Part shown: positions 1-64,000 of the stretch, one piece after another
Position numbering within the stretch: the stretch's first letter is position 1
Layout: every line of letters begins with the position of its first letter
NCBI GenBank assembly: GCA_035538515.1
Contig: DATLKF010000018.1
Location: forward strand, 69,760-133,759
DNA length: 64,000 bases
DNA from: Gemmatimonadales bacterium
GTDB taxonomy: Bacteria; Gemmatimonadota; Gemmatimonadetes; Gemmatimonadales; GWC2-71-9
Direction: 5' to 3'
Made by a program: the position numbers and the translations under genes
The notes under the pieces: model-generated
Seen by the model: the letters and a program-made list of their open reading frames with translations, nothing else
Databases searched by the model: none
Told to the model about the DNA's origin: nothing

Positions 1-836
1 GCGTGTTGGCGGCAGGCGGCGGGATCGCGGTTGTGAATCGTCTCCGCTGCCGTGACCATGTCGTCTAACGTCGCGCAGAGCGCCCCCACCTCGGGCGTGA
101 TCAGCTCGGGCAGTGCACCGCGACGGGTGCCGAGCACCGGTGTGCCCGACAAGAACGCCTCGATCGTCACGAGCCCGAACGGTTCATCCCACTCGGCCGG
201 GTTCCAAACGCACCGCGCCCGGGCGAGCAGCGCGGCTTTGGTGGTGCCGTCGACCTCGCCCACGTACTTGATCGAACCGGTGAAGCTGGGCCGCCAGCCT
301 CCGGCAACGATCAGCCGGTGGCCGGTGTGCTTCGCTGCCTCCACGGCCCAATGGTATCCCTTGGCACTGTGCAGCGCGCCGAGGAAGAGATCGTACTGCG
401 AGGCGCGCTTCGGGAAGGGCCGGAACACGTAGTCCGCGGGGTCGAGCCCGTTGTAGACGAAGACCTCGCTGTTGTGACGGTGGGCGTGGTCGCGCGAGAG
501 AAAGATGCTATTCGGGAAGGGTGGGGATTTGGGCTTCAGGTTGCGATGGACCGTTTGCACGAACGGCTTGGGGCCGGGGGGCGCGCGCAGCGGGAAATGC
601 GTGTGCACGATGTCGGCGTCGCGCGGGACGTATTCGGCGAGGGTCTTGGCGTCGGCGAGCTTGCGCGGGGGCACGGTGACCACGGTCGCCTCGGCCACCC
701 GCGAGCCCGGCGGCGCGAGCAGCGTGACGCGGTGGCCGAGCGCCGCGAGCCCGCGGATGAGCGCGACGATCACGCGCTGCGGGCCGCCGTATCCTTTGGC
801 CGGCAGCGGCTGCTGGGAGGCCACGACGACGTGCAT
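1..836 (-). CDS. Glycosyltransferase family 4 (partial; C-terminus runs off the left edge)
   Basis: Absent from the ORF track because it has no in-window stop. My hand translation of the reverse strand from the ATG at 836-834 gives MHVVVASQQPLPAKGYGGPQRVIVALIRGLAALGHRVTLL. Further on it gives WDEPFGLVTIEAFLSGTPVLGTR, the EPFGxxxIEAxxxGxPV signature of GT-B/GT4 enzymes. The frame stays open to position 3. Confidence 0.75.
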   Translation of the reverse strand, partial: MHVVVASQQPLPAKGYGGPQRVIVALIRGLAALGHRVTLLAPPGSRVAEATVVTVPPRKLADAKTLAEYVPRDADIVHTHFPLRAPPGPKPFVQTVHRNLKPKSPPFPNSIFLSRDHAHRHNSEVFVYNGLDPADYVFRPFPKRASQYDLFLGALHSAKGYHWAVEAAKHTGHRLIVAGGWRPSFTGSIKYVGEVDGTTKAALLARARCVWNPAEWDEPFGLVTIEAFLSGTPVLGTRRGALPELITPEVGALCATLDDMVTAAETIHNRDPAACRQH

Positions 837-850
837 GGGCGGGAAAGTAT

Positions 851-886
851 AGTCGGACAGTCGGAGGGTGGGACAGTCGGACTGTT
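851..886. repeat. One-armed tandem 8-nt array (agtcggac-like units), locus A
   Basis: Read directly as agtcggac / agtcggag / ggtgggac / agtcggac. It lies 15 nt upstream of the GT4 start at 836. The same unit occurs at 29941-30102, 39282-39313 and 56771-56814. Confidence 0.7.
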
Positions 887-928
887 AGACGACTACCCGG
901 CCCCAGGACCCGGACGACTTTGGTCGCT

Positions 929-2502
929 CTAGTGGCCCCGTTCCATGTGCACGCTGTCCGACACCTTCACGGCCTGCACCGCCGGCGGCACTGACCGCTC
1001 CCCGCGCGGAATCATCCCGGAGAGATTCGCCAGCTCGTACGCCGACACCGCCATCACCGCTGCGGCCTGGCTCAGGTCCGCCGCGACAGCCTTGTCGTAG
1101 GTGTCGGACTGCGAATGGTGCGTGTGCTGATAACCCCGCTCGAGCTGGTTGAAGTTGAACCCCGGCACGCCGTACGGTAGAAACGACAGATGGTCCGTCC
1201 CTCCCTTGTTCCGATTCACTACGGAATCCGCCCCGAGCGACCCGACGGGCGCGAGGATCGCACGCCACAGCGCTTCGAGATCGCCCCGCCCCTGGAGCGC
1301 CTGCCCCGTCACGGCCCCGGTGCCGTTGTCGAGGACGATGACGGCCTGGATCGAGTCCGACTCTCCTGCATGCGCCTCGGCGTACTTGCGCGAGCCGATC
1401 AGGCCCTGTTCCTCGCCCGTGAACAGGATGAATCGACCGTCCGCTTCGGCTTGAGGCCCGACTGGGCGATCACACGCGCGGTTTCGAGTACGCACATCGC
1501 GCCGGTGCCATGTCGGTCGCGGCCGTTCCCAGGTCCCAGGAATCGAGGTGCGCCCCCACGATCACGACCTGACCCGGATGCTCGGCCCCGCGGATCTCCG
1601 CGACCGTATTCCACTGGGTCGTGGAGTCCCGCGTCATGCGATTGCTGATGCGCACGGCCAGCCGGGGAACGGTGCCAGCCTGCAGCAAGCGGTCGAACAG
1701 GGCGTAGTCCTCGTGGGCGACGACGATCTGCGGGAGCGGCAGCACGCGGTTCGGGCTGCCGCTCATGGTGAGCAACCCCTGCTCCTTTCCCGCATCCATC
1801 ACGATCCCTAACGCGCCGGCGCGACGCAGCAAGAAGGGGAGATCGTTGCCGAACTGTTGCCGTTGGGCTCGCGTGGCAGAGTCGAGGCTCTGGAGCGGAG
1901 CGAAGAAGCTCCGTCGGAATTCCTGCTGGCGCTCCGAATCGGCCGGCGCCATCGGCGGACCGTCCGAGTTCCACACGAACGCGGGCGGGCGCAGCATCAC
2001 CCACGCTCCCTTCACCCGCTTGCGGGCTGTCGCAACGCTGTCCGGGGCCGTCCCGTCGATGCGCACCAGCGCTCCTGTGCGCGTGGCGCCGTCGGTCCCC
2101 GGGGCCCACGCGCAGCTCACCGCGGTCACGTCGTGCCCCCTTGGGGCCGTGAGCCGTACCTCGATCGGCCCTCGCGTCCAGGTCCCCCCGAACGTCCACG
2201 ACTCGAGGCGCGCCTCGAGCCCATACTCCTTTGAACCGTCGCAGCGTCCAGTCGTTCGCCTGTCGCGCGGCTCGAGAACCGGTCAGCCGCGGGCCGATCA
2301 CGTCGGTGAGATACTCGAGGTTCTGCATGACCTCGGAGTGACGCAGCGCCCCGTCGATGAGGGCTCCGGCGCCCGTCGTGTCCACGGTCCAGTCTTGCGC
2401 GGATGCGGGAGGGCAGAGTAGGGCCGCGAGGGCGGCGAGGGCGGCGAGCAAACCGGCCATCGCGGGTGGACGGAAGCAGGGCACGCGGAATTCCTCGATC
2501 AT
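929..2502 (-). pseudogene. M28-family aminopeptidase with PA domain, disrupted by three 1-nt indels
   Basis: The homologous peptide is spread over three track ORFs in different frames. The signal peptide and N-terminus (MIEEF...QNLEYLTDVIGPRLTGS...WTLRRFK) are in ORF 1399..2502. The middle part (EYGLEARLESWTFGG...VVIVGAHLDSWDLGT) is in the frame of ORF 1470..2129. NGTGAMCVLETARVIAQSGLKPKRTV is back in the first frame. RFILFTGEEQGLIGS...HHSQSDTYD is in ORF 929..1495. The junctions are at about 2231 (extra base in a ttt/aaa run), about 1511 (gac-a-tgg where gac-aat-ggc is expected) and about 1435 (missing base in acggtc-gattc). Confidence 0.75.
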
Positions 2503-2584
2503 GGGTTGCGTTTACGGTGCGCACGAATCACGAGGCACGCCAGTGCTTCACCCTCCGCCGGACGAGCTTTAGCTTTCCGCCACC

Positions 2585-3682
2585 ATGCCCTACCGATCGA
2601 TCACCATCTTTCAGTTGACGCATTCGGGGGGCGGGGCGGGCTCGACGGTCGTGATGGCGAGCCTGAGCCGGGAGCTGGCACGGCGCGGCCATCGCGTTCT
2701 GGTGGGATGTCCGCGGGACGCGTTACTCGCGGAGATGGTTCGGGCAGCAGGGCTCACCGTCGTGCCGCTCGATTTCCGCCGGCTCCAGCCGCTCGCACGG
2801 ACGCTTGAGGACACGCTCGCGCGCGAGCGCGTGGATCTCGTCAACAGCCACGATACGCTCGACCGCCGCGCGCTGACGTGGCTACGGTGGAGACGCGGGC
2901 TCCCGCAAGCATTCGTCGTGACCCGGCACACCATGCCGCTCACGATGCCCCCGGCGCTGCTCGCGATCGGGCTCACCGCCGACCGCACGATCGCCGTCAG
3001 CGGGATGGTGGCGCGTGCGCTGCGCCGCCGGCTGCATCCCGCCCGGCGCCTCCGCGTGGTGCCGAACGGGATCGACTTGGCGGGCGTGGACGCGCCACCG
3101 CCCGCCGCCGATCTCGCCGCCGCCCGGACCGCCCTCGGCGAAGTGAACGGCCGTCCTGTGATCCTGGTCCTGGCCCGCCGCAAAGACCAGCCCGTCCTGG
3201 TGCGCGGGCTCGCCGCGCTGGAGCGGCCCGTCGTGGTAGCATGCGTCGGTGTGGACCCCGATGCCGAGCTAGTCGCGGCGGCGCGCAGCGTGCCTGAGCG
3301 CCATCGCGTGGTCTACGTTCCCTTCACCGACCGGCCGCTCGCCTTTTGTCGGCTCGCGACCATCTCCGCCTTGCCGTCCCGCATCGAGGGGCTCTCCATC
3401 ACGTTGCTCGAGACGATGGCGCTCGGCCTGCCTGTCGTCGCGTCGGACGCCGGCGGCAACCCCGATCTGATCACGTCCGGCGAGACCGGGCTGCTCGTTC
3501 CGCCGCTCGATTCCATCGCCTGGGCGCGTGCGCTCGCGCGCGTGCTCGGCGACCGGCCGTTCGCGGAGCGGCTGGCACGCGGCGGGCGGGAGCTGGTGCG
3601 GCGCGAGTTCACGGTCGAGCGGAATGCAGAGCGGACTGAGGGCGTGTACCGCGAAGCCCTCGAGCGGCGCGAGCAGAGATGA
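2585..3682 (+). CDS. Glycosyltransferase family 4
   Basis: 365-aa ORF with an ATG start. The N-terminus HSGGGAGSTVVMASLSRELARRGHRV is a GT-B Gly-rich start. The C-terminal EGLSITLLETMALGLPVVASDAGGNPDLI is the GT4 E-x7-E region. Confidence 0.85.
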   Translation: MPYRSITIFQLTHSGGGAGSTVVMASLSRELARRGHRVLVGCPRDALLAEMVRAAGLTVVPLDFRRLQPLARTLEDTLARERVDLVNSHDTLDRRALTWLRWRRGLPQAFVVTRHTMPLTMPPALLAIGLTADRTIAVSGMVARALRRRLHPARRLRVVPNGIDLAGVDAPPPAADLAAARTALGEVNGRPVILVLARRKDQPVLVRGLAALERPVVVACVGVDPDAELVAAARSVPERHRVVYVPFTDRPLAFCRLATISALPSRIEGLSITLLETMALGLPVVASDAGGNPDLITSGETGLLVPPLDSIAWARALARVLGDRPFAERLARGGRELVRREFTVERNAERTEGVYREALERREQR

Positions 3683-4863
3683 GCACGACCCTCATGCTGG
3701 CGTTCAACTTCCCGCCGCTCGGCGGCGGAATCGCCCGCATGATGGGCGAGCTGGCGCTGCGTTACCCACCAGGCAGCCTGCTGATCTCCACCGGCACGCT
3801 TCCCGGCAGCGAGACGAGCGATCCGACCTACCCGCACCCGATCGACCGCGTGGGAATCCACGCCAACCGGCTCCGCACCATCAACGGGCTTTGCCTCTGG
3901 ACAGCCCGCGCTGCGTCGCTCGCGCGCCGCACCCGGCCAGGGTTCGCGTGGTGCGACGTCTTGAAGCCCGCGGGGTACCCGGCGGCGTGGCTTGGTGCGC
4001 GACAGGGCCTGCCCTACGGCGTCGTCGCGCACGGGACGGAATTCCTGCTGCTCGACGCGAAGATTCGGCGCTCCCGGTTCAAGCGGTGGACCGCCGCCCA
4101 GATGCTGGGACGCTGCTCGGTGATCGTCGCGAACAGCCGCTGGACCGCTGATCTGGCGCGCACGGTGATCGTCTCGTTAGGCGATCGGGTGCCAGCCATC
4201 GACGTGCGCGTCGTCCCCCTCGGTACGACGCCGTCCCAGTTCCGGCCGGGAATCGATCCCACGCCGGTGCGACGTAAGTACGGGCTCGATGGCGGGGGTC
4301 CCTGGATCCTCACGGTGGCTCGGCTCGACTACCACAAGGGCATCGATACTGTCATCAACGCGCTGCCGGCGATTCGCGCCGCCTTTCCCGGCACCTGCTA
4401 CGCCGTGGCGGGCGTAGGCATCCGGCAACCTCACCTTGAGCGCCAAATTGCCCAACTTGGTCTGGGGGAGTCGGTGCGGCTCCTGGGGTTTGTGCCGGAG
4501 GCCGAGCTGCCGGCGTTGTACAATGCTGCCGATGTGTTCGTCCTCGACTCCCGGCGGTTCGATCTGCTGGTGGAGGGGTTCGGCATCGCCATCGTGGAGG
4601 CGGCGGCGTGCGGCCTGCCGGTGGTCGGCGGGCGCTCGGGCGGGATCCCCGAATCCGTGCGGGATGGCGAGACCGGCTTGGTGATCGAGCCCGACGACCC
4701 TGCGGCCGTGGTTGCGGCCGTCACCCGGCTGCTCGGGGACGGGGACCTGCGCGCGCGGCTGGGCGCGGCCGGCCGGCAGGCGGTGGAGCGGTACTATAAC
4801 TGGGACCGGGTGGCGGCGGAGCTGATGGCGATCGACCGGGAGTTTCGCCGCGATCACTCCTAG
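3679..4863 (+). CDS. Glycosyltransferase family 4 (PimB-like mannosyltransferase type)
   Basis: 394-aa ORF with a 4-nt ATGA overlap with the upstream GT. It carries FPPLGGGIARMMGELA at the N-terminus and EGFGIAIVEAAACGLPVVGGRSGGIPESV near the C-terminus. Confidence 0.85.
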   Translation: MSTTLMLAFNFPPLGGGIARMMGELALRYPPGSLLISTGTLPGSETSDPTYPHPIDRVGIHANRLRTINGLCLWTARAASLARRTRPGFAWCDVLKPAGYPAAWLGARQGLPYGVVAHGTEFLLLDAKIRRSRFKRWTAAQMLGRCSVIVANSRWTADLARTVIVSLGDRVPAIDVRVVPLGTTPSQFRPGIDPTPVRRKYGLDGGGPWILTVARLDYHKGIDTVINALPAIRAAFPGTCYAVAGVGIRQPHLERQIAQLGLGESVRLLGFVPEAELPALYNAADVFVLDSRRFDLLVEGFGIAIVEAAACGLPVVGGRSGGIPESVRDGETGLVIEPDDPAAVVAAVTRLLGDGDLRARLGAAGRQAVERYYNWDRVAAELMAIDREFRRDHS

Positions 4864-5060
4864 GGAATCTGCACAAGGGGAACGTGGGGCTGGGGTGGGA
4901 CGCTGGGCGCCCACACGCGAGGGCGCACCGAAACAGGCAACGGGGCACTGTGCAGGTCTGGCCAGCCTTCGGCTTGGGAGTTCCGCCTTTGGCGTGCCTT
5001 CGCGTGTAAAGCGCCCGAGCGTCCCACCCCAGCCCCACGCGACTTGGGCAGAGATTCCCT
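4862..5060. mobile_element. MITE-like 200-bp palindromic element, full copy 1
   Basis: The ends are tagggaatctgcacaag...cttgggcagagattcccta. The internal arms gggacgctgggcgcccacacgcgagggcgcac and gtgccttcgcgtgtaaagcgcccgagcgtccc are reverse complements. The whole element aligns in opposite orientation to 63412-63612. No credible ORF lies inside it. Confidence 0.7.
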
Positions 5061-5158
5061 AAGTGCCGCCCGGGTCAACCAAGACCCCGAGCGGAACGAA
5101 TTCGGGCCTACTCTACCGCCCGAAGCGCGCATCCCGTTAGGATTCCATTGTGCCCTCC

Positions 5159-6382
5159 ATGACGACGCTGCTGCTCGCGCTCGACTTCCCCCCCATGGGC
5201 GGCGGCATCGCCCGGCTGCACGGCGAGATGGCGAAGCGCTACCCCGCGCGCGAGCTGGTCGTCTCTACTCCGCAGGATCCCGACGCGCCGGACTTCGACG
5301 CCGAACTGGGAAACGGGATGGTCGATCGCCTGCCGGTGAGCCGTCCGCGGACGCGCTCGCTCCCCGGTCTTTTGCTCTGGTCGCGCCGGGCGGCGAGTCT
5401 CGCGCGCCAGCACCACGTCGATTACGTGCACTGCGGCAACGTCAAGCCCGCCGGCTATCCCGCGCGTTGGGTATTCGAGCGCTGCCGGGTCCCCTACGGC
5501 GTGTACCTGCACGGCGGCGACCTGCTGAGCGAGCAGCACAAGATTCGTCACTCACGCTTCAAGCGGCGCTCCGCGCGCGCCATCCTCGGCGGGGCCGCGG
5601 TGCTGATGGCGAACAGCACCTGGACTCGTGATCTCGCGCTGCACGTTCTGGGCGAGCTCGGAATCGACGGGCACGCCGGACGGCTTCGGGTCGTGCATCT
5701 CGGCACCGATCCCGATCGCTTCAGGCCGGGCATCGACCCGACCGAGCTGCGCGAGCGCTTCGAGCTGCCGGACGACAAGACGCGCTGGCTCGTGACGGTG
5801 GCGCGGTTGGACCCGCATAAAGGGGTGGACAGCGTGATCGAGGCACTGCCCGCCGTCGTCGCGCGCTTCCCCAACGTGCATTACGCCGTCGCGGGGAGCG
5901 GCGAGGACCGCGAGCGCCTCGAGAAGCTCGCCCACAAGAACGGCGTCGCCGACCGCGTGCGATTCCTGGGCGGCGTGAGCGAGCGTGACCTGCCCGCGCT
6001 GTACAACCTCGCTTCGGTGTACGTCGGCGTGTCGCGGATCTCCGAGCGGATCGGCGTCGAGGGATTTGGCATCTCGCTGGTCGAGGCGTCCGCGTGCGGG
6101 TTGCCGGTGGTGGCAGGGAATTCGGGTGGGATCCCCGACGCGGTGCGCGACGGCGAGACGGGTTATCTCGTGCCGCCGGAGGATCCCGCGGCGCTGGCGG
6201 ACGCGATCTGCCGGCTGTTCGCCGATCCCGAGGGCGCGCGCCGCGTGGGCGCCGCCGGCCGCCGGGCCGTCGAGACCTACTACAACTGGGATCGCGTGGT
6301 GCGTGACCTCCGAACCATCGAGACCGAGGTCATCCAGAGCGCAGCCGGGTCTCGGCGGGAGCGGCGGCAGGGCGCGCGCTGA
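5159..6382 (+). CDS. Glycosyltransferase family 4, tandem paralogue of 3679..4863
   Basis: The track ORF starts at GTG 5150. ATG 5159 gives MTTLLLALDFPPMGGGIARLHGEMA, which is collinear with MSTTLMLAFNFPPLGGGIARMMGELA of the upstream gene. The C-terminal EGFGISLVEASACGLPVVAGNSGGIPDAV is also shared. Confidence 0.85.
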   Translation: MTTLLLALDFPPMGGGIARLHGEMAKRYPARELVVSTPQDPDAPDFDAELGNGMVDRLPVSRPRTRSLPGLLLWSRRAASLARQHHVDYVHCGNVKPAGYPARWVFERCRVPYGVYLHGGDLLSEQHKIRHSRFKRRSARAILGGAAVLMANSTWTRDLALHVLGELGIDGHAGRLRVVHLGTDPDRFRPGIDPTELRERFELPDDKTRWLVTVARLDPHKGVDSVIEALPAVVARFPNVHYAVAGSGEDRERLEKLAHKNGVADRVRFLGGVSERDLPALYNLASVYVGVSRISERIGVEGFGISLVEASACGLPVVAGNSGGIPDAVRDGETGYLVPPEDPAALADAICRLFADPEGARRVGAAGRRAVETYYNWDRVVRDLRTIETEVIQSAAGSRRERRQGAR

Positions 6383-7487
6383 TCGCGTAGGTGGGGCAGT
6401 GCCGGATGAAGTCGCCGTCGATCGGTGACCACACCTGCTCCGGCTGAGTGACGACCGCTTTCCCCTGCGCGTCCAATACGAACATCCCCGTCGGGGCCTG
6501 CACCAGGCAGGCGCCACAGCCGATACAGCGCTCCCGCTGCACGCGCACGATCACGGGGCGTCGCGGATAAACACCGGCAGCGGTCGCGCTCGGCCACTCC
6601 TCCGACCGGTCGAGGGCAGCGCTCGTGGCGCGATGGCCTTCCTCCACTACCTCCCGCAGGTGGTCGAACGAGAACGCTGAGATGTGCTCCACGCGCGGGT
6701 GGATGTAGAAGATCGGCGGCTTCCCCCAGTCGTGTAGCCGCAGCTCCAGCAGCGACTGCATCGCGATCTCGGCGGCGCGGGCGAACACCGCGGCAAACCC
6801 TTCCTCCTGCGTGTCCGCGCGGAACGCGTTCGAGGCCGAGACGTCCACCGCCAGGATCAGCTCGGTGCCGAGGATGCGCGCGGTACCGACGGGGAGATTG
6901 TCGAGCGTGGCGCCGTCGGCGTAGAAGCGTCCCCGGATCTCACGAGGGGGCAGATAGCCGGGGAGCGCGCACGACGCGAACACCGCGTCGCGCACCGGGA
7001 TGTCGTCCAGCCCCTCCAGGCCCCAGAAGACCTGCATCCCGGAGTTGATGTCGACAGTATTGACGATGAGCGGCGTGCGCAGGTCTTGAAACGTGATGTC
7101 GCCAACCAGGCGCTGAATCAGGAGGTCGAGCGGCTCACGGCGGAACAGCGCCGGGGAGCGCATCCGCTTGAACGCCATGTCGGCGTGCGCCACCGCGAAC
7201 ACGTCCTTGCGGCGCAGCGCAATGGCCACATCCCGCAGCTCGGCGATGCTCCGGCCCGCGGACCACGCGGCGCCCACCAGCGCGCCGACGCTCGACCCGA
7301 CGACCTGCGCCGGGACGAGCCCCCGCTCCGTGAGCGCTTGCAGGACGCCGATGTGGGCGAGGCCCTTCATGCCGCCGCCGCCCAACACCAGCGTGAATCG
7401 GGTTTGGTCGTCCAAATGACTCGCCGCTTGCCCGGGACATGAGCCCCCGAGTAACGTAGTCGTGGTCCCCACGCCGGCGCTACTCAT
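6330..7487 (-). CDS. Patatin-like phospholipase fused to a C-terminal single-cluster ferredoxin domain
   Basis: It has the patatin oxyanion motif LVLGGGGMKG and the nucleophile motif GSSVGA. The C-terminal RCIGCGACLVQAP...FIRHCPTYAI is a CxxCxxC...CP iron-sulfur pattern. The start is uncertain: ATG 7487, or TTG 7415 giving MDDQTRFTLVLGGGG. Confidence 0.8.
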   Translation of the reverse strand: MSSAGVGTTTTLLGGSCPGQAASHLDDQTRFTLVLGGGGMKGLAHIGVLQALTERGLVPAQVVGSSVGALVGAAWSAGRSIAELRDVAIALRRKDVFAVAHADMAFKRMRSPALFRREPLDLLIQRLVGDITFQDLRTPLIVNTVDINSGMQVFWGLEGLDDIPVRDAVFASCALPGYLPPREIRGRFYADGATLDNLPVGTARILGTELILAVDVSASNAFRADTQEEGFAAVFARAAEIAMQSLLELRLHDWGKPPIFYIHPRVEHISAFSFDHLREVVEEGHRATSAALDRSEEWPSATAAGVYPRRPVIVRVQRERCIGCGACLVQAPTGMFVLDAQGKAVVTQPEQVWSPIDGDFIRHCPTYAISARPAAAPAETRLRSG

Positions 7488-8307
7488 GCGGCATCGGGTC
7501 GTCACCAATCGTTGGACAATGGCAGGTGTCGTTCTCGTGACGCTGCTTGGACTGGCGGCGCTCGCCGCGCCGTGGCTCGCGCCGGGCGATCCCTACCGCG
7601 GTGATCTCGCCACCACCCTGCGCTCGCCGTCGGCCGCGAATCCGCTGGGCACCGATGCGCAAGGTCGCGATGTACTCTCGCGCGTGCTGTATGGGGCCAG
7701 GCTGTCGCTCGCGGTCGGAGTCGTCAGCCAGGTGATCTCGCTCGCCGCCGGTCTCGCGCTCGGCCTGGTCGCGGGGTTCCGCGGCCGCTGGATGGATGCG
7801 GTAGTCATGCGCGTTGCCGACGTCACCCTCGCGTTTCCGTCGCTGCTACTCCTCATCGCGGTGGCCGCCGCGGTGCGGCCCTCGCTCGCGGTCGTGTGCC
7901 TCGTGATCGGGCTCGTCGGGTGGGCGGGGATGGCCCGGCTGGTCCGCGCGCAGGTGCTCGTGACCCGCGGGCTCGACTACGTGCAGGCGGCGCGTGCGTT
8001 GGGCGCGTCCGATCTGCGGCTCGTGACGCGGCACGTGCTGCCTAACGTCGTGGGGCCGGTGATCGTCGCTGCGACGCTCGGCGTCGGCGGGGCGATCATG
8101 GCCGAGGCGGCGCTCTCGTTCGTGGGGCTCGGCGCGCAGCCGCCCACGCCATCGTGGGGCGCGATGGTCGCCGAGGGGCGCGACCTACTGCGGGTTGCCC
8201 CTTGGGTATCGTTGTTTCCCGGACTCGCGATCGGCCTGACAGTGTTGGGCGTGAACCTCGTGGGCGACGGCTTGCGCGACGCGCTCGACGTGCGGGGGCT
8301 CCGATGA
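7486..8307 (+). CDS. ABC transporter permease, DppC/OppC type (orphan)
   Basis: Its N-terminal peptide is NRWTMAGVVLVTLLGLAALAAPWLAPGDPY. It also shows the EAA-loop region YVQAARALGASDLRLVTRHVLPN and multiple TM segments. No partner permease, ATPase or binding-protein gene lies adjacent. Confidence 0.8.
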   Translation: MRHRVVTNRWTMAGVVLVTLLGLAALAAPWLAPGDPYRGDLATTLRSPSAANPLGTDAQGRDVLSRVLYGARLSLAVGVVSQVISLAAGLALGLVAGFRGRWMDAVVMRVADVTLAFPSLLLLIAVAAAVRPSLAVVCLVIGLVGWAGMARLVRAQVLVTRGLDYVQAARALGASDLRLVTRHVLPNVVGPVIVAATLGVGGAIMAEAALSFVGLGAQPPTPSWGAMVAEGRDLLRVAPWVSLFPGLAIGLTVLGVNLVGDGLRDALDVRGLR

Positions 8308-8318
8308 TCGCCTCCCCT

Positions 8319-8390
8319 GGGCTGAAGCCCGGGCTCGGCGCGGCGTCCTTAAGGACGCGTCATGGGGCCGAGCCGGCTCTTCAGAGCCGG
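8319..8390 (+). other. Three consecutive short GC stem-loops in the permease/aminotransferase spacer
   Basis: Read directly: gggc-tgaa-gccc (8319-8330), the perfect 16-nt palindrome gcgtccttaaggacgc (8343-8358), and ccggctc-ttca-gagccgg (8373-8390). The SD-like gggagg and the GTG at 8399 follow. Confidence 0.4.
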
Positions 8391-8398
8391 GAGGAATC

Positions 8399-9586
8399 GT
8401 GACCGACATCGCGTACCACCCGACGCGACTGCGCGCGTTGCGCGACCAGTTCCGCGCCCTCCGCGCCGCCGAGTTCCCCTGGACCGCCGACACCGTCTAC
8501 CTGAACAACGCCTCCATCGGTCCCATTCCCGAGCGCACGCGCCGGGCCCTGGACGAATTCACCGCCAAGCGCACCGCTCCGCATCTCCTCCCCGACCGCG
8601 AGCTGCAGGCGGGGCTGCAGGCGGCGCGCGCCGCGGTCGCCGCCTTGCTGAACGCCGAGCCCGATGAGATCGCCCTCGCTACCAACACGAGCCACGGTCT
8701 GACAATGGCCGCGCGTGCCCTGCCGCTCAAGCCTGGAGATGTCGTGCTCGTCTCCGACCGCGAGTTCCCGGCGAACGTCTACCCCTGGCTGCTGCTGCGA
8801 AAACAGGGCGTCGAGGTCGAGCTCGCGCCGTGCGTCCCCGAAGGCTGGCCGGACGAGGACTACCTCGCGGAGCGGTTGGACGACCCGCGCGTACGGGTGC
8901 TCGCGGTGTCGTTCGTGCAGTTCTCGAACGGATTCCGCGCCGATCTCGCGCGGCTCGGCGCCGCGTGCCGCGCCAACGGAACGTTCCTCGTAGTGGATGG
9001 GATTCAAGGCGTCGGCAATTCGGTGCTCGACGTGCACGAGACGGCGGTGGACATCCTGGCATGCGGCGGGCAGAAGTGGCTGCTCTCGCCATGGGGATCG
9101 GGGTTCGTGTACGTGCGGCGGGAGCTGATCTCCGCGCTCGAGCCCGCGGTGACCGGGTGGATGGCGTTCGAGGGCACCGACGATTTCTCGCGGCTCACCG
9201 AGTACGACCCCACCTTCCGCCCCGACGCCCGCCGCTTCGAAATGGTGACGCTACCGTACCAGGACTTCTACGGCATGACCGCTTCGGTGGGCATGCTCAC
9301 CGAGCGGGGGATGCACGATATCGCGCAATACACCCGGGCGTTGCACGAGCCGATGCTCAAATGGGCCGACGAGAGCGGCGTCGCGGTCGCCTCGCCGCGC
9401 GAGGACCAGCATCGCTCGGCCATCGTGTGCCTCGCCCCCGCGCACCCGGTGGAGGCGTACCACGCCCTCAAGCGGGCGCACGTCGTGTGCTCGCTGCGGG
9501 AGGGCGCGATCCGCTTCGCGCCGCACTGCTACAATACGGTCGAAGAGATGGAGCGGGTGCTGGATGTGCTGGATCAGCTTGAGTAG
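8399..9586 (+). CDS. Class V aminotransferase (cysteine desulfurase / selenocysteine lyase-like fold)
   Basis: 395-aa ORF. It begins YLNNASIGPIPERTRRAL and has the Lys-region ILACGGQKWLLSPWGSGFVYV typical of class V PLP enzymes. Confidence 0.8.
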   Translation: MTDIAYHPTRLRALRDQFRALRAAEFPWTADTVYLNNASIGPIPERTRRALDEFTAKRTAPHLLPDRELQAGLQAARAAVAALLNAEPDEIALATNTSHGLTMAARALPLKPGDVVLVSDREFPANVYPWLLLRKQGVEVELAPCVPEGWPDEDYLAERLDDPRVRVLAVSFVQFSNGFRADLARLGAACRANGTFLVVDGIQGVGNSVLDVHETAVDILACGGQKWLLSPWGSGFVYVRRELISALEPAVTGWMAFEGTDDFSRLTEYDPTFRPDARRFEMVTLPYQDFYGMTASVGMLTERGMHDIAQYTRALHEPMLKWADESGVAVASPREDQHRSAIVCLAPAHPVEAYHALKRAHVVCSLREGAIRFAPHCYNTVEEMERVLDVLDQLE

Positions 9587-9605
9587 ATAACTGCGTCACA
9601 CGCCG

Positions 9606-9671
9606 CCACGACGCCACGTTGCATGAGTGCGCACGGGATCAACCGTGGAACGTGGCCTCGTGGCGTCGTGG
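9606..9671. repeat. Hairpin with CGTGG-type 8-nt units (weaker family member, locus O)
   Basis: ccacgacgcca (9606-9616) pairs perfectly with tggcgtcgtgg (9661-9671). The right arm reads as the units aaccgtgg/aacgtggc/ctcgtggc/gtcgtgg. It overlaps the last codons of the minus-strand membrane-protein gene. Confidence 0.4.
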
Positions 9672-10322
9672 AACGACTTCCCGATGTTTATCCCCCCACC
9701 CCGCCCAGGCCACGAATAGCCAGCCGAACAGCAGCCCCCCGATGCCGAGGGCCGTCGTCGTGGGTGGCGGCGGGCTGAAGAGGGACGCCGCGTACGAGGC
9801 GACGAGGAGCGCGATCAGCGCGCCAAAACCGTAGCGACCCACCGCATCGCGTGCTCGCGTCATCTCGAGATAGATCCACAACGCCGCGCCAAACATCGCC
9901 GCCTCGACCAGCACGGTTCCGCCGACATGATTCCAGAGTCCGAGTCCCACGCGAGGCCCCCCTCCGGGGTAGAGCGGCATGTCCGGGACGTGCGTGACCC
10001 AGTCGAGTACCCAATGGCTCACGACGAGCAGGGCGACGATCAACGCGCCATGGGCATAGCTGGTGCGGGCGCGATACCAGAGCGCGAACAACGCCGCCCA
10101 CGCGAGCAGCGTGAGCAGGCTGTGCGAGATCGGGTACGCGTCGAAAGTGAGGTTGAGGAACGGATTGGGCCCGCCGGTGATGCGCACCCGCTCCCATCCG
10201 GTCAATACGAACGCCGGCCAGACCAGGTCCGCGAGGGTGGCGGCGGCGAACAGCGTGCCGAGCGAGGTTCGCGGCGCGGCGCGCTTGGCGGCGAGCGCGA
10301 CGGCGTAGTGCCCGATGAACAT
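9639..10322 (-). CDS. Polytopic membrane protein (possibly YdjM/DUF457-like membrane hydrolase)
   Basis: 227-aa ORF starting MFIGHYAVALAAKR, with 6-7 hydrophobic segments and conserved-looking His/Asp (SHWVLDWVTH). The functional assignment is weak. Confidence 0.6.
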   Translation of the reverse strand: MFIGHYAVALAAKRAAPRTSLGTLFAAATLADLVWPAFVLTGWERVRITGGPNPFLNLTFDAYPISHSLLTLLAWAALFALWYRARTSYAHGALIVALLVVSHWVLDWVTHVPDMPLYPGGGPRVGLGLWNHVGGTVLVEAAMFGAALWIYLEMTRARDAVGRYGFGALIALLVASYAASLFSPPPPTTTALGIGGLLFGWLFVAWAGWGDKHREVVPRRHEATFHG

Positions 10323-10328
10323 TCGGTC

Positions 10329-11591
10329 TCAGCCGGCCAATCGCAGCAGGGCGTAGTCCTTCTTGCCCTTGCGCAGCAGCACGTTTTGGTCAGCGAGCCA
10401 GTCGCCGGGCTCGATCCGACGGTCGACTTCCTTCACGCGCTGTTGGTTCAGGTAGACGCCGCCCTGCTCGATCGAGCGCCGGGCCTCGCTCTTCGATTGC
10501 GCGAGCCCGGCTTGTACGACGGCGTCAACCAGGTTGAGCGTGTCCCTACTCGACACGATCGTGGTCGGGATCTCACGGGCGAGGGTGTCGAACACACGGC
10601 GGTCGGCGGCGTGCGGATCGAAGTCGCCGAACAAGACTTCCGAGGCGACGCCGGCGGCACGGGCCGCGTCGCCGTGCACCAGGGTGGTGACGCTCATCGC
10701 TAGTCGTTTTTGCGCCTCGCGCCGGCTGGGATCCTTGTGATGGGATCGAATCAGCGCCTTGATCTCGTCCTCGGCCAGGTCGGTGAACGGCTTGAGATAC
10801 TGTTCCACATCTCGATCGTCGGTGTTGACCCAGAATTGGTACAACTGGTAGGGTGAGGTGAGCTCGGGATCGAGCCAGACGGCGCCCGTCGCGGTCTTCC
10901 CGAACTTCGCTCCCGCCGCCGTGGTGAATAGGGGGGCAACGAGCCCATGCGCCTCGCCACCTGCCACCCGGCGGATCAGGTCGATCCCCGCGGTGATGTT
11001 GCCCCATTGATCGCTCCCACCCACCTGAATCGTGCACTGGTGCGTGCGGAACAGATGCAGGAAATCGTAAGCCTGCAGCAACATGTAGCTGAATTCGGTG
11101 TAGGAGATGCCGCTGTCGAGGCGCGCTTTCACCGACTCCTTCTGCAGCATGACGTTCACGCTGAAGTGCTTGCCGATGTCGCGCAGGAAGTCGACGAGGC
11201 GCTGCTCGACGAGCCAGTCGGCGTTGTTGAGCACGAGGGCGCGCGTGTCTTTCGAGTCGAAGTCGAACAGGCGTCCCAGCTGGTCGCGCTGGCGATGCAC
11301 GTTCTGGCGGATCTCATCCTTGGAGAGCAGCGGACGCTCGGTCTGCTTGCCGCTGGGATCGCCGATGAGCCCGGTGCCGCCGCCCATCAAGACGATGGGC
11401 CGGTGGCCGTGGAGTTGGAATCGCCGCAGCAGCATCAGCGGCATCAGGTTGCCGACCTGGAAGCTGGGGGCCGTGGGATCGAAGCCGCAGTACACGGACC
11501 GCCGCTCAGCGAAGTGGCGCTCGATGTGCTGCGTCGCTTGTGCAAGGAACCCACGCCACTTGAGCTCGGCGAAGAGGTCTGACATGGACAT
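10329..11591 (-). CDS. tyrS: Tyrosyl-tRNA synthetase
   Basis: It carries YCGFDPTAPSFQVGNLMPL (the HIGH-region position), GGGTGLIGDPSGK, the KMSKS-equivalent KFGKT and a C-terminal S4-like domain. The start was chosen at MSMSDLF; the track ORF begins 27 nt further upstream. Confidence 0.9.
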   Translation of the reverse strand: MSMSDLFAELKWRGFLAQATQHIERHFAERRSVYCGFDPTAPSFQVGNLMPLMLLRRFQLHGHRPIVLMGGGTGLIGDPSGKQTERPLLSKDEIRQNVHRQRDQLGRLFDFDSKDTRALVLNNADWLVEQRLVDFLRDIGKHFSVNVMLQKESVKARLDSGISYTEFSYMLLQAYDFLHLFRTHQCTIQVGGSDQWGNITAGIDLIRRVAGGEAHGLVAPLFTTAAGAKFGKTATGAVWLDPELTSPYQLYQFWVNTDDRDVEQYLKPFTDLAEDEIKALIRSHHKDPSRREAQKRLAMSVTTLVHGDAARAAGVASEVLFGDFDPHAADRRVFDTLAREIPTTIVSSRDTLNLVDAVVQAGLAQSKSEARRSIEQGGVYLNQQRVKEVDRRIEPGDWLADQNVLLRKGKKDYALLRLAG

Positions 11592-11659
11592 GGCGCGGAA
11601 TCGTACGGGAACCCCCAACCGCTGGCAAGCGCTGGACGCCCTTACTAGGTTGTAGCGCG

Positions 11660-13846
11660 ATGGCCTCCATCCCCGCGCCCCCCCCTTCGCCGCCGGTCGC
11701 CCTTCCGTGGCTCCGAGGGTGGTGGCAGGACCCTACGCATCGCCGGCGCACGATCGCGGTCGCGGTGCTGGCGTGCGCGTACGGCCTGGGGCTCTCGTAC
11801 GGCGCGTGGACCCGCGTGTGCGCGGGCGAGCACTGCCCCAGCATCTCGCGCCTGTACGCCAACGGGAGCGGCGGCGGTGGGGTGCAAGTGCAGACGTCCA
11901 AGGTGTTCGCCGCCGACGGCCGGCTGATCAGCGAGCTGGGGGCGGAGCGGCGCACCGTGATCCCCCTCGCCGAAATCCCGCTGGCGGTACGCCAGGCGTT
12001 CATCGCCACCGAGGACAAGCGGTTCTACGACCACCATGGGATCGACTTCTGGCGCATCTTTGGCGCCATCAAGAACGATCTCTTCACGCTCAGCTTCGCG
12101 CAGGGCTTCTCCACCATCACGATGCAGCTGGCGCGAAACATCTTTCCGGAGGAGATCAGCCGCGAAAAGACACTCACCCGCAAGCTGAAGGAGGCGCGCG
12201 TCGCGGCCGAGATCGAGCACAACTTCCCGAAGGACACGATCCTCCAGCTCTACCTCAATCAGATCAACCTCGGCGCCGGCGCCCACGGTGTCGAGGCGGC
12301 GGCCCAGATCTACTTCGGCAAGCACGCGCAACAGCTCAACGTGGCGGAGGCCGCGACCCTCGCGGCGCTTCCGAAGCTGCCGGCGTTCTATAACCCGCGT
12401 ACACATCCGGAGCGCGCCGTGCGCCGGCGCAACGTGGTGCTCGGGCTGATGCGCGAGCAGGGCTTCCTCACGCCCGAAGAGGTGGAGTTGTGGAAGGCGT
12501 ATCCACTCGTCCTCACCGGCCACCGCACCAACTATGGTGACGTCGCGCCGTACTTCGTCGAATGGCTGCGCGTACAGCTCGACGCGCGCTTCGGGCGGGA
12601 TCTGTACGAGGGCGGGCTGCGCATCTATACCACTCTCGACCTCGACATGCAGGAAGCGGCGGAGCGGGCGCTGCAGTCGCAGCTCGATGCGATCGAGGCA
12701 GGGGTGTACTCGAACGGCAAGTTCCCCGGGCGTACCACGTACCGTGAGTACATTGAGTCGGGCAAGGGGCTCGGGGAAGACCACCCCTTCACCAACTATC
12801 TGCAGGGTGCACTCGTCGCGCTGGACGCGAACACCGGATACATCCGGGCGATGATCGGCGGCAGAGACTTCGACGACTCCAAGTACAACCGCGCCACCCA
12901 GGCGATCCGGCAGCCCGGCTCGACCTTCAAGCCGTTCGTCTACTCCGCGGCCGTGCGCGCGGGACACCCGGTAACCGAGATCCTCGACGACTCGCCGCTC
13001 AATCCGCCGGTGATCCAGCTCGACTCGACCCTGTGGCAGCCGAAGGACGACGACGATACCACGCTCGGGCTGATCCCGATGCGCGAGGCGCTGTACCTGT
13101 CGCGCAATCTCGCGACGATCAAGCTCGGCATGACGCTGGGCGAGCAGACCGTGATCGGGGAGGCGCGTCGCTACGGGATCACCACGCCGCTGCCGCCCTA
13201 CCCATCGATCCATATCGGCGCGAAGGGTGTCCGGCCCATTGAGATGATCGCCGCCTACACCGCGTTCGCCACGCTGGGCACGCGCGCCGAGTACGTCGGG
13301 ATCCTGCGAGTGGAAGACCGCCAGGGCAACATCCTGTGGCAGCCGGCGATCCGCCGCGAGCCGGTGATGGACCCCGAGCACACGTGGCTGATGGTGGACA
13401 TGATGAAGGACGTGATCCGGCGCGGGACGGCGTTCAGCGCGGTGTGGAAGGCGGGCTTCACGCTCCCTGCGGCCGGGAAGACGGGCACCACCGACGACTA
13501 CACCGACGCGTGGTTCATCGGGTACACGCCGGAGCTCGTGGCCGGTATCTGGATCGGCTACGATCTGCAGCAGCGCATCCTCGAGCACAACGCCGGGGGC
13601 GGCAGGATCGTCGCACCCGCCTGGACGGCGTTCATGCGCGACGTGTACGACCGCCGGCCGTCGCCGGCTGACTGGGAGAGGCCCGACTCGCTCATCACGC
13701 GCGAGGTGGACTGGTCGAACGGCTACCTCGCGACGCCGTTCTGCCCGCAGGAGGTGCGGCACTGGGACTGGTTCTATCCCGGCACCGAGCCGACGCAAGC
13801 CTGTCCGGTGCATACGCCGCTTGGCGGTATTGGAGTGTCGCCGTGA
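11660..13846 (+). CDS. mrcA: Penicillin-binding protein 1A (bifunctional transglycosylase/transpeptidase)
   Basis: The GT51 motifs are RQAFIATEDKRFYDHHGID and RKLKEA. The transpeptidase motifs are STFKP, SRN and KTGTT. An N-terminal TM anchor is present. Confidence 0.9.
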   Translation: MASIPAPPPSPPVALPWLRGWWQDPTHRRRTIAVAVLACAYGLGLSYGAWTRVCAGEHCPSISRLYANGSGGGGVQVQTSKVFAADGRLISELGAERRTVIPLAEIPLAVRQAFIATEDKRFYDHHGIDFWRIFGAIKNDLFTLSFAQGFSTITMQLARNIFPEEISREKTLTRKLKEARVAAEIEHNFPKDTILQLYLNQINLGAGAHGVEAAAQIYFGKHAQQLNVAEAATLAALPKLPAFYNPRTHPERAVRRRNVVLGLMREQGFLTPEEVELWKAYPLVLTGHRTNYGDVAPYFVEWLRVQLDARFGRDLYEGGLRIYTTLDLDMQEAAERALQSQLDAIEAGVYSNGKFPGRTTYREYIESGKGLGEDHPFTNYLQGALVALDANTGYIRAMIGGRDFDDSKYNRATQAIRQPGSTFKPFVYSAAVRAGHPVTEILDDSPLNPPVIQLDSTLWQPKDDDDTTLGLIPMREALYLSRNLATIKLGMTLGEQTVIGEARRYGITTPLPPYPSIHIGAKGVRPIEMIAAYTAFATLGTRAEYVGILRVEDRQGNILWQPAIRREPVMDPEHTWLMVDMMKDVIRRGTAFSAVWKAGFTLPAAGKTGTTDDYTDAWFIGYTPELVAGIWIGYDLQQRILEHNAGGGRIVAPAWTAFMRDVYDRRPSPADWERPDSLITREVDWSNGYLATPFCPQEVRHWDWFYPGTEPTQACPVHTPLGGIGVSP

Positions 13847-13918
13847 GGGACTCGGGCCTCGGGGTTAGGGGCTAGGGGGTGGACACCCTAGCCCCTAGCC
13901 CCTGACCCCGAGCCCCTC
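13847..13918. repeat. Hairpin of tandem 7-nt units (GGGCTCG/GGGCTAG family), locus B
   Basis: The left arm is gggactcgggcctcggggttaggggctaggggg, the loop is tggacac, and the right arm is cctagcccctagcccctgaccccgagcccctc. It starts at the PBP1A stop and ends 3 nt before the ATG at 13922. Confidence 0.8.
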
Positions 13919-13921
13919 GGC

Positions 13922-15118
13922 ATGCTGCGCATCTCCGCCCGCTCCGTGCATCCCGTCACGGCGCCGCCCATCGAAGACGGCGCCGTTCTCGTTGACGATC
14001 ATGGCACCATCGCGGCCGTCGGTCCCGAAACCCTCGTCCCCAATCCGCCTGACGCGAGGCGCCTCGCGTTTCCAGATGCGAGCGTCGTTCCTGGCCTCGT
14101 GAACACACACACACACTTCGAGCTCACGCACCTGGCGGGGAAGAACAAGCAGCGCGAGTTCGCGGTGTGGATCCGAGCGATCCGCGCGTTGAAAGACGCG
14201 ACCACGCCGGAGCAGTTCGACCGCGCGGCGGAGCGGGGGGTGCGAGCCGCGTGGGCCGCTGGGGTGACGTGTGTGGCGGACACCGGCAGCACCGGGGCGC
14301 CGTTTGCCGCGCTGGCTCGCCTTGGGGGGCGGGGAATCTATTATCAGGAAGTATTCGGTCCCGATCCTGCGAAATGCGCCACGAGCATGGCGGAGCTCGA
14401 GACCGCGCTCGAGCGCCTGCGGCCGCTGTGCTCGGACCGCGTGCGTCTCGGCGTCTCGCCCCACGCGCCCTACACGGTGAGCGAGCCGCTCTACCGAGCG
14501 GTCGCCGGCCTGGCGCGGCGCGAGGAGCTACCGCTGGCCCTGCACCTCGCCGAATCGCGAGCGGAGACCGAGCTCGTGCGCGACGGGGGCGGTCCATTGG
14601 CGGAGGCCCTGCGCGCCCGGGGAATTCCGGTCACGGCCCGAAGGTGCTCGCCGGTCCAGTATCTCTTGCAACTTGGGGTCTTGGAACGTGCAACGGGGTG
14701 GTTGTGCATCCATTGTATCCAGGTGGATGAGCGGGACATCGCCACTCTGGCGGACGCAGGGGTGGGGGTGGCCCACTGCCCCCGCTCGAATCGTGCGCAC
14801 CGCCACGGCACCGCGCCCCTCGCCGAGTTCCGGCGGGCCGGCCTGCGCGTCGGTCTCGGAACCGACTCGGTGGTGAGCGTCGGGGATTCGAGTCTGTGGG
14901 CCGAGGCCACCGCCGCGGGGCTCGCCGGCGAAGACGCGTTGCGAATGCTGACGCTCGAAGGGGCGCGGGCGCTGGGGTTGGAGGACGAGATCGGCTCGCT
15001 CGACGTTGGCAAGCAAGCCGACCTGGCCGTGTTTCCCTCTACCGACCTCTACCGACCTCTCCCGCCCTCTACGGCCGCTCTTCTCACCGTCGTCGCCGGA
15101 CGGGTGGTTCACGGCTAG
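13922..15118 (+). CDS. Amidohydrolase-superfamily metal hydrolase (chlorohydrolase/deaminase type)
   Basis: PGLVNTHTHFELT is the HxH metal motif. It also has AESRAE, IHCIQV and a late GTDS motif. Confidence 0.8.
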   Translation: MLRISARSVHPVTAPPIEDGAVLVDDHGTIAAVGPETLVPNPPDARRLAFPDASVVPGLVNTHTHFELTHLAGKNKQREFAVWIRAIRALKDATTPEQFDRAAERGVRAAWAAGVTCVADTGSTGAPFAALARLGGRGIYYQEVFGPDPAKCATSMAELETALERLRPLCSDRVRLGVSPHAPYTVSEPLYRAVAGLARREELPLALHLAESRAETELVRDGGGPLAEALRARGIPVTARRCSPVQYLLQLGVLERATGWLCIHCIQVDERDIATLADAGVGVAHCPRSNRAHRHGTAPLAEFRRAGLRVGLGTDSVVSVGDSSLWAEATAAGLAGEDALRMLTLEGARALGLEDEIGSLDVGKQADLAVFPSTDLYRPLPPSTAALLTVVAGRVVHG

Positions 15119-15129
15119 ATTCTGGCCCC

Positions 15130-15588
15130 ATGAAAACCCAGCGGCACGCCGCCATCCTCAAAATCGTGCGGACCGCGACGGTGGCGAGTCAGGAGCGACT
15201 GCGCGAGCTTCTGAAAGCCGATGGCTTCGATGTGACGCAAGCAACGCTGTCGCGCGACATCCGCGAGCTAGGGCTCGCCAAGGTCGCGGCGCCGGACGGC
15301 GGGTCGCACTACGCGTCGCCCCCCGAAACCAGCACCGCGATCCGACCTCACCTCGAGCAGCTCCTGCCTACGCTACTGGTATCAGTCGACGGCGTGGGAC
15401 CACTGCTCGTGGTAAAAACCCCTGCGGGGGGCGCGCAAGCGCTGGGACTCGCGCTCGACGCGGCCGGCTGGAACGAAATCATCGGAACGATCGCGGGCGA
15501 CGATGCTGTACTCGTGATTACGAGAAGCGAGCGCGCTCGCCGCGCCGTGCATACCCGCCTCAAGGAGCTCGCCGGACTTCCGGCTTGA
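15130..15588 (+). CDS. argR: Arginine repressor
   Basis: MKTQRHAAILKIVRTATVASQERLRELLKADGFDVTQATLSRDIRELGL is the winged-helix N-terminus of ArgR/AhrC. The C-terminal GTIAGDDAVLV is the arginine-binding core. The ATG at 15130 lies inside the longer track ORF 14896..15588. Confidence 0.85.
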   Translation: MKTQRHAAILKIVRTATVASQERLRELLKADGFDVTQATLSRDIRELGLAKVAAPDGGSHYASPPETSTAIRPHLEQLLPTLLVSVDGVGPLLVVKTPAGGAQALGLALDAAGWNEIIGTIAGDDAVLVITRSERARRAVHTRLKELAGLPA

Positions 15589-15604
15589 CACCAAGGAGAC
15601 CGCG

Positions 15605-16309
15605 ATGACGAGTCGAACGATCGTGACCGTAGTTGTGTGGAACCTGGCTGCTGCGCTGGCCCCGCTTTACGGCCAGGGCCCACATAACAACCTGACGTCG
15701 GAGGAGAAGGCGGGGGGGTGGCGGCTGTTGTTCGACGGCAAGACCACCGATGGCTGGCGCGGGTGGAAGATGGACACGTTGCCGTCCGGGTGGCAGGTGG
15801 TGGACGGTGCGCTCACGCGCGTCCGCCCCGCGGCCGACATCATCACCAAAGACAAGTTCAAGGACTTCGAGCTGACGCTCGAATGGAAGATCGCCCCGGG
15901 CGGCAACAGCGGGATCTTCTACCGGGCGAGCGAGGACGACGACGCGATCTACTGGAGCGCGCCGGAGATGCAGGTGCTGGACGACGCCAGGCATCCCGAC
16001 GGGAAGTCGCGCCTGACGGCAGCCGGCGCCGACTACGGGCTGTATCCCGCGCCCGCCGGCGTCGTGAAGCCCGCGAACCAGTGGAATAGGGTGCGCCTCG
16101 TGGTGCAAGGGAATCATGTGGAGCATTGGCTCAACGGCATGAAGGTGGTCGAGTACGAGCTGGGAAGCCCGGATTGGGAGGCCAAAGTGAAGGCGAGCAA
16201 ATTCGCCCCTCACGAACACTACGGGCGCGTCCCCGAGGGCTACATCGGTCTGCAGGAGCACGACGCGAGGGTGGCCTACCGCGACATCAAGATCCGGGTG
16301 CTGCCGTGA
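15605..16309 (+). CDS. Secreted DUF1080 (3-keto-disaccharide hydrolase-like) protein
   Basis: It has a signal peptide, then GWRLLFDGKTTDGWRGW, GNSGIFYRA, APEMQVLDD and GYIGLQEHDARVAYRDIKIRVL, the characteristic DUF1080 pattern. Confidence 0.8.
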   Translation: MTSRTIVTVVVWNLAAALAPLYGQGPHNNLTSEEKAGGWRLLFDGKTTDGWRGWKMDTLPSGWQVVDGALTRVRPAADIITKDKFKDFELTLEWKIAPGGNSGIFYRASEDDDAIYWSAPEMQVLDDARHPDGKSRLTAAGADYGLYPAPAGVVKPANQWNRVRLVVQGNHVEHWLNGMKVVEYELGSPDWEAKVKASKFAPHEHYGRVPEGYIGLQEHDARVAYRDIKIRVLP

Positions 16310-17541
16310 GCGTCCGCGCCAAGCTGTCGACGATGATGTTCCTGCAGTTCTTCATCTGGGGTGCCTGGTACACGACGATCGCCGTCTACATGACGCACCA
16401 CGGGATGGAGAAGCTGACGCACTGGCCGTATACGGTGAACCCGATCTCGGCCATCGTGGCGCCGTTTTTCCTGGGCCTCGTGGCCGACCGCTACTTCGCG
16501 ACCGAGAAAGTGCTGGGGGTGCTGCACATCCTGGGCGGGGTAGTGATGTACGTCGTGCCCCAGGCCACCGGCGCTCCGGTGTTGTTCATTCTCCTGCTGC
16601 TGCTTTACAACCTGTGCTACATGCCGACGCTCGGTCTCGCCAACAGCCTGGCGTTCCACCACATCCAGTCGCAGGAGCAACAGTTCCCCCTGATCCGAGT
16701 GTTCGGGACCATCGGCTGGATCGTCGCCGGTCTCTTCATTAGCTACTTGCTCGGTCCCCTGGTGGGGACCGTGGCAGAGCAGACGCCGCTCCCCGTGTAT
16801 ACGACCGCCACCGCGAGCATCCTCTTGGGATTGTTCGCGTTCACGCTTCCGCACACGCCCCCGCCGGGCGCTGGGCAACGCGTCTCGCTGCGCAGCATCG
16901 TCGGACTCGACGCGCTGGCGCAGCTCGGCGATCGCGCGTTCTACGTGTTCATCATCGCGTCGCTGCTCCTCTGCATCCCGCTCGCGGCGTACTACAACTT
17001 CACGCAGATCTTCCTCGGCGATGCCGGCGTCACGAAGATCGCGGCGACCCAAACGTGGGGCCAGATCTCCGAGACGGGATTCATGCTTCTCATGCCGCTG
17101 TTCTTCGCGCGGCTGGGCGTCAAGCGGATGCTGATGGTGGGCATGGGGGCGTGGACGTTGCGCTATGCGTTGTTCGCGATCGCGGCGCCCGCAGCCATCT
17201 TCCCACTCATCTTCATCGGGATCGTGCTGCACGGGGTCTGCTACGACTTTTTCTTCGTGACCGGTCAGATCTATGTGGACAAGAGGTCGACTCCGGCGGT
17301 GCGCGGCCAGGCGCAGGGATTCCTCGTGCTCGTCACCTACGGCGTCGGCATGCTGATCGGCGCACAGGTGGCCGGGAACGTCTACAACCGGCTGCTCGGC
17401 GGCGCCACGAGCCTGACCCTGGCGCGTTGGCCCAGCTTCTGGGTGCTCCCCGCCGGATTCGCGGCGGTGGTGCTGATCTTCTTCGCGGCATTGTTCAGAC
17501 CCGAAGCCGCGCGTGAGCCCACGGCGGGCTCGGTGAGATGA
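16306..17541 (+). CDS. NupG-like MFS nucleoside/glycoside:H+ symporter
   Basis: The GTG at 16306 overlaps the upstream stop. MMFLQFFIWGAWYTTIAVYM and LGLVADRYFATEKV parallel E. coli NupG SFLQFCLWGSWLTTLGSYM and LGIVADKWLSAKWV. It has 12 predicted TM segments. Confidence 0.75.
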   Translation: MSVRAKLSTMMFLQFFIWGAWYTTIAVYMTHHGMEKLTHWPYTVNPISAIVAPFFLGLVADRYFATEKVLGVLHILGGVVMYVVPQATGAPVLFILLLLLYNLCYMPTLGLANSLAFHHIQSQEQQFPLIRVFGTIGWIVAGLFISYLLGPLVGTVAEQTPLPVYTTATASILLGLFAFTLPHTPPPGAGQRVSLRSIVGLDALAQLGDRAFYVFIIASLLLCIPLAAYYNFTQIFLGDAGVTKIAATQTWGQISETGFMLLMPLFFARLGVKRMLMVGMGAWTLRYALFAIAAPAAIFPLIFIGIVLHGVCYDFFFVTGQIYVDKRSTPAVRGQAQGFLVLVTYGVGMLIGAQVAGNVYNRLLGGATSLTLARWPSFWVLPAGFAAVVLIFFAALFRPEAAREPTAGSVR

Positions 17542-18884
17542 CGCGTATGGCGCGGAAGCGAATTTCGAGACGGAAATTCGTCGGCGACCTGGGCGCCGCT
17601 GCGGCGTTCACGATCGTCCCCCGCCACGTGCTGGGCCGAGGCTACCGGGCGCCCAGCGACAAGCTCAACGTGGCCTGCATCGGCGTGGGCGGCATGGGAC
17701 GCAACGACGTGAAGGGAATGGAAGGCGAGAACATCTACGCGCTGTGCGACGTAGACTGGAAGGCGGCGGAAGACGCGTTTCAGTCCTACCCGAAGGCCAA
17801 GCGATACAAGGACTACCGTGAGATGCTCGACCGCGAGTCGAAGAACATCGATGCGGTCACCGTCTCCACGCCGGATCACTCGCACACTGCCGCGGGCCTC
17901 TTGGCGATGAAAGCGGGCAAGCACACCTACATCCAGAAGCCGCTGGCGCGAACCATGGGCGAGGTGCGGGCGCTGGCCGACTCCGCGCGCGCCCATCCCA
18001 AGCTCATGACCCAGATGGGCAACCAGGGGCACGCCCGCGAAGGGACGCGCCTGATCCGCGAGTGGGTGGAGGCAGGCGCCATTGGGATCGTGCGCGAGGT
18101 GCATTTCTGGACCAACCGCCCAATCTGGCCCCAGGCGATCGACCGCCCGCTCGAGGAGTACTACGTTCCCGCCACCCTGGACTGGAACCTGTGGCTCGGC
18201 CCGGCTCCTGAGCGGCCATATCATCCGGCGTACGTGCCCTTCAAGTGGCGCGGGTTCTGGGACTTCGGCACCGGCGCCCTTGGCGACATGGCGTGTCACA
18301 TCATGGATGCCGCGTACTGGACGCTCGATCTCGGATTCCCGACGCGCATCGAACCCGAGTCCACACCGCTCTTCAAAGAGACCGCGCCTGCGGGTTCGCG
18401 CATCACTTATACGTTCGCCTCGAAGGGAGGCCGTCCGGAGGTGAAGGTGGTGTGGCGCGACGGCAGCCTCTATCCACCGCGGCCGCCGGAGGTAACCGAC
18501 GACGCACCCTGGCCCCAAGACCGCGGGGGCGGCCAATTGTGGATCGGCAGCGCCGGCAAGCTCACAGCGGCTACGTACGGCGACGATCCGAAGGTGCTCG
18601 ACCCCGCGAAGCAGGCCGAGCTCACGGCGCATCCCGTGCCCCAGAAGTACCCGCGCTCGCAAGGGGTGTACGCCGAGTGGATCGCGGCGTGCAAAGGTGG
18701 AACCGCCCCCGGCTCGACCTTCGACGGCCACGCCGGAGGGCTCACGTCCATGGTGCTGCTCGGCTGCCTGGCCGTGCGGTTGGGCCGGACGCTTGAGATC
18801 GACGCGGCGACAGGTCAGGTGACGAACCTGCGCGTTCCGGAGGAGTACATCCGGCCGACGTATCGGTCGGGGTGGAGCCTCTAG
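17538..18884 (+). CDS. Tat-exported Gfo/Idh/MocA-family oxidoreductase (GH109-like architecture)
   Basis: ATGA overlap with the upstream gene. It has the twin-arginine signal RISRRKFVGDLGAAAAF and the Rossmann start LNVACIGVGGMGRND. Confidence 0.85.
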   Translation: MTRMARKRISRRKFVGDLGAAAAFTIVPRHVLGRGYRAPSDKLNVACIGVGGMGRNDVKGMEGENIYALCDVDWKAAEDAFQSYPKAKRYKDYREMLDRESKNIDAVTVSTPDHSHTAAGLLAMKAGKHTYIQKPLARTMGEVRALADSARAHPKLMTQMGNQGHAREGTRLIREWVEAGAIGIVREVHFWTNRPIWPQAIDRPLEEYYVPATLDWNLWLGPAPERPYHPAYVPFKWRGFWDFGTGALGDMACHIMDAAYWTLDLGFPTRIEPESTPLFKETAPAGSRITYTFASKGGRPEVKVVWRDGSLYPPRPPEVTDDAPWPQDRGGGQLWIGSAGKLTAATYGDDPKVLDPAKQAELTAHPVPQKYPRSQGVYAEWIAACKGGTAPGSTFDGHAGGLTSMVLLGCLAVRLGRTLEIDAATGQVTNLRVPEEYIRPTYRSGWSL

Positions 18885-18897
18885 GCAGGTAAGGCTT

Positions 18898-18922
18898 GTG
18901 TAGGGGCGCGGCGCCCCTACAC
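18898..18922 (+). other. Perfect GC palindrome after the oxidoreductase gene (terminator-like, no T-run)
   Basis: gtgtaggggcgc-g-gcgcccctacac gives a 12-nt perfect inverted repeat, 14 nt after the stop at 18884. The taggggc/gcccta motif resembles one unit of the GGGCTAG family. Confidence 0.4.
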
Positions 18923-18976
18923 GTCCCGGCAACGCTAGATTGCTGCGATGCGTGCTCGCGACCGGGTGCGATACCT

Positions 18977-19672
18977 GTGGGCCTGAGCGACTCCCTCAAC
19001 CACAATCCGCTGTTGGCCCTCGTGACCCTGTTCGGCGCCGGTCTCGTTACCAGTCTCACGCCCTGCATCTACCCGATGATCCCGATCACGGCCGGCATCC
19101 TATCGGGGACGAGCACGGGCGTCCAATCACGGGCACGAACCGCCGGTCTTACGTTCACCTACGCGGTCGGCCTCGCACTTTTTTACGCGATCCTCGGCCT
19201 GGTCGCCGGGCTGTCGGGCTCGCTGTTCGGCACCGTGAGCGCGAGTCCCTGGGCACGCTTCGCGATCGGGAACCTGTTGCTCGTCTTTGGCCTTGCCATG
19301 CTCGGCGTGATCCCTGTTGCAGCCCCGCAGCGTCTTATGCAATGGGCGGGGGGGTTCCGTGGCGGGTCGTACCCGGCGGTGTTTCTACTCGGAGCGACGT
19401 CCGGGATTGTCGCGGCGCCGTGCGGCGCACCGGCGTTCGCGGCGGTTCTCACCTGGGTGGCGACGACGCGGAGCGGATTGCTCGGCTTCGTGTACTTATT
19501 CGTGTTCTCTTTGGGAATGACCGCGCTGCTCGTGGTGGTCGGGCTGTTCTCCGGGAGCCTCGCGGCGCTGCCCCGCTCCGGGCAGTGGATGGTGTGGATC
19601 AAAAAGCTCGCGGGCGTGGTGCTGCTGGGGACGGCGGAGTACTACTTCATTCAGATGGGAAAGGTGCTGTGA
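18977..19672 (+). CDS. ccdA: Cytochrome c biogenesis / thiol-disulfide electron transporter CcdA (DsbD family)
   Basis: LFGAGLVTSLTPCIYPMIPIT and a second conserved Cys segment IVAAPCGAP. The start was taken at the in-frame GTG 18977; the track ORF begins at 18896. Confidence 0.8.
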   Translation: MGLSDSLNHNPLLALVTLFGAGLVTSLTPCIYPMIPITAGILSGTSTGVQSRARTAGLTFTYAVGLALFYAILGLVAGLSGSLFGTVSASPWARFAIGNLLLVFGLAMLGVIPVAAPQRLMQWAGGFRGGSYPAVFLLGATSGIVAAPCGAPAFAAVLTWVATTRSGLLGFVYLFVFSLGMTALLVVVGLFSGSLAALPRSGQWMVWIKKLAGVVLLGTAEYYFIQMGKVL

Positions 19673-20163
19673 CGAAATACGCATGGGCAGTCAGTGTCGC
19701 GTTGCTCTGGCCGGCGGCGCTTGTCGCGCAGGATGTCGGGCTTCCGGTGGGATCTCAGGCTCCGGCGGTCTCCGTCAAAGATCTCGACGGCAAGAGCGTG
19801 GACTTGGGCAGCTACATCGGCAAGGGGCCAGTGCTGCTCGAGTTCTGGGCCACGTGGTGTCCGCTGTGCAACGCGCTCGAGCCGGCACTCAAAGACGCGC
19901 ACGCGCGGTACGGCAGCGCGGTGCGGTTCGTGGCGATCGGCGTGGGCGTGAACGAAACCCCGGCGTCGATCCGGCGCCACCTCGCGAGCCACCCTTTACC
20001 GTTCGCGGTGCTGTTCGACGCGAGCGGCGACGCGGTGCGGGCGTTCGCGGCTCCCACCACGTCGTACATTGTGGTGCTCGATAGGGCCGGGAAGGTCAGC
20101 TACACCGGGACCGGGTCCGACCAGGATGTCGCCTCCGCATTGGGGCGCGTCGCCAGTCGCTAG
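19669..20163 (+). CDS. Exported TlpA/ResA-like thioredoxin-fold thiol:disulfide oxidoreductase
   Basis: The GTG at 19669 overlaps the ccdA stop. It has the signal peptide VTKYAWAVSVALLWPAALVAQ and the active site EFWATWCPLCNA. Confidence 0.8.
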   Translation: MTKYAWAVSVALLWPAALVAQDVGLPVGSQAPAVSVKDLDGKSVDLGSYIGKGPVLLEFWATWCPLCNALEPALKDAHARYGSAVRFVAIGVGVNETPASIRRHLASHPLPFAVLFDASGDAVRAFAAPTTSYIVVLDRAGKVSYTGTGSDQDVASALGRVASR

Positions 20164-20173
20164 CGAACCTGTG

Positions 20174-20209
20174 CCCCAGCGCCACGTTCCCGTTGTGCAG
20201 GGATCCCTA
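20174..20209. mobile_element. Solo terminal fragment of the MITE-like element
   Basis: ccccagcgccacgttcccgttgtgcagggatcccta matches the outer roughly 35 nt of the element arms (ccccagccccacgttccccttgtgcagattccct). It lies in the convergent spacer between tlpA and the peroxiredoxin gene. Confidence 0.5.
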
Positions 20210-20213
20210 GAGA

Positions 20214-20813
20214 CTACTCTTCCCCCGCCTGAGGCGGCTTGGGCAGGATCCGATCGATCGCCGCCGCCAGGTCCTTGTACGACTGCGGGTCGATCTCGCG
20301 GAACGGCGTCATCCGGTAGGCGATCTTGCCGTCCGGTCCCACCACGAAAAGGGTCCGGTTGTCGAGCCCGTACTTCGCGTTGAACGCACCGTAGGTCTTC
20401 CCGACCGCGCTGCCCGAGTCGCTCGCGAACAGGATCGGCAGCTCGTCGTCCCGGGCCCACGCCGCGAGCGTGTCCGCGGCGTCCGCGCTGATGCCGATCG
20501 GCACCACGCCACGCCCGTCGTGAAACAGCTGTGCGTACTGATCACGGTACGCATGCATTTGGATCGTTCACCCCTTGGTGCGCGCCTTGTAGAAGAAGGC
20601 GAGCACGACCGTCTTGCCCTTGAAGTCGCTCAAGTGGATCGGCGCCTTGAGGGTGCCGTAGCGCGTCGCTCCCGGCAGCGTGAAGTCGGGGGCCACCGCC
20701 CCGACCTGGAGCGGCTCGGGCTCCTTGGGCGGGGCCGCCTGCTGGGCGTGCAGGCTCGGTACGGCGAACGCGGCCAGCAACGGCAGCGTACGTGCGGCGG
20801 TTGAGCGGCTCAT
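20214..20813 (-). CDS. Exported Bcp/PrxQ-type peroxiredoxin with in-frame TGA (probable selenocysteine) at the peroxidatic position
   Basis: The ATG at 20813 is preceded by agggag. The signal peptide is MSRSTAARTLPLLAAFAVPSLHA. The sequence reads ...FKGKTVVLAFFYKARTKG-TGA(20570-20568)-TIQMHAYRDQYAQL... in a single frame. It aligns with E. coli Bcp [28 protein letters not shown], so the TGA falls on the catalytic Cys. The track splits this gene into the tail of ORF 20568..21563 plus ORF 20214..20558. Confidence 0.75.
20532..20553 (-). promoter_or_regulatory. Candidate bacterial SECIS stem-loop
   Basis: On the mRNA the stem begins 14 nt after the UGA. It reads U-GCGUAC-CGUGAUCA-GUACGC-A, a 7-bp perfect stem with an 8-nt loop containing G/U. 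The loop G residues lie 23-25 nt from the UGA, within the range usually described for bSECIS. Confidence 0.5.
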
Positions 20814-20824
20814 AAAGCTCCCTT

Positions 20825-22429
20825 TCAGTCCTTGAGCGAGTGGTAGTTCACGTCGAGCACGCGCAGCCGCTCGAGATGGGTGGCGAGCCGGGCCGTGAAG
20901 TCGGTGAAGTCCCGCTCCGCCTTCGGCGTCCACAGGACTTCGGCGAGCGCGCACGCCCGCGGGAACGCCATGTATTCGACTCGCTTCGCATCGGGAATGT
21001 ACTCCGTCCACACCTGTCCTTGCGACCCCAGCACATGTCGCGCTTCGGCGTCGGTGAGCGCCGCCGGGACGGGCTCGTAGGAGTACACCGTATCGAGCGG
21101 CAAGTAGCCGCCGATCGCCAGCGGCTCGGCGGTTGTGTCGGCGGACTGATAATGATCGAAGTAGGTATGTGACCCGGGCGCCATCACGACGTCGTGCCCC
21201 GCTCGCGCCGCGGCGATGCCGCCGTCTTCTCCGCGCCACGACATCACGACGGCGTTGGGCGCCAGCCCGCCCTCGAGGATCTCGTCCCAGCCCACGAGCC
21301 GGCGACCGTGCGCCGTCAGGAACTCGTCCATGCGACGCGTGAAGTAGCTCTGCAGCTCGTCCTCGCTCTGCAAGCCCAGCTCGCGGATGCGGGCCTGCGC
21401 CAGCGCGCTCGCCTTCCACTGCTGCTTGGGCGCTTCGTCGCCTCCGATGTGGATCCAGGGGCCGGGGAACAGCGCCATCACTTCGGTGAGCACGTTCTGG
21501 TAGAAGCGAATCGTCGGCTCGCCGGGGTTGAGGATGTTCTCGTCCACACCCCAGGCGGTCCACACGGGCAAGGAATCCCCCGTGTTGCCGAGCTCGGGAT
21601 AGGCCGCAATCGCCGCTTGCGAGTGGCCGGGCATCTCGATCTCCGGCACGATCGTGACGAACCGTGCGTGCGCGTACGCCACGATCTCACGCACGTCGTC
21701 CTGACTGTAGAACCCACCGTGGGGCTGGCCGTCGAACTGCCACGTGGTCGAGTCCTCGTTCTTCCGGCCGAGGATCGTTTGACGGCGCCAGGCGCCCACC
21801 TGCGTGAGTCGCGGATACTGCTTGATCTCGATGCGCCACCCCTGGTCTTCCGTCAGGTGCCAGTGAAACCGGTTCATCTTATGGAGCGCCAGGAGATCGA
21901 TGTACTTCTTCACGAACTCCTTCGGCATAAAGTGCCGTCCCACGTCGAGGTGCATGCCGCGCCAGCTGAACCGCGGGTAGTCTTCGATGGACACAGCGGG
22001 GGCGCGCCACGCCACCCCGTCGACTTTCGCCTGCCGGAAGATCGCCGCTGGGAAGAGCTGGCGCAGTGTCTGGATCGCGTAAAACGCTCCCGCCGGCCGC
22101 CGCGCGCGGATCGTCACGCGACCCGGTCTCACCTCCAGCCGATAGCCTTCGTCGCCCAGCGCCGCTAGCGTGGAATCGAGGCGGATCGAGATCATCCGCG
22201 CCCCCGCGCGTGCCGTCGCCGCGACGGTCAGGCGGAACCCCGTGGCGGGGAAGAGATAGTCGGCGAGCGCCCAGCCGAGCTGGCGGCTCGCGGCGTCCGT
22301 CGTGATCACGGTCGCGCCGGTCAGCGAGAAGCTGCCGACCTGGGCCGTGAGTTTCACCGGGCGCGGGACGATAGTGAGCCCGGAGTCGACTGCCAAGGCC
22401 AGGGCCAGAGCCAGGGCCGCCGGCGTCAT
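20825..22429 (-). CDS. Beta-N-acetylhexosaminidase (GH20)
   Basis: It has the signal MTPAALALALALAV, then the GH20b and catalytic regions HLDVGRHFMPKEFVKKYIDLLALHKMNRFHWHLTEDQGWRIEI and HIGGDEA. The ATG at 22429 overlaps the upstream stop (ATGA). The first roughly 210 aa of track ORF 20825..23059 are out-of-frame overlap with the DPP-IV gene. Confidence 0.9.
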   Translation of the reverse strand: MTPAALALALALAVDSGLTIVPRPVKLTAQVGSFSLTGATVITTDAASRQLGWALADYLFPATGFRLTVAATARAGARMISIRLDSTLAALGDEGYRLEVRPGRVTIRARRPAGAFYAIQTLRQLFPAAIFRQAKVDGVAWRAPAVSIEDYPRFSWRGMHLDVGRHFMPKEFVKKYIDLLALHKMNRFHWHLTEDQGWRIEIKQYPRLTQVGAWRRQTILGRKNEDSTTWQFDGQPHGGFYSQDDVREIVAYAHARFVTIVPEIEMPGHSQAAIAAYPELGNTGDSLPVWTAWGVDENILNPGEPTIRFYQNVLTEVMALFPGPWIHIGGDEAPKQQWKASALAQARIRELGLQSEDELQSYFTRRMDEFLTAHGRRLVGWDEILEGGLAPNAVVMSWRGEDGGIAAARAGHDVVMAPGSHTYFDHYQSADTTAEPLAIGGYLPLDTVYSYEPVPAALTDAEARHVLGSQGQVWTEYIPDAKRVEYMAFPRACALAEVLWTPKAERDFTDFTARLATHLERLRVLDVNYHSLKD

Positions 22430-24702
22430 GCGCCGCCGCGTGAGCGAGGCCCGGGCGGCAAATGCTCCAGCAGATAGCGAGTCAGCAAGGAGAACACGTG
22501 CAGCGTGGTGCCCCGACCCTCGCAGATGCAATGGCTGCGATTGGGGTAGTCCATGAAATCCACCGGCTTGTCGAGCGCGATCAGGCGGTTGAGCAGGCGC
22601 TCGGAGCCCTGATAATGGACGTTGTCGTCCCCGGAGCCGTGCACGAGGAGCAAGTGGCCGCGCAGCCCCTCTGCGTGGCTGATGGCCGAAGCCGTGTCGT
22701 ACCTCGTGGCATTTTCTTGCGGTAGGCCCATGTAGCGTTCCTGATAAATCGTGTCGTACAGCCGCTCGTCGGGGACGGGAGCGACGCTCATCCCCACCTG
22801 GTAGACGTCGGGGTAGCGGAACAGCGCCTGGAGCGTACTCGAGCCGCCGCCGCTCCACCCCCAGATGCCCACTCGCGTGGGATCGAGGTAGGGCCGGGAC
22901 CGGGTCAGCGCGCGCACGGCGTCCGCCTGCTCCCGGCTCGACAGCACGCCGATCGCTCCATAGACCACCTTGCGCCAGGCCCGGCCTCGCGGTGCCGGCG
23001 TGCCGCGGTTGTCGACGCTCGCTACGATGTACCCCTGTTCTGCCAGCATCCGATGCCACAATCCCATGCCGCCCATCCAGCGGTCGAGCACCGTCTGTCC
23101 GGCGGGCTCCCCGTACACATACATCAGAAGCGGGTAGGTCTTCGTGGAATCGAAATCGCGCGGTCGCACCATCCAGCCGTCGAGCGTCGCACTATCGGAG
23201 AGCGTCACGCGGAAGAACTCGGTGGGCTGCTTCTCGAGCGGCGCGACGGCGGCGCGTAGCTGCTCATTCGCGACCACCGTGCGGACGACGGCGTGCGACG
23301 GCAGGCGGACGAGCTCCGTGATGGGCGGCGCATCGAACGTCGAATAGGTGTGCCACGCCCACCGCGCATCGGGCGAGACCTCGTACGAATGCGTGCCCGG
23401 TCGATCGGCGGGTGAAAGACGCTCGGCCTTCCCCGCGCCGTCGAGCCGTATGCGATACAGGTACCGCTGAGTCGCGTTGTCCGGGGAGGCCACGTAGTAC
23501 AACCACCCCCCCGGCTCGTCCACCGCGGCCACCTCGATCACGTCGAAGCGACCCGGCGTCACGAGACGCGCCGATTTCCCGTCGCGCGTGACTGAGTACA
23601 CGTGACGCCAGCCGTCCCGCTCGCTGAGCCAGATGAACTCTTTCCCGCCCCCGAGCCATTGCAAGTCGTCCACCACGTCCAGCCACGCGCTGTCCCGCTC
23701 CACCAGGACGGTGTGGACCGCGCCGCTCGCGGCGTCGGCGAGCAGCACGCGGTCGACGTTCTGCGCGCGGTTCATCCGCTGCAACACCAGCTCCTGGGAC
23801 CCGGCCCACTCGAGCCGGGGCAGATAGTTCTGGCGTGGATCGTCGGGCACGCGGAGCCAGGTGACCGGACCGCCGGCCGCGCCGACGACGCCGGCGGTCA
23901 CGCTCGAGTTGGTGGTTCCCGCCTTGGGGTACTGAACGGGAATGACGAATGGATAGAGGGAGTCCGTGTCGTTGACGAGCAGGAACTGGCCGACACCGGT
24001 CATGTCGAAACGCCAGAATGCGATTTTGGATCCGTCGGGCGACCATCGGAAGCCGTCGCGCAGGTCGAACTCCTCTTCGTAAACCCAGTCGGTCATGCCG
24101 TTCACGTGCAGCGAGTCGGCGTCCGCGGTGAGGCGTGTGATGTGGCCGTCAGAGAGGCGCTCGACGTACAGGTCCCCCTGCAGCACGTATGCGACGCGGT
24201 CTCCCGTGGGCGAGAACTTCGCGTACATGAGCGAGGACGGCGGGGCCTCCCCGCCCAGCTTGTGGAGTGTGCCCGCCGCGCGATCCAGCACCCAGTAGTC
24301 CCCGCGCGTGTTCTGGCGCCACACCCGCTGCGAGTTGGTGAACAGCAGGACTTTCGATGCGTCGCTCGACCAGATGTAGCCGTCGATGTCGAGGGGCGCC
24401 GACTCGCCTGCCGGTGTGAGCTGCCGAGCGGCGACGGCGATGGAGCGGGCACCCGTGGCCGTCTCATAACGGACGATCTCCGATGCGCCAGATCGATCGG
24501 CAGCCGGCTCGACGGTCGTGTACGCCGTTCCGCCGGCGATCCAGCGGGCCGGCCCGAAGTGTTGCGGCGCGAACTCACGCGAGCCGAACACACGTCGCAG
24601 CATGTCGCCGACGGAGGCGGGCAGCTGTGCCGCCAGGGGGGAAGGCGAGGCCCACGCCGCCGGCGCACCCGCGACAGCCAGGAGCAACATGACTCGACGC
24701 AT
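22426..24702 (-). CDS. Dipeptidyl-peptidase IV (S9B prolyl oligopeptidase family)
   Basis: It has the signal MRRVMLLLAVAGAPAAWA, a DPP-IV N-terminal beta-propeller region, the catalytic GIWGWSGGGS, and late Asp/His (GSGDDNVH). Confidence 0.9.
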   Translation of the reverse strand: MRRVMLLLAVAGAPAAWASPSPLAAQLPASVGDMLRRVFGSREFAPQHFGPARWIAGGTAYTTVEPAADRSGASEIVRYETATGARSIAVAARQLTPAGESAPLDIDGYIWSSDASKVLLFTNSQRVWRQNTRGDYWVLDRAAGTLHKLGGEAPPSSLMYAKFSPTGDRVAYVLQGDLYVERLSDGHITRLTADADSLHVNGMTDWVYEEEFDLRDGFRWSPDGSKIAFWRFDMTGVGQFLLVNDTDSLYPFVIPVQYPKAGTTNSSVTAGVVGAAGGPVTWLRVPDDPRQNYLPRLEWAGSQELVLQRMNRAQNVDRVLLADAASGAVHTVLVERDSAWLDVVDDLQWLGGGKEFIWLSERDGWRHVYSVTRDGKSARLVTPGRFDVIEVAAVDEPGGWLYYVASPDNATQRYLYRIRLDGAGKAERLSPADRPGTHSYEVSPDARWAWHTYSTFDAPPITELVRLPSHAVVRTVVANEQLRAAVAPLEKQPTEFFRVTLSDSATLDGWMVRPRDFDSTKTYPLLMYVYGEPAGQTVLDRWMGGMGLWHRMLAEQGYIVASVDNRGTPAPRGRAWRKVVYGAIGVLSSREQADAVRALTRSRPYLDPTRVGIWGWSGGGSSTLQALFRYPDVYQVGMSVAPVPDERLYDTIYQERYMGLPQENATRYDTASAISHAEGLRGHLLLVHGSGDDNVHYQGSERLLNRLIALDKPVDFMDYPNRSHCICEGRGTTLHVFSLLTRYLLEHLPPGPRSRGGA

Positions 24703-24709
24703 CACGCCC

Positions 24710-25477
24710 TCACTCGCGGTCGGGAAGCTCACGCAGCCAGATGTCGCGGTAGCGGACGGGATTGCCGTGGTCCTGCAGGAGCAGCGGAAGCTTGTCGGCG
24801 TGGCGCTCATAATGCGCGCGCCGGCCATGCACCGTCGCGCCGGTGATCACCGTGTTGTCCTGCACCAGCACGTCATTGTGGAAGACGGTCACGCGCGCCG
24901 AGTCGCGCACCGTGCCGTCGGCCGCGAAGCGAGGACGGTGAAAGACGATGTCGTACGTCTGCCATTGCCCCGGCGGCCGGCTCGCGTTTACGAGCGGCGG
25001 CGTCTGCCCGTAGACCGCCGCGGCCTGGCCGTCTGCGTAGGTGTCGTTGTGGTACGAATCGAGCACCTGGATCTCGTAGTGGCTCATCAAGAACACGCCG
25101 CTGTTGCCGCGCTCCTGGCCCTCTCCCTTGGCAGGGACGGGCGTCGCCCACTCGATGTGGAGCTGCACGTTCCCGAAGCCCCGTTGCGTGCTGATGGACC
25201 CCGCGCCCGGCGCGATTTCCGCGTAGCCCTCGCGCACGGTCCACTGGGCGGGCATGCCCTCCTGCGACCGCCATTGTGAGAGATCCTTGCCGTCGAACAA
25301 CACGATCGCATCGCTCGGCGGCGGCACGGCCGGGCGCTCTGGTCCGGGATCGACGACGGGCGGGCGGGGGCGGTCCACGGAATGAACGGGCCATTGTTGG
25401 GCGCTCATCGAGGTTGCCACGACAATTCCGAGGGTCGTTAACGTGGAACGCGGAAGTCGGAACGCGGAACAGGCCAC
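24710..25477 (-). CDS. Secreted DUF1080 (3-keto-disaccharide hydrolase-like) protein
   Basis: LFDGKDLSQWRS, GNSGVFLMSHYEIQVLDS and LLLQDHGNPVRYRDIWLREL are present. The start is uncertain. GTG 25477, in the loop of hairpin D, gives a 26-aa signal-like leader. ATG 25408 gives none. ATG 25543 would translate the whole hairpin. Confidence 0.75.
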   Translation of the reverse strand: MACSAFRLPRSTLTTLGIVVATSMSAQQWPVHSVDRPRPPVVDPGPERPAVPPPSDAIVLFDGKDLSQWRSQEGMPAQWTVREGYAEIAPGAGSISTQRGFGNVQLHIEWATPVPAKGEGQERGNSGVFLMSHYEIQVLDSYHNDTYADGQAAAVYGQTPPLVNASRPPGQWQTYDIVFHRPRFAADGTVRDSARVTVFHNDVLVQDNTVITGATVHGRRAHYERHADKLPLLLQDHGNPVRYRDIWLRELPDRE

Positions 25478-25532
25478 TCGGGCTTTGACCCTGGACCTGC
25501 TGTTCCGCGTTCCGCGTTCCGAATTCCGCGTT
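25440..25532. repeat. Hairpin of tandem 7-nt units (AACGCGG family), locus D
   Basis: The left arm aacgtggaacgcggaagtcggaacgcggaacag (25440-25472) faces the right arm ctgttccgcgttccgcgttccgaattccgcgtt (25500-25532). The TAA stop of the upstream Gfo gene is part of the first unit. Confidence 0.85.
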
Positions 25533-26772
25533 ATGGTCTCCACGTCCCCTTCGCTACCGCCGGCACGAAGTTCTCGAGCCCCGGTGGCGGGAAGTCCAGC
25601 GTCTTCCCTTGCTCGGCGCTCTGGTACGCCGTCATGAGGAGCTTCACGACCTCCAGTCCGTCATCGAAGGTGAGCTCCGGCTTCTCGCCCTTCAGGAACA
25701 CGCGCACGAAGTGGCGATCCTCGGCCTCGTAGCCGTATACCGCCGCTTCCCCGGTGACCACGGGCATCAACCCCATCTCGGCGTTCTGCTTCTCGACCAG
25801 GTCCTCGCCCGACCTGCCCTTCACCTCGCGACTGAAGAACAGCTTGAGGCCGGACTCGAGCGAGTTCCACGCCATCGAGTATTCGGGGCCGAGTAGCTCA
25901 GCCGACAGGCGCAACCCGGCGCCCACGAAGCTCCAGGACGTCGTGGCCTCGCCGAGGACGGTAGCGCCCTGGTCCGTCTTGAACTCGAGCATGACGCTCG
26001 CGAAGTCCTCGGACGGCCGCTTGGTGTAGTCCACGTCTTTCCCCATGGTCTTCTGGAGCTGGGCGGGGTAGGGTCCGTGCGACCACTTGAGGCTCGCGAT
26101 GTGGCCCGTGACCCGCACCGGCCGCACCGTGGATGCCGGCGCGCCGGGCTGCGTGAGCAGGTGCCGCACGACAAGGGCCGAGTGGCACATCATGTCGTTG
26201 AGCACGCCGCCACCCTGCAGCTCGCCGCGCCAGAACCACGGCATGTGCGGCCCGCTGTGCTCCTCGGCGGCGCGGGCGAGATACGGTCGCCCGGTGAGCG
26301 CGGCGCCGCGCGCCCACACGATGGCGCGGCCCTGCTCTACGGCAGGGGCGAACAGCTGGTTCTCGAGGTAGCCGTGCGCGATGCCGCCTTGTTTCACCAG
26401 CTCGATCACGCGCTGGGCTTCCTTCACGTTGCGCGCCAGGGGTTTCTCGCACGCGATGCCCTTGAGTGCGCCTTTGCCGCCGCGCACGGTCGCCGCGATC
26501 TCCTCGACGTTCTCGATGCGCGCGAAGTTCGGTCCGCACAGCCAGATCGCGTCGATCGCGGGGTCCGCCACCATCTCCGCGATCGAGGCGAATGCCTTCG
26601 CCTGACCGACATCGAGCCGGCGCGCGAGGCCGGCCATCTCCTGGGCTCGCTGCGTGCTCGGACTCCACACCCCGAGCACGTCGGCGTCGCGCACGGCCTG
26701 GAATGCCTGCAGGTGGAAGCGCGCGTTGAAGCCGCTCCCGACGAACCCGACGCCGAGTTGCTTGTCGGCCAT
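25531..26772 (-). CDS. Gfo/Idh/MocA-family NAD(P)-dependent oxidoreductase
   Basis: 413-aa ORF. The N-terminal Rossmann start is LGVGFVGSGFNARFHLQAF. The family-typical EKPLARNVKEA motif is present. Confidence 0.85.
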   Translation of the reverse strand: MADKQLGVGFVGSGFNARFHLQAFQAVRDADVLGVWSPSTQRAQEMAGLARRLDVGQAKAFASIAEMVADPAIDAIWLCGPNFARIENVEEIAATVRGGKGALKGIACEKPLARNVKEAQRVIELVKQGGIAHGYLENQLFAPAVEQGRAIVWARGAALTGRPYLARAAEEHSGPHMPWFWRGELQGGGVLNDMMCHSALVVRHLLTQPGAPASTVRPVRVTGHIASLKWSHGPYPAQLQKTMGKDVDYTKRPSEDFASVMLEFKTDQGATVLGEATTSWSFVGAGLRLSAELLGPEYSMAWNSLESGLKLFFSREVKGRSGEDLVEKQNAEMGLMPVVTGEAAVYGYEAEDRHFVRVFLKGEKPELTFDDGLEVVKLLMTAYQSAEQGKTLDFPPPGLENFVPAVAKGTWRP

Positions 26773-26775
26773 GAT

Positions 26776-27348
26776 TCAATAGCTCACGCCCAGCTTCGCG
26801 AGCGCTTCCGGCGGACAGCCCTTCCACTCGGCGACGAACGTGTTGCCGATGTAGCGCAGGTCTTGCACGCCCATGCGGCTGGAGAAGAACCCCGAGGCCG
26901 TCAGGTCGCGGAAGCTGTTGAAGAAGGCGACGCCCGCCGCGTGCTCGGGCTTGGCTCGCTTCGGCCAGGCGATGTCGTTCAGCACGCCCGTTCGCTCGGC
27001 ATCGCTCGCGGTGAGGAACGTCTTGCCGTAGCGGTCGTCACACTCGTGATCCAACCACGCCAGGCCGCCGCGGATCGGCGTCTCGAGGTCGCGATCGTCA
27101 CCCAGCATGAAGTCCATGAACTCGGGCACGCCGGCGTCGATCGCGCTGCCGGAGCGCTCGTCCTTGGGAATGATCAGGTCCACCAGCAGGCGCACGGTGT
27201 CCCACTCGTGCGGGGTGAAGTGCTTCGGCTCGTAGGCCCCCCACCCTCGGGCTTTCGCGGCGTACTCCGCGGCGCGCTGCACTTGCGCCGGAGTTAAGGC
27301 GAGTCCCGCAGCGCTGGCCAGTAGCTTGATGCTCTCGCGGCGTTTCAC
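26776..27348 (-). CDS. Gluconate 2-dehydrogenase subunit 3-family small Tat subunit
   Basis: The GTG at 27348 gives MKRRESIKLLASAAGLALTPAQ, a twin-arginine leader. The size (about 190 aa) and the position directly after a GMC flavoprotein fit the small hitch-hiker subunit of periplasmic sugar dehydrogenases. The track uses TTG 27360. Confidence 0.75.
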   Translation of the reverse strand: MKRRESIKLLASAAGLALTPAQVQRAAEYAAKARGWGAYEPKHFTPHEWDTVRLLVDLIIPKDERSGSAIDAGVPEFMDFMLGDDRDLETPIRGGLAWLDHECDDRYGKTFLTASDAERTGVLNDIAWPKRAKPEHAAGVAFFNSFRDLTASGFFSSRMGVQDLRYIGNTFVAEWKGCPPEALAKLGVSY

Positions 27349-27358
27349 GCCCCCCCCC

Positions 27359-27462
27359 AACGCGGAACGTGGAACGCGGAATGCGGAACGGACAGGAAGG
27401 GTCGTTCCGCGAGCGACGGTCGCGCTGCTGTTCCGCGTTCCGCGTTCCGCATTCCGCGTTCG
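27359..27462. repeat. Hairpin of tandem 7-nt units (AACGCGG family), locus E
   Basis: The left arm aacgcggaacgtggaacgcggaatgcggaacgg (27359-27391) faces the right arm ctgttccgcgttccgcgttccgcattccgcgttcg (27428-27462). It fills the whole spacer between the GMC stop (27464) and a G9 run that abuts the next start. Confidence 0.85.
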
Positions 27463-27463
27463 A

Positions 27464-29173
27464 TCACAGTTCCCCCTTTTTCATCCGGTCCGCGATGTAT
27501 TCGCTGGTCCGCATCGACAGTGCGAGGATCGTCCACGTGGGGTTCTTGTCGGCCTGCGACACGAACGGCCCGCCGTCGGCCACGAACAGGTTCTTGCAGT
27601 CGTGCGCCTGGCACCACCCGTTGACGACCGACGTCTTGGGATCGTCGCCCATGCGGGTACCGCCGAGCTCGTGGATGATCACGCCTCCCGCCGCGATACC
27701 GTACCCTCGCTCCGGCCCTGGCATCGGGGAGAACACCTCGCCCCCCATCTCCGCGATCAACGCCCGGAACGTCTCCTGCATGTGCTTCACCTGCTTGTAC
27801 TCGTGGTCCGACCACTTCCAGTGGAAGCGCAGTACGGGGATGCCCCAACGGTCCACGGTGTGGGGGTCGATCTCGCAGTACGTGTCGTCGTTGGGGATCA
27901 TCTCGCCGCGACCCGAGAAGCCGATGGTGGCGCCATAGTAGCTGCGGTAATCGTCCTTGAGCTGCTTGCCGTAGCCGCCGCCCGAGGGGTAGTGCTGAAT
28001 GCCGCCCCCGAAGCCGTATGACGGGACGTGCGTGCCGCCCCACACCTCGATGTGATAGCCGCGCGGGAAGTCCAGCTTCGCGTTCTCCAGCCACCACGGC
28101 ATGTAGAGGTGCATGCCGCCCACACCGTCGTGATTGTGCGGGACGGGGTTCATCATCTTCGGGATGAACCCGTTGACGTCGGTGCCGGTCGTGTCGGTGA
28201 TGTACTTTCCTACCGTGCCGCTGGCGTTGGCGACGCCGTTCGGGAACTGCGACGACCGCGAGTTCAGCAACAAGCGCGCCGACTCGAGGGCGCTGGCGGC
28301 GAGTACCACCACCTTCGCCTGGACGTGGCGATCGGCACCCGTCGTCTTGTCGACGTACGCGACGCCCGTCGCCCGGCCCGCCTTCACCGTCACCTCGCGC
28401 GCCATGGCGTTGGTCAGGAGCGTGAGCTTCCCGGTGGCGAGCGCGGGCGCGATCAGCACGTTGGTCGACGTGAAGTTCGCGTTTACCTTGCAGCCACGAT
28501 TGCATTGCCCGCAGTAGTGGCACGCGGCGCGGCCGTTCAAGGGGCGGGTGAGGATCGAGAGCCGGGCGGGGATACAGGTGATGTGCAGCCGATCCGCCGC
28601 TTGCTTCACGAGCAGCTCGTGACAGCGGGGGCGTGGCGGAGGCAGGAAGATCCCGTTCGGCTCGTTGGGGAGACGCTCGTTCGAGCCGAACACGCCGATC
28701 AGCCGATCGATCTTGTCGTAGTAAGGAGCGATGTCGTCGTAGGAGATCGGCCAGTCGTCCCCCAGGCCGTCCCGGCTTTTGCGCTTGAAGTCATACGGCC
28801 CGAATCGCAGGGAAATGCGGCCCCAGTGGTTGGTCCGGCCCCCCACCATGCGGGCCCGCCACCAGCTGAACTCGGTGCCCGGGGCGCGGGTGTACGGCTC
28901 GCCCGGGATCTCCCATCCGCCGATGCAGGCGTCGAACTCGCCGAACGGCCGCTCATCCGTGGATTTCCCCCGACGCGGCGACTCGTAGGGCCACGTGAGC
29001 ATGGCCGAGTCCTTGGCGTTGTCCCAGGGCTGGCCTGCCTCGAGCACCACCACGTCCGCGCCCGCCTGCGTGAGCGCATACGCGGCCATGCCGCCTCCGG
29101 CGCCCGACCCGACGATGCAGACGTCGTAGACTCGGGATTGGGGGCGCGGGGATCGGGGCTCGGGGGTCGACAT
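27464..29173 (-). CDS. GMC-family FAD oxidoreductase (glycoside/sugar 3-dehydrogenase-like large subunit)
   Basis: YDVCIVGSGAGGGMAAYALTQAGADVVVLEAG is the FAD fold. The C-terminal GMC region HELGGTRMGDDPKTSVVNGWCQAHDCKNLFVADGGPF is present. Confidence 0.9.
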   Translation of the reverse strand: MSTPEPRSPRPQSRVYDVCIVGSGAGGGMAAYALTQAGADVVVLEAGQPWDNAKDSAMLTWPYESPRRGKSTDERPFGEFDACIGGWEIPGEPYTRAPGTEFSWWRARMVGGRTNHWGRISLRFGPYDFKRKSRDGLGDDWPISYDDIAPYYDKIDRLIGVFGSNERLPNEPNGIFLPPPRPRCHELLVKQAADRLHITCIPARLSILTRPLNGRAACHYCGQCNRGCKVNANFTSTNVLIAPALATGKLTLLTNAMAREVTVKAGRATGVAYVDKTTGADRHVQAKVVVLAASALESARLLLNSRSSQFPNGVANASGTVGKYITDTTGTDVNGFIPKMMNPVPHNHDGVGGMHLYMPWWLENAKLDFPRGYHIEVWGGTHVPSYGFGGGIQHYPSGGGYGKQLKDDYRSYYGATIGFSGRGEMIPNDDTYCEIDPHTVDRWGIPVLRFHWKWSDHEYKQVKHMQETFRALIAEMGGEVFSPMPGPERGYGIAAGGVIIHELGGTRMGDDPKTSVVNGWCQAHDCKNLFVADGGPFVSQADKNPTWTILALSMRTSEYIADRMKKGEL

Positions 29174-29187
29174 GGGCGTTGGGCTGG

Positions 29188-30107
<920 letters not shown>

Positions 30108-30108
<1 letters not shown>

Positions 30109-30953
30109 CAGAATTCGAGCTTCTTCAAGTACTCGCAGCTCGCGCGGATTGACTCGAACGGGTTCGCCGGCTGGTCGTGTTCGACGAAGAAGTGCTTGAT
30201 CCCCGCCTGGTCTTCCCGCGCGAAGATGCGCTTCCAGTCGATCGTGCCGGCCCCGACGGCGGCCATCTTGTTGTCGGGCGGGCCCATCGAGTCCTTGACG
30301 TGCACCATCGGAAAACGGCCGGGCCAGCGCGCGAAGTATGCCAGCGGATCCTGGCCGCCCTTCGTGATCCAGTAGAGGTCCATCTCCATCTGGACCAGCT
30401 TGGGATCGGTTTCCGCGAGCAGGATGTCGTACGGCAGCTTGCCCTCCACCGTCGTGAACTCGAAGTCGTGGTTGTGATAGGCGAACTGGAGCCCCGCCGC
30501 GTGCGCCTGCTCCGCCTTCTGGTTGAAGTCGCCCGCGATCTTCTTATAGCCGTCGACGCCGGTGCGCATCTCCACCGGAATCCAGGGGATCACAACGTAG
30601 CGGTGGCCGATCACGTGCGCCGCGTCCAGGGCCTCGTGCCACGCGTCGGGCGCGGCGGACCCGAAGTGCGCCGACGGGGCCGTCAGGCCGTGCCGGTCGA
30701 GCATCGCGCGTATGTCGGCCGGCTTCTTGTCGAAGTAGCCTGCGAACTCGACTTCCGTGTAGCCGGTGGCGGCCACCCGCGCCAGCGTCGCCTCGACGTC
30801 CTTCTTCATCTCGTCGCGCACGGTGTAGAGCTGCAGCCCGACGCGGTTCACCTTTCGAGGGGCTAGGGACTTGGGGCTCGGGGCTAGGGAAGGAAAGGCG
30901 TACGCCAGTACTGTCGCACCGAGTTTCTTCGTAAAATCGCGTCGAGTGGTCAT
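30108..30953 (-). CDS. Exported sugar phosphate isomerase/epimerase (xylose-isomerase-like TIM barrel)
   Basis: It starts MTTRRDFTKKLGATVLAYAFPSLA, then LQLYTVRDEM, GYTEVEFAG, YHNHDFEF and FFVEHD. Confidence 0.85.
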
Positions 30954-31005
30954 CGTCTTATTCTCCCTAGTCCCTAGCCCCTAGCTCCTAGCCCCGAACC
31001 CCGAC
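30857..31005. repeat. Inverted arrays of 7-nt units (GGGCTAG/GGGCTCG family) spanning RBS, start codon and signal peptide, locus G
   Basis: gaggggctagggacttggggctcggggctagggaagg (30857-30893, coding for PSLAPSPKSLAP) faces ctccctagtccctagcccctagctcctagccccgaaccccgac (30963-31005, the 5-prime UTR including the SD gggag). The ATG at 30953 sits in the loop. Confidence 0.8.
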
Positions 31006-31048
31006 AAGATCAGTCCGTTTCGGGTGGTTCGCCAGCGGCGCGCAGCCG

Positions 31049-31076
31049 TTGACAGGCCGCCGGGCCTCTGTATGTT
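31049..31076 (+). promoter_or_regulatory. Candidate sigma70-type promoter of argG-argH
   Basis: TTGACA (31049-31054), a 16-nt spacer, then TATGTT (31071-31076). It lies about 40 nt upstream of the argG ATG, which has the SD ggaggg. Confidence 0.5.
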
Positions 31077-31097
31077 TATGCATCACGCTGCATAAAC
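31074..31097 (+). promoter_or_regulatory. Candidate ArgR operator (ARG-box-like palindrome)
   Basis: gtttatgca-tcacgc-tgcataaac is a perfect 9-6-9 inverted repeat. It is AT-rich in a GC-rich genome, overlaps the -10 region, and carries TATGCA/TGCATA half-sites similar to ARG-box halves. Confidence 0.5.
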
Positions 31098-31114
31098 CTA
31101 CGGAGGGCGCGCAC

Positions 31115-32347
31115 ATGGGGCCGTTGGTGGTTCTCGCGTACTCGGGTGGACTCGATACCTCGGCCATCGTGCCCTGGTTGCGCGAGCGGTACGGGGCGAG
31201 GGTCCTCTGCTTCGCCGCCGACGTCGGCCAGGGTCCGGGAGAGCTGAACGGCTTGGTCGAAAAGGCGAAGCGCTCCGGCGCCGGCGACTGTGTGATCGCG
31301 GACCTGCGAGAAGAATTCGTGCGCGACTTCGTGTTCCCCACGCTGCGCGCCGGTGCCGTGTACGCCCGCACCTACCTGCTCGGCACCGCGATGGCCCGGC
31401 CAATCATGGCGGCGCACCACGTGGCGCTGGCCCAGCAGGTGGGCGCGGAGGCGCTCGCCCACGGCTGCACCGGTAAAGGCAACGATCAGGTTCGCTTCGA
31501 GCTCACCTACGCCGCCCTGGCCCCCGACCTCAAGGTCATCGCGCCCTGGCGGGAGTGGCAGTTCAAGGGCCGCGAAGACCTGATCGCCTACGTGAAGGCG
31601 AAGGGCGTGCCGGTACAGGCGACCGTTGAAAAGCCGTACTCCACCGACCGCAATCTCTGGCACTGCTCACACGAAGGCGGCATCCTGGAGGATCCGGCGC
31701 GCGAGCCCCCCGAGCACATCTTCGTCATCACGAAGGACCCGCTAGAAGCCCCAGACCTGCCGCGGGTGGTCGAGATCGAGTTCGCCGAGGGCACCCCGGT
31801 GGCGGTGGACCGAGTGCCGCTCGGCCCGGTGGAGCTGCTCGAGACGCTGAACGAAATCGCGGGCGAGCACGGCGTGGGCCGGGCGGACGTGGTCGAGGAT
31901 CGCCTCGTGGGCATGAAGTCGCGTGGCGTGTACGAGACCCCCGGCGGCACGCTGCTGCACGCCGCCCATCGCGAGCTGGAGCAGCTGGTGCTCGACCGCC
32001 GTACCCTGCGGCTCAAGGACGAGCTGGCACTGCGGTACGCCGACCTCGTGTACGACGGGCGCTGGTGGACACCAGAGCGGGAGGCGCTCGACGCGGCGGT
32101 CGCGAGCACGCAGCGGCACGTGACCGGCATCGTGCGGCTCAAGCTGTATAAGGGCGGCCTCACCGTCGCGGGACGCGAGAGCCCGTACGCGCTGTATCAG
32201 CCGTCCTACGCGACGTTCGGCAAGGACAACGTCTACAACCAGCAAGACGCCGAAGGCTTCATCCACCTGTACGGTCTGTCGATCAAGATCGGGGCGGGGT
32301 TGGAGGCGGCGCGTCGACAACAGGAAGTCGGCGCCGCGGTGGACTGA
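31115..32347 (+). CDS. argG: Argininosuccinate synthase
   Basis: [22 protein letters not shown] is the ATP pyrophosphatase motif. [15 protein letters not shown] and SxDxNLWH ([15 protein letters not shown]) are also present. Confidence 0.9.
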
Positions 32348-33759
32348 TGCCTCCTTCGACGACCTCAGCCGACGCCCCTCACCAGATGTGGGGCGGTCGG
32401 TTCGCTGTCGGGCCCGGCGAGGCGCTCGACGCGCTGAACCGCAGCTTGCCCGTAGACCATCGCCTATGGCCGCAGGACGTGACCGCGAGCAAGGCATGGG
32501 TGCATGCGCTCGGGCGCGTCGTGGTGCTCACGCCCAACGAGGAGGCGCAGCTGCTCGACGGGCTGGACCGCGTCGCGGAGCGACTCGCCGACGGCGCCGC
32601 CGTGGGAGCGCCCGATGAGGACGTCCACACGCTGGTCGAGCGGTTGTTGTATGAGGACGTGGGCGCGCTGGCGGGCAAGCTGCACACTGGCCGGTCCCGC
32701 AACGACCAGGTGGCGACCGATCTGCGGTTGTGGACACTCGACGCGATCGACCTGCTGGATTCCGACCTCTGCCTCCTGGGTCGGTCGCTCATGACGCGCG
32801 CGCAAGAGGGCATCGATCTCCTGCTTCCGGGATACACGCACGGCCAGCGCGCCCAGCCGGTGCGCTGGGGCTATGTGCTGCTGGCGCATGCCTGGCCGCT
32901 AGTGCGGGACCGCCAACGTCTCGCGGATGCCCGGCGGCGTGTGGCGGAGCTACCGCTCGGGTCCGGGGCGCTCGCAGGCTCGGGGTTCGCCGTCGACCGG
33001 GTGCTCTTAAAAGAGGCGCTCGGCTTCCGCTCGGTCTCTGCGAACGCCCTGGACGCGACCGGCGATCGGGACTTCGTGGCCGAAGTGCTGTTCACCCTCG
33101 CCCTCGTGGGCACGCACGTCTCGCGTCTCGCCGCCGAGCTGGTGCTGTACGCGAGCGCGGAGTTCGGCTTCGTGCGCCTGGCGGACGAGTTCAGCACCGG
33201 CTCGAGCCTGCTGCCGCAGAAACGCAACCCGGACGTGTTCGAGCTGGCGCGAGCGAAATCGGGACGCCTGTTGGGTGACCTGGTCGCGCTGCTCACGACG
33301 CTCAAGGGTCTTCCGGCGGGATACAGCAAGGATTTACAGGAGGACAAGGCCCTGCTGTTCGATGCGTTCGACACTCTGGCCCTCGTGCTGCCCGCGGCCG
33401 CCGGCGCCGTCGCGACGCTGAGCGTCGATGCCGCGCGCATGCGCGGCGCGCTCGACGCCTCGCTCCGCGCCACTGACCTGGCCGATGTCCTGGTCGAGGC
33501 GGGTGTGCCGTTCCGGGAGAGTCACGGCTTGGTGGGCCGGCTGGTCCGAGAGGCCGAGCGGTGCGGTGTGCCGCTCGATCAGGTCCCGGCTGCCGTCGCG
33601 GCGGCGATCCACCCGGCACTGGGCGGCGCGCTGTCGCAGCTTGGCACGTGGGAGGATTCAGTGGAGAGCCGGGCGACCCCCGGAGGGGCTGCCCGGCAGT
33701 CGGTGGTGCAGCAAATCGAGGCGCTGCGGGCCGCATTCACCGAGGGCGGAGGGGCTTAA
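32347..33759 (+). CDS. argH: Argininosuccinate lyase
   Basis: MWGGRFAVGP..., HTGRSRNDQVATDLRLW, and the fumarate-lyase signature GSSLLPQKRNPDVFE. Confidence 0.9.
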   Translation: MPPSTTSADAPHQMWGGRFAVGPGEALDALNRSLPVDHRLWPQDVTASKAWVHALGRVVVLTPNEEAQLLDGLDRVAERLADGAAVGAPDEDVHTLVERLLYEDVGALAGKLHTGRSRNDQVATDLRLWTLDAIDLLDSDLCLLGRSLMTRAQEGIDLLLPGYTHGQRAQPVRWGYVLLAHAWPLVRDRQRLADARRRVAELPLGSGALAGSGFAVDRVLLKEALGFRSVSANALDATGDRDFVAEVLFTLALVGTHVSRLAAELVLYASAEFGFVRLADEFSTGSSLLPQKRNPDVFELARAKSGRLLGDLVALLTTLKGLPAGYSKDLQEDKALLFDAFDTLALVLPAAAGAVATLSVDAARMRGALDASLRATDLADVLVEAGVPFRESHGLVGRLVREAERCGVPLDQVPAAVAAAIHPALGGALSQLGTWEDSVESRATPGGAARQSVVQQIEALRAAFTEGGGA

Positions 33760-33801
33760 CCCAAGGTCTTGCCGCGCCTTAGCTTGTTGTGTAGCATACG
33801 T

Positions 33802-33838
33802 GGCCGTCTCGTCGTTGCCGGCGAGACGGCCGCTTTTT
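33802..33838 (+). terminator. Intrinsic terminator after argH
   Basis: ggccgtctcg / cgagacggcc forms a perfect 10-bp stem with a 10-nt loop, followed by gcttttt. Confidence 0.75.
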
Positions 33839-33853
33839 CGTGGGGAGAGTTGC

Positions 33854-34402
33854 GTGCGCTGCCTGGCGCTCAATGCATCGTTCGAGCCGCTCACCATGGT
33901 GCCCGTGCGGCGGGCGCTCCGGCTCGTCATTGACCACAAGGCGGAGATCGTCGAAGCGGACGGCTCCGTCGTGCACAGCGAGCGGCTGGCCATTCCACGG
34001 CCAGCCGTGATCCGGTTGGTGAAGTTCGTGCACGTTCCCCGCCGCTTCCGTCGCCAAGTCACCAACACGTTCCTCTTCGCCCGCGACAACTACCGTTGCC
34101 AGTTTTGCGGCCGGAGCCAGCCGGAGCTCCGTCATCGCGAGTGCCTCACCCGCGATCACCTGGTGCCGCTGTCCCGGGGCGGGACCAACGCCTGGACGAA
34201 CGTGCTTACGGCCTGCTCGAGCTGTAACACGCGCAAGGGGAACCTCCTCCCCGAGGAGGCGGGCATGCATCCGGTGCGGCCGCCGTTCGAGCCGCACTTC
34301 GTGCACCTGGCCTGGGCCGTCCGTCGTCTCACGTCCATCCAGTCCAAGTACATTCGGCTGTTTTACGGCAGCGAGGTGCTCGCGACCCTCGAGGCGTTGT
34401 GA
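33854..34402 (+). CDS. HNH endonuclease
   Basis: The GTG at 33854 follows the SD ggggagag. The HNH core is YRCQFCGR...LTRDHLVPLSRGGTNAWTNVLTACSSCNTRKG. Confidence 0.8.
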   Translation: MRCLALNASFEPLTMVPVRRALRLVIDHKAEIVEADGSVVHSERLAIPRPAVIRLVKFVHVPRRFRRQVTNTFLFARDNYRCQFCGRSQPELRHRECLTRDHLVPLSRGGTNAWTNVLTACSSCNTRKGNLLPEEAGMHPVRPPFEPHFVHLAWAVRRLTSIQSKYIRLFYGSEVLATLEAL

Positions 34403-34800
34403 GCCAGAAGTGGCCGTGGATCGTCGCGGGCGTCGCCGCAGCTGCCGTGGCCGCCGTGCTCTCGGTGAAGGGCGCAGGAGGCGCCGTCGCGCACCCCGAC
34501 CCTCGGCCCGGGGTGACGGCCGAGCGCGTCTTGCCGCCCAGCCTGGTGCCCAACACGCCCGGAGCGGCCGAAGCGTACGCGGCGGCACGCGCCGTGCCTC
34601 ACGTGCTCGACGGGATACATTGTCACTGCGAGTGCGCCAAGCACTTCGGGCACCGCTCGCTGCTCACCTGCTTCGAGTCCGATCACGGATCGCACTGCGA
34701 CATCTGCATGGGTGAGGCCGCGCTCGCGGTCGGCCTCGCGTCGCACGGCACCCCGCTCGACGCCATCCGCCACGCCATCGACCAGCGGTTCGGCTCCTAG
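34399..34800 (+). CDS. Membrane-anchored Cys/His-rich protein (PCYCGC-like motif cluster)
   Basis: 4-nt overlap with the HNH gene. It has an N-terminal TM helix WPWIVAGVAAAAVAAVL, then HCHCECAKHFGHRSLLTCFESDHGSHCDIC. The family assignment is tentative. Confidence 0.6.
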   Translation: MSQKWPWIVAGVAAAAVAAVLSVKGAGGAVAHPDPRPGVTAERVLPPSLVPNTPGAAEAYAAARAVPHVLDGIHCHCECAKHFGHRSLLTCFESDHGSHCDICMGEAALAVGLASHGTPLDAIRHAIDQRFGS

Positions 34801-34836
34801 CGCCGTTCCAACTTGTTCTCCCGAATGATGGTGAAC

Positions 34837-34904
34837 GCCCTCGCGTGTAAAGCGCCCGAGCGTCCCACTCCAGCACGACGTTCCCGTTCTGCAGCGATTC
34901 CCTC
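34837..34904. mobile_element. Solo arm (half copy) of the MITE-like element
   Basis: gccctcgcgtgtaaagcgcccgagcgtcccactccagcacgacgttcccgttctgcagcgattccctc aligns with the right arm of copy 1 (gccttcgcgtgtaaagcgcccgagcgtcccaccccagccccacgcgacttgggcagagattccct). Confidence 0.6.
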
Positions 34905-34906
34905 GC

Positions 34907-35524
34907 TCACTTCGCGGCCGGCACGCTGAACATCTCCGACCGTGTCTCCAGGGCGAGGCGCGGGAGGCCGGCGATCCGCACGAACAGCCGCTGGGCACCG
35001 CGGGCCAGCGCGCCGCCCACGTCGCCGCCGCCCGAGACCGCGGGGCTGACGTCTCCCTTCAGCCAGCGGGTCAACTCCTGCAAGTCGGTGTCGTTTAGCG
35101 TTGTCACTTCGAGCCGGCACAGGAAGTAGAAATTCCCCGGGCCCTGAACCTTGCGGGTCACGCGGTAGGGCAGCTCGAGGGCGCGCTCCAGGTCGTCCGG
35201 CGTGCCGTACCGCGCCACGGTGCCGCCGGTGCGGAGCAGCACGAAGTCGTCGGCGAGCGGGTCATGACGCGCGACCGCGTCCCAGGAGGCGTCGTTCAAG
35301 TGTTGGTCGAACCATCCGGAGCGCTCGCGCCACAGCTCCAAGCGGTAATGCAGGCGGAGCGGAAACCCCGACCGCATCAGGGCGGCGAACTTGCCGTCGC
35401 TCAGGAGTCCGGTGGTCTGGACGCGGGTGACGCCGCTCTGGAGCAAGATGGTCAATGCGGGCGTTTGCGCGGTGGTGGGGGGAGCCGCGCCCAGCAACGT
35501 TAGGAACGCAAGGCCCGCCCTCAC
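34907..35524 (-). CDS. DUF4390-like exported protein
   Basis: It has a signal peptide. FPLRLHYRLELWRERSGWFDQHLNDASWDAVARHDPLADDFVL resembles the DUF4390 pattern, a family I recall being linked to NtrY/NtrX-type two-component loci. Confidence 0.6.
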   Translation of the reverse strand: MRAGLAFLTLLGAAPPTTAQTPALTILLQSGVTRVQTTGLLSDGKFAALMRSGFPLRLHYRLELWRERSGWFDQHLNDASWDAVARHDPLADDFVLLRTGGTVARYGTPDDLERALELPYRVTRKVQGPGNFYFLCRLEVTTLNDTDLQELTRWLKGDVSPAVSGGGDVGGALARGAQRLFVRIAGLPRLALETRSEMFSVPAAK

Positions 35525-35525
35525 C

Positions 35526-37283
35526 TCAGAAGCGGTGGTCGAGTCGCAGCGTGAATCGCAACGGCTCGCCCGCGGTCACCGCCTTCGCGAAGTACATGCC
35601 CAGCCCGCCCCAATCGACGCCCAGGCCGAGATCCGCGAGCCAGCTTCCAAGCGTGGGGAGGCGGTCGGCAGGCAGCCGCCCGGGGCCAGTGCCGACGAGC
35701 CACGCCTGTCCCGCGTCGGCCAGCACGACGAGATCGGGCCCCTGCAGCGTGAGGAGCGACTTCGCCGCCTCGTCTTCGGGTGCCGCGGCGCCATAGGACC
35801 AGTGCAGCGAGATGTGGCCGCGATACTCGGCCTGCGCCAGGATCACGCGGTCGCACGCCGCGACCCCCGTACCCGCGAATGCGGGATCGATGATGTCGCC
35901 GTTGCAGCCGCTGTGGCGGAACCCGTATCCCGCGAGCGGATCCGGCCCGCCGATCGACCAGCGCCGCTGCAGCGGCAGCGGATCCCCGCCGATCCGGCCG
36001 CCCGCGAGGACCCGAAGATTCACGCGACCGGATGGGCTCACGCGGGTATAGCGGCGGAAATCGAGAAATAGTTCGCTGAACTGGTAGGAGCCATCCGTCG
36101 GGATCGCGCCCCGTACAGAGCTCGGGACGCCCGTCTGGGGTTTCACGTCCTTGGAACGGGAATTCTCGAATCGCCCGCGCAGCAGCCACCCGGCCGTCGG
36201 GTCGCGTTTATCGTTGCGGGTGTCGAAGGTCAGCGTGGCGCCGAGCGTCGTGTAGTGCCCGTCATCGATGGGCGGGTTGGGCCGCCAGGTTTGGTCGTTC
36301 CGGAACACGGTCCAGGGGTCGCGCGCGGTGACGCTCGTTTGCCAGTCGTGAGACCAGCCCAGATCCAGACGCAGCGACCGTTCCGGCTGCAGGAAGATCT
36401 TGGCCGCGAGTCCCTTGCTCAGGTAGTAATCACGGTAGTCGCGCTGAAACAGGAAGGCCGACCAGCCGACTTCGCCGCTGCGCAACCCCCAGTCCTCGAT
36501 CGGGGCGACGTCGTCAAAGGCGCGGAGCTCCAGGCCGTACGCCGGCGTGTCCCCGGAGCGCAGCTCGGTGCGGAGCAGGTACCCCAGGTCGCTGCGTTTG
36601 TCGGTGAAATTTCCCGCGGTTCGAAACACCCCGAAGGCGTCGACACGCAGCCGTACGTTGGGGTGCAGCTTCATGTCGAATGTAGGACCGAACACGATCG
36701 GCAGCCCCTCGACACGGTTGAACGTGCCGCCGGTGGCCAGGGTGAGCGACGAGCGCGAGTCGGCGGTACCCCACGACTTCTCGATCCCGAGGCTGCGAAG
36801 CCACAGGCGCAGGTCCGGCGGCGCGAGCGCGATGTCCTCGCCCTTGGTGCGGTAGGCGAGCGGCTCGGGGTAGAGGTGCACCTCGCCCCCGACGCTGGCC
36901 GCGGGGCTCCGCGCCGCCGTGCCACCGATCACGATCAGGTCGCCGGTGATCACGGCGCTGGAATCGAGGATCGCGTCGCCGTTGATGACGAGCAGCGTGC
37001 CTTCGATACGGCCGGCCACCAGGATGGCGCCGTTGCGTACCGCGACGTCACCGTGCCAGGCGTTGCCGCGCGGCAGCCGGGAGCGACCCACCAGCCGCGT
37101 GGTGGTGGGCGCGTTGTAGCGGCGCACCGCGTCCTCCGCGACGGCGCGGGGCAGCTCCGGCGGCCGCATCACCACGCCGCCGCTCTCCGGCTGGATCACG
37201 ATGGCGGTGTCCTGCGCGCCGGCCAAACCGGGAGCGAGGAGGGCGACGAGCAGCACGAAGACTGGGGCGCGCATAACGGGCAT
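35526..37283 (-). CDS. Outer-membrane protein: N-terminal bactofilin-like beta-helix fused to an Omp85/surface-antigen (D15) barrel
   Basis: It has the signal MPVMRAPVFVLLVALLAPGLAGA. GDVAVRNGAILVAGRIEGTLLVINGDAILDSSAVITGDLIVIGG is a polymer-forming/bactofilin-type repeat. A long beta-strand-rich C-terminal region ends in ...FTLRLDHRF, with a terminal Phe. No POTRA-like region was recognised. Confidence 0.7.
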   Translation of the reverse strand: MPVMRAPVFVLLVALLAPGLAGAQDTAIVIQPESGGVVMRPPELPRAVAEDAVRRYNAPTTTRLVGRSRLPRGNAWHGDVAVRNGAILVAGRIEGTLLVINGDAILDSSAVITGDLIVIGGTAARSPAASVGGEVHLYPEPLAYRTKGEDIALAPPDLRLWLRSLGIEKSWGTADSRSSLTLATGGTFNRVEGLPIVFGPTFDMKLHPNVRLRVDAFGVFRTAGNFTDKRSDLGYLLRTELRSGDTPAYGLELRAFDDVAPIEDWGLRSGEVGWSAFLFQRDYRDYYLSKGLAAKIFLQPERSLRLDLGWSHDWQTSVTARDPWTVFRNDQTWRPNPPIDDGHYTTLGATLTFDTRNDKRDPTAGWLLRGRFENSRSKDVKPQTGVPSSVRGAIPTDGSYQFSELFLDFRRYTRVSPSGRVNLRVLAGGRIGGDPLPLQRRWSIGGPDPLAGYGFRHSGCNGDIIDPAFAGTGVAACDRVILAQAEYRGHISLHWSYGAAAPEDEAAKSLLTLQGPDLVVLADAGQAWLVGTGPGRLPADRLPTLGSWLADLGLGVDWGGLGMYFAKAVTAGEPLRFTLRLDHRF

Positions 37284-37308
37284 CCTGATTAGGGCTGCGC
37301 GGCGGTCG

Positions 37309-37324
37309 TGCACGGGTCGTGCCG
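37309..37324 (-). promoter_or_regulatory. Candidate sigma54 (-24/-12) promoter
   Basis: The minus strand reads cGGCACGacccgTGCA against the consensus TGGCACG-N4-TTGCA, with correct GG-N10-GC spacing. It lies in the 106-nt gap between the NtrC-type regulator gene and the Omp85-like gene, about 25 nt upstream of ATG 37283. Confidence 0.6.
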
Positions 37325-37389
37325 GTCCCGGGCGCTGGCGCGGAGCACACCCGCGCGGTCGGCTGTACCTACACGACGCACCGATCGTG

Positions 37390-38763
37390 TCATCCCGCTA
37401 CGTTGCGTGGCGGCTCGAGGCCGAGTCGACGCATGCGGCGATACAGGTTGGCCCGGTCCGTGGCCAGTTTGCGAGCGGCGTCGGCGACGTTGCCCCGGGC
37501 GGCGGAGAGCGCCCGGGCGATGAGGGTCCGCTCGAAGCCGTCGAGCGCGTCGGTGAGCGCCACGTCGGTCCATCCGTCGGCCGGGACGGGCGGCGCGCCG
37601 TCCGAGGGCATCACTCGGGCGACGTCGTCCGCGCTCACCACGTCTCCCGCCGCGAGAATGGCGAGCCGCTCGATGATGTTCGCGAGCTCGCGCACGTTGC
37701 CCGGCCACGGGTAGGAGGCGAGCAGCTGCACGGCGCCGGTGTCGAAGCGCACCAGCCGGCCCAGGCGGGTCCCTTGCCGAGCGGCGAAGTGCTGTACCAG
37801 CGCCGGCACGTCGTCGGGCCGCTCGCGCAACGGCGGGATGTGGATCGGGAGCACGTTCAGCCGGAACAGCAGGTCGTCGCGGAACTGTCCCTGTTGCGAG
37901 GCCTTGGCCAGGTCCTTGTTGGTCGCCGCGATCACCCGGACATCCACCGTCTGCGGCTTTTCGCCTCCCAGCCGCTCGATCACTCCCGTCTCCAGCACGC
38001 GCAGCAACTTGGCCTGCGCCTCGGGCCCGAGGTCGCCGACCTCGTCCAGGAACAGCGTGCCGCCGTCCGCGAGCTCGAAGCGCCCTACGCGCCGCTCCGA
38101 GGCGCCGGTGAACGCCCCGCGCTCGTGCCCGAACATCTCCGATTCCACCAGGTCCTTGGGGATCGCCGCGCTGTTCACGCACACGAACGGCTTGGCGGCG
38201 CGGGCGCTCAGGCGATGGATGGCCGAGGCCACGAGCTCTTTGCCGGTGCCCGACTCGCCGGTGATCAGCACCCGCGCCTCCGTAGGCGCGACGCGCGCGA
38301 TCAGCCCCCGCAGCTCCTCCATCGCCTTGCTCACCCCCACGAGCGGATCGGCGTGTCCCAGTGCTTCGTGCAAGCGGCGATTCTCGGCCCGCGCGCGCGA
38401 CAGCTCGAGCGCTGCCCGCAACGTCGTCAGCACGCCTTCCGGGGTGAGCGGCTTCTCGAGGAACTGGAAGGCCCCGAGCTTGGTTGCCCGCACGGCGTCC
38501 GCCAGGGTGGCCTTGCCGCTCATCATCACTACCGGCAGGTCGGGGGCGAGCCGCTTGAGCTGCTCGAGCGTCGCGAGGCCGTCGGGCCCCCCCGGCATCA
38601 TGAGATCGAGCAGCACGGCGTCGGGCGGGTCGCGCTCCACGGCGGCGAGGGTCGCCGTCCCGTTCGCCGCTTCCGCGGTCTCGAACCCCTCGGACTCGAG
38701 CAGCGCGCCGACCATCTTGCGGATGTTTCCCTCGTCGTCGGCGAGGAGGACGCGCGGGCTCAT
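37390..38763 (-). CDS. Sigma54-dependent response regulator (NtrC family)
   Basis: It has a REC domain (LLADDEGNIRKMV...DLMMPG), an AAA+ domain with Walker A GESGTGKE and the GAFTGA loop (ERGAFTGA), and a C-terminal HTH. The ATG overlaps the kinase stop (ATGA). Confidence 0.9.
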   Translation of the reverse strand: MSPRVLLADDEGNIRKMVGALLESEGFETAEAANGTATLAAVERDPPDAVLLDLMMPGGPDGLATLEQLKRLAPDLPVVMMSGKATLADAVRATKLGAFQFLEKPLTPEGVLTTLRAALELSRARAENRRLHEALGHADPLVGVSKAMEELRGLIARVAPTEARVLITGESGTGKELVASAIHRLSARAAKPFVCVNSAAIPKDLVESEMFGHERGAFTGASERRVGRFELADGGTLFLDEVGDLGPEAQAKLLRVLETGVIERLGGEKPQTVDVRVIAATNKDLAKASQQGQFRDDLLFRLNVLPIHIPPLRERPDDVPALVQHFAARQGTRLGRLVRFDTGAVQLLASYPWPGNVRELANIIERLAILAAGDVVSADDVARVMPSDGAPPVPADGWTDVALTDALDGFERTLIARALSAARGNVADAARKLATDRANLYRRMRRLGLEPPRNVAG

Positions 38764-39953
38764 GCGGCGGACAGCACGATGGAGAACGTGGCGCCGCCCC
38801 CCGGGGTCTCGCCCACGGTGATCGTGCCGCTGTGCGCCTCGATCGTCTGCCGCACCAGCGCGAGCCCCAACCCCGTACCGTCCTGCTTCGTGGTGAAGTA
38901 CGGCTCGAACACCCGCTGGCGCAACTCGTCGGGGATGCCGGGCCCGTGGTCCGCGATCGACACGACCAGGCCGGCGCCGTCGCGGTTCACCCACACGTCG
39001 ATCGCGCCGCGACCACGCATCGCCTCCGACGCATTGCGCAGCAGATTCGCGAACGCCCGCCGCAGCGGCTCGTAGTAGCCGAGCAGCCGACAGGGCTCGC
39101 CGTTCGCGTGCACCGACACCTCCACCTCCGCGGGCACGGCGCTCTTCCCGAGGTCCATCAGCAGATCTACGAGATCCACCTCGCTCTTCGGTCCTTCCGG
39201 TAGCCGGCCAAATTCGGAGAACTCCTTTGCGAGTTGCTCGAGCCGCTGTGTCTCGGCGGACAGAACGTCCACCGCCACGACGGTCCGACTGTCCGACTCT
39301 CCGACTGTCCGACCGAGCTGATCCACGGCGATGCGCATGGCGGTGAGGGGGTTCTTGATCTCATGCGCGACCCGGCGGGCTACCTCACGGAACGCGCGCA
39401 GCCGCTCGGCCTCGAGCTCGCGCTCGCGCGCCGCGTCGAGTGCCGTCGCGAGCTCCCGCAGCGCTTGGCGCAGCGCCTCGAATTCCGGCGCTCCACGTGT
39501 GGGCGGCCCGGCGGGGAGCGGCATCCGCCGCCGGATCAGCCGGGTCCACCCCACCAGTTCGTCGATCGGCCGCGACAGCTGGCGCGACAGATGCCCCACC
39601 ATCCGCACCGCGGCGATCACCACGACTCCCCCGAACACGATGACGACGGCCGCGAACCCGCCGGCGTAGTAGCGCAGGTACGTCTCGGCGCGTCGCGCCA
39701 GGGTGACCGAGTTGGAGAGCTGCGTCAGGTGCTGGCGCAGCGCCGCCCGCTCGCGCGGTGTGAGCTGGGTGGTGTCCATCCGCTCCACCATCTGCCGCGC
39801 CGACGCCGCCGTCTCCTCGAGTGCGACGCGGGCACCCGCCGAGGGGGCTACCGTGCGCACCGCCAGGGCCCAACCCACCACCGCCAGCGCGGTCGGCACC
39901 GCGGTCAGCGCGACCAGGATCACAAAGATCCGCTGGCGGAAGGGAAGCGGCAT
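38760..39953 (-). CDS. Sensor histidine kinase (2 TM, HAMP, HisKA, HATPase_c)
   Basis: The H-box is VAHEIKNPLTAM, the N-box is LLRNASEAM, and the G-boxes are DHGPGIP and GTGLGLA. Confidence 0.9.
   Translation of the reverse strand: MPLPFRQRIFVILVALTAVPTALAVVGWALAVRTVAPSAGARVALEETAASARQMVERMDTTQLTPRERAALRQHLTQLSNSVTLARRAETYLRYYAGGFAAVVIVFGGVVVIAAVRMVGHLSRQLSRPIDELVGWTRLIRRRMPLPAGPPTRGAPEFEALRQALRELATALDAARERELEAERLRAFREVARRVAHEIKNPLTAMRIAVDQLGRTVGESDSRTVVAVDVLSAETQRLEQLAKEFSEFGRLPEGPKSEVDLVDLLMDLGKSAVPAEVEVSVHANGEPCRLLGYYEPLRRAFANLLRNASEAMRGRGAIDVWVNRDGAGLVVSIADHGPGIPDELRQRVFEPYFTTKQDGTGLGLALVRQTIEAHSGTITVGETPGGGATFSIVLSAA
39282..39313. repeat. Four tandem 8-nt units (CAGTCGGA family) inside the kinase coding region, locus H
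   Basis: ggtccgac tgtccgac tctccgac tgtccgac on the plus strand is translated as GRTVGESDSRTV. This segment follows the H-box helix directly. Confidence 0.8.
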
Positions 39954-40012
39954 ATTGATGGGACCAATCTAGGAAACTGGCCGTGGTGTGACAATTCGAC
40001 ACAGGAGAACAA

Positions 40013-40124
40013 AGTGCGGAATGTGGAATGCGGAGTGCGGAATTGATTGAGTAGGATCGATCCTCGAGCTCGCGATCGGATCTCGGCACTGACATTCCGC
40101 ATTCCGCACTTCGCATTCCGCACT
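40013..40124. repeat. Hairpin of tandem 7-nt units (AATGCGG variant), locus I
   Basis: agtgcggaatgtggaatgcggagtgcggaat (40013-40043) faces cattccgcattccgcacttcgcattccgcact (40093-40124). The loop itself contains the small palindromes aggatcgatcct and cgagctcg. It ends 15 nt before the yjbQ-like ATG. Confidence 0.85.
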
Positions 40125-40139
40125 CTTGAGGAGGGTCGG

Positions 40140-40559
40140 ATGAAATCCCATACCCATTACCTCTGGTTCAACACGAAGCAGCGCCAGGAGATCATCGACA
40201 TCACCGATCAGGTCGCGGCGCAGGTACGGGACAGCGGGGTGGCGGAAGGCCTCGCCTTGGTGAGCGCCATGCACATCACGGCGTCCGTGTTCGTGAACGA
40301 TCACGAGTCGGGGTTGTGGTCGGACATCCTCAAGTGGCTGGAGACCACGGTGGCGCCGTGGGATCCGAAGCGGTACCGGCACAACGAGACGGGGGAGGAC
40401 AATGCAGCGGCGCACCTGCGCAGTCTCACCATCGGGCACGAGGTGATCGTGCCGGTCACGAAGGGGGCTCTGGACCTAGGGCCGTGGCAGCGCGTGTTCT
40501 ACGGGGAGTGGGATGGGCAGCGGAAGAAGCGTGTCATCATCAAGGTGCTCGGGGAGTAG
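40140..40559 (+). CDS. YjbQ/UPF0047 family protein (secondary thiamine-phosphate synthase)
   Basis: The SD is gaggaggg. [25 protein letters not shown]...[15 protein letters not shown]...[11 protein letters not shown] matches the YjbQ pattern. Confidence 0.8.
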
Positions 40560-41583
40560 ATGCCGTGTCTACCGAAACCAAGCGCGCCTCCTGTCGCCAG
40601 TCCCCGGAGTCCGGGTCCGACGACGTTTGCTGCCTCATGATGACCCAGTGCCGATCCTTGCTGACCCAGACAATGGACTTCCTGTCGTCTTCTCGTACCT
40701 CGACCTTCCAGCAATCGAAGCTTCCGGCGGGCACGGTGACTCGTTGCGCGCCCGTTACGCGAAGGTCAAGCGGTGTGAATGCGGGTAACCAGCTGGTCAC
40801 GGTGATCCAGTTCACCGTGTAGACGCTGCCGCGCCAACCGCGCGCGAGGGGTAGCGCCGGCGCGAGCACCTCGAGCGAGTAGGGCGACCACGAAATCAGG
40901 TACGGAGTGTCGGCGGGCCCTGGAAGAGCGGCGGCTCCTTGAACGCGTTGTTCCGTGGGCGGCATGCCGCTGTTGCGCTGCTCGCTGACACTGTCCGGAG
41001 CGAACTCCCGAATCAACAGGCCCTGCTTCCCGTAGCGTGCGTGGCGCAGCGGTCGCAGCGTGGCAGGGTCGACGAACACCGTCTCGGCTGTTGAGGACCC
41101 CATTACCACCCAGGCGGGCCGTCCCTGGTAGCTCCCAGCCGCAACCGTGATAACGCGCTGGCCCTGCGGGCTGGTGAACACGCCATCAGTGATCCAATGC
41201 TGCTCGTATGTCCAGCGGCCAGCACCAACCTGAGTCGGGTCGACATCCGCGAGCAACGGATACCGTGGCGATCGAGCTCGCTGCGTCGCTTCATGACCGA
41301 AGGCCGGCGAAGGAAGGAAGGGACTGCCGTCTCCCATCCAAAACTCCGGCGGCGCGTGCTGATGCACGGCGCGCGGCCTCAGCGCCTCGAAGGCAAACCA
41401 CGTCACACCGAGGAGCGCCGCAGCGACAGCCGCGTAGCGCAGGGGGCGGGAGAGCATGTTGCCCATTTCGACGGCGGGCAGCATGACACTCGCTCCGCTC
41501 GCGCGACTTGCGAGGATCCGCGCCAGCAGTTCGCCTGGCGGCTCGGGAGCCGGCAACTGGCGAAGCTCTGTCCTCCAACTCAT
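40540..41583 (-). CDS. Anti-sigma factor with large periplasmic domain (possibly DUF3108-like)
   Basis: The ATG overlaps the ECF sigma stop (ATGA). It has a short cytoplasmic N-terminus, one TM ([16 protein letters not shown]) and a roughly 270-aa extracytoplasmic domain. The function follows from its position after an ECF sigma gene. Confidence 0.65.
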
Positions 41584-42113
41584 CGCCCGTTCTCCAAAGC
41601 AGTGCGCAAACGTCTCAACGCCCTGTTCAGTCTCACACGCGACGCCGCTCCGCTGATCCCCAGCAACTCGCCAACCTCGGCGTGCGAATAGCCTTCGATC
41701 TCCTTGAGTACGAGCACCGAGTGGAGCGGATGGGGCAGCGCGTCTACGGCCGCTTGTAGCGCAATCGCGTCCGTGGCGCTCGCCGGATTGGTCGCGGGCT
41801 CCGCAGCGTCGAGCGAGACCTCGCGGCGGCGCCCTCGACGCCGTAGCCGCATCAACGCGACGCGGGCTGTGACCCGCTTCAGCCATCCGACAAAAGCCCC
41901 GCGCTCCTCGTAATGACTGAGCGCCTCGGGGAGGCCGACGAACACGTCGTGCACCACGTCCTCGGCGTCTTCATGGGTGCCCGTCAGCCGGTACGCGAGG
42001 CGGAACAGGGCCGCCCCGTAAGCCGTGTACAGCTCAGCGAGCGCGTCCGGGCTGCCCGCGCGGATCGCGTCAATCGACGCTCCGGAGCCTCCCTGTGTCG
42101 CGCCGGCGCTCAT
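41580..42113 (-). CDS. ECF-type RNA polymerase sigma factor
   Basis: Region 2 is LFRLAYRLTGTHEDAEDVVHDVFV. Region 4 is VLKEIEGYSHAEVGELLGISGAASRVRLNRA. The start was taken at ATG 42113; the track uses GTG 42164. Confidence 0.85.
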   Translation of the reverse strand: MSAGATQGGSGASIDAIRAGSPDALAELYTAYGAALFRLAYRLTGTHEDAEDVVHDVFVGLPEALSHYEERGAFVGWLKRVTARVALMRLRRRGRRREVSLDAAEPATNPASATDAIALQAAVDALPHPLHSVLVLKEIEGYSHAEVGELLGISGAASRVRLNRALRRLRTALENGR

Positions 42114-42548
42114 CGCTCTGATCTCCAATGCCGTTGCGATGCCAAACGTTACGCTTCGAGCCACGGCTGCCCCCCCCGCCCCCAGGCTCCGACTGTTCCT
42201 TTTGGTGCAAGTTGTTTATTTTCAAGCTACTGATCGCGCGGCCGGCCGGGACGGCGTCATGTCTACCCGGCAGCGCCTGGCCAGCCCGGCCAGATCGCCG
42301 GGACTTGCAGCAGGCGCGCCGAGGTGGGGTTGGCGACTTTCCCGCAACAAGTCCCGCTGCGCACGACCTTTACTGGCGACCTATACCACGATTTCGCTTT
42401 ACTCACCTGTCGCCTCCGCTGAGGCGCCCCGATGCGGGCATCCCAGCGATCACCGTCCTCGCCCCTGCCACTTCCGTGCGTCCCGTCCAATGATGGTCCG
42501 ACCTGGTGCGCGGGCGCGGCGCGGACAACTGGAGCAAGACACAACCAC

Positions 42549-44318
42549 ATGACACCACAGCCACAAGCGCATTTGCCTCGACCGGTTCACCACGAGCCTC
42601 CCGCCCACGCGCCCAACGCGGCGCTGCTGATCGACTTCGACAATGTGACGATGGCCATCCGCTCGGACCTTCAGACGGAGTTGAAGCGTCTGCTCCAGTC
42701 CGACATCATCCGCGGCAAGGTCGCGGTGCAGCGCGCCTACGCCGACTGGCGGCGCTACCAGCAGTACGTCGTGCCTCTGGCCGAATCGTCCATCGATCTG
42801 ATCTTCGCGCCGGCGTACGGCTCCAACAAGAAAAACGCCACCGACATCCGGCTCGCGATCGACGCCCTCGAGCTGGTGTTCACCCGACCCGAGATCGGGA
42901 CGTTCATCCTGCTGTCGGGCGATTCGGACTTCTCGGCGCTGGTCCTGAAGCTGAAAGAGTACGGCAAGTACGTGATCGGGGTGGGAATCCGCGAGTCGTC
43001 GAGCGACCTGCTGATTCAAAACTGCGACGAGTACTACTCCTACAACGAGCTGGCCGGGTTCACCAAGGAAAGCGACGTCACCTACGAGCGGCACGATCCC
43101 TGGGAGCTGGTGGTCGAAGCGGTGAAGCAAATGACCGCCCACAACGACGTGATGCGCTCCGACCGCTTGAAGCAGGTGATGCAAGAGATCGACCCGACTT
43201 TCAACGAAAAGGACGTCGGGTTCTCGCGCTTCTCGAAGTTCGTGGTGGAAGCCGCCCACAAGGGCCTCATCAACCTCACCAAGCTCGACAACGGTCAATA
43301 CGAGATCGGCCTCGGACCCGGTGTGCCGGGCGCGGCGGCGCAGCCCGCGGGTGTGGCGGCCCCCGCCCCAGAGCGGCCGCGGGAGCGCGCGCGCTCCGAG
43401 GGCCGTGGGCGCGGCGGAGCTGGTGGGGAATCGCGCCGCGCGGGTTTCTCGCTGGACGGTGCCTTCGGCCTCATCAAGCAGGCCATCGGCCGACTGGGTG
43501 GCGATGCCCGCCCGCTCAGTGCCGAGGAGCTCGGCGAGGCGATGGCCGAGATCAAGGGCGACGACCAACCGGTGGAGCCGGCCCAGGTGCAGAAGCTGCT
43601 GCGCCAGGCGCACGACCGCGAGCTGATCGACCTCTCGAAGGAAGACAACGGCGCGTACACCGTGAAGCTGCGGGACGGAGCCCCCGTCGCGAGCGACGCG
43701 GACGAAGCGCTCGATCCTCCCATGCCGGAGTCGTCGGCACCGCCGTCCATGCGGCCCGCCCCCGCCTCCGCGGGCGGCATTCCGTCGCGCAGCGCGCGGT
43801 TCCGCCGCGGCTCGCGCGGACCGCGTGTCGCGTCTCCCGAAGTTCCGAGAATCGGGGTCGTCGAAGTGGATCCGAACTTCAAGCCGCGGATCGAGCTGCT
43901 GCCGCCCAAGCCCCCAGCTCCTTCGAGTCCGCCACCGTTCGCTGACGCAGCAACCGAGGACGACGATCGCCGCGAACGCCGGGGCGGAAGGGGTCGCGGC
44001 GGCCGGGGTCGCGGGGATCGGGAGCGCTCGGACCTGAGTGAGCGGCCGGAGCGCGGTGAACGGGGTGGCCGTGGTCGCCGCGGTGGACGGGGACGAAGTG
44101 GGGGTGGGGGTGGTCGGGGCCGGGGTGCTGACGGCCGCACGGAGCCCCAAGGGTCCTACGAGTCTCCCAGGACGGCCGCTTCCGAGCCGCCGGCTGCAAC
44201 GGCTCCATCGCCGGCCCCCACTCCGCCCCCGAAGCCGCCGGTGCCGGAATCCGATCTCGGGCATGACGGCGAGTCGTTCTGGTCCCGGGTGAAACGCGGG
44301 CTCACCGGCGGGACGTGA
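42549..44318 (+). CDS. NYN (LabA-like) domain protein with OST-HTH/LOTUS region(s) and C-terminal Arg/Gly-rich tail
   Basis: ALLIDFDNV...NKKNATDIRLAIDALE...ILLSGDSDFSALVLKLKEYGKYVIGVG is the NYN core. Helical LOTUS-like segments follow. The tail is RRERRGGRGRGGRGRGDRER...GGRGRRGGRGRSGGGGGRGRG. Confidence 0.75.
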   Translation: MTPQPQAHLPRPVHHEPPAHAPNAALLIDFDNVTMAIRSDLQTELKRLLQSDIIRGKVAVQRAYADWRRYQQYVVPLAESSIDLIFAPAYGSNKKNATDIRLAIDALELVFTRPEIGTFILLSGDSDFSALVLKLKEYGKYVIGVGIRESSSDLLIQNCDEYYSYNELAGFTKESDVTYERHDPWELVVEAVKQMTAHNDVMRSDRLKQVMQEIDPTFNEKDVGFSRFSKFVVEAAHKGLINLTKLDNGQYEIGLGPGVPGAAAQPAGVAAPAPERPRERARSEGRGRGGAGGESRRAGFSLDGAFGLIKQAIGRLGGDARPLSAEELGEAMAEIKGDDQPVEPAQVQKLLRQAHDRELIDLSKEDNGAYTVKLRDGAPVASDADEALDPPMPESSAPPSMRPAPASAGGIPSRSARFRRGSRGPRVASPEVPRIGVVEVDPNFKPRIELLPPKPPAPSSPPPFADAATEDDDRRERRGGRGRGGRGRGDRERSDLSERPERGERGGRGRRGGRGRSGGGGGRGRGADGRTEPQGSYESPRTAASEPPAATAPSPAPTPPPKPPVPESDLGHDGESFWSRVKRGLTGGT

Positions 44319-44905
44319 GCGGGCCAGCCCTGCCCGCGTCGTTCTACGCGCGACCCACTTCCGAGGTCGCGCGTAGACTTTTGGGACAGGTCCTGCTGAG
44401 CGAGATCGGGGGTCGCCGCACCGCCGGTCGGATCGTCGAGACGGAGGCGTATCTCGGGACGCCCGACCCGGCGTCTCACGGCTACGGCGGTCGCCGCACG
44501 CGTCGCAACGCCAGTCTGTTCGCCCGCCCGGGCACGGCGTACGTCTACTTCACCTACGGCATGCACTGGTGCCTCAATGCCGTGACGGAGCGCGCGGGCG
44601 TTCCGACCGCCGTGCTGATCCGCGCGCTCGAGCCGCTCCTGGGCCTCCCGATCATGCGCCGGCGGCGCGGCGGAGGGCGGGTCGCCGACCGTGAGCTGTG
44701 CTCCGGTCCCGCCAAGCTGTGCCAGGCGCTAGGCGTCACCGGCCGCGAGGACGGGATCCCGCTGACGCGGGGGCGGCTGCGCGTGCTCAGGGATCACTCG
44801 CGACAGCGTTACGCCATCACTGTGACACCACGAATCGGCATCACCCAGGCGGCCGACTGGCCGCTGCGGTTCATTATCGAGGGTTCGCGGTGGGTTTCCC
44901 GCTAG
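44315..44905 (+). CDS. mpg: DNA-3-methyladenine glycosylase (Mpg/AAG family)
   Basis: FYARPTSEVARRLLGQVL, GRIVETEAYLG..DPASH and AYVYFTYGMHWCLN. GTGA overlap with the upstream gene. Confidence 0.85.
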   Translation: MSGPALPASFYARPTSEVARRLLGQVLLSEIGGRRTAGRIVETEAYLGTPDPASHGYGGRRTRRNASLFARPGTAYVYFTYGMHWCLNAVTERAGVPTAVLIRALEPLLGLPIMRRRRGGGRVADRELCSGPAKLCQALGVTGREDGIPLTRGRLRVLRDHSRQRYAITVTPRIGITQAADWPLRFIIEGSRWVSR

Positions 44906-46035
44906 GCCTGCTGCTCGTGCTCCAACAGCCGCCGGCGCCTCCCGCTACCCCGCTACCCCCGCCCATTGTCGTCGACGGTCACATTGATACGCCGCAGCGC
45001 ATGCTCGACATGAACGCGGACATCTCGGCGCGCCTGACGGACGGCCACGTCGACGTGCCGAGGATGCGGGAGGGGGGACTCACCGCCGCCTTCTTCTCGA
45101 TCTGGGTTGATGCGCGTTATCGACGGGGGACCGCGTTCCGCCGTGCCCTGGCACTCATCGGGGCGGTACGAGCGCTAGCGGACTCGAACCCCGCCGTGGA
45201 GCTCGCCACGACCGCCGAGGAGGTCCGGGCGGCGGCGGCGCGCGGCCATATCGCCGCGCTCATGGGGGTCGAGGGCGGGCACGCGATCGAGAACTCGCTC
45301 GCGAAGCTCGACTCCTTGTACCGGCTGGGCGTCCGGTACATGACGCTCACCTGGAACAACGGCAACGACTGGGCCGGGTCTTCCCTGGATCCGCGGCGAT
45401 CCGGCGGTCTCACTGCCTTCGGCAAACGCGTCGTGCGGCGGATGAACGAGCTGGGGATGCTGGTGGACGTATCGCACGTCTCGGATGCGACGTTCCGGGA
45501 CGTGCTCGCAACCACGACCAGGCCGGTGATCGCGTCTCACTCCGCGTGTCGCGCGCTCGCGCATCACCCCCGTAATCTGACGGATGAGCAGCTGCGCGCC
45601 ATTGCGCAGAACGGGGGCGTCGTCGGGATCAACTTTTACCCGGTGTTCCTGGACGACCATTTCCGTGACGAGTACGAGCAGCTACGGCGCCGGCTGGCGC
45701 CCGAGATCGACTCGATTCGGGCCCGCTACCGCGGGCGGCCGGGGGAGTCCGCCTTCGAAGTGGACAAATTCGTGGGTGCGCGCGCGGCGGAGCTCGACGT
45801 ACCCACCATCGACCGGCTGGTGGACCACATCGAGCATGCGGTACAGGTGATGGGGATCGACCACGTGGGGCTGGGGAGCGACTTCGACGGTATCAGCGTG
45901 CTGCCCGTGCCGATGGAGGACGCGACGTCACTGCCTGAGCTGGCGCGGGCCCTCGCGGCCCGTGGCATGTCGGAGGAGGGAATCCGCAAGATTCTGGGCG
46001 AGAACTTCCTGCGGCTGCTTACTGGCGGTCCGTAA
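44890..46035 (+). CDS. Membrane dipeptidase (M19 family)
   Basis: VVDGHIDTPQRML, GGLTAAFFSIWV, YMTLTWNNGNDWAGS, VDVSHVSD and GLGSDFDG. The GTG start is assumed. Confidence 0.8.
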   Translation: MGFPLGLLLVLQQPPAPPATPLPPPIVVDGHIDTPQRMLDMNADISARLTDGHVDVPRMREGGLTAAFFSIWVDARYRRGTAFRRALALIGAVRALADSNPAVELATTAEEVRAAAARGHIAALMGVEGGHAIENSLAKLDSLYRLGVRYMTLTWNNGNDWAGSSLDPRRSGGLTAFGKRVVRRMNELGMLVDVSHVSDATFRDVLATTTRPVIASHSACRALAHHPRNLTDEQLRAIAQNGGVVGINFYPVFLDDHFRDEYEQLRRRLAPEIDSIRARYRGRPGESAFEVDKFVGARAAELDVPTIDRLVDHIEHAVQVMGIDHVGLGSDFDGISVLPVPMEDATSLPELARALAARGMSEEGIRKILGENFLRLLTGGP

Positions 46036-47269
46036 CCCCTTCCTTGGCGCTGCCGAACATGTAGCGGATGCCGCCCTGGAACGTGTGGGTCGTGCCCTGG
46101 ACCAAGAAGGCGGCGGCCGAGGACGTTAGGATGTAGTGGCCGTACAGCGCCAGCCGTCCCTGCTTGATATCGATCCCACCCATCCACCAGAAGAACGCCT
46201 TTGTCGCCGCCGCATCGGCCTCGTCTTGCAGCGTGCTCAAATCGGAGCCCCGGCAGCTGACGCAGCTGACCTGAGTGTTTAAGGCTTCCATGATGGCGAA
46301 CCCGCCGCCTGCGAACGGCTCGAGGCGCATCTGCGCCGGGAAGGCGAGCACGCCCACCATGATGCGTCGCAGGTTATTGAACTGCACGTTGCCCGGGTTC
46401 ACCGTGCCGCTGGGCTCGACGATGGTCGCGTGCGCGGGATTGATGAAAAACGACTGCTCGTAGGAGGTATACAGCGCCGTCCGCTTGCCGGTGATCAGCC
46501 AATGACCGCCGAACGTTGGTTCGAAGGAGTAGTTGTCGAAGTTGGTGCGGAATATGAAGATACCGGCCTCGCCACCCCAGTACCACTTGTGCTGCCAGTC
46601 GCTCGCGCGCTGCTCAAAGCTCGGGCCGCCGCGCGGCCGGACCACCGGCACGTGCCCACCCGCCGCCACGATAGAGTCGCGCTTAGCCTTGGGAATCTCG
46701 GGCGGCGCCTCGACTTCCTTGGGCCCGCCTCCGCTACCCAAGAAGAACGACAGGCCGGCGGATCCCGTGACATGGCCCACCCACTCATGGGTGAGGCAGC
46801 AATCCTTAGGCGTGTAATAAGCGCGAGCTTCCAGCCGTAAGGCCATGTGGTTCCCGATGAAGAAGCGCTCGCCTATTCCTCCATGGACGGCATGGTTGTA
46901 GAAGTTGTAGGGGGCGTTTACGCCCATGTCGGCATGGGTGTACCCCGCTAGCACGTACAGCACGCTTCCGCTTCCGCCCCCGTTGATGACCAAGCTGGCG
47001 CTCCCGATCCGGACCTGTGTGTGGTTGACGGGTGGGACGGGGTTCTTCAGGTTGGGATAGGAGACGTTTCCGTCGACCTCGAGCCCGATATAGTCATTCA
47101 GGAAGAACCCGATCCGCCCGCCGCCCCCAAACTGGTTGTCGAGCTCGAAGGCCCGATCGTACCTCGTGTACATGCCGTAGCCGCCGAACTCGATCTGGTG
47201 GGCATGTTGCGCGCTCACGGACGCGGCCACGCCAGCCAGGAGCACGCCGATCACCGTCACAACCCGCAT
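46019..47269 (-). CDS. Outer-membrane beta-barrel protein (porin-like)
   Basis: The SD is gggag. The signal is MRVVTVIGVLLAGVAASVSAQ. Alternating-hydrophobicity strands rich in G/Y/F run throughout. Confidence 0.65.
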   Translation of the reverse strand: MRVVTVIGVLLAGVAASVSAQHAHQIEFGGYGMYTRYDRAFELDNQFGGGGRIGFFLNDYIGLEVDGNVSYPNLKNPVPPVNHTQVRIGSASLVINGGGSGSVLYVLAGYTHADMGVNAPYNFYNHAVHGGIGERFFIGNHMALRLEARAYYTPKDCCLTHEWVGHVTGSAGLSFFLGSGGGPKEVEAPPEIPKAKRDSIVAAGGHVPVVRPRGGPSFEQRASDWQHKWYWGGEAGIFIFRTNFDNYSFEPTFGGHWLITGKRTALYTSYEQSFFINPAHATIVEPSGTVNPGNVQFNNLRRIMVGVLAFPAQMRLEPFAGGGFAIMEALNTQVSCVSCRGSDLSTLQDEADAAATKAFFWWMGGIDIKQGRLALYGHYILTSSAAAFLVQGTTHTFQGGIRYMFGSAKEGVTDRQ

Positions 47270-47411
47270 GGGACAACTCCCAGGATCGCGTTCAGAGGGG
47301 AAAAAAACGCCACCCAAAATAGGGAGTTTGTCCGGAAAACGCGATACCCCTTCGCTTTAAGCCTCTGACTCTTGAAATTACTTGAAGGTGATACCGAAGG
47401 TATACCGAAAC

Positions 47412-48607
<1,196 letters not shown>

Positions 48608-48611
<4 letters not shown>

Positions 48612-49636
48612 GAGATCTCCAGAATGATCTTGCCCGCGTCGCCCGAGCGGATCGCGGCGAGGGCCTCGTCGATCTTGGTGAAGGGAAACTGATGGGTGAT
48701 CACCGGCGTGGGGTCTAGCAGGCCGGCCGTCAGGTAGCGTCGCATCTGATTCCATGTTTCGTACATCTTCCGGCCGATCACGCCGTACACCGTAATTCCC
48801 TTGAAGATGATCTCCGTCGCGAAGTCGACCGGTACCTGGCCTTTCGGAATCCCGAGCAGTTGGACGCGCCCCCCCATGCGCACGGCGGCGAACGCCTGAT
48901 GCAGCGCGGACGGCACGCCCGACATCTCGCATACCACGTCCGCGCCCTCCCCGGCGGTTTCGTCGAGCACGGCGCGCACCACGTCTTCGGTTGCGGCGTT
49001 GACGGTGCGGTGCGCGCCCATGCGCTGGGCCAGTGCCAGCCGCTTCGTGTTCACGTCGGACGCGATCACCTTGGCGGCGCCGGCGGCCCGCGCGATCCCG
49101 ACCGCGAAGCAGCCGATCGGGCCGCATCCCACTACGAGCACGGTGCTGCCGGGGACGTCCGCCGTCAGCACGGTGTGGAACGCGTTGCCCATCGGATCCA
49201 TCACCGCCCCGACGGTGGTCGGGATGCCGTTGAGCGGCAGCACGTTGGTCGCCGGCATTGTGATGTACTCGGCGAACGCACCGTTCAGATCGACGCCGAT
49301 GATCCTGGTGTTCTTGCAGATGTGTGCGTTGCCCGTGCGGCACTGCAAGCAGTGCCCGCATACGATGTGCCCCTCCGCCGTGACCAGTTGACCGGTCACA
49401 AGCCCGGAGACGGCGTCGCCCACGGCCACGATCTCTCCCGCGAATTCGTGGCCCACCACCACCGGCGGCGTGAGCCGGCCTTGCGCCCAGGCATCCCAGT
49501 CGGCGATGTGCACGTCGGTGCCACACACGCCGGCATGGCGGACGGCGATGAGGACTTCGCCGGGTCCGGGCGATGGCTTCGGCACGGTCGCGACCTTGAG
49601 GCCGGGAGCGCGGCTCTCCTTGACGATGGCTTGCAT
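48608..49636 (-). CDS. tdh: L-threonine 3-dehydrogenase
   Basis: MQAIVKESRAPGLKV...VRHAGVCGTDVHIADWDAWAQ...VVGHEFAGEIV parallels E. coli Tdh (ICGTDVHIYNWDEW...VVGHEYVGEVV). It forms a kbl-tdh pair. Confidence 0.9.
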
Positions 49637-49645
49637 GCAAAATCC

Positions 49646-49673
49646 GGGATGCGTGATGCGGGATGCGGGATGC
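49646..49673. repeat. Four direct 7-nt units (GGGATGC), one-armed, locus J
   Basis: gggatgc gtgatgc gggatgc gggatgc lies between the SDR stop (49675) and the tdh ATG (49636). No complementary arm is nearby. Confidence 0.75.
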
Positions 49674-49674
49674 G

Positions 49675-50466
49675 TCAGAAGATCGAGCGCGTGAACCCGC
49701 CGTCCACTTGCAGCGCAGCGCCCGTAATATAGCTGGCCCGCTCGGAGGCCAGAAACGCGACGGCGGCCGCCAGCTCGTCCGTGCGGCCCATTCGGCCGAG
49801 CGGGATGCCCGCGACCATGTCGCGCATCACCTCTTGCGACGCCCGCCGCTCCCGCTTGGCGCGGTTCTCCGTGAGCTCGGCGATGCGCTCGGTCGCGATA
49901 TAGCCGGGACACACCACGTTGACGGTGATGCCCTCGGGCGCAACCTCGTCCGCGAGCGCCTTGGCGAACCCGAGGACCCCGGCGCGCGCGGTAGTGGAGA
50001 GGATGAGTCCGGGCAGCGGCTGCTTAGCGGCGACCGATGCCAGGCAGATGATCCGGCCCCACTGCACCTTTCGCATGATCGGCACGGCGGCACGCGCAAG
50101 GTGGACCGTAGACAGCAGATTTAGCTCCACCGCGCGGTGAAACGCCTCACCCGTCTGCTGAGTGAACGGCGCCGCGGGCGGGCCGCTCGCGTTGCAGAAC
50201 AGCACGTCGAGGCGTCCCATGTCGTGGTGCACGCGCTCGATCAGCCCTTCGGCTTGGGCGGGCACTGCCACGTCGGCGGCGAACGACGCCACGTCCTCCC
50301 CGGTTTCGGAGGCCAGCTGTTGCGCCGCCTGCTCGACCGATTCCTGGTGACGGCCGTTGATCGCGACGCGGGCGCCTTCCAGTGCCAGCGCCTTCGCCAC
50401 CGCGCGACCCAATCCCTTGGTGCTACCGCAGACCAGCGCAACACGACCCGCGAGGCCGAGGTCCAC
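49675..50466 (-). CDS. Short-chain dehydrogenase/reductase (FabG-like)
   Basis: The GTG start gives [26 protein letters not shown] (TGxxxGxG-type). The YxxxK region and PGYIATER are present. Confidence 0.85.
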
Positions 50467-53400
50467 GGGGGCTCGGGATTAGGGGTTCGGGGCTCGGGTC
50501 GCAACCGTTGGCTCCCCGAGCCCCGAGCCCCGAGCCCCGAGCCCCGAGTCCCTCAAGCCGGACCGCGCAGCACTTCAGCTCCGCCATCTTCGCGTAGGGA
50601 TCGAGCACCGGGTTCGTGAGCAGGTTCGCTGCCGCTTCCCGGAAATGGAACGGCACGAACACCTGGCCACGAGCGACCCGCTCGGAGATGCGGCACGAGC
50701 TCACCATCGAGTTGCGGCGCGACGTGAGCCGCACCGCGTCGCCATCCAGGAGGCCCAGCGCGCGGGCATCGTCGGGATGGACCTCGACGACGGGGGTGGG
50801 CTCGCGCTGATCGAGGCCGGTGGCGCGGCGGGTCATCGTCCCGGTATGCCAGTGATACAGCTGGCGCCCCGTATTCATGACGAACGGGTACTGGTCGTCG
50901 GGGAGCTCGACCGGGGGCGCGTACTGCACGGGCACGAACACTCCCCGCCCGTCGGCGGTGGGGAAGCGGTCGCTGAACAGAAACGCCGTGCCGGGCGAGT
51001 CGGACGTGGGCGCGGGGTACTGCAGCCCCGCCCCGTCGAGCCGCTCGTAGGTGACCCCGTGCCAGGAGGGCGTGACGCTGGCGATTTCCTGCATTACGTC
51101 GCGCGCCGTGGTAAAGGATGTCTTGAGGCCGAGGCGCGTGGACAGCTCGATCAGGATTTCCAGGTCCCCGCGCGCCTCTCCCGGGGACGGCACCGCCGCG
51201 CGCGCGAGCTGAATGCGGCGCTCGGTGTTCACGAACGTGCCCGTCTTCTCCGCGAAGCTCGAGCCCGGGAGCACGACGTCGGCGTAGCGGGCGGTCTCCG
51301 TGAGGAACAGGTCCTGCACCGCGAGGAACTCGAGCTCCTGGAACCAGGCCTCGGCGTGCGCGATGTCGGGGTCCGAGATGATCGGGTTCTCCCCCATGAT
51401 GTACATCGCGCGGACGCCGCTCTCCTCCTTCACGATCTCGGTCACCATCAGCCCGCTCTTGAGCGACAGCGAATCCGCCGGGACGTCCCAGGCCTTCGCG
51501 TATTCCGCTCGAACGGCGGGGTCCGTGACCGGCCGATAGTCGGTGTACACGAACGGAATGGCGCCCACGTCCGACGCACCCTGGACGTTGTTTTGGCCCC
51601 GCACGGGCATCATGGCGGCTCCCCAGCGGCCGATCATGCCGCACCCGAGCATGAGGTTCAGGAGCGACGTCACGAGATCGGTACCGTTGGCGTGCTGCGT
51701 CAGCCCCATTGCCCAGAGCGTGCTCGTGTTCGGCCCGCGGGCGTAGAGCTCCGCGGCCTCCCGGATCCGTTCGGCAGGCACGCCGGTGATCTTGGCCGCC
51801 ACCTCGGGCGTCATGGCCTTGACCGATTCGCGGACCGCCTCGAAGGCGCGCATGCGCTCGGCGATGAAACGGCGGTCCTCCAGCCCCTGGGCGATGACGT
51901 GGTGCAACATCGCGTTGAACAAGGCGACGTCGGTGCCGGGCTGCATCTGCAGATGGAGATCCGCACGGCGGGCGAGCTCCGTCTTGCGAGGATCGGCGAC
52001 GATCAGCCGGGCGCCCCGCTCGTGGGCGCGCTTGATCGCGGCGCCGAACACCGGATGCGACTCGGTGGTGTTCGCGCCGGCGATGAAGATGACGTCGGCG
52101 GCGTGCTCCACCTCGCGCATCGAGCCCGATGCGGCCGACGTGTTGAGCGCCCGTTGCATCGCCGCGACTGACGTGGAGTGGCACAGTCGGGTGCAATGGT
52201 CGACGTTGTTGGTGCCGAGCGCCGCGCGGAACATCCGCATGATGAGATAGTTCTCCTCGTTGGAGCACTTGGCCGAGGAGAAGCAGGCCAGGGAGTCGCC
52301 GCCGCGCTCCCGCTTGAGGCGGAGCAGCTCCTGGGTCGTGAGCTCCAGCGCCTCCTCCCAGGTGGCTTCGCGGAACGGATCGTACCAGTCGCGCGGCGTC
52401 GCCACGCGGTCGCGAATGTCGAGGTCCAACCGCTCGAGCAGGGCCAGGTTGCGCACCGCTTTCCCGACCGACCGCGGCGGCGGCGCCGGCTTGGCCTTCT
52501 GGCCTTCGCCTTCGATCGTCTGCCACGGCCCGCCGCGACGGTTCCTTCCCGTTCGGCCGCGCCACACCCAACGGCCTTGCTCTTTCTCCCACCCCTTACG
52601 GATGAGCGGCTTGGTCAGGCGATCGCGATGCTGCGGAAAGTCGTATCCGAAGCGTCCCTTGACGCAGGTAGAGCCCTGGTTGGGGGTGTCGAGCTCGATG
52701 TCCGGCGACGTGACGCGCAGGACACTCCCGCCCGCGACGTGGAGGTCCACCTGGCACCCGACGCCGCAGTACGGACACACCGAGCGCACCGTGCGGGCGG
52801 GATGACGGATCTGCTCGGGGGTGAACCGCTGGCGCGGCATCACCTCGAAAATCGCGCCCGTCGGGCACACCCGGACGCATTCTCCGCACCAGGTGCATCC
52901 CGCCTTGTCGGCATCGCCGTCCGCCCCCACGATGATCTCGGCGTGTTCGCCGCGTTGCGCGACGTCGAGCACGCCGACCACCTGGATGTCCTCGCACGCC
53001 CGCACGCAGCGGGTGCACAGGATACACGTGCTCATGTCGTGCCGGATCATCGAATCGCCCGGTCGCTCGTCCCCGTGCCGCAGCGGCAGATCGCGCTGGC
53101 CCAGGGGCGTCGGCGCGACTCCGTACCGGACGACATACCGCTCGAACTCGTTGCGCGGATGGGACCGGCCGCCATTGGCGAGGTGATCGGCCGGGTAGCG
53201 CTCGAGCAGCAGCCGCAGCACTCCCTTGCGGCTCTCGACCGCCGCCGGCGACTCGGTGTGCACCACCATGCCGTCTGCGACCTTGGTGGCGCACGCGGGG
53301 AGCAACTTGGGCTGTCCTTCGACCGAGACCAGGCAGATCCGGCAGTTGCCCACGATCGGCAGCTTGGGATACCAACACAGGGTCGGGATACCGCCGATCC

Positions 53401-53479
53401 CGGCCGCTCGGGCGGCGTCGAGGATCGTTTGCTGGGGATCGGCGGTGATGGTGCGGTCGTCGATGGTGAGCGTCGCCAT
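50423..53479 (-). CDS. FdhA-like molybdopterin oxidoreductase (2Fe-2S + 4Fe-4S + MopB domains), Cys-type
   Basis: It has an N-terminal 2Fe-2S ferredoxin fold ([11 protein letters not shown]), [31 protein letters not shown], the active-site region [15 protein letters not shown], and the C-terminal molybdopterin-binding end ...[11 protein letters not shown]. The ORF then reads a further about 44 codons through hairpin K to a stop at 50423. Confidence 0.85.
50467..50552. repeat. Hairpin of tandem 7-nt units (GGGCTCG family) with G-quadruplex-capable arm, locus K
   Basis: gggggctcgggattaggggttcggggctcggg (50467-50498) faces ccccgag x5 + tccc (50514-50552). It abuts the SDR GTG and lies inside the 3-prime end of the FdhA-like ORF. 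Confidence 0.85.
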
Positions 53480-53539
53480 TATTCGTGAAGCTAGGGGCGA
53501 CCCGGATACCGGGCAACTTCTTCAGGGAGATAGGACCGG

Positions 53540-53572
53540 AACCAAAACAACGGGCCGGCGTGGTGCCGGCCC
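53540..53572 (-). terminator. Intrinsic terminator (minus strand)
   Basis: On the minus strand, gggccggc-accac-gccggccc is an 8-bp GC stem. It is followed by gttgttttggtt, 9 nt after the stop of the small ORF at 53581. Confidence 0.6.
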
Positions 53573-53580
53573 GCATAGCG

Positions 53581-53745
53581 TCAGTCGATATGCTCGGGGA
53601 GGTGGCGGTGCGTGTGGTCCCCCGCCTCCGCCTCGTCGGTGAACCAGCAGTACGCCCAGATCTTCGCGGGACGGAGGATTTGCCGACCCACTCGCATGAT
53701 GATGCCGATCGGCTCGTCCTCGAGGACGAGAGGAAGACTAGTCAT
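53581..53745 (-). CDS. Small hypothetical protein (54 aa)
   Basis: ORF MTSLPLVLEDEPIGIIMRVGRQILRPAKIWAYCWFTDEAEAGDHTHRHLPEHID. It is followed by a good terminator. No SD and no recognisable family. Local GC looks lower than the surroundings. Confidence 0.3.
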   Translation of the reverse strand: MTSLPLVLEDEPIGIIMRVGRQILRPAKIWAYCWFTDEAEAGDHTHRHLPEHID

Positions 53746-53861
53746 GCCGCACGGTCCACGTTGCAGGTTACGGGTTGCACGAAGCAAGGCGCTTGCCATT
53801 CGGGCATTCATGTAACGTGTTGTCGTGCACCGTGTAACGGGGTTGGGGTACGGGCGAGGAG

Positions 53862-54713
53862 TTACTCCGACACGTTCACCGCCGTGTCGTGCTGACGCTC
53901 CGGTTTGGTCGCGGTGAAGCCGCCGCTGGCTTTCGCACGCCGACGGCGGGTGATCTCCCAGCCGTCGTAGTGGGCCTGGAGCGCCTCGGGGGCGAGCGGG
54001 ATCACCTCCTGGGCGGACGGACTCGGGAGGACGACGTGCACACCGCCGGGACGGGTGCGCGCCTTGAGCTGCGCGAGCAGGGCGTGGCGGTCGCGTGCTC
54101 GGGCCGAGCCGAGCGCACCGGGGTCGATCACCACCACGCTCGGTGTGACATCGGGGAGCCAGCCGCCGAAGGTGATGACGAGCGCTTGGAACCGTCCGGC
54201 GAGCTGCTCCGTCACCGCGCGGCTTTCGGCGCCCTCGACCACTGCGAGGTCGTGATCGAGGAAGAACACTTCCGCATCATGCGCCGCGATGAAGAGGGCG
54301 GCGGGGAGGGCGGCGGCCCCGACCACCACGGCCAGGTCGCCCGGCTCGAGGCGGCGCACGCCCGTCACGAGGGCGCCGTCGGCCTCGAGACCCCAATGCG
54401 TGGGCGCGCGCTGCGCGGCGCGCAGCGCGCGGTGCTTCTGACGCCAGCGCGGGAACGAGGGGAGTCGCAGCCGCCGGGCGATAATGCGGTCGACGTGTTC
54501 GAGGAGCAGCACTTCGGTGAGGAGATACTGCCCGGCGGCGCTGCTTTCCAGCTCACGGACGGCCTCGTCGCCGATCTCTAACAGCTCCTCCCGCCCCAAC
54601 GTGTTCTTGTATTCCTCAATGCGCTGCAGCAGGAATTCCTGGTACTCCTGCTTGAGCGAGCGCGGCGGCCGCCGCGTGATCCTGGAGCGCTGCTCTCCCG
54701 AGAGGCTCAGCAC
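53862..54713 (-). CDS. Hypothetical protein with class-I methyltransferase-like fold features
   Basis: The GTG at 54713 overlaps the CDF stop by 7 nt. DLAVVVGAAALPAALFIAAHDAEVFFLDHD and LKARTRPGGVHVV loosely resemble MTase motifs I and post-II. The function is not established. Confidence 0.5.
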   Translation of the reverse strand: MLSLSGEQRSRITRRPPRSLKQEYQEFLLQRIEEYKNTLGREELLEIGDEAVRELESSAAGQYLLTEVLLLEHVDRIIARRLRLPSFPRWRQKHRALRAAQRAPTHWGLEADGALVTGVRRLEPGDLAVVVGAAALPAALFIAAHDAEVFFLDHDLAVVEGAESRAVTEQLAGRFQALVITFGGWLPDVTPSVVVIDPGALGSARARDRHALLAQLKARTRPGGVHVVLPSPSAQEVIPLAPEALQAHYDGWEITRRRRAKASGGFTATKPERQHDTAVNVSE

Positions 54714-55561
54714 GGCTCGACGTGCACCGTGACTTCGTGGAGCTGCAGGTCGCGTTTCAACCGCTCTTCCACCTCGTCGGCGATCGCGTGCGCCGATTCC
54801 ACGTTGGCGTTCCGGTCCACCGCGATGGTGACTTCGGCGTAGCGTAAGTCGGACGGCCCGCGCGAGCGGATGCCGTAGGCGCTCTTGACGCCGGGCACGG
54901 CCTGCGCGGTTTGCCGGATGTCCGCGGTCGGGAGCGCGCGCTCGTCGACGAGCACCGGCACGGTGCGGGCGAGAATGCGGTAGGCGACGAGGACGATGGC
55001 GACCGCCACCACGATCGCGATCGCAGAGTCGATCCACCACCACCCTTGCCGCGTGAGCAGCACGCCGACCAGCACCCCCACCGTGATGACGACGTCGGCG
55101 CGGGTATGCGCCGCGTCGGCGATCAACAGCTCGCTGCCGAGCTCGACGCCGCGGCGGTGCTCGTACCAGGTGATCAGCACGTTCAGCCCCAGCGTGAGGA
55201 CCAGCACCGCCAGCTGGAAGTCGCTGATGTCGATCCGATGCGTGCCCGTCACCAGATGGTTCACCGCGCCACGGACCAGCTCGAAGCACGTGATGGACAG
55301 AAACCCCACGATCGCGAGCGCTCCCAACGTCTCGAACTTGCCGTGGCCATAGGGGTGCTCCTCGTCCGGCGCTTTCGACGCCACCCGCACCACGATGAGG
55401 GCCAGGACGTTGTTGAGCGCGTCGACGCAGGAATCGACCGCGGTGCCGAGGACCGCGAGCGAGCCCGAGGCCAACCCCACGGCCAGCTTGGCCCCCACCA
55501 CCGCGAGGTTCGCGGCGAGGAGGGCGAGGAAGACGCGCCGAACGAGGGCGGACGCCGGCAT
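54707..55561 (-). CDS. Cation diffusion facilitator family transporter
   Basis: LLAANLAVVGAKLAVGLASGSLAVLGTAVDSCVDALNN, HPYGHGKFE, IADAAHTRADV, and a C-terminal cytoplasmic domain ending HVEP. Confidence 0.85.
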   Translation of the reverse strand: MPASALVRRVFLALLAANLAVVGAKLAVGLASGSLAVLGTAVDSCVDALNNVLALIVVRVASKAPDEEHPYGHGKFETLGALAIVGFLSITCFELVRGAVNHLVTGTHRIDISDFQLAVLVLTLGLNVLITWYEHRRGVELGSELLIADAAHTRADVVITVGVLVGVLLTRQGWWWIDSAIAIVVAVAIVLVAYRILARTVPVLVDERALPTADIRQTAQAVPGVKSAYGIRSRGPSDLRYAEVTIAVDRNANVESAHAIADEVEERLKRDLQLHEVTVHVEPC

Positions 55562-55594
55562 GGACAGGACTGCAAGGTTGTAAGGCGCTGCACG

Positions 55595-56770
55595 TTAGTC
55601 AACGGCCCGCAGCAGCGTCCCTTTCAGGTACGACGTCTCGGGCACCGTGAGCAGCTCGGGGTGGTCGCGGGCCGCTCCGGTGAGAGCGAGGAGCTGGAGA
55701 CGGCGGCCGGCGTCGCGAGCCGCCGCGGCCAGCATGTCCAGGAAGATGTTCCGGCTCACGTGGTAGGAGCAGGAGCAGGTGAACAACACGCCACCTGGCG
55801 CCAGGATGCGCATGGCGCGGAGGTTGATGTCCTTGTAGCCCGCGAGCGCGCGCGGCACCGCCGCCTTCGATTTCGCGAACGCCGGCGGGTCCAGGACGAC
55901 GCTGTCGAACGTCTCCCCATGTCGCTCCAGCTCTCGCAGCAGATCGAAGGCGTTCGCCTCGCGCCAGGCGATGTTGGTGAGCCCGTTGAGCGCCGCATTT
56001 TCGCGACCACGCGCCAGCGCATCGCCGCTCGAGTCCACCGCGAGCACGTCGCCGGCGCGCCGCGCCAGGTGCAGGGCGAACGAGCCGTGATACGTGAACA
56101 GGTCCAGGGCGCGTCCTGGGCCGGCGTGCGCGGCCACGAGCAGGCGATTCTCCCGCTGGTCGAGGAACGCGCCGGTCTTCTGGCCGGTATGGGGGGCGGC
56201 GAGGTATCGCACGCCCGCTTCCTCGACGAGCACCGTTGCCGGCACCGTGCCCCGCGCGGCGACCACCTCGAGCTGCAATCCCTCGTGGCGGCGCACTGTC
56301 GAGTCGTTGCGCAGCAGGATCGCGTCGGGCGCGAGCGCGACGCCGATCCCCTCGAGCACGTCGTGAGACACGGCGTCCACGCCGGCGGAGAGCAGCTGCG
56401 CCACGAGGTACGGCCCGTAGCGGTCCACGACCAGCGACGGTAGCGCGTCTCCCTCCGCGTGGACGACACGGTACGCCGTCGCCTCGATCCCCCCCCGGCG
56501 CGCCGCCGCCGCGGCGATCCGCTGCGCCCACCAGGACGCGTCGATCGGCTCGCGTCCCCGCGTGAGCAGACGCAGTCGGATCTCGGATTTGGGGGAGTAC
56601 AGGGCCTGGCCCAAGTGCCGCCCACGGCGGTCGGTCGCGGTCACGATGCCCGGCGTGTCGCCTGGCTCGTCGTGGATGTCGGTCCGATAGATCCAGGGAT
56701 GCCCTGCCTGCCACCGCGCGGCACCCTTCGCCGACACGACAACGGGTCGGAGTGCCGCAGTCGTCGTCAC
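55595..56770 (-). CDS. RlmI-like PUA-domain class I SAM-dependent rRNA methyltransferase
   Basis: The GTG at 56770 overlaps the aroH stop (GTGA). GAARWQAGHPWIYRTDI, TGQKTGAFLDQREN, ALDLFTYHGSFALH and VVLDPPAFAK are present. Confidence 0.8.
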   Translation of the reverse strand: MTTTAALRPVVVSAKGAARWQAGHPWIYRTDIHDEPGDTPGIVTATDRRGRHLGQALYSPKSEIRLRLLTRGREPIDASWWAQRIAAAAARRGGIEATAYRVVHAEGDALPSLVVDRYGPYLVAQLLSAGVDAVSHDVLEGIGVALAPDAILLRNDSTVRRHEGLQLEVVAARGTVPATVLVEEAGVRYLAAPHTGQKTGAFLDQRENRLLVAAHAGPGRALDLFTYHGSFALHLARRAGDVLAVDSSGDALARGRENAALNGLTNIAWREANAFDLLRELERHGETFDSVVLDPPAFAKSKAAVPRALAGYKDINLRAMRILAPGGVLFTCSCSYHVSRNIFLDMLAAAARDAGRRLQLLALTGAARDHPELLTVPETSYLKGTLLRAVD

Positions 56771-57162
56771 GGTCCGACCGTCCCACCATCCGACCGTCCA
56801 CCACGGTCCGGTCGCAGCTTGGCCGCGTCCCGCAGGTACATATGTTTCAGCTCGCGCTGCGGCTTGGTCGTGTAGAAGTGCAGCAACACGCGGATACAGC
56901 GGGGCAGTCCGTCGGGCACGGCGACCTCCGCCGCGCCGAGCAACGGCACGTCGCGCCAGCCCAGGAGGCGGGCGGCGCGCGCCGGATACTCGGCCGTCAG
57001 ATCGGGCGACGACGTGAAGATCGCGCTCTCGACGTCCTCGGGCCGGAAACCGTTCGCCTCCTGCAGCGCGCGCAGCAACTCGGCCGTGGCGTCGAGAATG
57101 GCCTCGCCGCTGTTGGTCGCGGCGGTAGTGGCGCCGCGCAGTCCACGCAGGGTTTTGCTCAT
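56767..57162 (-). CDS. aroH: Chorismate mutase, AroH type
   Basis: MSKTLRGLRGATTA...PDLTAEYPARAAR...CIRVLLHF...HMYLRDAAKLRPD parallels B. subtilis AroH (MMIRGIRGATTV...CIRVMM...HVYLEKVVVLRPD). Confidence 0.85.
   Translation of the reverse strand: MSKTLRGLRGATTAATNSGEAILDATAELLRALQEANGFRPEDVESAIFTSSPDLTAEYPARAARLLGWRDVPLLGAAEVAVPDGLPRCIRVLLHFYTTKPQRELKHMYLRDAAKLRPDRGGRSDGGTVGP
56771..56814. repeat. Degenerate tandem 8-nt units (CAGTCGGA family), locus M
   Basis: ggtccgac cgtcccac catccgac cgtccacc acggtccg encodes the last 12 codons of aroH (DRGGRSDGGTVGP). It ends exactly at the rlmI-like GTG. Confidence 0.6.
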
Positions 57163-57808
57163 GAGCCTCGACTCTCAGTTGCGCTTGATGGTGGTCACGG
57201 ACCCGACACTCCTCAAGGGGCGGGGGCGGGGGGGGGATCCGGTCGCTGCGTGCCGCCAGGCGGTGGCCGGAGGCGCGACGATCGTGCAGGTCCGCGATAA
57301 GGCGGCGTCGGCGCGCGACCTGCTGGCGCTGGCGCGCGTCCTCGTGGGCGCCCTGTCCGTTCCCGTCATCGTAAACGATCGCGTGGACGTCGCGCTCGCC
57401 GCCGGCGCCGCGGGCGCCCACCTCGGCCACGACGACCCGCCGCTCGATCAGCTCCGACCCCACCTACCGGCGGGCTTCCTGTTGGGGCTGTCGGTCGGGA
57501 GCCCGGCGGAGGCGGAGCGGGGGCGGACGTGGCCGGCGGATTACTGGAGCGTGGGTCCCTGCTTCCCCACCGCCCACAAGCCCGATGCCGGTGCCCCGCT
57601 CGGCGCCGCGGGATTCGCGCGCCTCGCCCATCTCGCGCCAACTGGAACGCCGGTCATCGGGATCGGCGGCATCACCCCAAACAATGCGGGGGAAATCGCG
57701 CGCGCCGGCGCGGCCGGAGTCGCCGTGATCGGGGCGGTGTGGGAGGGGGAAGGAGGACTTAGCGACCCGACGGCCGCCGCCCGCGCTCTGCGCGCCGCAT
57801 TTGCTTGA
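57161..57808 (+). CDS. thiE: Thiamine-phosphate synthase
   Basis: LRLMVVTDP, IVQVRDK, VNDRVDVALAAGAAGAHLG and IGIGGITPNNAGEIARAGAAGVAVI. The start is uncertain: ATG 57161 overlaps the aroH ATG head-to-head, and in-frame TTG/ATG alternatives lie 18-27 nt downstream. Confidence 0.8.
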   Translation: MSLDSQLRLMVVTDPTLLKGRGRGGDPVAACRQAVAGGATIVQVRDKAASARDLLALARVLVGALSVPVIVNDRVDVALAAGAAGAHLGHDDPPLDQLRPHLPAGFLLGLSVGSPAEAERGRTWPADYWSVGPCFPTAHKPDAGAPLGAAGFARLAHLAPTGTPVIGIGGITPNNAGEIARAGAAGVAVIGAVWEGEGGLSDPTAAARALRAAFA

Positions 57809-58820
57809 CACGCGCGATCGCCGCCTCGTGCTCCGCGAAGGTCGTGGAAAAGATGTGCTTTCCGTCCGGCTGCGCCACGAAGTAGAGGAATGGCACGTCG
57901 GCGGGGTAGAGCGCCGCCGCCAAGCTGGCGCGCCCGGGCTGGCTGATGGGGCCCGGGGGCAGCCCCGCGTGCAAATAGGTGTTGTAGGCGGACCGGACCG
58001 CGAGATTCTTCTCCCACACGCGCTTTAACCGGCGGCCGAACGCGTAGCTGACCGTGGGGTCGGCCTCGAGTCGCATGCCGCGCGTCAGCCGGTTGCGATA
58101 CACCGCGGCGATGAACGGCCGATCGGGGTCGTAGCGGACCTCGGCCTCGACGATGGACGCCAGCGTGACCAACTGGTGCCTCGACAGCTCCAGCGAATCG
58201 AGGCGAGCCTGCCACTCGGGGCTCCATTGCAGCGTGAACTCGTGGGTCATCACGCGCACCAACTCGCGCGCACCGATGTGGAGCGGCAGCAGGTACGTGG
58301 TGGGAAACAGGTAGCCCTCGGCGCTATGAGTTCCCTCGGGGAGGCTCAGCCCGGCGAGCAGCTCGGGGTCCTGCGCGGCGGCGATGAACGAATCGCGCGG
58401 AATACGCAATCTTTCCTCGGCGAGCTCGGCTACCTCGACGAGTCGCAGCCCCTCCCGTACCGTGAGGCGCTGCTCGACGCCGCGACCGCGCTCGAGCGCG
58501 GCGACCACGTCGGACCAGGACTCGTCCTGCCGCAGCAGGTAGACCCCGCTCTTGAGCGAGCTGCCGAGCCCCCGGACGGTGGCGTACAGCCGGAACACGC
58601 CGGCGTGACCGATCACGTGATTCGTGGCGAGGGAATCGATGGCGGCATCGAGCGAGGCGCCGGGCGGGATGGTTACAGTGACCCGAGGGCCGTCGGAGCC
58701 GCCGCAGGCGGTGAGGATGAGCGGGAGCCAAACGCGGAACGTGGAACGCGGAACGCGGAACAGGCGCTCGACCTTCCATGCAGTGTTTAGCGCTCCGCGT
58801 TCCGACTTCCGCGTTCTCAC
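57759..58820 (-). CDS. mltG: Endolytic murein transglycosylase MltG (YceG-like)
   Basis: The YceG core is YRNRLTRGMRLEADPTVSYAF...NTYLHAGLPPGPISQPG. A lipobox-like WLPLILTAC lies near the N-terminus. The GTG at 58820 overlaps the ruvX stop (GTGA). The N-terminal 30 codons run through hairpin N. Confidence 0.8.
   Translation of the reverse strand: MRTRKSERGALNTAWKVERLFRVPRSTFRVWLPLILTACGGSDGPRVTVTIPPGASLDAAIDSLATNHVIGHAGVFRLYATVRGLGSSLKSGVYLLRQDESWSDVVAALERGRGVEQRLTVREGLRLVEVAELAEERLRIPRDSFIAAAQDPELLAGLSLPEGTHSAEGYLFPTTYLLPLHIGARELVRVMTHEFTLQWSPEWQARLDSLELSRHQLVTLASIVEAEVRYDPDRPFIAAVYRNRLTRGMRLEADPTVSYAFGRRLKRVWEKNLAVRSAYNTYLHAGLPPGPISQPGRASLAAALYPADVPFLYFVAQPDGKHIFSTTFAEHEAAIARVKQMRRAERGRRPSGR
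58731..58818. repeat. Hairpin of tandem 7-nt units (AACGCGG family), locus N
   Basis: aacgcggaacgtggaacgcggaacgcggaacagg (58731-58764) faces gctccgcgttccgacttccgcgttctc (58792-58818). The arm sequence is nearly identical to loci D and E. Confidence 0.85.
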
Positions 58821-59245
58821 GTAGCGGATCCGCGCCTTGCGTCGAGATAGTGCTGCAGCATCAGCGTCGCCGCGAGGGCGTCCACGTCCTCCTTGCGGCC
58901 CCGCGTGCTCCCGCCCATGGCGCGCACTGCTTGCAGCGCGCGCGCGGTCGTGAGACGCTCGTCCCACAGCTCGACCGGCTTCCCCCAGCGGCGGCCGATC
59001 TCGGCCGCCAGTGCGCGCGCGGCGCCGGCCGCCTCGCTTTCGGTCCCTTCCGGATCAAGTGGCAGGCCGACCACCACGCCCGTCACGGCGTGCCGCTCGA
59101 GCAGGCTGAGCAACCGACCCATCGGGAAACGTTTCCCGGGGCGGCGGGTGAGGGTGACGAGCGGCTGCGCGAGGAGTTGGGATTCGTCAGAGAGCGCGAC
59201 ACCGATGCGGCGCTCGCCCCAGTCCACCCCCAACACCCGGCCCAC
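58817..59245 (-). CDS. ruvX: Holliday-junction resolvase-like / pre-16S rRNA nuclease YqgF
   Basis: VLGVDWGERRIGVALSD...VVGLPL...SEAAGAAR...DERLTT. Confidence 0.85.
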   Translation of the reverse strand: MGRVLGVDWGERRIGVALSDESQLLAQPLVTLTRRPGKRFPMGRLLSLLERHAVTGVVVGLPLDPEGTESEAAGAARALAAEIGRRWGKPVELWDERLTTARALQAVRAMGGSTRGRKEDVDALAATLMLQHYLDARRGSAT

Positions 59246-59251
59246 CGTCCG

Positions 59252-60511
59252 TCATCCCTGCGCCATCGTCTGGAAGAACTCGGTGTTCGTTTTGGTCCGC
59301 TTGAGTCGCTCCAGCAGGAACTCGACCGCCTCCACGGGCGGCATGTCGGCCAGGAAGTTGCGCAACAGGTAGACCTTGTTGAGCTCCTCCTTGCCGAGTA
59401 GGAGCTCTTCCTTGCGCGTGCTGGTGCGCTGGACGTCGATGGCTGGGAAGGTCCGTCGCTCGGCGATGCGGCGGTCGAGGATCACTTCGGAGTTGCCAGT
59501 GCCCTTGAATTCCTCGAAGATGACCTCGTCCATGCGGGAGCCGGTGTCGATGAGGGCGGTCGCGAGGATGGTGAGCGACCCGCCACCTTCGATGTTGCGC
59601 GCCGCGCCGAAGAAGCGCTTCGGCTTTTGCAGCGCATTCGCGTCAACGCCTCCCGAGAGGATCTTGCCGGAGTGCGGGACCACCACGTTGTGCGCTCGCC
59701 CCAGGCGTGTAATCGAGTCGAGCAGGATCACCACGTCCTTGCCGTGTTCCACGAGGCGTTTCGCCTTCTCGATCACCATGTCGGCCACCTGGACGTGCCG
59801 ATCCGCGGGCTCGTCGAACGTCGACGAAATCACCTCGACGTTTGGGCCCTTGACGTTCTCCTCCATGTCCGTCACCTCTTCGGGCCGCTTGTCGATCAGC
59901 AGCACGATGAGGTAGATGTCGGGATGATTCTCGATGATGGAGTTGGCGAGCTTCTGCATGAGGATCGTTTTTCCGGCCTTCGGCGGCGACACGATGAGCC
60001 CCCGCTGTCCCATCCCGATCGGGCTCAGGATGTCCATCACCCGCATCGACAGGTCGCCGTCCTTGCGTTCCAGCTTGATGCGCCGCTCCGGGTAGCGGGG
60101 ACGCAGGTTGTCGAATGCGACACGGTGCTTCGCTTTCTCGGGCTCATCCCCGTTGACCACCTCGACCTTCAGCAGCGCGAGGTAGCGCTCGCCCTCCTTG
60201 GGGGGCCGCACCTGCCCCATGATCGTGTCCCCCGTGCGCAGGTCGAACCGCTTGATCTGGCTGGGCGAGACGTAGATGTCGTCGGGGCCGTACAGGTAGT
60301 TCCAGTCGGGACTGCGGAGAAAGCCGTAACCCTCGGGGAGGATCTCGAGAACGCCCTCGCCTCGCAGCACCGTGTCCGAGTCAAGGAGCGATTGCTCGAT
60401 GCGGAAGATCAGATCCTGCTTGCGAAGCCCTGAGTAGTTGGTGATGTTCAGGGTTTCGGCCATCGCGTGTAGTTCCGCGACGGATTTCCTCTTCAGTTCA
60501 GCGATATCCAC
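59252..60511 (-). CDS. rho: Transcription termination factor Rho
   Basis: It has an N-terminal rho_N ([22 protein letters not shown]), an RNA-binding cold-shock-like domain ([14 protein letters not shown]), Walker A PPKAGKT, and the Q and R loops. Confidence 0.95.
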
Positions 60512-60651
60512 GTGTGTCGTTGCCTCGTAGCTCTACGGCGGGGGAAACCCCGGGGTGGGGGAGTGAGCGCGTTGAAAATGGAATCTGGGAAGTCGAAGGA
60601 GTGCGAGAGAGCTATAGTAGGGACGTCGGGACCCGGCGTCAAGGGCAGGCC

Positions 60652-61761
60652 ATGGCGCTAAGCGAATATCTGCTGGCATGGCGGACGACGCAGCTGCCGG
60701 ACCGGGAAGTCGTTGACGCGCTTGTAGATCCGGCCTACCGCAGCCCTACCCCCCGGCTCGCTCGAGAGCTCGAGCAATGGCCGGGCAGCTACTACTGGTC
60801 CGACGAGCCGGACGGGCGGCATCTGGTGCTCACCCGCCCCCTCACCCGGCGGCGCGAGCGCTGGGTACTGCACGTCCTGCTCTTTCTGGCGACGCTCTTC
60901 ACCACAACGTTCGTCGGCGCGGTGTTCGACGGCCGCATGCCGCTCGATCCCAACCCTCTCGCGCTCATCACCGGCACGTATCCGTTGCCGCCGGGCGTGG
61001 TACACGCCTGGGTCTCGGGGTTCAGGTTCTCGCTCCCGTTGCTCGCGATCTTGCTGTGCCACGAGTTCGGGCACTACCTGACCGCGCGACGCTACCAGCT
61101 CGACGTGTCGCCCCCGTACTTCATTCCGGTCCCGTTCGTCCCCTGGTCGATCGGCACGATGGGGGCGTTCATCCGCTTGCGCACGATACTGTCGGATCGC
61201 AGGCAGCTATTGGACGTCGGGATCGCGGGCCCGATCGGCGGCCTCCTGGTGGCGCTCCCCGTCCTCTGGATCGGATTGCGATTGAGTCAGCCGTTGCCGG
61301 GCCCCGACGTCGGCTTGCTGGTGAAAATGGGGACCGACGCGCCCTACTACCCCATTGGGGACTCGCTTCTGACGTTAGGGCTGCGGCATCTGATTCACGG
61401 CGACGCCCCCGCGGTCCTGCTCGACCCGATGGGATTCGCGGGATGGCTGGGGATCATCGTGACGATGTACAACCTGCTCCCAATCTCCCAACTCGACGGC
61501 GGACACATTCTGTATGCGGCGCTGCCAGGCTGGCACCAGCGCGTCGCCCTCGCGTTCTGGGCGTTGATCGTGGTGCTCGGCGCCCTGTGGAAGGGGTGGT
61601 TTTTGTGGGGATTCCTGGTGCTGCTGCTGTCGCGCGGCCGCCTCGGCCATCCCGCCGTGCTCGACGCACAGCGGCCGCTGCCCCGCACGCGGCGCGCGCT
61701 CGCGTGGGTGGCGCTCGTCCTCTTCCTCATCACGTTTGCACCGGTGCCGTTCAGGATCTAG
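60652..61761 (+). CDS. M50-family site-2 protease-like membrane metalloprotease
   Basis: It has HEFGHYLTARRY (HExxH) in a TM segment, NLLPISQLDGGH as the second metal-ligand motif, and multiple TM helices. Confidence 0.8.
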   Translation: MALSEYLLAWRTTQLPDREVVDALVDPAYRSPTPRLARELEQWPGSYYWSDEPDGRHLVLTRPLTRRRERWVLHVLLFLATLFTTTFVGAVFDGRMPLDPNPLALITGTYPLPPGVVHAWVSGFRFSLPLLAILLCHEFGHYLTARRYQLDVSPPYFIPVPFVPWSIGTMGAFIRLRTILSDRRQLLDVGIAGPIGGLLVALPVLWIGLRLSQPLPGPDVGLLVKMGTDAPYYPIGDSLLTLGLRHLIHGDAPAVLLDPMGFAGWLGIIVTMYNLLPISQLDGGHILYAALPGWHQRVALAFWALIVVLGALWKGWFLWGFLVLLLSRGRLGHPAVLDAQRPLPRTRRALAWVALVLFLITFAPVPFRI

Positions 61762-61832
61762 GAGCTCGGGGTTCGAGATTCGGGGTTAGGGCGTGTACTC
61801 TCGAGTCCCGACTCCCGAGCCCCGAGTCCCTA
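61762..61832. repeat. Hairpin of tandem 7-nt units (GGGCTCG family), locus L
   Basis: gagctcggggttcgagattcggggttaggg faces gagtcccgactcccgagccccgagtcccta. It starts 1 nt after the protease stop codon. Confidence 0.8.
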
Positions 61833-61889
61833 TTCTATTGCGTAAGTCGGCCCATCTTATATCTTTGCCCAAACCAGCCCTAGGCTCGC

Positions 61890-62174
61890 ATGCCCGGACA
61901 ACCGGCCCGATACAACGCGTCTGATTCGAGCGAAGCGGTCGTCCACGACCTCCCCCCCATACGATTCGACGGACAACTCATCCCCATTCGTCTCCAGGTA
62001 CGGCGCTCCGAGGACGGCGTCTGGCGGGGACGCGTGCTGTTCGGTGCGCCCGACACGGAGGCGGAGCGCGCCACCGCCGAGATCTTCTGCGCTACGTCGG
62101 AGCCGGACCTATGGCAGGCGGTTCGGGACCTGCGGGATCATCATCTCCGCGACCTGTATCGCTCGCTGCTCTAG
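61890..62174 (+). CDS. Hypothetical protein (94 aa)
   Basis: An ORF with an ATG start and no recognisable motif. The local sequence is less GC-rich than the flanks. Confidence 0.4.
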   Translation: MPGQPARYNASDSSEAVVHDLPPIRFDGQLIPIRLQVRRSEDGVWRGRVLFGAPDTEAERATAEIFCATSEPDLWQAVRDLRDHHLRDLYRSLL

Positions 62175-62278
62175 TGGCGTTCCAAAGTGGTGTGCCGAAT
62201 ACTTGTTCAGTACGGCAGCGCACGGACGCGATGTGGCGCCAGCCTGCTTCTAGCCCGATCAAGTTGGAACGGCATTAG

Positions 62279-62473
62279 GTGGTAGAACCCCCGCCGGACC
62301 CGATCCGGAAGCTCCGGCACGACCTGTCGAACCCACTGGCCGCGATTCTCGCCGAAACCCAGATCCTGCTGCTCAACGCGGACAACTACGACGGCGAGAC
62401 AGTCGCGAGCCTGAAGCAGATCGAGTCGCTCTCGCGCAAGATGCGGGGCATCCTGGAAGCCCTGGGCCAGTGA
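62279..62473 (+). CDS. Stand-alone HisKA/DHp-like domain protein (64 aa)
   Basis: GTG start. IRKLRHDLSNPLAAILAETQILL is an H-box followed by a second helix (LKQIESLSRKMRGILEAL). No ATPase or receiver domain is present. Confidence 0.5.
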   Translation: MVEPPPDPIRKLRHDLSNPLAAILAETQILLLNADNYDGETVASLKQIESLSRKMRGILEALGQ

Positions 62474-62476
62474 AGC

Positions 62477-62510
62477 GGTGAGCCGGCACCACAGGGCGCG
62501 GTATTGCGCG
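62477..62510 (+). terminator. Possible terminator hairpin after the DHp-only ORF
   Basis: gggcgcg-gtattg-cgcgccc is a 7-bp GC stem. It is followed by gcccttt, so the T-run is weak. Confidence 0.3.
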
Positions 62511-62623
62511 CCCGCCCTTTGGTGGCGTCCGATGAGGGCACGGTCGACGAATGGCGGATTACGCTTCCGCTCGCGCCAGCGACACCGCTTCCCCCGCGGA
62601 CGGCACCCCTCCTCCCTCCCGCC

Positions 62624-63388
62624 ATGACGACCCTCGAGCTGCGACCCCTGTCGACGGGTGAGATCCTCGATGGCGCGCTCGTGCTGTTACGGCGCTATTT
62701 CGCGCTGCTGTTCGGAATCGCGGTCGTGTGCGAGGGTCTGCCCACGGCCATCGACGTCTATATCGATCTCTCCGGTGGGAGCGCTTCTCACCCCGGGCTC
62801 GGGCTGCTTGAGCGACTGCTGAACGCGGTCGGAACTCTGCTCGTCGTTGGTGCCACCGTACGAGCCGTCTCGCAGGCCTACCTCGGCAGGGTGCCGCGGC
62901 TGGACGACTCGCTTCACTACGCCGGCGAGCGGCTGGGCGCCGTTTTTGGCGCCACGTTTATGAGCGGCCTCGTGGTGATACTGGCGACCCTCGCGCTGGT
63001 GATTCCCGGGATCGTGGTGTTCTGCGGCTATTCGGTGACCGGGCAGGTGGCGGCGCTCGAAGCGCCCCCGTCGTCGAGCGATGCGCTGCGTCGCTCCTGG
63101 GAGCTCACGAAGGGGTTCAAGGGCAAGGCCTTTGTCCTGTGGGTGGTATCGTTCGCCCTCCTCCTGGTGGTGGTCGCGGCCGTGAGTATTCTTGCTGGGC
63201 TGGTCGCGGAGGCCGCCGGCGAGGGCGCGAAGTGGCTCGAGGCGCTCGTCAAGGTGCTCCTCGCGCTCGTCAGCATGCTCGTGTATCCGCTGATCTCTTG
63301 CGTGTTCACGCTGTTCTACTACGACCTGCGGGTCCGCAAGGAAGGCTTCGATCTGGAGGTGTTGAGCGGGCAGCTGGGGATCTCCTAA
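62624..63388 (+). CDS. Polytopic membrane protein of unknown function
   Basis: MTTLELRPLSTGEILDGALVLLRRYFALLFGIAVV..., with 5-6 TM segments. Its N-terminal pattern recurs in uncharacterised membrane-protein families. Confidence 0.6.
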   Translation: MTTLELRPLSTGEILDGALVLLRRYFALLFGIAVVCEGLPTAIDVYIDLSGGSASHPGLGLLERLLNAVGTLLVVGATVRAVSQAYLGRVPRLDDSLHYAGERLGAVFGATFMSGLVVILATLALVIPGIVVFCGYSVTGQVAALEAPPSSSDALRRSWELTKGFKGKAFVLWVVSFALLLVVVAAVSILAGLVAEAAGEGAKWLEALVKVLLALVSMLVYPLISCVFTLFYYDLRVRKEGFDLEVLSGQLGIS

Positions 63389-63411
63389 AGGACCCCCATG
63401 ACTTGCACCCC

Positions 63412-63612
63412 TAGGGATTCTCTGCACAAGGGAAACGTGGTGCTGGGGTGGGACGCTCGGGCGCTTTACACGCGAGGGCACGTCAAAGGCGGAACTCAAA
63501 AGCCGAAGGCTGGCCAGACCTGCACAGTGCCGCGTCGCATGTTTCGGTGCGCCCTCGCGTGTAGCCGCCTAGCGTCCCGCCCCAGCACCACGCGACTTGT
63601 GCAGATTCCCTA
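63412..63612. mobile_element. MITE-like 200-bp palindromic element, full copy 2 (inverted relative to copy 1)
   Basis: tagggattctctgcacaag...cttgtgcagattcccta aligns along its whole length with the reverse complement of 4862-5060. Most positions are identical by eye. The terminal cta at 63610-63612 serves as the TAG stop of the adjacent minus-strand gene. Confidence 0.7.
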
Positions 63613-64000
63613 GCCGCTCGTGGCCGCAAGGGCTGAGCGCTTCCAGTACGCCCAGCCACTCGCCCCGTAGATGAGTAAGAAGACGACCGACAGGGCGCTG
63701 GTGAGGTACTTGTAGCCCGCGGGCGCGTCGCTCGCCGACAGCAGCCCCTCGATCGTCCCCGCGATCGCCAGCAGGGTCACTACCGCGCCGATCATACGTG
63801 CGGCGATCCGGCCCTCGACCACGAGGGCATCCCGTCGCGTCCGGTCGCCCGGCATGAGCAACGCACCCCCCAGACGAAACCCCGCGCCGCCCGCGATGAA
63901 GATCGCGGTGAGCTCGAGCACCCCATGGCCCGCCACGAAGGTCGCGAGGTACCCGCCAGCGTGGTAGTTGACGAACACGCCGAAGCCCGTGCCGAGGCTG
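63610..64000 (-). CDS. SpoIIM-like / DUF95 membrane protein (partial; N-terminus beyond the right edge)
   Basis: HGVLELTAIFIAGGAGFRLGGALLMPG is the family-typical motif. The reading frame remains open to position 64000 upstream of the track's internal M. Confidence 0.6.
   Translation of the reverse strand, partial: SLGTGFGVFVNYHAGGYLATFVAGHGVLELTAIFIAGGAGFRLGGALLMPGDRTRRDALVVEGRIAARMIGAVVTLLAIAGTIEGLLSASDAPAGYKYLTSALSVVFLLIYGASGWAYWKRSALAATSG

Follow-up and report, generated by a model that had tools for sequence, protein, structure and literature searches.

Selenocysteine (Sec)-containing peroxiredoxins of the 'Prx' family, which carry a TxxU motif, are an established selenoprotein family (PMC13188914). 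They have been known since 2001 and rank among the commoner bacterial selenoprotein families (PMC13188914, PMC5029168, PMC1088965), with 43 genes found in the Sargasso Sea survey (PMC1088965) and 78 organisms counted in 2016 (PMC5029168). The motif of these proteins is written PxxxTxxU (PMC13188914), and the Pro of PxxxTxxC has been called absolutely conserved in peroxiredoxins (PMC3322552). A pathway for peroxide reduction in the cell envelope, consisting of ScsB, TlpA and the peroxiredoxin PprX, has been shown experimentally in Caulobacter crescentus (PMC3322552).

Here we analysed a gene termed prx(U), located in a 64-kb window (the whole stretch of Gemmatimonadales DNA under study). With a probability of roughly 0.9, we consider it a selenoprotein gene, the product of which is an exported peroxiredoxin with UGA decoded as Sec82 by means of a SECIS hairpin and with probable re-reduction by TlpA and CcdA. 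Prx(U) shares the fold, the replacement of Cys by Sec and the downstream SECIS hairpin with the Sec-Prx family (TxxU, COG1225/PF00578), whose characterised member is PrxU of Eubacterium acidaminophilum. However, Prx(U) is not an equivalog of PrxU: it has a predicted signal peptide and no other Cys, the Pro of PxxxTxxU is replaced by Phe or Tyr in the Gemmatimonadota forms, and it stems from Gemmatimonadota of aerobic soil. The likeness to the ScsB-TlpA-PprX pathway lies in a PrxQ-type peroxiredoxin, here predicted to be exported, a TlpA-like reductant and an electron importer of the DsbD family, the three genes being adjacent here in most genomes. In contrast to Prx(U), PprX has Cys, the PxxxTxxC motif and a resolving Cys; moreover, the prx(U) locus has CcdA in the place of ScsB, and its electron relay is deduced from synteny alone. 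AhpE of Mycobacterium tuberculosis (Rv2238c) and the archaeal Bcp1 and Bcp4 are the best matches to the prx(U) family in both sequence and structure. AhpE likewise has just one catalytic residue and lacks a resolving Cys, whereas AhpE, Bcp1 and Bcp4 differ from it in being cytoplasmic, in using Cys and in keeping the active-site Pro.

The original prediction was right in stating that Prx-like selenoproteins are already known from bacteria (PMC13188914). Its view that a Sec-peroxiredoxin with a signal peptide is unusual has to be toned down, given that TxxU proteins and exported peroxiredoxins are each known. What seems to be undescribed is the presence of the gene in every Gemmatimonadota relative retrieved, its module with ccdA and tlpA, and the loss of the Pro together with the gain of Sec. 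The searchable literature holds no report of Sec use or selenoproteins in Gemmatimonadota, and Gemmatimonas is missing from the Sec-utilising bacteria listed in 2016. The BSepDB database of 2026, built from 64,762 genomes, comprises 57,000 bacterial selenoprotein genes (PMC13326102) and may already include prx(U) genes of Gemmatimonadota.

The prx(U) gene and its product

The gene lies on the minus strand and comprises the following features:

20214 to 20813, minus strand: prx(U), predicted gene of an exported 1-Sec peroxiredoxin; ATG at 20811-20813, TAG at 20214-20216, 199-200 codons
20745 to 20813, minus strand: predicted Sec-type signal peptide, residues 1-23 (...SLHA/QQ), recognised by eye, with similar N-termini in orthologues
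20589 to 20591, minus strand: codon of Tyr75 at the Pro position of PxxxTxxC, placed by alignments to Sec and Cys forms
20568 to 20570, minus strand: in-frame TGA, codon 82, at the peroxidatic position of T-x-x-U, placed by the alignment with Cys forms and by conservation in orthologues
20532 to 20553, minus strand: SECIS-type hairpin with a 7-bp stem (UGCGUAC/GUACGCA) and a loop of 8 nt (CGUGAUCA)
20355 to 20357, minus strand: codon of Arg153, the conserved peroxiredoxin active-site Arg, aligned to the Arg of 2ywn

Translation of 20214-20813 on the minus strand (M...FFYKARTKG-TGA-TIQMHAYRDQ...GEE-TAG) confirmed the proposed continuous reverse-strand frame, the sole internal stop of which is the TGA at 20568-20570 in the context ...VVLAFFYKARTKG-TGA-TIQMHAYRDQYAQLF.... 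A GGGAG sequence located 4 nt 5' of the ATG agrees with the good Shine-Dalgarno sequence ascribed to the gene. By eye, the N-terminus (MSRSTAARTLPLLAAFAVPSLHA/QQ) resembles a Sec-type signal peptide, and the mature protein contains no Cys.

Under automatic annotation, prx(U) falls into two fragments, 81 aa and 114 aa long, and the split calls that the original prediction had anticipated were seen in every relative examined, which means that a widespread antioxidant enzyme of a soil phylum is systematically mis-annotated. Due to this splitting, protein databases contain mostly the rarer Cys forms, while searches at the DNA level return almost only Sec forms.

Family assignment and active site

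With the TGA codon set as Cys, the product matched the Pfam family AhpC-TSA (PF00578; E 4.5e-28) over residues 37-166, on both sides of the TGA, and a single domain therefore spans the stop. In phmmer alignments with the PDB peroxiredoxins 2ywn of Sulfolobus tokodaii and 1xvw, the AhpE of M. tuberculosis, the TGA column coincides with the peroxidatic Cys and T79-K-G-U82 pairs with T-x-x-C of both proteins, so that the placement of the TGA exactly on the catalytic Cys of this motif held. A protein search yielded approximately 110 full-length Cys homologues among the matches listed, in addition to fragments and entries with odd residues at the site; alignment with Cys-containing orthologues had been advised, and the TGA column was Cys in 110 homologues. 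Arg153 aligns with the catalytic Arg of 2ywn and is invariant in one of our alignments (A2) and present in at least 90% of the sequences of another (A1).

The AlphaFold model of P0004, the closest Cys orthologue (from alignment A3), had a mean pLDDT of 88.4 and placed the Cys as the first residue of a helix (79-88). Foldseek searches of the PDB with this model returned Bcp4 and Bcp1 of Sulfolobus, AhpE of M. tuberculosis and BcpB, with target-normalised TM scores of 0.84-0.87. The scores of the curated NCBIfam models remained below threshold, with 64.6 bits (cut-off 140) for the Bcp model and 62.3 bits (cut-off 270) for the PrxU equivalog NF040737, to which Prx(U) does not belong; no curated model would therefore let an annotation pipeline read through the TGA of prx(U). 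Exactly one Cys is found in 109/110 of the Cys-type homologues among the matches listed. Together with the lack of Cys in mature Prx(U), this characterises the family as AhpE-like peroxiredoxins with one catalytic residue. Judged from its predicted fold, the T-x-x-C/U motif and the Arg, Prx(U) is a peroxiredoxin of the BCP/PrxQ-AhpE type; of the PxxxTxxC signature, it lacks the Pro and has Tyr75 instead.

Conservation of the internal TGA

In a scan in which each GTDB species was represented by one genome, 80 loci were retrieved, nearly all labelled as Gemmatimonadota (Gemmatimonadales, Longimicrobiales and Ca. Kutchimonas), and the TGA was present in all of them. The same was true of the 80 metagenome loci retrieved with a profile of the Cys form and of five out of six further loci (85/86), adding up to 165 of 166 retrieved loci across approximately 50% protein divergence. 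The Sec form is the common form of Prx(U) across Gemmatimonadota. Among the carriers of the TGA form are the complete MAG chromosomes CP070812.1 and CP070716.1 and the long contigs CAWETG010000001.1 and CAVVWJ010000001.1. A check of the TGA in raw reads had been recommended with the original prediction; the Logan assembly of run SRR8500449, an independent one, is 100% identical over window positions 18214-22558 (4.3 kb), TGA included.

To assess selection, 164 genes with the TGA were aligned by codon, and each was compared with that of the window (163 comparisons). The median dN/dS was 0.13 upstream of the TGA (46 codons) and 0.31 downstream of it, and these low values on both sides indicate that both halves are kept as coding sequence. 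Purifying selection thus acts on either side of the TGA.

Several protein entries are explained by the DNA behind them. C-terminal fragments starting with MHAYRDQ were recovered among the protein matches, namely P0013 (97% identity, 19 members), P0069 and P0110, and at the DNA level these are halves of TGA-containing genes. A few full-length entries have Leu, Trp or Arg at the site of codon 82. The DNA of the 'Trp' entry, P0003, reads TGA and had been translated with another genetic code, and one 'Leu' entry, locus L005, has TTA; its contig is 864 bp long with a coverage of 1.6x.

A SECIS-type hairpin downstream of the TGA

The 7-bp stem with an 8-nt loop at 20532-20553 was found at the predicted position: the hairpin begins 14 nt and its loop 21 nt past the UGA. 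According to the published bacterial SECIS (bSECIS) model, the loop has 3-9 nt, the stem 4-16 bp, the distance from the UGA to the loop is 16-37 nt and the minimum free energy (MFE) is at most -7.5 kcal/mol; in addition, a G lies within the first two loop positions and is often followed by G or U (PMC13188914). The comparison with such a model, which had been put forward together with the hairpin, gave agreement throughout (PMC13188914), with a loop of 8 nt (C-G-U...), a stem of 7 bp, a spacing of 21 nt, an MFE of -8.6 to -11.7 kcal/mol and a G followed by U at loop positions 2-3. The folding energy itself (-11.7 kcal/mol) is unremarkable in comparison with shuffled sequences (z = -1.05), and the case for the hairpin rests on comparative data.

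Codons +6 to +11 (GCG UAC CGU GAU CAG UAC), which form the stem from G19-C38 to C24-G33 and the loop, were compared in 162 distinct sequences. Five of these six codons are invariant, with a codon entropy of zero, and the remaining one (Asp) is GAU in 154 and GAC in 8 sequences. The conserved Ala, Arg, Gly and Leu codons elsewhere in prx(U) have an entropy of approximately 0.9-1.9 bits. The Arg of the hairpin is encoded by CGU in 162/162 sequences, and at the other conserved Arg columns this codon occurs in at most 16 of the 162. Both partners of the closing pair 18-39 are third-codon positions; among 82 sequences the pair is U-A in 44, C-G in 36 and G-C in 2, and not a single mismatch occurs. 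This seventh pair is kept in 166/167 hairpin copies when all loci are considered.

Three distinct Cys-type genes encode a similar peptide at this place (A/T-Y-R-D-Q/K/R-Y) using other codons, namely GCC TAT CGT GAC AAG TAC, GCC TAT CGC GAC CAG TAT and ACG TAC CGG GAC CGG TAC. The hairpin is lost in two of these three genes (-3.9 and -2.4 kcal/mol), and P0004 has a different palindrome; since the metagenome search with the Cys-form profile gave 80/80 Sec forms, this contrast in codon use is one of three distinct sequences. The frozen codons and the covariation support the view that the hairpin is a bacterial SECIS-like element, conserved at the right distance from the UGA. An extended lower helix present in the MFE fold was rejected, since many orthologues have mismatches in it. 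A search for further hairpins carrying this loop gave chance matches only, none of them with an in-frame TGA.

Decoding of the internal TGA

The existence of paired Sec and Cys forms, the conserved TGA, the purifying selection on both of its sides and the conserved, covarying hairpin together support the selenoprotein claim, and on this comparative evidence the internal TGA of prx(U) is almost certainly read as selenocysteine. The hairpin located 14-35 nt past the UGA would recruit SelB with Sec-tRNA(Sec), so that the UGA would be decoded and termination avoided. Such a Prx(U) implies Sec decoding across Gemmatimonadota, and it suggests a selenium requirement for the peroxide defence of the envelope in aerobic soil bacteria.

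The genes of the Sec machinery were sought by ARAGORN and Rfam in the window, by ARAGORN in 60 loci, and by tblastn with SelA, SelB and SelD of E. coli against the window and 1.56 Mb of loci. Neither selA, selB, selD nor tRNA-Sec was found in the 64-kb window or in the 1.56 Mb of flanks, which cover approximately 10 kb on each side of the orthologues and are not informative on whole genomes. The tblastn searches matched only an EF-G-like gene of locus L049, in its GTPase domain. This result would also suit a readthrough of the UGA that does not involve selenium, either by near-cognate insertion of Trp or Cys stimulated by the hairpin or by a lineage-wide reassignment of UGA, and the Trp of database entry P0003 could be taken to point in the same direction. 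That Trp, however, merely reflects the genetic code chosen by the gene caller. Furthermore, TGA is the ordinary stop codon of the neighbouring GH20 (20825-20827) and ccdA genes, and in the 64-kb window no other in-frame TGA with a coding signal on both sides was found, only ordinary gene junctions; from this we conclude that the genetic code has not been reassigned. Given that the site corresponds to the catalytic Cys, where Trp or Gly would abolish activity, and that the hairpin matches the SelB-type bSECIS model, we regard a selenium-free readthrough as improbable.

Even less probable is the production of two polypeptides, namely an exported peptide of 81 residues and a second fragment re-initiated at Met86, four codons past the TGA. 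Met86 is indeed invariant, and gene callers start the downstream fragment there, but it is just as invariant in the Cys forms that are free of the stop. Such a division would also sever a single thioredoxin-fold domain at the catalytic residue and leave the halves in different compartments, and it explains neither the frozen synonymous sites nor the covariation in the hairpin. A pseudogene, a nonsense allele or a sequencing error with a TGA that simply terminates, as might be read from the split gene calls, the TTA of locus L005 and the two database proteins with Leu or Arg at the site, deserves hardly any weight and is effectively refuted by the conservation of the TGA in 165/166 loci under dN/dS values of 0.13 and 0.31, by its recurrence in the independent assembly and by the short, thinly covered contig behind the TTA.

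Loss of the active-site Pro in Sec forms

Sec and Cys forms were compared at the Pro site of PxxxTxxC, which lies seven positions ahead of the catalytic residue. Among 159 distinct Sec forms, 81 have Phe at the Pro site, 76 Tyr, one Val and one Ile, and none has Pro; the Pro is kept in 109/110 Cys forms among the matches listed. The one Cys form with Tyr at the Pro site, P0022, looks like an intermediate. The pairing is also seen between close relatives: the Sec form L104 (FFFRARTPG-U) and the Cys forms P0012, P0015 and P0008 (FFPRARTAG-C) are 87-89% identical and differ at both sites.

Parsimony on a rough neighbour-joining tree gave approximately eight changes between Sec and Cys and approximately seven between Pro and non-Pro, counts that are only indicative because the tree, which lacks support values, was derived from a short protein. 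We put forward, tentatively and at somewhat less than even odds, that Cys and Sec cannot be exchanged without the accompanying change between Pro and Phe or Tyr, and that this coupled switch has occurred several times independently. Under the same tentative proposal, the abundant and largely aerobic soil phylum Gemmatimonadota, for which Sec use is unreported, would have an exported peroxidase as its widespread selenoprotein, along with an FdhA-like enzyme that has Cys. If the coupling is true, selenium needs a re-shaped peroxiredoxin pocket, and the pairing of Pro with Cys and of Phe or Tyr with Sec is a natural, repeated experiment on what selenium demands of this pocket. As to the cause of the Pro loss, a better fit of the larger Se atom or an aromatic shielding of the selenenic acid are guesses.

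Gene neighbourhood and proposed electron supply

Prx(U) is flanked by the following genes:

18977 to 19672, plus strand: ccdA, membrane electron transporter of the DsbD_TM family, 231 aa (Pfam DsbD_TM, 9.2e-44)
19669 to 20163, plus strand: tlpA-like gene of an exported thioredoxin with the motif WCPLC, 164 aa (Pfam Redoxin, AhpC-TSA, Thioredoxin, Thioredoxin_8)
20825 to 22420, minus strand: GH20 beta-hexosaminidase gene directly upstream of prx(U), with its TGA stop at 20825-20827; context only

The ccdA-tlpA pair (18977-20163) is convergent with prx(U). The GTG start of tlpA overlaps the stop codon of ccdA (GTGA), and the two genes are translationally coupled; the TlpA-like protein has a hydrophobic segment at its N-terminus. 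Approximately 80 loci could be placed, and the convergent tlpA-like gene lies downstream of prx(U) in approximately 64 of them and ccdA in approximately 59. The pair also adjoins the genes of the Cys forms P0014 and P0004, and its occurrence beside Sec and Cys genes alike marks them as orthologues within one three-gene module. All 135 TlpA partners have CxxC, and in none of them (0/135) was a TGA for Sec found in this motif. A scan for terminators and promoters around prx(U) found nothing.

In the proposed mechanism, Prx(U) would be exported via the Sec pathway, and its selenolate would, as known from the family, reduce H2O2 or organic hydroperoxides and thereby become a selenenic acid. Because Prx(U) has no resolving residue, we propose that TlpA reduces this selenenic acid directly; the oxidised Prx(U) would thus probably be re-reduced by the exported TlpA-like thioredoxin through its WCPLC motif. 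Gene adjacency and the analogy to ScsB-TlpA-PprX suggest that TlpA in turn may obtain its electrons across the membrane via CcdA from cytoplasmic thioredoxin.

The original prediction had described prx(U) as the last gene of a periplasmic sugar-oxidation array. The genes upstream of it in the window, encoding Gluconate_2-dh3, a GMC oxidoreductase, a GFO/IDH/MocA protein, a 3-keto-disaccharide hydrolase, a DPP-IV peptidase and GH20, fit this description, but the arrangement is a matter of local synteny, as GH20 is found upstream of prx(U) in only the nine closest relatives. The conserved neighbours of prx(U) are ccdA and tlpA, rather than the genes of sugar oxidation.

Codon usage and RNA structure next to the Sec codon

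The spacer that separates the UGA from the SECIS-type hairpin (window 20556-20567, codons +1 to +4) was likewise constrained. Thr at codon +1 was encoded by ACG in 140 of 162 sequences, and Gln at codon +3 by CAA in 141 of 162, a preference that is unusual given the high-GC genome. In the homologous Cys form P0004 (loci L172-L175), codons +5 to +11 comprise a perfect palindrome, GTACCGG-GACC-GGTAC (-12.7 kcal/mol), which occupies the place of the SECIS in the Sec forms. This palindrome may be the leftover of an earlier SECIS or a chance product of the Y-R-D-R-Y codons.

Variants among the orthologues

In the orthologue L057 (CP070812.1, about 10001-10558), the conserved Thr of the TxxU motif is replaced by Gly (AFYFRARGRN-U-TVQM), and both the TGA and the hairpin are retained despite this substitution. 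Sense codons at the Sec site were found as TTA (Leu) in locus L005 (331-333), on a contig with a coverage of 1.6x, and as Leu and Arg in the two database proteins P0001 and P0084, for which DNA was not retrievable. Each of the three is a single mutation away from TGA, and may reflect an error in sequencing or an allele that has lost its activity. The peroxiredoxin gene of a single metagenome contig (L004, 6941-7333) carries an 18-residue tandem duplication (two copies of TLAAWARDDEFPYLFASD), which may be either a genuine insertion or a product of misassembly. L024 (QHWJ01000199.1) is the sole orthologous locus labelled as an Acidobacteria gp6 MAG. Because its peroxiredoxin, TlpA and CcdA resemble their Gemmatimonadota counterparts, the label may reflect a binning error, or the locus may have been transferred.

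Other candidates for recoding and Sec machinery

A TGA between two long coding stretches of the same frame was present at three window sites, 26776-26778, 10329-10331 and 59252-59254 (-). Recoding was rejected for all three, which are ordinary gene junctions with a stop and then a start within a few codons. The sole tblastn match to E. coli SelB was the following gene, whose locus also holds the peroxiredoxin gene at a distance of about 4 kb:

L049 4151-6247, reverse strand: EF-G-like GTPase paralogue, 698 aa

The match was weak and confined to the G domain, and this protein is not SelB.

The window also encodes a molybdopterin oxidoreductase:

50423-53521, reverse strand: NuoG/FdhA-like molybdopterin oxidoreductase, 1032 aa, with the domains Fer2_4, Fe4S4, Molybdopterin and Molydop_binding

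This protein has Cys at the position that is occupied by Sec in FdhF-type formate dehydrogenases. The enzyme that is commonly a selenoprotein in bacteria therefore seems to be of the Cys type here, whereas Sec is used by the peroxiredoxin.
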